Below are positions 1 through 52,313 of a DNA stretch of 52,313 nucleotides, one piece after another. Positions within the stretch are counted from its first letter, which is position 1. Every line of letters starts with the position of its first letter. The notes beneath the pieces are model-generated. The model was not told where the DNA came from. It was given only the letters and a program-made list of their open reading frames with translations, and did not search any database. The stretch lies in IMG/VR virus record IMGVR_UViG_3300037090_000125, positions 1 through 52,313 of that record, one strand, 5' to 3'. The DNA is from a virus. Its lineage: Duplodnaviria > Caudoviricetes. A program made the translations under genes and the position numbers.

Positions 1-127
1 TGGAGTGCAGATATAGAAATAGAAATCCTTCATACTGCCGTCTCCAGTGCACTTTGCCGGTCGTATTCGACGATGAGCCTATCGCAAAGATCGACCGATG
101 TATTGCAGGCCATGTATTCGGACAGCT
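1..127. repeat. Terminal overlap copy 1 (assembly circularity)
   Basis: Identical to 52187-52313. Confidence 0.98.
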
Positions 128-227
128 TCTCGCCCGCCAGCTTTTTGAAATCAGAGTATTCCTTAAACTTCCTCATCTTGATTTGCAGAAGCGCCTCTCG
201 TTTGTTCTCAAGGTCTTGGCGCGTCAT
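30..227 (-). CDS. Small coiled-coil hypothetical protein
   Basis: Likely start MTRQDLENK at 227 (ATGA overlap with the upstream stop); its stop overlaps the ATG of the 52219 gene across the circular join. Confidence 0.7.
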   Translation of the reverse strand: MTRQDLENKREALLQIKMRKFKEYSDFKKLAGEKLSEYMACNTSVDLCDRLIVEYDRQSALETAV

Positions 228-817
228 ATTTGTACCCCAGTGAAAGAAGGGTCGTCTAAATGCTTCCCGATCCTGGATGCTATCCACTGCATAATCACTG
301 GCTCGGACGGGTCTCGGGTTATTCCATCCTCGACGCAATAACTGATCGGCAAGTGCGTTACCGTAATCTTTCCGTCGGATTCCCAAGACCGGGCAAGAAC
401 TCCGAAGTTTTCCTGATCGGCCGCACAGTTATCCGGGAACTCTTCGTTTAGCCTTCGCCATTCAGCGATAAAAAGGCGTGATGCCTCGTTGTTTTTGAAG
501 TAGACCATCGAGGCTATGCCGTAGCCGTTCTCGTTTTCAACGAAGGCAAGATCGGTTGTGATGTTGTCCAGGAGTTCCGGGTACTGTTCGATCTCCCCGT
601 CCGCGTCGATCCAACAAATGTTTCTGTCGGGAAACCTGCCGAGCATTCCGAGAATGAAATACGCTTTGCGGAAACAGCAATCATTCCAGGTGCCGGGCCT
701 TTCGTGAGTTTGGACGCATCTATCGAGCGCAAAGTATTCCAGACTCTTTACGAGTCTATCCGACTGCCATGAGTAGAACTCGTCGGGCGTGTGCCAGGAC
801 ACAAAGAGGGGCATCAT
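224..817 (-). CDS. GT-A fold glycosyltransferase-like protein
   Basis: DxD motif (WIDADG), KAYFIL and later DQE motif typical of nucleotide-diphospho-sugar transferases. Confidence 0.75.
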   Translation of the reverse strand: MMPLFVSWHTPDEFYSWQSDRLVKSLEYFALDRCVQTHERPGTWNDCCFRKAYFILGMLGRFPDRNICWIDADGEIEQYPELLDNITTDLAFVENENGYGIASMVYFKNNEASRLFIAEWRRLNEEFPDNCAADQENFGVLARSWESDGKITVTHLPISYCVEDGITRDPSEPVIMQWIASRIGKHLDDPSFTGVQI

Positions 818-1215
818 GCGATCTCCATTTGGGGTTTGCCGAAAACCTCATCATAGGTTTTTGCAACCCGTCCCTCGTGGTCTACCCATGCCACCCCTGC
901 GACGGCACACATCATCCGCTCCACGGCTATCGCAACACCATGTTGATGCTTGTACGGCGAATCGACCATATCCCCCGGTTGACCAGGGTCGTCCTCGTGG
1001 GCCTTGTCGTAGGCGTCTATCTCATCAATAGAGATTCCAGCCATTTCGAGAAGCGTTTCTTCGACAAGTTCATGAATCAAAACCAACCGATTGGTGAACT
1101 CGTTGCCAGTGTCCAAGATTTCAAACCGAAGTGTTCCGTTGGGTTTAATGAAATAATCGCCGACCGTGGCATACCGCATCTTGGCGGGGTAGGATATTTC
1201 AATTAGTCTCGGCAT
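814..1215 (-). CDS. Hypothetical protein with HExxE putative metal-binding motif
   Basis: VLIHELVE plus downstream His residues; start at MPRLIEI inferred; coupled to neighbours. Confidence 0.6.
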   Translation of the reverse strand: MPRLIEISYPAKMRYATVGDYFIKPNGTLRFEILDTGNEFTNRLVLIHELVEETLLEMAGISIDEIDAYDKAHEDDPGQPGDMVDSPYKHQHGVAIAVERMMCAVAGVAWVDHEGRVAKTYDEVFGKPQMEIA

Positions 1216-1763
1216 ATTGGCGCTCCCCACATATCTTCCGTCCATCCGCTCAAGGATTTCACTTTCCCCCCAAAGAACCGGCTAAACCTCATCCATTCCT
1301 CTTGCATTGTTTCCGCTGTGATTTGCCCGACCGCGCCGGTTATTTTCGGATCGTTCGATACCGGAATCCCGGCCAGCACGATTGAGTCAAAGCCCATGAG
1401 AAGGGAAATGATGACTGCGGATAGTCCGCTCGTGCCGCCGTCTGCGTGCAAGGGCCAAATTACTTCCGGCCACCCGCCTGCCCGGTGTGTGCTCATCGGT
1501 ATCGGGTTATCCTTCCTCGCCTTGCACCAAAACCAAAGTTTGGGGGGGTGAAGCGAGGCGGCATAGTCGAGCTTGCCCTTGTACGCCGGGATAGCGTCGT
1601 TTACCGCCATGCGCTCCCCGTTGTGTTTCTTGTCGTACCGTTTCAGGTCATCGGGCAGGCACTTAGCACTGCCCATAATGAGAAGTGCCTTACCGGCCCC
1701 CGACCCGATCAAATCGGGCAGGGGACCAGTAGGAGCGCAGTATCGGATTAAGTCCTCCATCAT
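1203..1763 (-). CDS. Maf/MptE-like (sialyltransferase-like fold) putative glycosyltransferase
   Basis: LIMGSAKCL, AVND and GTSGLSAVIISLLMGFDSIVLAGI pattern recognised by eye. Confidence 0.6.
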   Translation of the reverse strand: MMEDLIRYCAPTGPLPDLIGSGAGKALLIMGSAKCLPDDLKRYDKKHNGERMAVNDAIPAYKGKLDYAASLHPPKLWFWCKARKDNPIPMSTHRAGGWPEVIWPLHADGGTSGLSAVIISLLMGFDSIVLAGIPVSNDPKITGAVGQITAETMQEEWMRFSRFFGGKVKSLSGWTEDMWGAPICRD

Positions 1764-1765
1764 GT

Positions 1766-1867
1766 TTGCAATCCCATGTTGTCTGTGCTATAAAAGAACG
1801 AGCCACAGGACGTTAGCGGCGTCTCTGCGGCTCTAATCCAATCATTTGCTAACAAGGAGCAAACTTC
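1766..1867 (+). promoter_or_regulatory. Sigma70 promoter plus two-hairpin leader of HNH cassette 1
   Basis: TTGCAA(1766)-17bp-TATAAA(1789) with extended TG; GAGCC..GGCTC stem 1800-1833; RBS hairpin TTTGCT/AGCAAA 1845-1863. Confidence 0.75.
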
Positions 1868-2398
1868 ATGGACTTTCCCAAAGATACCACGAACGTCGAG
1901 ATTCCTAAAGGCCTTTGTCAATGTGGGTGTGGAGAGAAAACCACAGTAGTTTGCGGCGTCCCCCGAAAGTTCATCCATAACCATCATTGTTTTGGAGAAA
2001 ACAACTCGTCCTGGAATAACGGGCGGACCGTCAGCAATGGTTATGTCCTCATCAAACAACCAGATCACCCCAAGGCCAATATCAACGGTTTTGTGCATGA
2101 GCACATCATTATGGCTGAAAAAGCCTTGGGCAAACCACTTCCACCAAAAGCGCAAGTACATCATCACGGTCCGAAGGCGAACCAATGCTTGGTGATATGC
2201 CAGGACACCGCCTACCACCAATTGATTGAGAAGCGCACTCGCGCCTACAACGCCTGCGGAAATGCTAACTGGCTGAAGTGTGTCCATTGCAAAAAATATG
2301 ATGAACCTCATAAGCTGGTTGTCCATGGCCGCCATATTGCCCACGCTGAATGTGACAGAAATTATGGCCGAGCTTTTCGAGAAAAATCAAAAGCCTAG
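1868..2398 (+). CDS. HNH homing endonuclease with N-terminal CxCGC zinc motif (antisense to structural operon)
   Basis: GLCQCGCG; VHEHIIMAEKALG..VHH..NQCLVIC....H; paralog of 3645-4235. Confidence 0.85.
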   Translation: MDFPKDTTNVEIPKGLCQCGCGEKTTVVCGVPRKFIHNHHCFGENNSSWNNGRTVSNGYVLIKQPDHPKANINGFVHEHIIMAEKALGKPLPPKAQVHHHGPKANQCLVICQDTAYHQLIEKRTRAYNACGNANWLKCVHCKKYDEPHKLVVHGRHIAHAECDRNYGRAFREKSKA

Positions 2399-2661
2399 TC
2401 TATGCCTACGACCACAAGCGTGTGCAACAAGTTGCTGGTTGGGGCGGCCCCATAAGTAAGAACGGCACCCGACCATGAAAGCTGGGGGTTGTATCCCGCC
2501 GTTTCTGTCTGGTTACCGACGAAGGCGCCTTCAATCTTGCCGAGCCGCGCCTGGAGGGTTGTCCCGCTACCGTCGCCCTTGACGGTCATTATTTCCGCCC
2601 TCTTGTTCCCCCAGGTGGTGAAGCTCCGGTTGGTTATGTTTGCCGCTGGAATTGCAGCCAT
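2395..2661 (-). CDS. Small virion protein, probable head decoration (paralog B)
   Basis: Downstream of the capsid gene; shares WGNKR, LGKIE, GNQTE and QLSWSG with 2679-2942. Confidence 0.6.
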   Translation of the reverse strand: MAAIPAANITNRSFTTWGNKRAEIMTVKGDGSGTTLQARLGKIEGAFVGNQTETAGYNPQLSWSGAVLTYGAAPTSNLLHTLVVVGID

Positions 2662-2678
2662 TTTACATCACCTTCCTT

Positions 2679-2942
2679 TCAGTCAGATCCGACTGCAAAG
2701 ATTGTATGTTTCTTTGTTGAAGCGGGCGCCACAGCGTAGGTCAGCGTATTGCCGCTCCAACTAAGCTGAGCGTTCCATCCTGCATTTTCCGTCTGATTTC
2801 CGGCCCAAGCCGCCTCTATCTTGCCGAGGGGAAAGGCGAGGGTCGCCGTGCCAGCCAGGTCGCCCGTGATCGTGGCAAAGCAAACCCTCTTATTGCCCCA
2901 TGAACAGAAGTGAAAGTGGGTCGGAGATATTGTAAGAGCCAT
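2679..2942 (-). CDS. Small virion protein, probable head decoration (paralog A)
   Basis: Tandem paralog of 2395-2661; GAGG RBS. Confidence 0.6.
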   Translation of the reverse strand: MALTISPTHFHFCSWGNKRVCFATITGDLAGTATLAFPLGKIEAAWAGNQTENAGWNAQLSWSGNTLTYAVAPASTKKHTIFAVGSD

Positions 2943-2957
2943 ACCTCACCGCCCTTT

Positions 2958-3506
2958 CTACTTCAGGAAGGTTGTCAGGTCGGGAAGACGCCTGGTCCTG
3001 AACCAGAAGAAACCCACAAAAGACGCGCTGGTTGTGGCGCAAGTATAGGTCATGGTCTTGTACGTTCCGTCCCCGATGAAGTTCTGAAAGACAGGGATCG
3101 CATTGTGCTCTGCGGTATTCGCGCCGTCCTGACCCTTTTTGAACGCATACCCGAGGGTATTCGCGGACAGATACGCGGCGTTGGTTCCCTGTGAGACTGT
3201 GAACGCAGGCCGTACCCATCCGGCCGTTGCGATGGAAGCCCCGTAGACGAAACAATACGGTCCGTAAGTGGCATACTCGGACGAGAGGATACCGATGTTA
3301 ATGGTTTTCGCCCCGGTTCCCTCAACGGTCTGAACGAAGACGTAGCAGGACTGCCAATCAATTTCCTGGTACTTCTCGATCACGTACCCCTTGCCGGCGA
3401 CTGCGGCGTTCCCATCGAAGGTGGTCTCAACATTGCTGTTGAAACTCATCGGCAGGCATTCATATTGCCATTCGGCGGCCATGTTTGTTGCAAGTCCAAT
3501 AGTCAT
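2958..3506 (-). CDS. Putative capsid cement/decoration protein
   Basis: First same-strand gene after the major capsid gene; beta-rich composition; AGGAAGGA RBS. Confidence 0.5.
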   Translation of the reverse strand: MTIGLATNMAAEWQYECLPMSFNSNVETTFDGNAAVAGKGYVIEKYQEIDWQSCYVFVQTVEGTGAKTINIGILSSEYATYGPYCFVYGASIATAGWVRPAFTVSQGTNAAYLSANTLGYAFKKGQDGANTAEHNAIPVFQNFIGDGTYKTMTYTCATTSASFVGFFWFRTRRLPDLTTFLK

Positions 3507-3542
3507 TTTTTATATTCCTTCCTTTCTAAGTACTTGTTTGTT

Positions 3543-3644
3543 TTGCATTACAGGGAGGTTTGTGGTATAAAAGAACGAGCCGGAAAGATGCGCTAACATC
3601 AAACCGGCTCTAACCAATTTATCTACTGAAAAGGAGTAGACAGC
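3543..3644 (+). promoter_or_regulatory. Sigma70 promoter plus two-hairpin leader of HNH cassette 2
   Basis: TTGCAT(3543)-17bp-TATAAA(3566) with extended TG; GAGCCGG..CCGGCTC stem 3577-3610; RBS hairpin TCTACT/AGTAGA 3622-3640. Confidence 0.75.
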
Positions 3645-4235
3645 ATGGCTGAGCCCAAAGATACCACGAACATTCCTGAGATTCCATACGGTTTTTGTCA
3701 TTGTGGATGCGGGCAGAAAGCGCCACTCGCGCCGATTACGAACAATGGCGGACGGCACAGCCAAACAAAGGGCGACCCCTTGCGGTTCTGCTCCGGCCAT
3801 CAGGCTAGAGGGAAGTGCAACTCGTCCTACAATGGCGGCAAAAGCGTCGTCAGGGGTTATACTGTAACCATGCGCCCCGGTACTCATGCCGGGTACGATT
3901 ACGAACATCGGCTTATTGCCGAAAAAGCACTTGGCCGCCCACTGAAGCCGCCGGAAGAGGTTCATCACCATGGCCCTAAGAAAGACCAGTGTTTGGTAAT
4001 TTGCCAGGATCATGCGTACCACATGCTTCTCCACCAAAGACAACGCGCCCTTGAAGCGTGCGGTAATGCCGACTACCGCAAATGCTGGATATGCAAAACG
4101 TGGCATGACTCCGCCGACATGGAACGCATTGGAGACGGATATCAACATGTAGAATGCCGCATTACTCGGTACCATCGATTACATCCTAATAGCGCCTATC
4201 GATCTAGGCGTAAGCATCAGGAAAGACTTGAATAA
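3645..4235 (+). CDS. HNH homing endonuclease with CxCGC motif (antisense, overlaps capsid gene 3' end)
   Basis: GFCHCGCG; YEHRLIAEKALGRPL..EEVHH..DQCLVICQDHAYH. Confidence 0.85.
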   Translation: MAEPKDTTNIPEIPYGFCHCGCGQKAPLAPITNNGGRHSQTKGDPLRFCSGHQARGKCNSSYNGGKSVVRGYTVTMRPGTHAGYDYEHRLIAEKALGRPLKPPEEVHHHGPKKDQCLVICQDHAYHMLLHQRQRALEACGNADYRKCWICKTWHDSADMERIGDGYQHVECRITRYHRLHPNSAYRSRRKHQERLE

Positions 4236-5152
4236 AAGCCATGTGCATTTCTGCGCTTACACAAAAGTTGCCCTACCCAGATGAGCTGTGTCGTGTAGAC
4301 GTACTGATCCACCGGGCGCATCCACGGTTCTCTTACGAAAAAGAAGTCCTTGTGCGACTTCATATCGAGCAGGTTTTCGTTGAGGAAATACAGGTACCCC
4401 GATGGGCAGAGGTAATCGGATACGAGCGGGATGCCGTTGATGACGAGGTTTTGGAAACCTACTTCGGCAAGCTCGGCCTCTTCGTATCTCTGGTTGACCT
4501 GGGTTTGTCCTTCGACAACATCGAAAAGGGTCCGCGTGGTGATCATGATGGTCGGTTTGTCTTCGATGCCGTCGCCCACCTGGCAGGAAGTTCTACCCGC
4601 ACGCATGATCGCATAGGACAAAGCGTAGCCGGTCGTGTTGGCAACGCCGGTCGTCCATTCGGCGATATCGGAGGATGATATCTGACCGTATGAGGTTGTC
4701 GACGAACTCATCATGGCCGGAAGTCCGAGCATCCCGCGCCCGGTCGGTTGCTGGGTAGAGTTGTTGTAAAAATCGACCGCAATGCTCTGACGAATCTTTT
4801 TCTGTGCGTTTGTGAGTTTTGCCGCAACAATATCGACCTGAGCGGCGCTTCCTGCGTTTCGGACCTTATCGTCGATATCGAAGGTAACGGGTTCGTAGTA
4901 GTAGGCAGGTGCAAAGCGAGCGGCGTTCAGTTCCTCACGCTTCGAGGTATCGAACTTGCTTTGCGCGTTGAACGATCCGCCTACAGGTTGGCCGTACTGA
5001 ATCACCACGCGGAGGTAGTCGCCGCCGCTCCACTTGCGCCCTTTTTTTAGCAGCCGGTACATAAGGGCGTTGCCCTTAAAGTACTGATCGTGCGCACCGG
5101 GCTCCCAATAATCCTGGGTGAGAGCATTGATTTCATTGAGATTCAAACTCAT
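4217..5152 (-). CDS. Major capsid protein
   Basis: 311 aa directly after scaffold and portal; GFQNLVINGIPLVSD..CPSGYLYFLN and terminal RRNAHG resemble podophage HK97-fold capsids. Confidence 0.85.
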   Translation of the reverse strand: MSLNLNEINALTQDYWEPGAHDQYFKGNALMYRLLKKGRKWSGGDYLRVVIQYGQPVGGSFNAQSKFDTSKREELNAARFAPAYYYEPVTFDIDDKVRNAGSAAQVDIVAAKLTNAQKKIRQSIAVDFYNNSTQQPTGRGMLGLPAMMSSSTTSYGQISSSDIAEWTTGVANTTGYALSYAIMRAGRTSCQVGDGIEDKPTIMITTRTLFDVVEGQTQVNQRYEEAELAEVGFQNLVINGIPLVSDYLCPSGYLYFLNENLLDMKSHKDFFFVREPWMRPVDQYVYTTQLIWVGQLLCKRRNAHGFYSSLS

Positions 5153-5188
5153 TTCTTTGTCCTTTCAGTGACTTAGGTTAGTTCTGCT

Positions 5189-5208
5189 CGGTCTCTAAAA
5201 GGACTCTG
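5189..5208 (-). promoter_or_regulatory. Repeated leader motif CAGAGTCC-N2/3-TAGAGACCG (copy upstream of capsid gene)
   Basis: Second copy at 6145-6163. Confidence 0.55.
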
Positions 5209-5227
5209 AAATGTTGCCGTTTTGGTG

Positions 5228-6082
5228 TTAGTCGAGACTTCCACCTCTCATCGCTTTAAGTGCGGCCTTCATTGCTTCCGCCGCGTCTTCGCTGTTACTG
5301 AAATTCTGCACCTTGCCGCTTCCGCCGCCAGTGGAGGCCCTTGCCGTTCCGCCGCCCTGAAGCAGTCGAATCCCGCCCCGAGCCTTCATGGTCTGGAGCG
5401 TTTCCTTTTCGCCGGCCTGCTTGCCCTTCGCGCCAGCCGTGGCGATCTGGGCCTTGAGGTCTGCAATTTCCTTCTGGTGCGTTACCGTTGCCCGATCCGC
5501 CTTGAAGGCGAGATATGCCTGTACGCCGTCAGCATAAAAGGGGTTGCGAGCCCTGAAAGTGGCGAACTCACCCGCCAGTGCTCCGTTAATTGCTTCGGGC
5601 GCGTCCGGGTGTGCGGCGAGAAACTGTGAATCCCGCTGCTGTTCGCTCAATGTGGTTGACGTGGCTGATTGTGCCCGGATTTCGGCAAACTGTCCTATTG
5701 CATCGAGCAGGGTCGGGATTGCGTCCATGTCCCCGTTTGCAAACCTGGTAAGAGCGTCTTGCGCCTGGTCCCTGATGCCGGTTATCGGGTCTTGCTGAGC
5801 CTGAACCGGAGCGGGAGCGGGCTGGTACACAGGTTGCGGCGCCGGCTGATTCGCCTTTGCGCTCAGTTCGGCAATCTGTTTTTGAAGGTCCAGATTCTCG
5901 CTGATCCGGTCCATGACCTCTTGACCGGTGAGCGTAACTTCGTTTCCATCGTCGCCCGTTATGGCCATGTAGGGTTGCGATAAGTCAAGTTCGGTCTCTT
6001 GCGGCTGACTTTCGGACTCATCGTTTAGGGTGCCGTCGTCGTTCTGTTCAAAATCGTCCTGGGTGCCGTTATCAAGTTCCAT
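5228..6082 (-). CDS. Capsid scaffolding protein
   Basis: Acidic N-terminus, helical Ala/Gln-rich body, Gly-rich linker, immediately upstream of the capsid gene. Confidence 0.75.
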   Translation of the reverse strand: MELDNGTQDDFEQNDDGTLNDESESQPQETELDLSQPYMAITGDDGNEVTLTGQEVMDRISENLDLQKQIAELSAKANQPAPQPVYQPAPAPVQAQQDPITGIRDQAQDALTRFANGDMDAIPTLLDAIGQFAEIRAQSATSTTLSEQQRDSQFLAAHPDAPEAINGALAGEFATFRARNPFYADGVQAYLAFKADRATVTHQKEIADLKAQIATAGAKGKQAGEKETLQTMKARGGIRLLQGGGTARASTGGGSGKVQNFSNSEDAAEAMKAALKAMRGGSLD

Positions 6083-6113
6083 TGCCTAAGTTCCTTTCCG
6101 GTGTTTGAGAAGT

Positions 6114-6147
6114 AAAAAACCGGCTCAGATTTTCTGTGTCTGGCCGG
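6114..6147 (-). terminator. Putative intrinsic terminator/attenuator upstream of scaffold gene
   Basis: Minus strand CCGGCCAGA-loop-TCTGAGCCGG followed by TTTTTT. Confidence 0.6.
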
Positions 6148-6163
6148 TCTCTAGTGGACTCTG
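6145..6163 (-). promoter_or_regulatory. Repeated leader motif (copy upstream of scaffold, overlapping the terminator stem)
   Basis: CAGAGTCCACTAGAGACCG; matches 5189-5208. Confidence 0.55.
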
Positions 6164-6188
6164 CTGATTGTCTAACTATTGAATGCCG

Positions 6189-6398
6189 TCACTCCATCAC
6201 GAAATAATTGTCCGTCTTGCATCGGGGACACCTGACCTTCTGTGGTCCCGTCGGATCTCCCTCAAAAAAGAGTTTCCCGCACCGTGGATTAAGACATCGG
6301 CATTCGATCTGCGGGACTTCCGATGAACATTCGGGAAGCCCGTATCTCACTTTGGGGAGATTTAGCCGGTGCAACGTGGCGTGCGGGTGAGTTCCCAT
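6189..6398 (-). CDS. Mu Com-like zinc-ribbon regulator
   Basis: ECRCLNPRCGKLFF..KVRCPRCKTDN pattern. Confidence 0.7.
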   Translation of the reverse strand: MGTHPHATLHRLNLPKVRYGLPECSSEVPQIECRCLNPRCGKLFFEGDPTGPQKVRCPRCKTDNYFVME

Positions 6399-6745
6399 TA
6401 CACTTCGGTCCTATTGTATTGTCCCGGTTTCTCTCTAATGCCCTTGGTGGCAAGGTAGTCGTTAAACTCCTTGCGGGTCTTCATGACGTTGCCCTGGTAT
6501 AACCCGTTGCCCTTTGTGCCCTCGTAGTGCTCCTGTGATACCGTTTTTGCGTGTTCGTCGAGCCACGAGCAATCTTCGAGCAGCCCGCGTATCGGGTGAT
6601 TGTCGAACTTGCCCGAAACAATGATGTATTTGGCCTTCCCGCCGCACTTTTCGCAGGGAAGCGTATCGGGGCGGGACCGCCAGGAGGTGAAAACGGTTTC
6701 CTCGTGGGCGCCGCATGTGTCGCATTGGAAAACGAAGATGCCCAT
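6398..6745 (-). CDS. FmdB-like zinc-ribbon protein
   Basis: MGIFVFQCDTCG..E....PCEKCGG. Confidence 0.7.
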   Translation of the reverse strand: MGIFVFQCDTCGAHEETVFTSWRSRPDTLPCEKCGGKAKYIIVSGKFDNHPIRGLLEDCSWLDEHAKTVSQEHYEGTKGNGLYQGNVMKTRKEFNDYLATKGIREKPGQYNRTEV

Positions 6746-7008
6746 CAGTAATACTCCACATCAAATATCGTATTGCTTTCGCTAAGATCGACTACTAACG
6801 GTTCGGTCCGTTCTAGATATTTGCCGGGTCTTACTTTTGTGCGAAGCATCCAAACAAATTCCCCTTCCGAATCAGCACAAACAACCTTGGCCATGCTCCA
6901 CGCGATTCCGAATAAATTATAATTGATATAGAGCACATCCGGAAATCCGGCTTGCGTTATGATTCTTCTGAGGTCACTCCACGTCAACGGGACTGCGTTT
7001 TCCATCAC
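6745..7008 (-). CDS. Hypothetical protein
   Basis: Translationally coupled ORF. Confidence 0.55.
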   Translation of the reverse strand: MMENAVPLTWSDLRRIITQAGFPDVLYINYNLFGIAWSMAKVVCADSEGEFVWMLRTKVRPGKYLERTEPLVVDLSESNTIFDVEYY

Positions 7009-7244
7009 CTAGCCCTCCCGTCGTTCATGACATCCATTGCCGCTGCGCCAAGGCCTACTGGTTCGATTAGGGGTTTGTCTTTTTTCTTCCGTGCCTGATG
7101 GAGGTTGTTCATGGCCGCAAGAAGCATATCCATAGCCAAGTCGAGGTTATCCGGAATGCCGATTTGAAGCGTGCGGTTAGAAAGTGCGTGAATCACTACT
7201 TCGGCTTCGATTGTCGGTGCTGGGATTTTGGGTTGATTGCTCAC
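7005..7244 (-). CDS. Hypothetical protein
   Basis: Coupled to the portal stop. Confidence 0.6.
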   Translation of the reverse strand: MSNQPKIPAPTIEAEVVIHALSNRTLQIGIPDNLDLAMDMLLAAMNNLHQARKKKDKPLIEPVGLGAAAMDVMNDGRAR

Positions 7245-9448
7245 TGTTGTGCTCCTTGTGGCATCGCTTGAGGTTGTCCTTGTGGCTGCCCCTGCCCGCC
7301 GCCTGCGAGCATCATCGGGCCTCCCTGTTTAAAGATTTTATCTGCGCTTGCACTTACTTCTTCGGGTATCCCCGCCTTCATCATGGCCGCTAAGGTCTGG
7401 TTCGCCGGTTTTACCTGTGGGAATAGCCGCTCAAATTCTTTTTCCGGCATGGCGATTATCTTTATCAAAGCGTCCAACAACTCCGGCTTGAGCTCCACTT
7501 GCATACCGGAGTTAAACATCCCGGTTTTCTGTAGCCTTTGAGCCGCCTGCATGAGAGGACCGCGTGCCTTCCTTGCAAGTATCTGGTCGCGGTTCGGCAC
7601 GTTGAAAATGTCAAGGATCGCTTCAGCATCGAGGAATCCGCCAGAGGCGAGCTTTAGCCACATTTCGCGCTTAGCCGATTTGCTTTGCGGTAATGTACTG
7701 CCGGCCTCAACGTTGAACGCGTATTGACCCTGGAACTGTTCGGCCACACCACGGAAGGCTATCGCCTCTTCGCCCTGACCGCCGGATAGTTTGATTTTCT
7801 TTTCAAACGAATACCAGTTCTGGCCGAGGCTTATATACATACGCCCTTGCTCTTCAAGGGACGTATCGAGGTTTCTGATCTTCTCGCGGAGAACAGATTG
7901 AGCTTTCTCCTGCAGGGCGGCAATGGCCGCAAATGCGGTTATCCCTTGTGCTCCCCGGCCTTCGGTTACATCGGTCAGGCCCGTAATGATATCTATGAAC
8001 TTCATGAGAAGCTCGATATACGCCCCGTAGTCGGTTGGGAGGTTCGGGACTTCCAGATACCGGATGAGAGCGGCCGCCGTCATTGTGGGCTCCCACACGC
8101 GCTCGGGCAGGTTGTTTATCTGCCTTTTCTCGAGTCCGGAGCCTTTCGGGTTGATAATCGGGGGCAGGCAGGCTGCATCCAAGTGAGAGCCGACTTTTGT
8201 AATCTTTTTGGCTATCTCGATTACAAGCGGTTCGATTTGCTCAATGATCGACAATCCGTATTCGGATAGACCGTCCGAGTAGCTGAGGCGCTTGAAAAAG
8301 GGAAACTTATCCCAAAGGTAACAGTCGGCGGCCTTCTCGAGCGGGAGTTGCGGGTTTATGCTTGGATTCGGCAGATCGTCTAAAACCAGATCGCCCTTGT
8401 TCGTAACGCGAATCCGGCGGAGAAATCCGGGGTATTTTGATTCCTGGTGAGGCTCGGCCTGCTTGATCGCCAACTGCATGGCCGGTTGTCCCGTCATGGG
8501 ATCAATCGCCGGTTGACCGCTCATTGGATCGATTACGGGTTGGGGTTCGAGATAAAGTAAATCGTTCGGGTTCGGCTTCCCGCTCGACCTTTTGCCCGTT
8601 ACCGGGTTCACCCACACGAAGGTGTAGTCTTTTACCCAGCAGGTAACGACGAGGGCCTTCTGAATACCGTAATTTTCTGTCTCGCTGGTGTGCTTATCAA
8701 CGGGCTTAAAGCTGTCGCCACCCACGCCTTGCGGGTATCCCGATTGCAGGTAGGGCCGGATGGTTTTCTGACTGACGTTGCCCCGCGTCTCGCGCCGATC
8801 TTCGCCGAGATTATTCGAAAACTGGGTATCGGATTTGACTTTTCCCTCGACGCCGGGGATTTGCCGATAGATCGTGTCTAACTCTATGGCCTCCATCTTA
8901 AAAAGCATGGGGGCCTTTTGGATGTCGATGTATCCCGGCCAGAGCACCGTTCCAAAGTTATCACCCAGAACTGTTTCTATTTCCCCCATGCCCCCGGCAA
9001 GCTCAGGATCGAACCTCATTTCGTCGGTCTGACAGCCGTAAAGCTCTGAGAGTCCCACCGATTCCTGAAGTGTGTTTTGCTGCCGGGTTGCGTCCCACCA
9101 TTCCTCGTAAGCCGCCTGCCAAGCGTTCGCCGCCTGGTCGCCAGCTTCGCCTCGGGGTTCGATGGATGCCTGCGGTTCGTTGTCGGTAAGTTCGGCCTTG
9201 AGCTTGTTCACCGTCTTGAAGAACAGATTGACGGGCACCTGTGTGATTTTGGGCTTGGGGTTTTTGAAGAACCGATTGCGGTACAGCTCGTGGTTGTGGC
9301 GCCATACGTCCGTTATGCCCAAGGTCTCGCGGTACTTCAGGGCAAACTTGAGCTTGCCCCACACCCACGCCCCCACGTTTTCAGAACCTTCCGGGGGCGG
9401 GGCAAGACGCCATGATTCCCAATCGGCGGATTTGGACGTTGCAGGCAT
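7241..9448 (-). CDS. Portal protein (P22-like)
   Basis: 735 aa between terminase and scaffold; YGLSIIE, ITGLTDVTEG and VEAGSTLP segments; Gln/Pro-rich tail. Confidence 0.88.
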   Translation of the reverse strand: MPATSKSADWESWRLAPPPEGSENVGAWVWGKLKFALKYRETLGITDVWRHNHELYRNRFFKNPKPKITQVPVNLFFKTVNKLKAELTDNEPQASIEPRGEAGDQAANAWQAAYEEWWDATRQQNTLQESVGLSELYGCQTDEMRFDPELAGGMGEIETVLGDNFGTVLWPGYIDIQKAPMLFKMEAIELDTIYRQIPGVEGKVKSDTQFSNNLGEDRRETRGNVSQKTIRPYLQSGYPQGVGGDSFKPVDKHTSETENYGIQKALVVTCWVKDYTFVWVNPVTGKRSSGKPNPNDLLYLEPQPVIDPMSGQPAIDPMTGQPAMQLAIKQAEPHQESKYPGFLRRIRVTNKGDLVLDDLPNPSINPQLPLEKAADCYLWDKFPFFKRLSYSDGLSEYGLSIIEQIEPLVIEIAKKITKVGSHLDAACLPPIINPKGSGLEKRQINNLPERVWEPTMTAAALIRYLEVPNLPTDYGAYIELLMKFIDIITGLTDVTEGRGAQGITAFAAIAALQEKAQSVLREKIRNLDTSLEEQGRMYISLGQNWYSFEKKIKLSGGQGEEAIAFRGVAEQFQGQYAFNVEAGSTLPQSKSAKREMWLKLASGGFLDAEAILDIFNVPNRDQILARKARGPLMQAAQRLQKTGMFNSGMQVELKPELLDALIKIIAMPEKEFERLFPQVKPANQTLAAMMKAGIPEEVSASADKIFKQGGPMMLAGGGQGQPQGQPQAMPQGAQQ

Positions 9449-9962
9449 ATCCTCATCGTGGGACGGGGTACGCTGAGCTTGGTCCGTTGCTGGATAGTTG
9501 TCAGCTATGTGTTTGCTTGATCGTCAAGCGATTCGGTCCTTTCCTTGAGAAAGCAAGAGAATGGATATTCTCCGAACCTCCAGCCATTGTGCTTCAATTC
9601 CTCGTACCAAAGTTGCCGAAGATTCTTTTGTGCATTATCAAGCCGGTGCTTGATTGCATCCAGTTCGCGTTCTGTCATCTCTGCGGCCTCCCCGGTTCGG
9701 CCCTTTCGATTTTAAACGTGTATTCGCTGCCGGAAAGATTTTTAAGATCTTCGGCTATTTCTCGGCGGAGTTTCCGGGAAAATTCTTCACAAAGTTTGCC
9801 GAAGTGTTCCTCGCAATTCTCCATGAACTCTTCACGCGTCATTACTAAACCTTCTCTCGCAAGCCATCCTTACCATTCGCATATTTTGGCCTGATGCCCT
9901 TTTTCTTGCGCTTCTTCACGCTTTTGGGCGGAGCGCCAGCCGCACGCCATTCCTTGTTTTTC

Positions 9963-10334
9963 TCACCGCTTGTCGTGCTTTCGTCTTTCATGATTGTTTG
10001 CCTTTCCGGGTTTGAATTGGTCTATACCAAATTGCTCGATGGTGCCCGTCTTTATGTCCGTCCAGTCTACCAGCTTCAGGAATCTCGCGTCGGGGTAGTC
10101 TCGCATCTTAATGCGTCCGGACAGAACCCCGTCCCTATGCTCAAACGGAGGGCCGCCGCATCCAGGGCAGGTAAGCTCCATATTGACGGGTCCGGGCGGG
10201 AATATCCAGGTCCGAGAATGAATGCAGTCCACGCTCACCGGGAACATGTCCGAATGAAACGGGAAGTCGAGAAGGTCCGTATCGACCGAGAACTCAAAGC
10301 CTTCGCACTTATCGCAATATGCAGGAATAATCAT
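9963..10334 (-). CDS. Zinc-finger hypothetical protein
   Basis: CDKC and CPGC pairs; coupled ORF. Confidence 0.55.
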   Translation of the reverse strand: MIIPAYCDKCEGFEFSVDTDLLDFPFHSDMFPVSVDCIHSRTWIFPPGPVNMELTCPGCGGPPFEHRDGVLSGRIKMRDYPDARFLKLVDWTDIKTGTIEQFGIDQFKPGKANNHERRKHDKR

Positions 10335-10564
10335 TTGGCCTCTTTACGTTTTAGATACATCAGCATAGGGTTGGGCCTTCCGGCAAAGTGTTCGTGCCTC
10401 GTCTTGCCACATTCACAGGGGTACCAGACGGTTGTTTGGATTTCTTTGCGATAGACCCTGCCCGTCTTGCTTATCTTGGCAGGTATCACCACGTCTACAT
10501 AATGACCTTTTCCATAGTTCACTTCTTCGAGGCAAGACTGTATTTGCGATATGTTGAGTGACAC
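10331..10564 (-). CDS. Hypothetical protein
   Basis: Coupled ORF with CECG. Confidence 0.55.
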   Translation of the reverse strand: MSLNISQIQSCLEEVNYGKGHYVDVVIPAKISKTGRVYRKEIQTTVWYPCECGKTRHEHFAGRPNPMLMYLKRKEAK

Positions 10565-10980
10565 TACTTGCTCCCCTTCACGATCTGTTCCATTGTCTTG
10601 TTTATGTCGGACTTCATGCGCTCTTTTAGCTGCCGGTCTGCTTCCGCCTCTTCGGGGCTAAGTTCCGGCTCGTCGGGGCCAAGGTCTATATCGGCGGCGA
10701 AGGGTGAGGGGTGATAACCCTGCTCGTCTCCCCGCATTTCTTGTTGTTCCACTATCGCCCTCACTACTGCCTGGGCGAGTCCCGACTCCGTTGTGCCGGG
10801 GTCAAGCCCGCTTGCCGGTCTTGGCGATACCAGCCTTTCAATCACGCCTAAAAGCCGGTCCTGTGCTATCTGTGCCTGCGCCTGGATCATAATTCGGTCC
10901 ATGGCCTCGATATGCTTCGGGGTAGCAGCGTCCTTGATGGTTCTGAGCGCGTCCGCATAGAAGTCGAGAATCTTATTCAT
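10564..10980 (-). CDS. Hypothetical protein
   Basis: Start at MNKILDFY inferred from the ATGA overlap. Confidence 0.6.
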   Translation of the reverse strand: MNKILDFYADALRTIKDAATPKHIEAMDRIMIQAQAQIAQDRLLGVIERLVSPRPASGLDPGTTESGLAQAVVRAIVEQQEMRGDEQGYHPSPFAADIDLGPDEPELSPEEAEADRQLKERMKSDINKTMEQIVKGSK

Positions 10981-11303
10981 ATTGAGTCCTCGAATTGGCC
11001 GTAACCGTAGACTTCTAAGTCCTCGGAGGACATGGGCTTTGGAGGTTTGCAAAACTGTTCCTTCTCATACGCCACTTGCATCCATCGGTCCCACAGAAGA
11101 TTCCGGATACCGACAGCCGCCAATTCTGATCTTTCGTATCTCCATCCGCATGGGATTTTATCTTCCAGTCGTTCGAAGGATTCCAAGCTGAGCGGGACCA
11201 ACGCCCTATGTTCGAGAACGGACCTTAGTGCATCTATCTGCTCCGGAGTGGGCGGTTTGGGAACGACTACAAACACCATGCTGAACGTGACAAGTTCGGT
11301 CAT
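10977..11303 (-). CDS. Hypothetical protein
   Basis: Coupled ORF. Confidence 0.55.
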   Translation of the reverse strand: MTELVTFSMVFVVVPKPPTPEQIDALRSVLEHRALVPLSLESFERLEDKIPCGWRYERSELAAVGIRNLLWDRWMQVAYEKEQFCKPPKPMSSEDLEVYGYGQFEDSI

Positions 11304-11542
11304 TTGTACTCCCGCTTGAACACGAGCAACGAATCGGACTTGATGATGGTCGTAGACTTGTAATCCCAGCCCTGCTCGCCCAGCCTGTTTAGGTACGCTT
11401 CAAGCTCAGAGCCGTCTTCTATCCGCCTTTCGGCTTCGTGATCGTAGCCAGCCGTAAGGACTTTGAACTCGTATTTTTTGCCAGCAGTGCCGGATTCCTC
11501 ATGATTCATTGTATGAGTCTCAATGGCTTCTTTTTTCTTCAT
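11300..11542 (-). CDS. DUF4177-like small protein
   Basis: KYEFKVL..LEAYLNRLGEQGWDY..LVFKRE pattern. Confidence 0.65.
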   Translation of the reverse strand: MKKKEAIETHTMNHEESGTAGKKYEFKVLTAGYDHEAERRIEDGSELEAYLNRLGEQGWDYKSTTIIKSDSLLVFKREYK

Positions 11543-11949
11543 TTCACCTTCTCCAACTTGCTGACGCGCCGGTTGATCTTCTTTAGTTCGTTCCCGAGCG
11601 CCGTTATCCCCGCGAGTATCTGAGCGTTCATGTCTGGTTGCTGCACGGTTGCCTGTGCCGGTGGCTTCTCAAGCATTCCATAGTGATTCCGGTACTTGTC
11701 CCGCTCTATTGTCAGGATATTTTGAAGCATGGCGTCGCTTGTCGAGTCCCAATCGCACGAAAAGCCGGGCCGCATCTGTTGCAGTTCCGCCTTCAGTTCG
11801 TAGAAGTGATTGCTTCTTTGCTGCTCTTTGGGTTTTGCCCGTTTACTCTTCTGGAAGGGTACGCCTTCTTCCCGCAGTCTTACTGCTTTGGCAACAAACT
11901 CCTGCGGGTTGATCGCGTCGTCGATTGGTGACGTATTGGATATTGTCAT
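11539..11949 (-). CDS. Hypothetical protein
   Basis: Coupled ORF with C-terminal coiled coil. Confidence 0.6.
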   Translation of the reverse strand: MTISNTSPIDDAINPQEFVAKAVRLREEGVPFQKSKRAKPKEQQRSNHFYELKAELQQMRPGFSCDWDSTSDAMLQNILTIERDKYRNHYGMLEKPPAQATVQQPDMNAQILAGITALGNELKKINRRVSKLEKVK

Positions 11950-12419
11950 GCTGCCCTCTCTTGTAAAATTACTCCGGGATCATCCATATCTCCATCCCAT
12001 TCGATTGTGAATGCGGTTTTGCATACCGGACATTCTATTTCGTCTCGCCAATTCTTTTTAAACCGATTATCTGCAAGCTGCCCGTAACATTTCGGGCAGA
12101 AATGCTGAATCTTGGAAGCAAACGGATATTTTTTCTCCTTATATTGTTCCAGTCTATACGAAAGACTCTGAGCAAAAACTTTCATCTTCGCCCTTGCGTG
12201 ACGCAAAGCAATCATCAGTTGATCGTCCGGAATATAATTCCAATCCACACCCCACAGAAGGAGATGCTTCAGTTCGATCTTGGCCCTTCTCAACGTTTCA
12301 ATGCGCCTTGGGTTATTATACCGTTTACACTGCACCTCTTTGGGCGCATAAGGTTGTTGATTGACGATCTGAATTTTTGCGCTACCAGATTCCATCATCA
12401 CCAGCCACCTCCCCCTCAA
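11946..12419 (-). CDS. Hypothetical protein with C-terminal zinc ribbon (start uncertain)
   Basis: CPKC..CPVC. Confidence 0.55.
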   Translation of the reverse strand: MRGRWLVMMESGSAKIQIVNQQPYAPKEVQCKRYNNPRRIETLRRAKIELKHLLLWGVDWNYIPDDQLMIALRHARAKMKVFAQSLSYRLEQYKEKKYPFASKIQHFCPKCYGQLADNRFKKNWRDEIECPVCKTAFTIEWDGDMDDPGVILQERAA

Positions 12420-13017
12420 GGTCTAAATACTTATTGGAATACGACTCATATTCCTTTTTACCTTCGACTGTGTTGATTATGTGCTCGGCGTGCGTTGGGA
12501 TCTTCTCCTTTGCCGGAGCTCGATACCAAAGATACGCCGCGCTTACAGCATAACACAAAGCTGCCGCTGCCGGGTAATCCTGGATTCTATTGTCCTTGTC
12601 GCCCTTCAGGTCAACGATTTGTTCCTTGGCGTCCCTACCGATGGGATCATCCCCAACGTACAGCAGCTTCTCTGCGCCTAAACACTGATGGAGAATCTGA
12701 AGGTACAGTGCCGTTGCGTCCTTGGCCTCAATGTAAGGCGCCGGAGATATCGGCAGAACAAAATGATGCCAGGCCATAACGGACATGGCTCGCTTATCGA
12801 TAACATCCGAGAACCAGTCGGCGGCCTTCTGCTTCTTCCCCCAGCCCACGAGAAGGAGCACGTCCGAAGAATGGAAACTCCCCGATACCCGGAACTGCAT
12901 ATCTTCGGGCTTCCCTTCGTCGGCGCAAACATCCAGAGTCAGGGCACAACCGGAGCGTCCTGTTTTCTGCGCTGGCCATGCAAGAGCGCCAATGGATTTG
13001 AAGGGGGTTATGCTCAC
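12382..13017 (-). CDS. Hypothetical protein downstream of terminase
   Basis: 211-aa coupled ORF; no motif securely recognised. Confidence 0.6.
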   Translation of the reverse strand: MSITPFKSIGALAWPAQKTGRSGCALTLDVCADEGKPEDMQFRVSGSFHSSDVLLLVGWGKKQKAADWFSDVIDKRAMSVMAWHHFVLPISPAPYIEAKDATALYLQILHQCLGAEKLLYVGDDPIGRDAKEQIVDLKGDKDNRIQDYPAAAALCYAVSAAYLWYRAPAKEKIPTHAEHIINTVEGKKEYESYSNKYLDLEGEVAGDDGIW

Positions 13018-13238
13018 GCTTGTGCCTCACGTGGATGAAGAGTGACAACAATTTTGCCGAATATATTTCGGATCGAAGCGGCCCCGAACAAAGGGCAATT
13101 AAGTTTTTCAAGAACCATTGACTTATCGTCCCTTCGGCAAGCCAGGACAGCCTTTTCGATTTCTTGGATAGCGGGCTCTCTTTCCGTCTTCGTTACGGTC
13201 CATCGGGGTATTTGGCACATCAGGCCTTCTCCTCCCAC
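13014..13238 (-). CDS. Hypothetical protein (start may be 13220)
   Basis: Coupled ORF. Confidence 0.45.
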   Translation of the reverse strand: MGGEGLMCQIPRWTVTKTEREPAIQEIEKAVLACRRDDKSMVLEKLNCPLFGAASIRNIFGKIVVTLHPREAQA

Positions 13239-13414
13239 AAATCACCGTTTGGGCCGCACTTTGCGCCTTTGACGCGAGCATAAACGCACTCTATCGGGGA
13301 GTGGTGACCATAAACAAGATCGATTCTCGCGGTTCCCTCATTATGGCAATATGCTGCGGAGGTTTCCTCGGGGCCTTCACCTATCCACTTACAGTCCTTG
13401 CACAGATACGTCAT
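13220..13414 (-). CDS. Cys-rich hypothetical protein
   Basis: LCKDCKW..C..C..CGPNG; AAGGA RBS. Confidence 0.6.
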   Translation of the reverse strand: MTYLCKDCKWIGEGPEETSAAYCHNEGTARIDLVYGHHSPIECVYARVKGAKCGPNGDLWEEKA

Positions 13415-13427
13415 CTTAGTGATCCTT

Positions 13428-14780
13428 TCATGACCAATCCCAGCCCGTCTCTTCGGTCAACCCAAGCTCGGTAAAGCCCCACACCAGGGCCTCCATGCGG
13501 TCGGGGGAGTAGCCGGCCTTCTCTTTCGTGAAGTCATGGGTAAACTCACACTGCTGATCCTCAAGCACCGGGAATGAGCCTACATGTTTGATTCTATTCT
13601 GTTCATATAACGCGCTGATCGGTTCAGCTCTAACCACCTTGCCCCTTGAGGCGTGGACAGCCTTGTAACTGACGTTCGAATCAACGGCCCGAATGACCAT
13701 ACCGACCATTTCCCCCCCGTTATTGACTTCCCCCACTATCCGGTCGGCTTGCCACTTCTTATAGGCTGCAACGGCACGCTTTGCCCATCCAGCCGGGCCT
13801 CTTGCTTCCCCTATTTCGTCCCCGGTAGCATCCTCCAAAACGTATCCAAGGCCGTCCACTCCCAAGCCACATACAACGATTCCCGCTTCATCGGCGTCTT
13901 CGCCCGAAGTCACGTTCGGGTCGATTGCAACGACGATCCGGCGCATATCGGGGCAGGTTTTGACGCGGTTTGCATCAATATTCGTCCGGTTCCAAAGAGC
14001 GCCCGGAACATCGTCCAGGATTTCAGCGTTGAGTTCCTGCCGGCCGAGCCGGGTTCCCTCGTACTTACTGATGATCTTCTTGGCAAAAGCAGGCGCCAGG
14101 TTCTTTAGGTTCTCGTAAGTGGTCCCGCGCGTAACGTGTGTGGTCAGGTCTTTGACCAGATCTTTTATGAGTTTTATCGGCCTGGGTGTAGTGGTGAAAC
14201 ATACCTGCGGATGTTGGCCGAGCCGCAAACCAAACATGAGGTTATCGATTGCATCCTGTCCATACTTCCACTTGGCCGGCTCGTCTCCCCAGGCTGCACC
14301 GTGAGCAGGGCCGCGCAACTGGTCGGGCTTCTCCCCGCTGTAGGTCGTGGCGATAACACCGTTGGGCCATTGGACAAGCCTGCGCGATTCAATGTGAATC
14401 GGTCTGAACCCCGGTCTCGATATCGCCATTATGCCAGCTTCGCCGTGTACCATCGTGTCTCTTACATCCGCCGCCGTCTCGCCTATGAGGGCGATTCTTC
14501 CAATGAGTTTATTTTCCGCAAGGTGCCTGACCCATTCCGCACCGACTCGAGTCTTCCCAAAACCTCGACCGGCAAGTATCAGCCATGTAATCCAGTCGCC
14601 GCCAGGAAACTGCTGCTTCGGTCTTGCCCAGAAATCCCAATCGTAGTTAAGTGCGTGCGCTTGCTCAGGACTCAACTCCTTCAGTATCGCTTCCCTTTGC
14701 TCCACCGGAAGCGAGGCCAGCAATTCGGCTTGCGAGCAGTTCCTTTGCAGCGCCAACTTCTTCAAACTTGATTGGTCCAC
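13428..14780 (-). CDS. terL: Terminase large subunit
   Basis: Walker A AGRGFGKT, Walker B AWGDE, motif III TTTP, nuclease VAIDP and SPDRMEA; start uncertain because it overlaps terS. Confidence 0.97.
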   Translation of the reverse strand: MDQSSLKKLALQRNCSQAELLASLPVEQREAILKELSPEQAHALNYDWDFWARPKQQFPGGDWITWLILAGRGFGKTRVGAEWVRHLAENKLIGRIALIGETAADVRDTMVHGEAGIMAISRPGFRPIHIESRRLVQWPNGVIATTYSGEKPDQLRGPAHGAAWGDEPAKWKYGQDAIDNLMFGLRLGQHPQVCFTTTPRPIKLIKDLVKDLTTHVTRGTTYENLKNLAPAFAKKIISKYEGTRLGRQELNAEILDDVPGALWNRTNIDANRVKTCPDMRRIVVAIDPNVTSGEDADEAGIVVCGLGVDGLGYVLEDATGDEIGEARGPAGWAKRAVAAYKKWQADRIVGEVNNGGEMVGMVIRAVDSNVSYKAVHASRGKVVRAEPISALYEQNRIKHVGSFPVLEDQQCEFTHDFTKEKAGYSPDRMEALVWGFTELGLTEETGWDWS

Positions 14781-15156
14781 CGTCTTTGCCTGTGTTCTCG
14801 ACGCTTTGCTTGTTCTTGTACTTTTCGGGTATAAGGTTTGTGAGTGCGCATATTACCGCTTGAGCATTCGGCGCAACGTGCTTGTAGACGATTTTCGCTA
14901 TCGATCTTTTAACGCTGATAATTCCGTCTCGCTCGACTTCCCGGAACTCTTCGGTGATATCCCTGGTGGTAAATCCGGTAATTAGTTGGCACAAAGCGGC
15001 CTCGGCCATCTTGGGAGTCGGTACGACCCTTCGAGTGCGCCTTTCGACCACATCATACGTCTTGGGCTTGGGCGGATCGAAAACCTTCCTCCACAGCTTT
15101 TCACAACGCTTGGCCTGTTCGTCCAGTTCTACGGGGTCGTACTCGTCTATCTTCAT
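14665..15156 (-). CDS. terS: Terminase small subunit
   Basis: Directly upstream of terL; VAPNAQAVICALTN and ENTGKDGGPI motifs. Confidence 0.8.
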   Translation of the reverse strand: MKIDEYDPVELDEQAKRCEKLWRKVFDPPKPKTYDVVERRTRRVVPTPKMAEAALCQLITGFTTRDITEEFREVERDGIISVKRSIAKIVYKHVAPNAQAVICALTNLIPEKYKNKQSVENTGKDGGPIKFEEVGAAKELLASRIAGLASGGAKGSDTEGVES

Positions 15157-15158
15157 TG

Positions 15159-15422
15159 TTACTCGCTATCCAGCTGTCCGTCAGGCACCGCCAACTTACC
15201 GGGAACTTCGTACTTGAAGTTGAACGGATCCGAGTCGCACGGAGCGAAACCATTCTGCGCGATAACGACGAGCGTGTATGGGCCACCGACAGGAGAATCA
15301 GACAGGTCCACAATGAAACTTCCGTCTGTCTCCGGAGTAACCTTAAACGGATCGGTGCTAGGCTTACCGGATACCAGCAGCCACTTTGCGCCTTCGATTG
15401 GTTTGAATTTGAGATCTACCAT
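15159..15422 (-). CDS. Small beta-rich hypothetical protein
   Basis: GGAGG RBS; in lysis-packaging operon. Confidence 0.55.
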   Translation of the reverse strand: MVDLKFKPIEGAKWLLVSGKPSTDPFKVTPETDGSFIVDLSDSPVGGPYTLVVIAQNGFAPCDSDPFNFKYEVPGKLAVPDGQLDSE

Positions 15423-15423
15423 A

Positions 15424-15648
15424 CTATTTTGCCTCCATAGTGCCTTCGGGCTTTGGCAACTGTTCGGGTTTACCAGTGTTTAGGTGTCCCACAAGGCCGG
15501 CAATGGCTGTGCCTGTGAGCCCTATTACGGTCGGGACGACCAGCTTGATCACATCCATGTCCTTGGTCGCCAATATTAGGATTGCGGCCACAACAAGCGC
15601 CAGGATACCCATCGTGGCAATGCACTTGATAGCCAAGTGGTTTATCAT
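15424..15648 (-). CDS. Two-TM membrane protein, holin candidate
   Basis: Two hydrophobic segments; lysis region. Confidence 0.55.
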   Translation of the reverse strand: MINHLAIKCIATMGILALVVAAILILATKDMDVIKLVVPTVIGLTGTAIAGLVGHLNTGKPEQLPKPEGTMEAK

Positions 15649-15836
15649 CTCTTTGCCGTCCCGTAGAGCCGCTGAATGACGTTAAATATGAGTTGAAAGA
15701 CTCCGTTGGCTTTGACTGCCGGTATCAGGCTCAAGGCCTCAGAGATACCCCACAAGGCGCCCAAGCAGACAACCCAAACATGAGGATCAATCTTATCTCC
15801 CAGGGCCGCAGCAATCCAGACGATGATTGATTCCAT
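15645..15836 (-). CDS. Small membrane protein, holin candidate
   Basis: LWGISEALSLIPAVKANGVFQLI resembles small phage holins. Confidence 0.6.
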   Translation of the reverse strand: MESIIVWIAAALGDKIDPHVWVVCLGALWGISEALSLIPAVKANGVFQLIFNVIQRLYGTAKR

Positions 15837-15993
15837 TATGAGATCACCTCAATTCCTTTTGCCAGCATGAGAAGCCGGTAATCCTCGTACTCATCACAGG
15901 TGTCCCGGCAGTTGGTATGCGAGTCGGCTTGGTATCCGTATTCATGCCAATTACAATGCCAGCAAGGCGGATTGTATGGAGCCAGGGTGTCTG

Positions 15994-16197
15994 TCATACT
16001 TGCCCCCAAAGCTCAAAACCAGCAACCGATATGTGCAATGTGTCTCGGTCTGCTTCCTTTAAGCAACGTTCCTTGAAAGTGGGGATATACTTTTCGGCCT
16101 CGCTGGACGCAGTAAAGAGCCTATCGCATGTTCTGAGATAGCCCCCGCCACAGCATAGGTGATTGCCCTTTGCTATGAGGCCGTAGATAACTGTCAT
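15994..16197 (-). CDS. Hypothetical protein
   Basis: Start MTVIYG inferred from ATGA coupling with a 31-aa TM ORF (16194-16289). Confidence 0.45.
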   Translation of the reverse strand: MTVIYGLIAKGNHLCCGGGYLRTCDRLFTASSEAEKYIPTFKERCLKEADRDTLHISVAGFELWGQV

Positions 16198-16443
16198 CTC
16201 GACAAACACACGAGCACGACGATCAGCGTTACCAGGAACGCCACAGCCGTTGCAATCATGCCCCACATTGTCCAGTCGCGCGTTACCATCAGAATTTCCA
16301 AGTCCACTGGAAATAAAATACCTTGTTATCCTTGCCCGGCTCAGGCATCAAAGTATCCTCGACACCCCATCCGTTACAACCCTGCCACATCGGTTCTTCG
16401 CCTTCGTCCTCGTATCCAACTTGCGTGAGCCACGCCGGATAGC

Positions 16444-16851
16444 CTACTTGCTCACCGTAGGGTTTACGGGGGCAATCGGAGAAACGCCGGTCTTGGCTGA
16501 ATTGATTGCATCTTGAACAGCGCCAACAGCCGCAGAGACGGAAGCCTGAGCGGTTGATACGGATACGCCTGCAGGATCACTCGCGACAGCACTCACGACC
16601 GAAGCCGCCGCAGTAGCAGCCTCAAGAGCCGTGATAGCCTTTTGAGCAATCGGAACGTAAGGCGCTGCCTGCGGAATCATTGAGGCAATAGCCAGAAGCG
16701 CGGGAGTGTCGGCCTTGACACCGGCCAGGAACTGAGCCGAAAAGGTCTGAAACTTCGCAATGTTGGCCTGAGATGCCGTTGACCACACGCCGAATGAAGC
16801 ACAACCTGAAACCATGAATACCAATGCTACAACTGCGATGATTCTTTTCAT
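16444..16851 (-). CDS. Lipoprotein, spanin candidate
   Basis: MKRIIAVVALVFMVSGC lipobox, Ala-rich; in the lysis cassette. Confidence 0.65.
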   Translation of the reverse strand: MKRIIAVVALVFMVSGCASFGVWSTASQANIAKFQTFSAQFLAGVKADTPALLAIASMIPQAAPYVPIAQKAITALEAATAAASVVSAVASDPAGVSVSTAQASVSAAVGAVQDAINSAKTGVSPIAPVNPTVSK

Positions 16852-16867
16852 AACTTTCCTCCTACGG

Positions 16868-17263
16868 TTAATGTTTTCGTAATGCGTCAACGTGTTGGTC
16901 CATTTTTTCGGAGAGCTTTCCGATTGCTCCCTTTAGTTCAGCGGTCATATTCCAGACCATTGATTTCATTTCGGCGTCGCTCTTTTCGGCCTTGTCTCGT
17001 TGGATTGCCATTCGTTCTTTCAGGTCAACATGTTCCGCCCTGGTGGTGTAATTATTCGGCATCTCGCAGAACCTATTTTCGAGAACCTCAATCTTTTTGG
17101 CGTCTACCAGTACGAGTGTTTCAAGTGCGCCGATTGAGCGGGCGATATAAATGCCGTGCGCAAAAAGAGCCATGCAGAGCAGCATAAGTTGTGCGCCAGC
17201 CACAACGTATTGAGTATATTTACCAGGTCGATGTGTGTCGTAATAATCATGCTGTGCCGCCAT
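16868..17263 (-). CDS. Single-TM coiled-coil protein (holin/antiholin or i-spanin candidate)
   Basis: N-proximal TM segment then coiled coil; follows the endolysin. Confidence 0.55.
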   Translation of the reverse strand: MAAQHDYYDTHRPGKYTQYVVAGAQLMLLCMALFAHGIYIARSIGALETLVLVDAKKIEVLENRFCEMPNNYTTRAEHVDLKERMAIQRDKAEKSDAEMKSMVWNMTAELKGAIGKLSEKMDQHVDALRKH

Positions 17264-17318
17264 TACTTATCCGCCCGTGGATTATCGAACTCATTATCGA
17301 GGACAGTGGATACCTTTT

Positions 17319-17762
17319 TCATGCGCTGGCCTTCATGAGCAGTGCGCCCGCTTCGACAATGCGCTCCGAATAATCGGCAATGTTGCCAGGGCCGTTGTAA
17401 AACTTGGCAAACCGTTCACGAACCTGAGGATTAGACAGTATCGCTGCACCGTCTTCGGTGAATTTCTGGATCTGCATGAACTTATCGAACACGGCCTCTT
17501 GCTCGGATTCGTTTGCAAAGAAGACCTGTATGGGCTGGGTATATGCGAGGGTTGAGTAAAGCGTCATGCCAAGGAATTGGAACTTGCCAAAGGAGCTGGC
17601 ATAGATTTCCCTTGCTGTGGGCATGGAGCATTTATTGGCGTGAATGATGCGCTGGATCGTGGGCGGATCGAAGTGGGTGATACCAGGTTCAAAGCGGATA
17701 GCGCAAATTGAGTTCCCGGATTCCACTTGCGCAATGATTTGCTTGAGGGTCGGATAGGTCAT
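17319..17762 (-). CDS. Endolysin, lysozyme-like fold
   Basis: IIAQVESG..AIRFEP, SSFGKFQFLG and FYNGPG motifs. Confidence 0.8.
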   Translation of the reverse strand: MTYPTLKQIIAQVESGNSICAIRFEPGITHFDPPTIQRIIHANKCSMPTAREIYASSFGKFQFLGMTLYSTLAYTQPIQVFFANESEQEAVFDKFMQIQKFTEDGAAILSNPQVRERFAKFYNGPGNIADYSERIVEAGALLMKASA

Positions 17763-18346
17763 TAGCCTTTAGTCCAATCATTGATAGCGAACTGCCACTG
17801 CGACTGGCTTCTTTTCCCAAATTGAGGAATGCCTGCATCTTCCGACAGAGCGCAACCGCATTCGTGCGCGGCACTGGCATATTCGGGACTCATCTGACCG
17901 GGTCGACACGATCCGGCAAAGCGGTCAACCACATCAAACATCTTGGGTCCATGGAGGCTGTTTGCTCGGGCATGGATAGTTTCGGCAGCTCGAACCATTA
18001 TTGCGGTCGAGTCGGGAACGACGCCCAAGAGGCGCCGTTTAGCTTTTTTCTTCTGTGCTCTGGAAAGTCCTCGGGCGGGAAAACTACTCTGGTTTGTCTC
18101 CCTATTCAGTACCTCGTGCGGCCTGCTCGGGGACGCGGTGCCTGCTCTGTTTTTCACGGTGAGAGTGTGTTTCCCATTTTCAGGCTCCGGTTCCTTCCAG
18201 TCAAGTGGGGACCCCGTGGCCCCCACCCGCCGGAGGAGGAAAAGAATGGTAGCATTCGAGGGGCAGTGTACACCCGGTTTTGGCAACATCGGCGTATAAG
18301 CCAGTAGAAAAGCTGATGTTTGGCGCATGATTGGTTCATGGTTCAA
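17762..18346 (-). CDS. Hypothetical protein or late leader (start uncertain)
   Basis: Stop overlaps the endolysin ATG (TAATG); N-terminal half looks atypical. Confidence 0.3.
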   Translation of the reverse strand: MNHEPIMRQTSAFLLAYTPMLPKPGVHCPSNATILFLLRRVGATGSPLDWKEPEPENGKHTLTVKNRAGTASPSRPHEVLNRETNQSSFPARGLSRAQKKKAKRRLLGVVPDSTAIMVRAAETIHARANSLHGPKMFDVVDRFAGSCRPGQMSPEYASAAHECGCALSEDAGIPQFGKRSQSQWQFAINDWTKG

Positions 18347-18410
18347 ATATCTTCCCGCTTGCCCTTAAGTTCTAACCGTTTCGTCTAAGTGTTTTCTAAG
18401 TGATCTTTTC

Positions 18411-18467
18411 CACTTTCAGAGTGCATTATTAATTTGACAACGCACCTTGAGAGTGCTATCTTATAAT
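18411..18467 (+). promoter_or_regulatory. Promoter of plus-strand moron with two operator-like palindromes
   Basis: TTGACA(18434)-17bp-TATCTT with TG; CACTTTCAGAGTGC 18411-18424 and GCACCTTGAGAGTGC 18442-18456. Confidence 0.6.
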
Positions 18468-18505
18468 CAACGAATAAGACGAACTCAAACGACAAAGGAG
18501 CGAAC

Positions 18506-18706
18506 ATGGACGCAAACTGCGACGTAATAGCAAAAAGCTGGAAAGAAGAAGTGATTTTTGAAGGCGCAACCAGAAAGGGTCGCGATTGGATACAGAAAAA
18601 CTGGAAATCAGACACTTTCCGAACAGAGAGCCTCCTAAATGCCGCCGTGCACGTACGAACAATGAATTCAGACGGACTGTCGGTAGTGCTTTTGTGTGGC
18701 GTATAG
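18506..18706 (+). CDS. Hypothetical protein (moron)
   Basis: AAGGAG RBS after the promoter. Confidence 0.65.
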   Translation: MDANCDVIAKSWKEEVIFEGATRKGRDWIQKNWKSDTFRTESLLNAAVHVRTMNSDGLSVVLLCGV

Positions 18707-18759
18707 ATGCTCTCAATCCGGTGGCCTGCGGGCCGCCCCCAAAACAGAAAGGACAGAAA

Positions 18760-19056
18760 ATGAAAATCACGCGCACAGAAATAGCGGATAAACTCAACAG
18801 GGAAATCGCAGAAATCAACGACCTCGAAAAACAATACGCCGATCAACCGGAATATGCTGATGCCGTAGCAGACGAGATCAATCGCCGGACTAATTATGAA
18901 AACGCAATCAAGGCCCTTCCGGTCCTCTCTGATTCCGACATCGATTTGATCCTCCACATGGGTCTCGTTGGCAATAACGCCGCAGCATTTGCGGTATACA
19001 TCGCTAAGGTTCAGTCTGGACGTTTGCATCGCCACCGCGAACTGCCGGTTTTCTAA
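18760..19056 (+). CDS. Hypothetical protein (moron)
   Basis: AAAGGA RBS before MKITRTEIA. Confidence 0.65.
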   Translation: MKITRTEIADKLNREIAEINDLEKQYADQPEYADAVADEINRRTNYENAIKALPVLSDSDIDLILHMGLVGNNAAAFAVYIAKVQSGRLHRHRELPVF

Positions 19057-19080
19057 CCACCAAAAAACAGGAGAAACCCA

Positions 19081-19395
19081 ATGAAAAAAATCATCGACGG
19101 ACTCAGATACGACACGGAAAAGGCTGTAGAAATTGGATCGTATGACACCGGTCTCGGGAACCGTGATTTCCGGAACTGGTCCGCAACTCTCTATCGAACG
19201 CCCCGGAGCAATAGGTATTTTCTGGCTGGTTCGGGCGGACCAATGACCAGGTTCGCCCGAAGTGTCGGCAATATGAGCAGCGGCGGAGACGGTTTGTTTC
19301 CCATGACCGCACAGGAGGCGCTTGAATGGGCCGAGCAGTACCTGGACGCTGATGCTATCGAACAGCATTTCGGCGATGCCATCCAGGACGCCTGA
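19081..19395 (+). CDS. Conserved phage/plasmid hypothetical protein
   Basis: MKKIIDGLRYDTEKA..LYRT...RYFLAGSGG pattern; AGGAG RBS; GGGAGGG/CCCTCCC hairpin follows. Confidence 0.75.
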   Translation: MKKIIDGLRYDTEKAVEIGSYDTGLGNRDFRNWSATLYRTPRSNRYFLAGSGGPMTRFARSVGNMSSGGDGLFPMTAQEALEWAEQYLDADAIEQHFGDAIQDA

Positions 19396-19424
19396 ACTAG
19401 CCGGGGGGGAGGGACCGCCCTCCC

Positions 19425-19625
19425 TTATTTCATTAATGGCCCGGACTTCGTCGCTTCCTTACCCCATTCGTCGATATTGTCCGTATGCGAATACCAGACG
19501 CCTTTTTTGGAATCCGACAATTTCCGAGCTGGGAAACCCTGCCGGACAATCAATTTAAATACTGTGTCCCAGTCCATTTTCATGTGTCCGGCAATCGCGT
19601 TTCTTCCTACAAGCAACCCCATCAA
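19425..19625 (-). CDS. Excisionase/MerR-like winged-HTH protein, candidate late regulator
   Basis: LVGRNAIAGHM..W.TV..L....GFPARKL..VWYS..NIDEW; last early gene before the lysis/late operon. Confidence 0.6.
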   Translation of the reverse strand: MMGLLVGRNAIAGHMKMDWDTVFKLIVRQGFPARKLSDSKKGVWYSHTDNIDEWGKEATKSGPLMK

Positions 19626-19735
19626 TTTCGCCCTCCCCTTTTTAGTGTAGATTATGCCGTCAACCCCCCGATTAACGTGGTGCGTGGTTATTGGCCCTCA
19701 TACTCGATTCCTCCTTGGCCTCTATCAGCTTCTCC

Positions 19736-19939
19736 TCATCCATGTGCCCTCTCCTCCATAAAAGCTACAGCGACAGCCGCTTGCCATCCGGTCCACATGT
19801 CCTGGACTCTGCAATTAAAATAAGTAGAACTTCCCATATTGGTGGGATAGAAAAGCCGCTCGTTGCTTGGTCCGAAATATTTACGCGCCCATTGCTCAAA
19901 TTTCTCTCTCACTATGTCGGGCAATCTGTCATGTTCCAT
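19736..19939 (-). CDS. Hypothetical protein
   Basis: AAGGAG RBS; REKFEQW..Y...VQDMWTGWQAA phage motif. Confidence 0.6.
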   Translation of the reverse strand: MEHDRLPDIVREKFEQWARKYFGPSNERLFYPTNMGSSTYFNCRVQDMWTGWQAAVAVAFMEERAHG

Positions 19940-20018
19940 GTGCCTTCTCCTTGCGTTTTGTGTGTTGGGGTGTAAATTGCCCCGGCTCCATATCCGTTCG
20001 TTGATTCTTGCTTCACTT

Positions 20019-20273
20019 TTACAGTACAGAGTCCACGGTCCCCGTAAATTTCCCGCCAAGACCTGACCGCTTTGCACTCTCTCTCCGTTTCTCCCTGCTT
20101 TCTTCGCTGATGTTGGGATTCTTGCCCATGCGGTAACTCCATAACGGGCAGGGCGGGACTGAACCGTGAACGACACCATCGGGGCATTCACGGACCCATT
20201 CCTGATCGCCAGCACAGCAGACGGTTACACAGTAAGCCCTGATACTCTTGATTGCTGTTTTGCGTTCTTTCAT
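20019..20273 (-). CDS. Cys-rich hypothetical protein
   Basis: IRAYCVTVCC..VREC..CPLWSYRMGKNP. Confidence 0.65.
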   Translation of the reverse strand: MKERKTAIKSIRAYCVTVCCAGDQEWVRECPDGVVHGSVPPCPLWSYRMGKNPNISEESREKRRESAKRSGLGGKFTGTVDSVL

Positions 20274-20593
20274 TTTGTCCTCTCCCGCACGAGCCGGTAT
20301 GTACCAGCGTCGATATCGCCAGGAACGGTTCTACTTTGCCAGGGATGACTAGGCTCGTAATCTCCGACAAACAAGAACTCCGCCTTCTCGATCCCCTCCC
20401 TCAGCGCCGCGAGTTGGGATTGCGTCTTATCCAGTTCTGTGCTCAGTTCTTCGATTGAGTGATTCGCAGATTCCAGTTGCCCCTTGAGCCATTCGACCTT
20501 GCACCACGGGCACTCTTCGCCCTCGTCAAGCGCCCAGTGAAGGTGGTCCTTCGGGCATGTTACGTGTCTCGCCGCGAGCATTATGTCCTTCAT
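20270..20593 (-). CDS. Hypothetical zinc-finger/coiled-coil protein
   Basis: CPKDH..CPWC; ATGA coupling. Confidence 0.55.
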   Translation of the reverse strand: MKDIMLAARHVTCPKDHLHWALDEGEECPWCKVEWLKGQLESANHSIEELSTELDKTQSQLAALREGIEKAEFLFVGDYEPSHPWQSRTVPGDIDAGTYRLVRERTK

Positions 20594-20961
20594 TCCATCT
20601 CCCCCGTTCCCATTTGGACGCATGGTATCCCGTCCACCAGGGCCTCTAGTTCGTCCCAATTACGCACCTTGGCCGCTCGGCCACCCGCTTTTCGTATGGC
20701 CGCTATTTCCATGTCCTGAGCCGTCACGTTTTTGCCGGGCTTGTATTCCGCTCTTTTCCATTCGATGCAACACGGTATTCCACGTATAATCAGGATGTCG
20801 TCCGGGACACCTGAGCGCGTCATACCGTTTCCCAGCGTGCGGTACTCCCACATGACGCCCCGGTATCGGATGCGCAACCACTTGAGGGCAGTAGAGCGCC
20901 AGGCGGATTCGGGGGTCTGCTTTTTGCCACCTCGTGCCGGTCGTTGAAAACAGATAGGCAT
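20590..20961 (-). CDS. VRR-NUC / Holliday junction resolvase-like nuclease
   Basis: ES..SGVPDDI..IEWKR..TAQ..IRKAGG PD-(D/E)xK pattern. Confidence 0.85.
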   Translation of the reverse strand: MPICFQRPARGGKKQTPESAWRSTALKWLRIRYRGVMWEYRTLGNGMTRSGVPDDILIIRGIPCCIEWKRAEYKPGKNVTAQDMEIAAIRKAGGRAAKVRNWDELEALVDGIPCVQMGTGEME

Positions 20962-21113
20962 CAGTCCCCCTGTTCGATAAAATGCCGGAGCTTTGTGGCC
21001 CCGTCCCTCATGTATGCCGCGATAGTCTCAAGGCACAAACCCACGCACTCATCGCAGATATTGTGCGAGCACTCCGCTGTCACCGGTCCGGGAATTACCC
21101 CAAGTGCGGCCAT
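20961..21113 (-). CDS. Small ORF resembling the second half of a ClpX-type C4 zinc finger
   Basis: Own translation MAALGVIPGPVTAECSHNICDECVGLCLETI..; TGATG coupling to VRR-NUC. Confidence 0.4.
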   Translation of the reverse strand: MAALGVIPGPVTAECSHNICDECVGLCLETIAAYMRDGATKLRHFIEQGD

Positions 21114-21292
21114 ATTCCTTGGTTAAGAAAGTGCCGTTTCATCCGGTCCCAATAGCCCTTTACGTGGCACGCTGGACACCTCGACAAATGACAGCGCGAG
21201 TATGGACAGCCAGCGCCAGGCAAACAAAACACCATCATCTCGTACATATCTAATACGTGCATTCTATTCATTTCGCGATTCCTCCTTGGCCT

Positions 21293-21883
21293 CTAAAAAG
21301 GCAGGTCGTCGTATGGTTGCGGCTCACCTTCGAGCCGGCGTAATTTGGGACTTTCCGCCAGTATCTTCTCAATCGCCACAATGTCAGGATCGCGGACGTA
21401 AACCTTTTTCTTCTTGGTCCGCCTCCACAAATCGGGATCGCTTTGCACGGTCCTCGCCTTGATTTCCTCGAAGGTCTCAGGGATATATCCGGCCAAGATT
21501 AGCCGTTCCATCGTATCTGCCGGTATCCCTAAAAGCTCAGACGCATTGCATCGCTCGCATCGAAAAGCAAAACGGTACTTGTCCTTGTAGACAAATAGCA
21601 AACCGTCCCGGCAATGTTCTTCCTTGCACATAAATTCCCGGCGCTCGATGTTCTGCGGGTTGCTCCGTACCCATTCGCCCCACATGCCAAAAAGAACTTG
21701 CGGCAGGTTCTTTGGGAATCCCTCGTACCGCTCCTTGATATGCTCAATCATCCATTCTGAGCATACGGCAGGTATCCGACCGCACTGCTGCATCCACTCG
21801 GATACCGTTTCGTCCTTTGGCTCTTTGCGCTCGTAGTAATGGCAGAGCCGTTCAATTAATCCTGTCAGCTCCCACTTTTTCAC
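21293..21883 (-). CDS. Putative helicase loader / replication accessory protein
   Basis: Follows the initiator; helical N-terminus then CKEEHCRDG..FRCERC zinc motif. Confidence 0.6.
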   Translation of the reverse strand: MKKWELTGLIERLCHYYERKEPKDETVSEWMQQCGRIPAVCSEWMIEHIKERYEGFPKNLPQVLFGMWGEWVRSNPQNIERREFMCKEEHCRDGLLFVYKDKYRFAFRCERCNASELLGIPADTMERLILAGYIPETFEEIKARTVQSDPDLWRRTKKKKVYVRDPDIVAIEKILAESPKLRRLEGEPQPYDDLPF

Positions 21884-22607
21884 TTTCCTGCCTCCGGTGT
21901 TCTTCGAGTTCGATTTTCCATTGCGGTTTTTGTGGGGAAGAGCCGCTCATTCCGGTGCCCTGGATTTCAAATACGCCCTTCCACCCTTTTTCGATTGATT
22001 GGAGCAGTATTGCGTTTGGATCACTGCCGGCTGTTTTGAATTTTTCGAGCTTTGATACGATCAGGCTTTCAGCAAAGGTCGTCATGGAAGGTTTGAAGTT
22101 TTTACGGTGTATTCTGAACTGTTCCCAAATTTCAGGGTTGACCCACTCAGGGAGGACGAAGTTCGACTGTAGTTGTTTTTTCTTTACTTCTTTAATTCTT
22201 TCTTTCTTTACTTCTTGTTTGTGTTCACTTGTTGTTCGCTTGGTGTTCACTTGTTGTTCGGGTTGCTGTTCACCTTCCGGAATGTAATCCTGATAAGTAT
22301 GCCAATTTGTTATTGTTATTAGTGAAAATTTGTTGTTCGGTTTGATGGTCAGATTTTGGGCACTTTCTAAAAACTTGAGAAGGCGATAAACTTTACTCTC
22401 AGAGAGATTTAGCTCTTCGGAAACACTCTTGCGACCGAAAACGAGTTGCCCGGGTTCAAGTTGAACAAGCTGAAGACCCACCATTATCTTGCACGCTCGG
22501 CGGCTAGCTTTCATAAGACACCAACTCCAGAAGCTCCATAACTCCGGATTTCTGAGCATTCCAGAATCGATGGATTTACGCCAAAGTTTTACCCAGCCTC
22601 TATCCAA
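21852..22607 (-). CDS. Phage replication initiator protein
   Basis: MDRGWVKLWRK..LMKA..LEPGQLVFGRK..ITITNWHTYQ; C-terminal QSIEKGWKGVF; internal iterons. Confidence 0.88.
   Translation of the reverse strand: MDRGWVKLWRKSIDSGMLRNPELWSFWSWCLMKASRRACKIMVGLQLVQLEPGQLVFGRKSVSEELNLSESKVYRLLKFLESAQNLTIKPNNKFSLITITNWHTYQDYIPEGEQQPEQQVNTKRTTSEHKQEVKKERIKEVKKKQLQSNFVLPEWVNPEIWEQFRIHRKNFKPSMTTFAESLIVSKLEKFKTAGSDPNAILLQSIEKGWKGVFEIQGTGMSGSSPQKPQWKIELEEHRRQESEKVGADRIN
22219..22274. repeat. Iterons of probable replication origin
   Basis: Five tandem 11-12 bp units with TGTTC core, next to an A/T-rich tract, inside the initiator gene. Confidence 0.7.
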
Positions 22608-22765
22608 ATTCTCCGCCCCTCCCCGAGCCTATTGCGCGTCGTGCTTGTCTTGGCCGCCTTGTTCCTCGAAGCTCTGTTCCAAAAGATAGTTTTTATAGAA
22701 CTCAGGCAACCCGGCGATAGATTGCCTGAGAAGCCCCTGCCCAAACTCGCGGAACAAGAACTCCA

Positions 22766-23476
22766 TTATCTGAGCTTTTTCCTCTTCGCCGCCGTGCGTG
22801 CCTGGCTGTGCAATTCCATGTAGGTGCCCGATGAAGTTCCGCCCCGTTCCAGCATTTCGCACATCTGTTCATCGTCCGATACAATATCGGGATTTGCCAC
22901 TGTGCATTTCCATCCGTCCCAGAGCTGCCGGCCTACCACCAGGCAGCAATCTCGGTCCTTGGGGATATCGAACAACCTTGCATGGCTACCATGGCGGCAG
23001 TGTACGAAGTCGGCGCAGCGTCCCGACCACGTGCCGTCTTTGCGGCGTCGTGTCCTGCTCTTAACCAGCACGCAACCATTGATTCGGATCTCTTGGGGGA
23101 GCACTGGCGACTCCGGAAGTTCCGGTGCCACCCAATCTACAGGCCGCGCCTTCTTCCCCACGGGTGACGGCCGGCATTTCCCGCAAAGCGGCTGAAAATG
23201 GTATTTGTCTTCGCAGTGGTATTTGTCTACGCTCCGGACATCTCCACACCCAGGACATTTAAAATCCACCCGGTACACTCGTTTCGGTCTCATCGGCCGT
23301 GAGCACCTTTCGCAGAAAGGTGTCCCGTTGGGCTTCCGGATATGCTTCCCACACCGGCACACCGGCAGAGAATCCTGGTACTGCCTGACGGCCTTCTTCT
23401 GCGCGGCCCCGTGGCACGTTGGACAGTATTTGATTTTGTCTGACAGAAACCTCCCGCACCCCTCACACTTTGGCAT
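22766..23476 (-). CDS. Multi-zinc-finger Cys-rich protein
   Basis: Several CxxC pairs. Confidence 0.6.
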   Translation of the reverse strand: MPKCEGCGRFLSDKIKYCPTCHGAAQKKAVRQYQDSLPVCRCGKHIRKPNGTPFCERCSRPMRPKRVYRVDFKCPGCGDVRSVDKYHCEDKYHFQPLCGKCRPSPVGKKARPVDWVAPELPESPVLPQEIRINGCVLVKSRTRRRKDGTWSGRCADFVHCRHGSHARLFDIPKDRDCCLVVGRQLWDGWKCTVANPDIVSDDEQMCEMLERGGTSSGTYMELHSQARTAAKRKKLR

Positions 23477-23663
23477 CTCCTCCCCTTCTCCTATACGTGT
23501 TCCCCGTCATCCGTTCGCTCAGCAAAATCTTCCGGCACTCGGGGCAATTCAGGGCCTTGATGTACGGCTTGAAGTTCCGGCCACACGTATTGCACACTGC
23601 CTGGTGCCTATTACGGCCATTGGGGGGAACACGCGCCCTCCCATATCGAGTGCTATATGGCAT
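23463..23663 (-). CDS. Small zinc-ribbon protein
   Basis: CNTCG..CPEC. Confidence 0.55.
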   Translation of the reverse strand: MPYSTRYGRARVPPNGRNRHQAVCNTCGRNFKPYIKALNCPECRKILLSERMTGNTYRRRGGDAKV

Positions 23664-24504
23664 GGGTTATCTCCTTCCGGCTTTCCGCTGTACCCCGATG
23701 TTGATAGAACCAGCCCATCAAATCAGTCCTAGCCTTCTTGCTCCATCCCAATGCCACTTGGTCCGTGGTGATCGTGTTCCACTTCAGGCAGTCAAGGCCG
23801 TGAAACCACATCGGGTAAGCCTTGATTTTGTGGTCCTCGATGAACCCGCATCTTCTCCATGCTTCTTCCGGTCCCGAATCAAACCCGATAAGCGCATAAC
23901 TCGATATCCAGGACTTCGGACACTCGGCACGCACTAGCGCGTCAAACGCATCGTCCCATTCACCAGCATCCCGTTCGTGGTCCAGGGCCAGTCTGATATG
24001 AGGTCGGTTCAACCGTGCAAACCTCTCGGCGTGATATGGCGTAAGCAATCGGGCATCAAGCCCTTGATTGAAATCAACGCCCCGATGGTGCTCCAGCCGA
24101 TCCATGACTTTATCGAAGTGTGCCTCAGAAGACGCCAGGAGGTTGTTGTCGCAGACTATCGGCAGGTCCGGCCAGTCGGGTAGCTCTTGGAACTTTCCCT
24201 CGATTTTGCCCGTTCCTATCCCGCAGAACTGGCATTTACGGATACAGCCCGTGGTGGTTCGGGTAGCGAAGGGGTTAACCCTCTGCAAAACTCCAGGACA
24301 GTCTTCGCCGATAATGACGTTGGGGACACCGGCTAGGTATTCAGGCATGAGCTTAACGGCGGGACCGCCCACCATTGCAACATCCCAGGAAGGAGCACCG
24401 GCCTCAAGGTATCGTCGGACCTGGGGTAAATTCCAGGTAAATGGGATTGATACCATCAGGACCCGTCTTCCCTCGTGCCAAAAAAATGGACGTTTAGGCC
24501 ACAT
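23653..24504 (-). CDS. Radical SAM protein
   Basis: TTTGCIRKCQFC (CxxxCxxC), DNNLLA and DFNQGLDARLL. Confidence 0.88.
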   Translation of the reverse strand: MWPKRPFFWHEGRRVLMVSIPFTWNLPQVRRYLEAGAPSWDVAMVGGPAVKLMPEYLAGVPNVIIGEDCPGVLQRVNPFATRTTTGCIRKCQFCGIGTGKIEGKFQELPDWPDLPIVCDNNLLASSEAHFDKVMDRLEHHRGVDFNQGLDARLLTPYHAERFARLNRPHIRLALDHERDAGEWDDAFDALVRAECPKSWISSYALIGFDSGPEEAWRRCGFIEDHKIKAYPMWFHGLDCLKWNTITTDQVALGWSKKARTDLMGWFYQHRGTAESRKEITHAI

Positions 24505-24658
24505 CGGTTATATCCCCCTCCTGCTTTCCGCGATCTGCCCGGCTCGGATTGCGGCCATGAGGCGTTTCCACGCCTACCACCTCGAAGCCCGCCCTTGAGT
24601 AGCCCATAGCAGCCCCGCCGGCGCCACAAAACAAATCGAGCAATCGCGGTTTACCCAT
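24494..24658 (-). pseudogene. Internally deleted C5-cytosine DNA methyltransferase
   Basis: Own translation MGKPRLLDLFCGAGGAAMGYSRAGFEVVGV (motif I), followed at once in another frame by a KRLMAAI C-terminal-like tail. Confidence 0.8.
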
Positions 24659-24774
24659 CAATCGCCCCCGTAAAAATCGCCCTGCTTCGGGGCCGGGGTC
24701 GATGCCGCACTCAAAAGGCCAGAAAGGGCCATGCCCGCAAGGATTCCAAGGATCAAACCAACTAGAAAGCCCAT
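24658..24774 (-). CDS. 38-aa membrane peptide
   Basis: AGGAGG RBS; MGFLVGLILGILAGMALSGLL; TGATG coupling. Confidence 0.55.
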   Translation of the reverse strand: MGFLVGLILGILAGMALSGLLSAASTPAPKQGDFYGGD

Positions 24775-24785
24775 GTGCTTACCTC

Positions 24786-24876
24786 CTATTTTGCCAAGAA
24801 CATATTCAGTTGAGCCGTTTCCCTTCGAAGCCGTTCCTCTGCGATCCGGCAGTATTCCGGTGAGATTTCAATGCCT
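24786..24876 (-). pseudogene. C-terminal remnant of an N4/N6 DNA methyltransferase
   Basis: Reads (FI)GIEISPEYCRIAEERLRRETAQLNMFLAK-stop immediately beyond the IS right end. Confidence 0.8.
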
Positions 24877-24881
24877 GTCAA

Positions 24882-26015
24882 TTACCCCTGACTGAAGTCA
24901 GAGGCTTGCAGTTCCAAGAACGGGAGTAGTTGAGAATCAGCGTGGACTGCGATGGGCAAATTGACAGGGTTGCCCTTAAAACTAAGATTGATTGCGGCGT
25001 TTAAGTCCGCATGGGTTGTAAACCCGCATTTCGTACAGGAGAATAGGGCTTGAGACTTTCTATTTTTCTTAGATACAAAACCACACACGGAACAGGTTCG
25101 ACTCGTATTGCGGGGATTGACCGCAATTACAGGCACACCCTCCCGTTTGGCTTTGTATTCGATATATCCTCTGAGCTGCCCGAAGCTCCACCTCCCGAAC
25201 CGTTCTCTTTGCGCCTTGGAAACCGTTGTCCTGCCGTTGAAGCCTTTCAGGTCTTCAATTACGATTGCCCGGCAGGTGTCTTTAGCCAAAAAAACGATTT
25301 TCTTGCTGATTACGTGGTTCGTGTTCTTCTTGAATCTTGCCTCTTTACCGGAAAACTTTTTAAGGTGGCGTTTCGCAGACTTTCCGCCACGGCTTTGAAG
25401 TGCTCTTTTAAGTTCGGTTGCTTTCTCTCGGACTTTGTCCGTCGCTTCACCGGAGAAAGTATCTCCATCCGAAGTGGTGGCAAGACTAACGATTCCGAGG
25501 TCGACCCCCAGGAAACCTTTTGGTTCAAACTCAGGCAGTTCCGGAATTTCGCAGACCTGAAGCAGATAGAAAATTCCTTTGGAAAGCACAAGGTCGGCTT
25601 CACCTCTCCTGTGTTCGAGAAGTTCAAGTTGTTTTTTCCCTGCGAGAAAAGGAACTCGAAGCCTGCCCACAAGAGTCCAGATATTGACAGACTGATCTTT
25701 CATCTTCCAAGAAAGGATTCGGCTGTCGAAAGCGATGGAGCCGGTGTCTTTGAAAACTCGTTTCGTTTTCTTGTCTTTCTTGTACGAATCGGAAACCTTG
25801 GAAATGCACCGGATTGTCACTTGAGCGCCAAGGCCAAACTGTTCTTTCAGTTCAAAATATTTTGCCTTGTGAAGATCGTATTGTCGAAAGGTTTGCGATT
25901 CCCAAGCCCAAGAAGACAACGCATTGGCACATTCGTTCGAACGCAGAATCGTATCCATCAGGGCTTTGTGTTGCTCTGGCGTAGTCTGAAGTTTCACTTG
26001 GGCAATCAGTTTCAA
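24882..26015 (-). CDS. tnpB: RNA-guided endonuclease TnpB
   Basis: RuvC GVDLG, VIEDL, ADLNAA and zinc finger CSVCG..CTKCG; TTG start after AAGGA inferred. Confidence 0.95.
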   Translation of the reverse strand: MKLIAQVKLQTTPEQHKALMDTILRSNECANALSSWAWESQTFRQYDLHKAKYFELKEQFGLGAQVTIRCISKVSDSYKKDKKTKRVFKDTGSIAFDSRILSWKMKDQSVNIWTLVGRLRVPFLAGKKQLELLEHRRGEADLVLSKGIFYLLQVCEIPELPEFEPKGFLGVDLGIVSLATTSDGDTFSGEATDKVREKATELKRALQSRGGKSAKRHLKKFSGKEARFKKNTNHVISKKIVFLAKDTCRAIVIEDLKGFNGRTTVSKAQRERFGRWSFGQLRGYIEYKAKREGVPVIAVNPRNTSRTCSVCGFVSKKNRKSQALFSCTKCGFTTHADLNAAINLSFKGNPVNLPIAVHADSQLLPFLELQASDFSQG

Positions 26016-26040
26016 GGCATATCCTTCTTTTGTTTGAAGG

Positions 26041-26069
26041 ATTATAGATTTAAAACAGCGGCGTGTCAA
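26041..26069 (-). promoter_or_regulatory. Consensus sigma70 promoter inside IS left end
   Basis: TTGACA-17bp-TATAAT on the minus strand. Confidence 0.8.
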
Positions 26070-26117
26070 GCCGCAATTCCTCCCCTGATTGAAATCAGGG
26101 GTTTCCTTGCGGAGGTT

Positions 26118-26306
26118 TTATGAATCGTTGGAAGCTTTTTTAAGAACAGCTTGCCGCTCTTTTATCTTCAGCCTTATGAGTTCCTTCATCGGCTCAGGAA
26201 TCTTCCCGGCCTTATAATTCCAGTAAGACCGGATATCGACGCCAAGCTCATCGGCTGTTTTTTTGGGTGAGCCACAAAGCTCGGTAAGTTTTTCAAGTTC
26301 GTTCAT
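26118..26306 (-). CDS. Cro-like HTH repressor
   Basis: GSPKKTADELGVDIRSYWNYKAGKIP; first gene after the operator-overlapped promoter; start 26306 (GGAGG RBS) or 26318. Confidence 0.8.
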   Translation of the reverse strand: MNELEKLTELCGSPKKTADELGVDIRSYWNYKAGKIPEPMKELIRLKIKERQAVLKKASNDS

Positions 26307-26326
26307 TTGCGCCTCCATTCCAGACT

Positions 26327-26496
26327 ATTATGGTGAAAAAATTTCACCAAGTAAAGGGGAATATTGTTGGCTGGAAGCAAAACCGCCAGAAACGTAATCC
26401 CGATGTTCCCGACCCCATAGCCAAAAATTTTTATTTAACGTGGTGAAAAAAATTCACCGATTAGGGCTTGTAATGGTGAAAAATATTCACTATAGT
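26327..26496. promoter_or_regulatory. Divergent promoters with three 19-bp palindromic operators
   Basis: TGGTGAAAAAATTTCACCA 26331, TGGTGAAAAAAATTCACCG 26441, TGGTGAAAAATATTCACTA 26474; leftward TTTACT-17-CATAAT; rightward TTGTAA(26468)-17-TATAGT(26491). Confidence 0.88.
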
Positions 26497-26650
26497 ATCT
26501 CCAACATCGACACCGACTTCGACCCGCTGCGCGACTCCGCCTAATGGATCAAGCGGCAAAAAAGGGAAGCAGAAGGTGACTAACCGAAAACCTTAACCCC
26601 AACGGTTTCAAACCCGAAGGGACCGCAAGACAAGGACGACGGAGGGGACC

Positions 26651-26953
26651 ATGTACGAACAGGGTTGTACGGCACAACAGATGAACGCCATACCGGGTGG
26701 ATTGGCCACTGGACCGAGAAAAGAACTAACCTTTGAGCGTCTTATCTCCCGGCTTGATGAGGTTTTGGAAGTGGCGCGAGGCGTAGCGGGTCAGGTTGAG
26801 CACACTACCGACCAACTCGCAGGGGGAAGGCCGGAGGATGCAACAAAGCCAGCGGCACCCGGCACCGCGTCGCTCTACGATCAGGCACACATCAGGGTGG
26901 ATTCTATCGAGCGATACCTGCGCGCAATCTTGCAGGCCGTTGAACGGCTTTAG
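26651..26953 (+). CDS. Hypothetical early protein
   Basis: GGAGG RBS. Confidence 0.7.
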   Translation: MYEQGCTAQQMNAIPGGLATGPRKELTFERLISRLDEVLEVARGVAGQVEHTTDQLAGGRPEDATKPAAPGTASLYDQAHIRVDSIERYLRAILQAVERL

Positions 26954-26963
26954 GAGGGGGACC

Positions 26964-27344
26964 ATGTATCCAAGAACAAATTACGAAATGAGCGAGCAGG
27001 ATTTGGCGGAGTTGTTGGAGGCCTGCAAACCGACGCCGGTGATGTTCCTGTCTGGCGGTCAGAGAATGGGTGGCAGCCCCCAAGAGAACGCTAACGATGC
27101 GTGGTCGAGCTTGGGGACGAAGATGGGATTCGACCACATGACGGTCCGGCCAATAGACGGCAAGAGCCAGCGGTTTTTTACCGCTGTGCCTGCGGAGACC
27201 GGCGAACAGCGAGCAGATAGGGTGAAGATCGAGGCGCGGCGAGACCGAGAGCAAGAAATCATAATGCTTAACGCCGAGATTGCGCATAAGCAAAAAAGGT
27301 TGGCCGAACTCGAAGAGATGGACGACACTGGAGGAAAACCATGA
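26964..27344 (+). CDS. Hypothetical early protein
   Basis: AGGAGG RBS before MYPRTNYEM. Confidence 0.7.
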   Translation: MYPRTNYEMSEQDLAELLEACKPTPVMFLSGGQRMGGSPQENANDAWSSLGTKMGFDHMTVRPIDGKSQRFFTAVPAETGEQRADRVKIEARRDREQEIIMLNAEIAHKQKRLAELEEMDDTGGKP

Positions 27345-27538
27345 AAGCGCACCATACAGCAATGCCATGCGAGTGTCCGGAATCGGCGCTCATCATCCGG
27401 TCCTACGCTGGCCGGGTGTTAGACCAAATGCGAGAAGGCTATCTGGAGACATCCTGCACGTTTTGCGGGAGATATCACCGCTACGACCTGGGGGACTGTT
27501 TTGTCCTTGGAAGCAGGCGCGAAATACAGCCGAGTTAG
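27341..27538 (+). CDS. Small Cys-containing protein
   Basis: GGAGG RBS; coupled. Confidence 0.55.
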   Translation: MKAHHTAMPCECPESALIIRSYAGRVLDQMREGYLETSCTFCGRYHRYDLGDCFVLGSRREIQPS

Positions 27539-27547
27539 GAGTCACCG

Positions 27548-27730
27548 ATGCCTGACACCGATTTCACCGAACTTGAACGCGAGGACGCCCGCAAGGCCGC
27601 CGCCGCAGACCGGATAGTGGCTGACATGCCTTGTAGTTACGCAGGCGAGGTGACGCGCTTGCTGTACCGACATTTCTGGGACAACCTGGACCGGCCTACG
27701 GGTTACGTGGAGGATACCGATGAATCTTGA
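27548..27730 (+). CDS. Hypothetical protein
   Basis: AGGAG RBS. Confidence 0.55.
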   Translation: MPDTDFTELEREDARKAAAADRIVADMPCSYAGEVTRLLYRHFWDNLDRPTGYVEDTDES

Positions 27731-27986
27731 GTGTCCGTATTGTGAAGCCGATTGCGGCCAACCCGACGAGGTTTATCCCGGCATGGCCGACGAAGAGGAA
27801 GAATGCCCGAAGTGCGGCAAGAGCTTCCTGTACGACTGCGAATATGAGCCACTTTATTATGCGCGGAAGACACCATGCCTGAACGGGGAACCTCATGATT
27901 ATCGGCCGATTCCATACTCTGATCCGCCATGGCGGAGATGCGAGGCGTGCCGAATATTGGAGCCGAAAGTGGAGGTGGAGGAATGA
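27720..27986 (+). CDS. Zinc-ribbon protein
   Basis: ECPYC..ECPKCGKSF. Confidence 0.65.
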   Translation: MNLECPYCEADCGQPDEVYPGMADEEEECPKCGKSFLYDCEYEPLYYARKTPCLNGEPHDYRPIPYSDPPWRRCEACRILEPKVEVEE

Positions 27987-28183
27987 AGTGCCCGTTCTGT
28001 TTTCAAGACGATAACGCAGTCCATTCCCTAGACGTTGTGGGCGCTCTCACCCGCCCCCACTATCATGTATTCTGTTATGTGTGCGCCTGCTATGGACCCA
28101 CGGCACCCACCAAGGAACGAGCCGTGAAGCTGTGGGAAGACCGTCCCAAATGCGAGGCCATACTGGCGGACCCCAATGCCTGA
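27983..28183 (+). CDS. Lar-like (restriction alleviation family) zinc protein
   Basis: MKCPFC..HVFCYVCACYGP..TKERAVKLW. Confidence 0.65.
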   Translation: MKCPFCFQDDNAVHSLDVVGALTRPHYHVFCYVCACYGPTAPTKERAVKLWEDRPKCEAILADPNA

Positions 28184-28195
28184 CGAGGGAAGAAC

Positions 28196-28438
28196 ATGTG
28201 TTACGGAATGGGATGTAAATGGGAGAATCAATCCATCGGCGAGGGGGGTGGCGAATGTCGCAAGCCCTCATTTGTGAAATGCCCGATGGCAGAGGAAGAG
28301 GCAGCAAACACCATCGATGACGAGGATTACTATTGTTCCGTCCGTGGCATAGACGGTGATGCTTGCCCCCGTCCCGCCTCTGAACGGAGTCCGTTGCGGT
28401 GTAGTAGGTGTGAAAACGAGCGGGCTACCAATGTCTGA
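28196..28438 (+). CDS. Cys-rich hypothetical protein
   Basis: MCYGMGCKWE..GEC. Confidence 0.5.
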   Translation: MCYGMGCKWENQSIGEGGGECRKPSFVKCPMAEEEAANTIDDEDYYCSVRGIDGDACPRPASERSPLRCSRCENERATNV

Positions 28439-28477
28439 CGAGATTGACCTGCGGGAGCGCCTGGCGAAGGAGAAACA

Positions 28478-29395
28478 ATGCTGACCGACGAACAGAAAGA
28501 GAGACGCAAACATTCTATTGGCGGCAGTGATAGCCCAGTGATTTGCGGCATTTCTCCATTTATGACTCCGCGCGACCTGTGGCTTGAGAAAAAGGGGCTT
28601 TTACCTGAACGTCCAGAGACTCCGGCCATGAAGCGCGGGACCCGAATGGAAAGCGTTGCCGCTGAGATGTTCATGGAAAAGACTGGTATCGAGCTTGTAA
28701 CTGTTGATCAGCAACTCATTCACCCCGACCTCCCCTGGTGGTCCGGACATGTTGACAGGACGACTACGGACGGTGAAACCGTCGCGGAGATTAAAGTCCC
28801 GGGCTGGCGACAATTCAGCAAGATCCGGCGCGAGGGGATGAGCGATTACATCCAGGTCCAAAATCAGCACTACATGCTCTACCCGAAGTTCAAGCGCGGC
28901 ATCTACATCATCATGAGTCTTGAGGAATGGGACGTTTTGTGGTTCGAGCAAGAACCCGATGCCGAGTTGCAGGGCGCAATAGTTGAGGCCGATTCTCTTT
29001 TCTGGGAAATGTTGCAGCGGGACGTTGAGCCGCCAGAAGTATCCAGCCCCGTTATCGACCTTCCGCCCATCGGCAACTCCGAGATACTAAGAATATCTTC
29101 GCCCGAGTGGTACAAGGCCATTTCTGAGCTTCAGGAAGCCCAAGAGATACTGGAAGAGGCCGAAGCACTGAAAGAGGCCGCAAAGGCCGAAATTTTGCGC
29201 CAGATGGCGAATCATGAGGTGGCCGAGTCGGAAGGATTCCGGGCATACAATAAACTCCAAAACGGACGAACATCGATAGATACGAAACGCCTCAAAAAAG
29301 AAATGCCCGACATTTACAGCAAGTACGCCAAAACCGGAGTCCCATTCAAGAGCTTCAGAACATTTTTCCTGAAAGGATCGCATAATGACGGATGA
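28478..29395 (+). CDS. YqaJ-like (lambda exo family) exonuclease
   Basis: RKHSIGGSD..ISPFMTP..LWLEK, GHVDR, EIK, QVQNQHYM. Confidence 0.92.
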   Translation: MLTDEQKERRKHSIGGSDSPVICGISPFMTPRDLWLEKKGLLPERPETPAMKRGTRMESVAAEMFMEKTGIELVTVDQQLIHPDLPWWSGHVDRTTTDGETVAEIKVPGWRQFSKIRREGMSDYIQVQNQHYMLYPKFKRGIYIIMSLEEWDVLWFEQEPDAELQGAIVEADSLFWEMLQRDVEPPEVSSPVIDLPPIGNSEILRISSPEWYKAISELQEAQEILEEAEALKEAAKAEILRQMANHEVAESEGFRAYNKLQNGRTSIDTKRLKKEMPDIYSKYAKTGVPFKSFRTFFLKGSHNDG

Positions 29396-30320
29396 AATGA
29401 GTAAAGCACTTCAAAAAGTTGAGACCGCCGAACCATCACTGCCCGTTGTGGCTGGTTTCGGAAGTAAAGATGGATTTGACCTTTTGCTTCGTCAGGCAAA
29501 GTGGCTCGCGGAAAGCGATCTACTTCCGAAGCAGTTCCGGAAGAACGTTCCGAATACCGTTGTAGGGCTCGAAATGGCGAACCGTATGGGCGCTAGCCCC
29601 CTTGCAGTATTTCAGAACATTTATGTAGTCCACGGCAAACCGGGGTGGTCGGCGCAATTCACCATCGCGGCGGTCAATAGTACAGGTAAATTCTCCCCTC
29701 TAAGATTCCAACTTACCGATCTGGGACCGGAACAAACCGTCACGGTCACATTGACCGAATATGAAGAGGGGAAAAAGCAAACCCGCAACATTACCGAAAA
29801 GATACGGGACCGAATTTGTATCGCATGGGCTATTGAAAAGGAAACCGGAGAACGGCTCGAATCTCCACCTGTCTCGATGGTCATGTCTGTAATGGAGGGA
29901 TGGTATAGCAAGGCCGGGTCGAAATGGAAGACGATGCCGGAATTGATGCTCCGATACCGAGCGGCAGCATTTTTTGGTCGGCTCTATGCACCTGAAGTCC
30001 TGATGGGGATGAAGACTATTGAGGAAATCGAGGACATTGTCGACCTGGAACCGAGCGAATATCAAACCATTCCCGAGAAAACGGCAAGCAAGAAGGAAGC
30101 CCTCAAGGAAAAACTGAAGGCTAAGAAGGATGCCCCCCCCGAGGCGTCACCCGTCGAACAGGCAACCCCCCCGGTTGAAGACCCCATCCCCGATGCTGCA
30201 AAATATATCTGGTGCGAGGACGAATCAAAACGGGTCACACCAATGCGAGAAACATGCAAGAACTGCCAGACTCAATGCGGAGAGTACATGGAATGGTTGC
30301 AGACGCAGGCAGCCGCATAG
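29385..30320 (+). CDS. RecT/Redbeta-like single-strand annealing protein
   Basis: Follows the exonuclease; QNIYVVHGKPGWSAQF and SKWKTMPELMLRYRAAAFFGRLYAPEVLMG. Confidence 0.85.
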   Translation: MTDEMSKALQKVETAEPSLPVVAGFGSKDGFDLLLRQAKWLAESDLLPKQFRKNVPNTVVGLEMANRMGASPLAVFQNIYVVHGKPGWSAQFTIAAVNSTGKFSPLRFQLTDLGPEQTVTVTLTEYEEGKKQTRNITEKIRDRICIAWAIEKETGERLESPPVSMVMSVMEGWYSKAGSKWKTMPELMLRYRAAAFFGRLYAPEVLMGMKTIEEIEDIVDLEPSEYQTIPEKTASKKEALKEKLKAKKDAPPEASPVEQATPPVEDPIPDAAKYIWCEDESKRVTPMRETCKNCQTQCGEYMEWLQTQAAA

Positions 30321-30351
30321 CGGAGCCGGTGAGGAGGAGGAGGAGGGGGAA

Positions 30352-30765
30352 GTGAGAGAGTGCCTGGTTGATAGAGACATCGATGAGCCGATAGAAACGA
30401 TTCGAGATAAAACGGTCCGCTCAAAAAAGGCAATGAAGTGCGGGGAATGTGGAAGAGACATCCCGTCCGGAACTCCATTCCGTATCGAAGTGGGCCGCCT
30501 GGACGGTGATTATACCCACAACATAACCTGCCTCACCTGCTTGGAACTCAGGAATCGGTTTTGCTGTTCATGGTGGTATGGAGGCATCCTCGAAGACATT
30601 GTTTATGAACTGGAGGAAAACGGCGGAGCATTGGAACTCGGATGTCTTGACGGATTGAGCCCTGACGCATTCGGTTTTATTGCTGACACGCTGGATCAGA
30701 TTTGGAGCGAGGACGATAACGCCGCCGAGATAGACCGGCTGCAAAGGGCCGAGAAAGGGGAATGA
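30352..30765 (+). CDS. Zinc-finger hypothetical protein
   Basis: KAMKCGECGRDI..G..TCLTC; GTG start inferred. Confidence 0.65.
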   Translation: MRECLVDRDIDEPIETIRDKTVRSKKAMKCGECGRDIPSGTPFRIEVGRLDGDYTHNITCLTCLELRNRFCCSWWYGGILEDIVYELEENGGALELGCLDGLSPDAFGFIADTLDQIWSEDDNAAEIDRLQRAEKGE

Positions 30766-31205
30766 TGAACGACAGTAAGTTGATAAAAAAAATAGCCGAC
30801 ATGTATCGTAACGAATGGACTACCGCCGAAGTCTACGCAGAACAGGCGATAACCATGGTTCGCGAGCACGACAAGCCGGAAGTTGAGCAACTCCGCGCCG
30901 GACTCGCTACATTGCGCGAAATGAATGCCGCGCTTCGCATGGCAATAAAGCGTGAGGCCCTGGCAGGTTATCGCAACCATAAAGCCTATGAGCGAGTCAA
31001 GGCCGAACTCGCCAGCGGGGCGGAGGTGTGGCTGGCAGAAGATACGGATGGTAATCGGTATATGAGTCTCGATGAACCTATTTTTCTGCCCGATGATGGA
31101 GAGATGTCATTCACGGACGGCTTTGAGTTACCAAACACCTGGATGGACGAATTGTTGTCACCCGGCGAGTGCCGTCGCGCCCTAATCGTGCTGGACGCCC
31201 AATAA
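30762..31205 (+). CDS. Hypothetical protein
   Basis: Coupled ORF. Confidence 0.6.
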   Translation: MMNDSKLIKKIADMYRNEWTTAEVYAEQAITMVREHDKPEVEQLRAGLATLREMNAALRMAIKREALAGYRNHKAYERVKAELASGAEVWLAEDTDGNRYMSLDEPIFLPDDGEMSFTDGFELPNTWMDELLSPGECRRALIVLDAQ

Positions 31206-31213
31206 TGACCCGC

Positions 31214-31228
31214 TGGCTTTCCATGCCC
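31214..31228 (+). repeat. 15-bp direct repeat TGGCTTTCCATGCCC, copy 1
   Basis: Second copy 32788-32802. Confidence 0.8.
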
Positions 31229-31499
31229 GTAGCCGACTCGCAAAGGAGGAAAGATGAATTGGATTAGTACTGCAGACCAGTTACCACAGGGCGGAGTCCG
31301 GGTGCTCTTCTGCTTCCGGAACGATTTGGATAAACACAGGACTGCCCTAGGTTGCTATAGCCTGGCACGCACCGAGGAATCACATATTGATAACTGTGAT
31401 GGTGATTGCGTGGACTGCTCTATCGGCGACATGGATAATAACGGACAATGCTGGAGGCCCGAGGGATGGTATGAGGAGCCGAATGAAGCTGAGTTTTAT

Positions 31500-32728
31500 A
31501 AACACCTTTCGAGAAAACCTCCGGTTTCAACCGGGGGATGAATCAAAAAAGTGTTGACTTTCCAACATAGTTAAGCGTAAAATAACAACATGCTTAAAAA
31601 TTACCGATACCGTATCCAACCGACCAAGAAGCAAACAAAAGCCCTTGAGAATGTTCTTGAGGAATGCCGATGGCTATACAATCATTTCCTGTCTGGACGA
31701 AAGGATTCTTGGGAAACCAAGCAGGAGGGTGTCACCTACTACGACCAGACAAGGAGCCTTCCAAACCTCAAGAAAGAACGAGCATCTCTCAACGAAGTTC
31801 ATAGCCAGACGCTTCAAAACGTGGCGGTCCGAGTTGATCTTGCTTTCCAGGCGTTTTTTCGAAGAACCAAAAAAGGAGAAAAACCCGGCTATCCTCGTTT
31901 TAAAGGAAAGGGACGATACGACAGCATAACTTTCCCCCAGGTCCCTTCGGGCTGTTCCATTAAAAACGGCAGACTCTTCGTTTCCAAGATCGGCCACATT
32001 AAGATTGTTCAGCATCGTCCGCTCGGTGGAATACCAAAGACCGCCACTATCTTTCGTTCTTCTACGGGCAAATGGTATGTCACTTTTGCCACTGCCGTTG
32101 AGCCTAAAGTTTTGCCTGTAAGGGACAACCCGGTCGGTATTGATGTTGGCCTTCACACCTTCGCTGCCCTCTCCGATGGAAACATAGTGGACAATCCCTG
32201 CTTTTTTAAGAAGGAAGAGAAGCGGCTTGCAAAAGTCCAACGCAAACTTTCCAAAGAAGCGAAGGGTACTCCTGAACGGTTCAAACGTCGTAAGATCGTC
32301 GGCAGAGTTCACGAACGCATTCGGTTCAAGCGTGAGAACTTCACCCATCAGGAATCCCGAAAGATTGTTGACGGATATGGACGAATCTTCGTTGAAGACC
32401 TGAACGTCAACCGAATGGTTCACGACAGTTGCCTTGCAAAGAGCATTTCGGATGCAGCTTGGTCGCAATTCTTCGCCATGACCCACTACAAAGCGGTAGA
32501 AGCTGGTAGAGTGTTCACGGCGGTTAACCCGGCCTACACATCGCAAACATGCAGCGGATGCGGACACCGGCAACCAATGCCCTTGTCTAAGCGTATCTTT
32601 GAATGTCCCTGCTGTGGTTTGCATATCGACCGAGACCTCAATGCTTCCCTAAATATTCTCCGCTTGGGGATACAAGCGGTGGGTGAAAATCCCTAGAAGC
32701 CTCTGACTTTAGTCAGGGGAGTATTCAC
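31500..32728 (+). mobile_element. TnpB-only IS200/IS605-family (IS1341-type) element 2
   Basis: Inserted after TTTAT without duplication; left hairpin CCTCCGGTTTCAACCGGGGG; right hairpin CCTCTGACTTTAGTCAGGGG ending TTCAC. Confidence 0.92.
31590..32696 (+). CDS. tnpB: RNA-guided endonuclease TnpB
   Basis: YRYRIQPT, GYPRFK, RuvC GIDVG/FVEDL/DRDLNAS, zinc finger CSGCG..CPCCG. Confidence 0.97.
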   Translation: MLKNYRYRIQPTKKQTKALENVLEECRWLYNHFLSGRKDSWETKQEGVTYYDQTRSLPNLKKERASLNEVHSQTLQNVAVRVDLAFQAFFRRTKKGEKPGYPRFKGKGRYDSITFPQVPSGCSIKNGRLFVSKIGHIKIVQHRPLGGIPKTATIFRSSTGKWYVTFATAVEPKVLPVRDNPVGIDVGLHTFAALSDGNIVDNPCFFKKEEKRLAKVQRKLSKEAKGTPERFKRRKIVGRVHERIRFKRENFTHQESRKIVDGYGRIFVEDLNVNRMVHDSCLAKSISDAAWSQFFAMTHYKAVEAGRVFTAVNPAYTSQTCSGCGHRQPMPLSKRIFECPCCGLHIDRDLNASLNILRLGIQAVGENP

Positions 32729-32787
32729 TACTCCGTAAGTTATTCAGTGACCCACTGGCAACCACTGCCCGAGGCCCCGAAATGAAA

Positions 32788-32802
32788 TGGCTTTCCATGC
32801 CC
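32788..32802 (+). repeat. 15-bp direct repeat, copy 2
   Basis: Identical to 31214-31228. Confidence 0.8.
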
Positions 32803-32826
32803 CTGGCGTGTGAGTGAGATGCCCCC

Positions 32827-34572
32827 CTACCACGTCCTCGCCGCCCCTTGTGACACCGGACCCGCACCTGTTGTGTACGGTCCCACACTTCCACCTTGCC
32901 AAGAATAGGCCCCGATGTCCCAGGCGCCGGTTGCGGGCCGCGCGGTGCCTGCGAGGTCCGAACATAGGGCATTTGGCAGTGATCCGCCGTTCTGAATGCA
33001 AAGACTTGATAGATTGACCCCCTTGCCCACAGTAGCCGATGACGATACAGCTATATAATTGCTGTCAAGTCCCAACGTGCCGGTGCAGCAATCTCCATTG
33101 CTATATAGTCCCGTATTGATTGAATGCTGCTCCTGACCGTAAGAGCCTGCATCCGTTAAATACTCGCTCCAATTACTGTTTGCTCCCGGAATGAAAGTAC
33201 CAAAAACGTGACCATTAGGGCCGCCAGTTATAGGAGAACCGGAATAAGCATTATAGTCGGCAGTGATGCCGGTATTGTAGGTGCCATTCAGTTCATCGTC
33301 CCCGTTTAGATAATCAAACCCCTGGACGGCGTTGTTCTCGAAAGCGAAAGTATAGCTGTTCTGCGATATGCCGCTCCAATGGATACCGGACCCTGCGCTA
33401 TTAGGCCCTATCGTATTTATGACTGTATTATTATAAGCCGTATTCCCGTTCCCGCCACCATCAATTATGCCGGATTGATTCATGGTTCCGTTCTGAGTCA
33501 CTATAAGGTTGTTAAACATTGATGAGTTATTAATGAATGCTCCAGTCGAGTTGGTCGCAGATAGGTATAATGCACCATAAAGACACGCACTAGAGTCGTT
33601 GATGATATTGTTGTAAATATAAAGATCGTTGAATGCAGTTGTGCCTGAGTTGACGCTGGAATGGAAACCTTCTATGTGATAGACACAACCACTTGTATCA
33701 AAATTCTCGAAGTCGTGTAGGTAATTACCGTAAATATACCCACCAGACATTGTTCCGCTGGTTAAATTACTCGTCCAGTAAAACGGATGTGGAGTGTTAT
33801 AAACATTGTTATTATATATCTGGATGTTGCTGTCACCATTCGACCCAAGATACCACATGCACCACCCAACATCATGCATGTCACTATCATGTATAAGAAT
33901 ATTGGTGCCTGAAAACACCATGCAGCTATCATAGCCAATGTTTGCAGTGGTAGCTCCGGAAGTTTGCTGATACATATTGTAGATGCCAATGTTTCTCACT
34001 TCACAGTTGGTACAGTTTAACAGCGCAATCGCATTAGTCTTGCCACCATCGTAGGCAAGACCTGCGCCCATTTGCGTGTTCACGATAGAGCCGTTGCATG
34101 TGCCTTCGCTGGTATTGGTTGCCACATTCCAGCCGCAAGGAGTATTTAGGCCACCATCGACCGTGATAAAACTCCGGGGGGTCGACGGCGTACTCATTAC
34201 TAGACATCCCGAATTATTCCCTTGACCATCCATGCAAGAAGGGGCGCTTAATTGAGCACCGCTTTCAAACAGCAAAGTAATAGGATTCCCAGACGTACCG
34301 CTACCCTGGAAGGTTAGGATATTCTCGTTCCCCGTGTTAGGACCATAGATCGTTCCGCAGATATGGACCGTATCTCCTGGACTTATCTTGCCGGAGGTCC
34401 CGGTTGTGCTGCTCCAGTTGCTAGGAGTGTTGAACCACGTGTAGGCGTAGGCGTTGACACACGAGGTTCCGTTTGCCGATTGAGCCGCTGATTGCGCGAT
34501 GTAGTAATCTGCGGCGCAAACATCCGAAATGGCCAAGAATAATAGAAATATTAGAAGTATTGTTTTTTTCAT
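32827..34572 (-). CDS. Right-handed beta-helix (pectin-lyase-like) protein with signal peptide
   Basis: Signal peptide then DYYIA; PGDTVHICGT; repeated IYNN/YGN strands; C-terminal DLAGTARP..WDIGAY. Confidence 0.8.
   Translation of the reverse strand: MKKTILLIFLLFLAISDVCAADYYIAQSAAQSANGTSCVNAYAYTWFNTPSNWSSTTGTSGKISPGDTVHICGTIYGPNTGNENILTFQGSGTSGNPITLLFESGAQLSAPSCMDGQGNNSGCLVMSTPSTPRSFITVDGGLNTPCGWNVATNTSEGTCNGSIVNTQMGAGLAYDGGKTNAIALLNCTNCEVRNIGIYNMYQQTSGATTANIGYDSCMVFSGTNILIHDSDMHDVGWCMWYLGSNGDSNIQIYNNNVYNTPHPFYWTSNLTSGTMSGGYIYGNYLHDFENFDTSGCVYHIEGFHSSVNSGTTAFNDLYIYNNIINDSSACLYGALYLSATNSTGAFINNSSMFNNLIVTQNGTMNQSGIIDGGGNGNTAYNNTVINTIGPNSAGSGIHWSGISQNSYTFAFENNAVQGFDYLNGDDELNGTYNTGITADYNAYSGSPITGGPNGHVFGTFIPGANSNWSEYLTDAGSYGQEQHSINTGLYSNGDCCTGTLGLDSNYIAVSSSATVGKGVNLSSLCIQNGGSLPNALCSDLAGTARPATGAWDIGAYSWQGGSVGPYTTGAGPVSQGAARTW

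Positions 34573-52313: not shown

What the first reader, a model, noticed from the sequence alone, without database searches (positions are those of the whole stretch)
1766..4235. Two paralogous antisense HNH cassettes, each with a conserved promoter and two-hairpin RNA leader
Seen: both HNH genes lie opposite to the head operon behind TTGCAW-17-TATAAA. Both continue AGAACGAGCC..GGCTCTAA(T)CCAAT, then a second hairpin, then a shared PKDTTN protein start. The outer stem is conserved while its interior differs. Inference: a self-contained mobile unit (promoter, structured RNA, HNH) that has inserted twice. The leader could be a cis-regulator or an RNA partner of the nuclease.
Basis: partly seen in the sequence, partly recalled or inferred. 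Interest (0 to 1): 0.7.

Follow-up and report, generated by a model that had tools for sequence, protein, structure and literature searches.

The report
Antisense-controlled, mirror-readable HNH nuclease cassettes
Two selfish nuclease genes sit backwards inside a phage's head-gene operon, each carrying a portable control region that probably makes a small antisense RNA, and each kept free of stop codons on its reverse strand so that the operon can apparently be read straight through it.

Summary
Both HNH genes (1868-2398, 3645-4235, + strand) lie antiparallel in the head operon, behind TTGCAW-17-TATAAA, a long hairpin with a conserved base, and a second hairpin holding the Shine-Dalgarno sequence. 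A related phage (major capsid protein 85% identical) lacks both cassettes.

The same module precedes 19 nuclease genes of at least four N-terminal types, plus one integrase gene: 20 distinct versions. No Rfam family reaches its threshold.

Three results change the reading.
- The structure covaries (20 of 26 pairs) and is selected on the minus strand. G.U pairs valid only there number 69, against 14 valid only on the plus strand.
- A sigma-70-like promoter sits on the minus strand inside codons 4-14, 9-10 nt from the anti-start codon. It scores 8 or more in 18 of 20 versions, against 3.2% of control ORFs.
- Every module-bearing HNH gene keeps its codon-aligned antisense frame open: 1 TTA/CTA/TCA in 2,708 codons, against 1.6 per 100 in module-less homologs.

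Best reading: a face-to-face promoter pair gives an HNH mRNA and a ~75-80 nt countertranscript covering its ribosome site (IS10 or SymR-like logic). A stop-free mirror frame lets operon ribosomes cross the cassette. No RNA has been observed.

The parts
1766..1794 (+). Sense promoter of cassette 1: TTGCAA, 17 nt, TATAAA
   Evidence: Read. It matches 9 of 12 consensus positions. The same geometry is found in 20 of 20 versions, and 16 of 20 match 9 of 12 or better.
1800..1833 (-). Hairpin 1 of cassette 1. On the minus strand it is followed by GUUCUUUUAUA (1799-1789), making it the predicted terminator of the countertranscript. On the plus strand it is the 5'-terminal hairpin of the HNH mRNA.
   Evidence: Folds (-20.9 kcal/mol on minus, -19.4 on plus). 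Covariation.
1845..1863 (-). Hairpin 2 of cassette 1. Its loop carries the Shine-Dalgarno sequence on the plus strand and the anti-Shine-Dalgarno sequence on the minus strand.
   Evidence: Helix 3 is paired in 99% of cells, and all 5 of its pairs show double changes.
1788..1873 (-). Predicted countertranscript 1 (about 80 nt)
   Evidence: Covariance model R1 scores 56.6 bits. This copy was in the training set. z-score -5.19 on the minus strand against -3.76 on the plus strand.
1881..1889 (-). Antisense promoter 1: extended -10 element TGG-TATCTT inside codons 5-8 (KDTT), 10 nt before the anti-start codon
   Evidence: score 8, which 3.2% of 505 control ORFs reach.
1868..2398 (+). HNH-1 gene, 176 aa
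   Evidence: phrog_20891, E 1.1e-12.
1760..2344 (-). Mirror ORF 1 (194 aa), the codon-aligned antisense frame of HNH-1. It runs through both hairpins and ends in an ATGA overlap with the next head-operon gene (1203-1763).
   Evidence: (the only TTA/CTA/TCA codon is number 173 of 176).
3543..3571 (+). Sense promoter of cassette 2: TTGCAT, 17 nt, TATAAA
3577..3610 (-). Hairpin 1 of cassette 2, followed on the minus strand by GUUCUUUUAUA
   Evidence: -18.7 kcal/mol on minus, -16.2 on plus.
3622..3640 (-). Hairpin 2 of cassette 2 (Shine-Dalgarno / anti-Shine-Dalgarno loop)
3565..3649 (-). Predicted countertranscript 2 (about 80 nt)
   Evidence: R1 scores 73.2 bits (training member). Rfam symR scores 37.2 bits on 3574-3650 of the minus strand, below its gathering score of 61.
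3658..3666 (-). Antisense promoter 2: TGG-TATCTT inside codons 5-8
   Evidence: score 8.
3645..4235 (+). HNH-2 gene, 196 aa. Its last 19 nt overlap the 3' end of the capsid gene.
   Evidence: phrog_25114, E 6.3e-17; phrog_20891, E 1e-9. Model.
3510..4175 (-). Mirror ORF 2 (221 aa). It starts 42 nt after the capsid gene's stop codon, runs through both hairpins, and stops at TAA 3 nt before the ATG of the next head gene (2958-3506).
   Evidence: (the only TTA/CTA/TCA codon is number 178 of 196). Public pipelines call it as a gene on 26 contigs.

Best explanation
Each cassette is a free-standing HNH homing-endonuclease-type gene inserted backwards into a late structural operon. It carries a portable sense/antisense control module.

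Proposed mechanism:
1. A sigma-70-type promoter starts the HNH mRNA at the foot of hairpin 1.
2. A second promoter on the other strand, inside codons 4-14 of the HNH gene, starts a ~75-80 nt RNA about 2-3 nt before the anti-start codon.
3. That RNA folds into hairpin 2, whose loop is the anti-Shine-Dalgarno sequence.
4. It ends at hairpin 1 plus a U-rich tail.
5. It is fully complementary to the mRNA's 5' UTR, ribosome site and start codon. It should therefore hold HNH translation low, by the same logic as IS10 RNA-OUT/RNA-IN, R1162-type countertranscripts or symE/SymR.

Separately, the codon-aligned antisense frame of the whole HNH gene is kept free of stops and runs on through both hairpins to the start of the next operon gene. 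I infer that ribosomes on the operon mRNA translate this meaningless 'mirror ORF'. That would keep transcription and translation coupled, so avoiding polarity, and would melt hairpin 1 so that it stops only the short untranslated RNA.

Shown by computation:
- The conserved module and its covariation.
- The minus-strand bias of the structure.
- Both promoters.
- The stop-free frame.
- Absence of the cassettes from a related phage.

Inferred only:
- That the small RNA exists.
- That it represses HNH translation.
- That the mirror frame is translated, and why.
For: Recurrence:
- There are 20 distinct versions. Twelve came from DNA patterns.
- Retrieval by protein alone gave 8 loci, and 8 of 8 carry the module; 6 were new.
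- Two hits were not in the model's training set: L095 (60 bits) and a second copy in L120 (62 bits).
- The downstream genes are the window's CxCGCG type, phrog_2340 'endonuclease' (13 versions), NUMOD4+HNH_3 (Pfam E 2e-12 and 2e-6), another cysteine-rich HNH type (L119), and one Phage_integrase (E 5e-35).

Structure:
- 87.6% of cells are paired, against 68.5% in shuffles and about 40% with partners slid.
- 20 of 26 pairs show changes on both sides.
- Covariation score is 0.578 against 0.21, reached by 0 of 500 shuffles.

Strand:
- G.U pairs (minus strand only) number 69 against 14 A.C (plus strand only). In hairpin 2 the counts are 33 against 1. G.U exceeds A.C in 20 of 20 sequences.
- Free folding of each strand gives hairpin 2 a summed energy of -151 kcal/mol on minus against -86 on plus.
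- Mean z-score is -5.5 on minus against -4.0 on plus, and minus is lower in 18 of 20.

Antisense promoter:
- TAnnnT lies 9-10 nt before CAT in 17 of 20 versions.
- The -35/-10 score is 8 or more in 18 of 20 and 9 or more in 15 of 20. Of 505 control ORFs, 3.2% and 0.8% reach these scores.
- There is compensation between elements. L016 and L112 have a perfect TTGACA-17 and no TG extension. The window copies have the TG extension and a weak -35.

Sense promoter: 9 of 12 or better in 16 of 20.

Mirror frame:
- In-phase TTA/CTA/TCA occur once in 2,708 codons, against 120 and 185 in the two other phases.
- 30 module-less homologs have 94 in 5,788 codons. The window's own genes have 2.3 per 100.
- The frame stays open through hairpin 1 in 16 of 20 versions, against 0 of 20 and 10 of 20 for the other two frames.
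- Codon changes silent only for HNH number 246 and 2,130; those silent only for the mirror frame number 47 and 514.

Insertion: a related phage has capsid gene, 67 nt, then the next head gene, with no cassette.
Against: - No RNA of either strand has been observed. The only RNA-library data are short unstranded contigs that miss the modules.
- Three versions (L110, L113, L123) have TTTAAT, lacking the critical A at -11.
- The window's sense -10 element, TATAAA, lacks the conserved final T.
- Part of the antisense promoter in the phrog_2340 type coincides with conserved protein motifs (CxxCK gives TTGCA). Protein constraint therefore contributes there.
- The positions scored were chosen after looking at the sequences.
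- Alignment A7 was fitted to a minus-strand model, which favours that strand. Searches do not share this bias, but they show no strand difference for window copy 2 (-4.72 against -4.91).
- The invariance of AGAACGAGCC and GGCTCTAA in 12 versions was imposed by the search patterns.
- The U-rich tail of hairpin 1 is also simply the complement of the sense -10 region. The simple terminator scan did not list hairpin 1, because its loop rule is 3-8 nt.
- Only about a third of mirror ORFs have a Shine-Dalgarno-like motif before their first start codon.
- Four versions (L109, L119, L121, L095) have a stop before the end of hairpin 1.
- The closest module-less homolog, L013, also has no TTA/CTA/TCA codon.
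Confidence: 0.55

Rival explanations
1. This is a plain mRNA leader. Hairpin 1 is a 5'-terminal stabiliser of the HNH mRNA. Hairpin 2 tunes or sequesters the ribosome site, as in T-even homing-endonuclease genes. No discrete antisense RNA is made.
For: - The sense promoter is strong in 16 of 20 versions.
- Both hairpins also fold on the plus strand, with a mean z-score of -4.0.
- In several versions the start codon pairs within an extended plus-strand hairpin 2.
- RBS-sequestering hairpins are the documented control of I-TevI, I-TevII, I-TevIII, segB and mobE (PMC2988022, passages read).
Against: - 69 G.U pairs would be A.C mismatches on the mRNA strand, against 14 the other way. In hairpin 2 the counts are 33 against 1.
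- Hairpin 2 is 11 bp on the minus strand but 5-8 bp on the plus strand in most versions.
- A promoter-like element sits on the minus strand at a fixed distance in unrelated N-terminal coding sequences. A leader-only model does not explain this.
Confidence: 0.2
2. Hairpin 1 with its U-rich tail is only a transcription terminator or attenuator acting on operon or spurious minus-strand transcripts that cross the cassette. The minus-strand structure serves that role, and the apparent antisense promoter is a by-product of coding constraints.
For: - The hairpin is long and GC-rich, with a U-rich tail on the minus strand only.
- The cassettes sit directly after highly expressed genes: capsid protein in the window and L126, tail protein in L096 and L121.
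- Three versions lack a proper -10 element.
Against: - It does not explain the strong minus-strand covariation of hairpin 2, which is no terminator (helices 1-3).
- It does not explain why the mirror frame is kept open through hairpin 1 in 16 of 20 versions.
- The related phage without cassettes has no such hairpin after its capsid gene.
- In L120 two cassettes stand in tandem, each with its own module.
Confidence: 0.12
3. The mirror ORF encodes a functional protein, making this a true antiparallel overlapping gene. The module is its C-terminal coding region.
For: - The frame is open in 17 of 18 HNH genes.
- Its junctions with the neighbouring genes look like operon junctions.
- Gene callers annotate it.
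Against: - The two mirror proteins are 32% identical, against 45% for the HNH proteins.
- Codon changes are silent for HNH four to five times as often as for the mirror frame.
- None of 6 mirror proteins has a PHROG family.
- The reading frame across the conserved module blocks differs between versions (read).
- Hairpin lengths vary by non-multiples of three.
Confidence: 0.05

Closest known systems
IS10/Tn10 RNA-IN / RNA-OUT (recalled knowledge; no call tested it beyond the Rfam scan)
   Same: - A selfish DNA enzyme gene whose 5' end is overlapped by a short, stable, hairpin-forming antisense RNA.
- That RNA is made from an outward-facing promoter just inside the coding region.
- The promoters are face to face and pairing covers the ribosome site.
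   Different: - The enzyme here is an HNH nuclease (or, once, an integrase) in phage operons, not a transposase.
- The overlap is the whole ~65-70 nt 5' UTR and contains two hairpins.
- No Rfam hit to RNA-OUT appeared.
- A stop-free mirror frame is not a feature I know of for IS10.
SymR antitoxin RNA of symE/symR, Rfam RF01809
   Same: - A ~77 nt cis-antisense RNA starting a few nt behind the start codon of a nuclease-like toxin gene.
- It has two hairpins, the second being a terminator.
- Window copy 2 matches the model end to end on the minus strand.
   Different: - The score is 37.2 bits against a gathering score of 61. Copy 1 gives no hit at E <= 10.
- The target is an HNH protein, not SymE.
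- This is a resemblance of architecture, not membership.
R1162/RSF1010-type plasmid countertranscript, Rfam RF00043
   Same: The layout is the same: hairpin, then CUAACCA, then a hairpin holding the Shine-Dalgarno sequence, then AUG. Shown in the alignment.
   Different: - The score is 20.5 bits against a gathering score of 55 (E 2 to 6.6).
- The context is plasmid replication control.
Regulation of T-even free-standing and intron-encoded homing endonuclease genes (I-TevI, segB, mobE)
   Same: - Own promoters.
- An RNA hairpin at the ribosome site.
- A need to fit into the host phage's transcription programme (PMC2988022, passages read).
   Different: - Those genes are mostly co-oriented and are controlled by the choice of transcript and by autorepression.
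- The passages read describe no dedicated antisense RNA, no module shared across nuclease families and no open mirror frame.
- T4 segD is noted there as antisense-oriented with presumably very low expression.

Membership tests
HNH (beta-beta-alpha-metal) endonuclease | Significant match to curated HNH profiles | tested here: met
   PHROG families annotated as HNH endonuclease: phrog_20891 at E 1.1e-12 (HNH-1) and 1e-9 (HNH-2), plus phrog_10730 and phrog_15471. Pfam gave no family at E <= 0.01.
HNH (beta-beta-alpha-metal) endonuclease | Catalytic His ... Asn ... His motif | tested here: inconclusive
   H107/H108 and H126 are invariant or nearly so in 20 homologs. The family consensus reads HHxNGxKxDNxxxNL. 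Both window proteins read HHHGPK(K/A)(D/N)QCL, with a shorter loop and no clear central Asn (read).
HNH (beta-beta-alpha-metal) endonuclease | Beta-beta-alpha-metal fold | tested here: inconclusive
   The model has pLDDT 84. Foldseek against the PDB gave no match at E <= 0.001. VIA-align gave only weak rows over residues 67-139: 8w1p_G (Z 3.2, rmsd 3.0, 57 aligned), 9liq_A IscB (Z 2.8), and 1u3e_M I-HmuI (Z 2.5, rmsd 3.3, 60 aligned).
Free-standing homing endonuclease gene | Nuclease gene in an intergenic site next to a conserved gene, absent from the same site in a related genome | tested here: met
   L118 (capsid protein 85% identical) has capsid gene, 67 nt, then the homolog of 2958-3506. 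It has no HNH and no module.
Free-standing homing endonuclease gene | Cleaves the cassette-less allele and spreads by repair | not testable with these tools
   This needs a cleavage assay or a co-infection cross.
SymR, Rfam RF01809 | Score at or above the family's gathering threshold (61 bits) | tested here: not met
   37.2 bits for copy 2. No hit for copy 1 at E <= 10.
R1162-like antisense RNA, Rfam RF00043 | Score at or above the gathering threshold (55 bits) | tested here: not met
   20.5 bits.
Cis-encoded antisense RNA (countertranscript) control | Promoter on the opposite strand within the target's 5' region | tested here: met
   The score at a fixed position is 8 or more in 18 of 20 versions, against 3.2% of 505 control ORFs. 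This is sequence evidence only.
Cis-encoded antisense RNA (countertranscript) control | Structured RNA with a recognition loop and an intrinsic terminator on that strand | tested here: met
   Covariation, minus-strand G.U bias and folds. The tail after hairpin 1 is U-rich (GUUCUUUUAUA and variants). The simple terminator scan did not list it, because its loop limit is 8 nt.
Cis-encoded antisense RNA (countertranscript) control | The RNA is made and lowers target expression | not testable with these tools
   The RNA-library contigs are unstranded and do not cover the modules.

The most novel reading that the evidence does not exclude
This would be a portable 'stealth kit' for selfish DNA enzymes that insert backwards into essential phage operons. 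It has three parts:
- A face-to-face promoter pair that yields the enzyme's mRNA and a repressing countertranscript.
- A terminator that stops only the untranslated small RNA.
- A stop-free mirror reading frame, maintained by selection but meaningless as protein. It lets the operon's ribosomes ride through the cassette and over the terminator, so the insertion causes no polarity.

The kit has been exchanged among at least four unrelated nuclease families and a recombinase.
Probability: 0.35. Interest if true: 0.85.

Novelty: new variant of a known kind. Interest (0 to 1): 0.78.

Why it matters
- It would show how a selfish nuclease gene can sit antiparallel inside an essential late operon at little cost. 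That question is raised, but left open, in the T4 literature I read.
- Selection for 'translatability without meaning' on the reverse strand would be a new kind of constraint on coding sequence.
- It gives a directly testable case of ribosome-dependent terminator override.
- The module is an undescribed conserved RNA element. No Rfam family reaches its threshold, and four literature searches found no description.
- There is a practical consequence. Gene callers often annotate the mirror ORF and miss the nuclease: 26 contigs against 1 for cassette 2.

Tried and rejected
- Pfam on the two HNH proteins and eight neighbours: no family at E <= 0.01.
- The simple promoter and terminator scan lists neither the module's promoters nor hairpin 1, and its totals do not exceed shuffles.
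- Of 79 loci holding relatives of the window's HNH type, I inspected the upstream regions of 48, those with longer matches. Two of the 48 had no start codon. Only the six copies of one element carried the leader.
- Model R1 found nothing in L013-L090 except L084 at 16.5 bits, E 0.46.
- Of the 10 loci holding the exact 16-mer, 4 were chance matches.
- Of the 22 loci matching the two-block pattern, most lacked any further likeness. L104 (37.9 bits), L093 (33.9) and L097 (25.9) remain doubtful and were left out of all counts.
- A single-protein search for relatives of the L096 nuclease found only itself.
- The MAFFT alignment of the plus strand misaligned hairpin 2, so RNAalifold saw only the 6-bp base of hairpin 1. 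I therefore used a covariance-model alignment.
- RNA libraries: three peat metatranscriptome runs hold short contigs identical to scattered parts of 1-6500. They give no strand or end information and do not cover the modules.
- PDB by sequence gave one irrelevant hit at E 0.4. The fold searches were inconclusive.
- The tree of the HNH type was unresolved.
- The mirror protein has no relatives by word search other than itself.
- Considered and dropped without a formal test, by reading only: a LexA box, a boxA/nut-like antiterminator, and a tRNA-like fragment as explanations of the conserved GAGCC/GGCUCUAA blocks.
Full report
WHAT IS THERE

The window is a whole 52,313-base virus record with direct terminal repeats. 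Its head genes run on the minus strand:
- portal, 7241-9448;
- a 284-aa ORF, 5228-6082;
- major capsid protein, 4217-5152 (phrog_9953, E 1.2e-36);
- then 2958-3506, 2679-2942, 2395-2661 and 1203-1763.

Two plus-strand genes interrupt them: HNH-1 (1868-2398, 176 aa) and HNH-2 (3645-4235, 196 aa). They are 45% identical. Both match PHROG families annotated as HNH endonuclease, though no Pfam family at E <= 0.01.

- TTGCAW, 17 nt, TATAAA, AGAAC;
- a 34-nt hairpin with a GAGCC/GGCTC base and a different interior;
- TAA(T)CCAAT;
- a 6-bp hairpin with the Shine-Dalgarno sequence in its loop and 3' arm;
- ATG.

The 16-mer spanning the -10 element and the hairpin base occurs exactly twice in the genome.

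THE CASSETTES ARE INSERTIONS

A phage whose capsid protein is 85% identical (L118) has this order: capsid gene, 67 nt, the homolog of 2958-3506, one copy of the small 2679/2395-type gene, then the homolog of 224-817. It has neither HNH cassette, and the covariance model finds no module there. For cassette 2 the inserted stretch is roughly 3545-4213.

The two window HNH proteins are not each other's nearest relatives. Each is closest to the module-less L013, at 53% and 49% identity. The tree is unresolved, and a single clade of module-bearers is not rejected (p-AU 0.29). 'Inserted twice' therefore stands, but as old paralogs or separate arrivals.

THE MODULE RECURS WITH DIFFERENT ENZYMES

DNA-pattern scans:
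- They found the module in another phage lineage, before an HNH 44% identical to the window's (six identical copies).
- They found it before genes of a different nuclease type in L096 and L099.
- They found it in six further metagenome contigs.
- They found it in one contig of a Chloroflexota MAG.
- Caveat: these scans required AGAACGAGCC and GGCTCTAA, so the constancy of those blocks in these 12 versions was imposed by the search.

Protein-only retrieval:
- A search for the second nuclease type gave 8 loci, and all 8 carry the module. Six were new.
- These show natural variation: AGAAC becomes AATGC, AAGC or AAAGC; GGCTC becomes GGCCC twice; TAA becomes TGA once.

Covariance-model search:
- Model R1, built on the minus strand, found two copies it was not trained on.
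- One precedes a Phage_integrase gene (L095, 60 bits; Pfam E 5e-35).
- The other is a second, tandem cassette in L120 (62 bits).
- It found nothing convincing in about 75 loci holding module-less relatives of the window's HNH type.

In all there are 20 distinct versions. The downstream genes are:
- the window's CxCGCG type (4 versions);
- phrog_2340 'endonuclease' (13 versions);
- NUMOD4+HNH_3+HTH (1);
- another cysteine-rich HNH type (1);
- an integrase (1).

Where the flanks could be named, the cassettes follow a capsid or tail-protein gene. In 16 loci the neighbouring long ORFs lie on the strand opposite to the HNH gene.

STRUCTURE AND STRAND

On the model-based alignment of the 20 versions:
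- 87.6% of cells pair, against 68.5% in shuffles and about 40% when partners are slid.
- 20 of 26 pairs show changes on both sides.
- The covariation score is 0.578 against 0.21, reached by 0 of 500 shuffles.

That alignment was fitted to the structure, which inflates these figures somewhat.

The more telling result is strand asymmetry:
- 69 cells are G.U pairs valid only on the minus strand, against 14 A.C cells that would pair only on the plus strand. In hairpin 2 the counts are 33 against 1. Every one of the 20 sequences leans the same way.
- Free folding of each strand, with no alignment involved, agrees. Hairpin 2 sums to -151 kcal/mol on the minus strand against -86 on the plus strand (18 versions).
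- Against dinucleotide shuffles the minus strand has the lower z-score in 18 of 20, with means of -5.5 and -4.0.
- For the window's own copies the difference is clear for copy 1 (-5.19 against -3.76) and absent for copy 2 (-4.72 against -4.91).

On the minus strand, hairpin 2 begins at the anti-start codon and shows the anti-Shine-Dalgarno sequence in a 6-7 nt loop. Hairpin 1 is followed by a U-rich tail.

AN ANTISENSE PROMOTER

Inside codons 4-14 of each gene, on the minus strand, a -10-like hexamer ends 9-10 nt before CAT (TAnnnT in 17 of 20).
- The window copies have an extended -10 element, TGG-TATCTT. This accounts for the 18 identical bases that encode PKDTTN.
- L016 and L112 have a perfect TTGACA-17-TATTCT without the TG extension.
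- The phrog_2340 type has TTGCAN, about 17 nt, then TGT-TATGAT.

A simple consensus score at this fixed place reaches 8 or more in 18 of 20 versions and 9 or more in 15 of 20. Of 505 control ORFs, 3.2% and 0.8% reach these scores.

Weak points:
- Three versions read TTTAAT.
- The positions were chosen after seeing the data.
- In the phrog_2340 type part of the signal coincides with conserved Cys-Lys codons.

The sense promoter matches 9 of 12 or better in 16 of 20. The picture is a face-to-face promoter pair about 75 nt apart, giving an mRNA with a 61-70 nt 5' UTR and a fully complementary ~75-80 nt RNA.

Rfam supports the analogy but not membership. SymR aligns end to end to copy 2 on the minus strand at 37.2 bits (gathering score 61). 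The R1162 countertranscript model scores 20.5 bits (gathering score 55).

THE MIRROR FRAME

A crude ORF map showed that in nearly every locus the longest ORF over the HNH gene is on the opposite strand, in the codon-aligned frame. Stops in that frame arise only from TTA, CTA or TCA codons in the HNH gene.

Codon counts:
- In 18 module-bearing HNH genes such codons occur only in the last 5-25 codons. L121 is the exception, with one at codon 3.
- Over the first 85% of these genes the count is 1 in 2,708 codons in phase, against 120 and 185 in the other two phases.
- Thirty module-less homologs have 94 in 5,788 codons. For this control I dropped the six L016-type loci, duplicates, and ORFs under 120 aa.
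- The window's own long genes have 2.3 per 100 codons.

Extent of the open frame:
- It continues through both hairpins in 16 of 20 versions, against 0 and 10 of 20 for the other two frames.
- It usually stops at or next to the start of the next operon gene.
- Mirror ORF 2 in the window (3510-4175) starts 42 nt after the capsid stop and ends at TAA 3 nt before the next ATG.
- Mirror ORF 1 in the window (1760-2344) ends in an ATGA overlap with the next gene.

The mirror products are not conserved as proteins:
- They are 32% identical, against 45% for the HNH proteins.
- None of 6 has a PHROG family.
- Codon changes silent only for HNH outnumber those silent only for the mirror frame by 246 to 47 and by 2,130 to 514.

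The frame is therefore kept open, not kept meaningful.

Points against translation:
- A Shine-Dalgarno-like motif precedes the first start codon in only about a third of mirror ORFs.
- The nearest module-less homolog, L013, also lacks these codons.

HOW IT MOST LIKELY WORKS

Shown:
- A conserved, covarying module biased to the minus strand.
- Two convergent promoters.
- An open mirror frame.
- The insertion status of the cassettes.

Inferred:
- The minus-strand promoter makes a small RNA. Its 5' hairpin loop meets the Shine-Dalgarno loop of the mRNA, and full pairing blocks translation or triggers decay. This keeps a potentially harmful nuclease low.
- During late transcription of the head operon, ribosomes translate the mirror frame. 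That would prevent an untranslated 600-700 nt gap, which would invite Rho-dependent polarity. It would also unwind hairpin 1, so that hairpin 1 terminates only the untranslated small RNA.

I put the countertranscript part at about 0.55, and the full two-part model at about 0.35.

COMPARISON AND NOVELTY

Cis-antisense control of selfish enzymes (IS10), of plasmid replication proteins (R1162) and of nuclease-like toxins (symE/SymR) is well known; I recall these from the literature. Free-standing HNH genes with their own promoters and RBS hairpins are also known (PMC2988022, passages read).

What I did not find:
- a countertranscript module shared across nuclease families in phages;
- selection for an open mirror frame.

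I looked in Rfam, in the full-text searches (listings and abstracts only), and in the passages of the T4 review.

STILL UNEXPLAINED

- Why are the 5-bp base of hairpin 1 and the flanking UUAGA so constant, even in the protein-retrieved versions?
- What is the host? One version lies in a Chloroflexota MAG contig, and the RNA runs are from peat.

Noticed in passing
window 2395-2661 and 2679-2942 (minus strand): Two adjacent small head-operon genes (88 and 87 aa) look like tandem paralogs. The related phage L118 has a single homolog (35% identical to both) at L118 6588-6884.
   Followed up: partly
window 814-1763 (minus strand): The genes 1203-1763 and 814-1245, downstream of cassette 1, have no homolog in the L118 locus. 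There the small head gene is followed directly by the homolog of 224-817. This may be a second accessory block next to the cassette.
   Followed up: no
L120 267-1865: Two HNH cassettes of the phrog_2340 type stand in tandem in the same orientation, each with its own module. A 107-aa minus-strand ORF (925-1248) lies between them.
   Followed up: partly
L095 11318-12248: The module (60 bits, not a training sequence) precedes a tyrosine recombinase gene (Pfam Phage_integrase, E 5e-35) instead of a nuclease. Here the mirror frame is not open and the upstream neighbour is co-oriented.
   Followed up: partly
L013 3992-4531: The closest module-less relative of both window HNH proteins (53% and 49% identical) is co-oriented with its upstream gene, yet it also has no TTA/CTA/TCA codon in 179 codons. 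It may be a relic of an antiparallel past, or chance.
   Followed up: no
window 3510-4175 and 3645-4235: Public gene calls favour the mirror ORF. The 221-aa mirror protein is on record from 26 contigs (NCBI, IMG, Logan, ENA), while HNH-2 is on record from 1. In L005 the counts are 14 for the mirror ORF against 6 for the HNH.
   Followed up: yes
L119 (contig of a Chloroflexota MAG), 3965-4338: This is the only hit in 185,579 species genomes. The HNH-like ORF behind the module is only 99 aa and may be truncated. It is a weak hint about the host.
   Followed up: no
window 1-6500: Three peat metatranscriptome libraries contain short contigs (151-300 nt) identical to parts of this phage, including 2030-2363 inside HNH-1 / mirror ORF 1. 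The strand is unknown, and DNA carry-over is not excluded.
   Followed up: partly
window, all versions: GAGCC...GGCUC and UUAGA: The 5-bp base of hairpin 1 and the UUAGA before it on the minus strand stay nearly invariant, even in versions retrieved by protein alone. The interior, the loops and the promoter spacers all vary. A sequence-specific binding factor is possible, but none has been identified.
   Followed up: no
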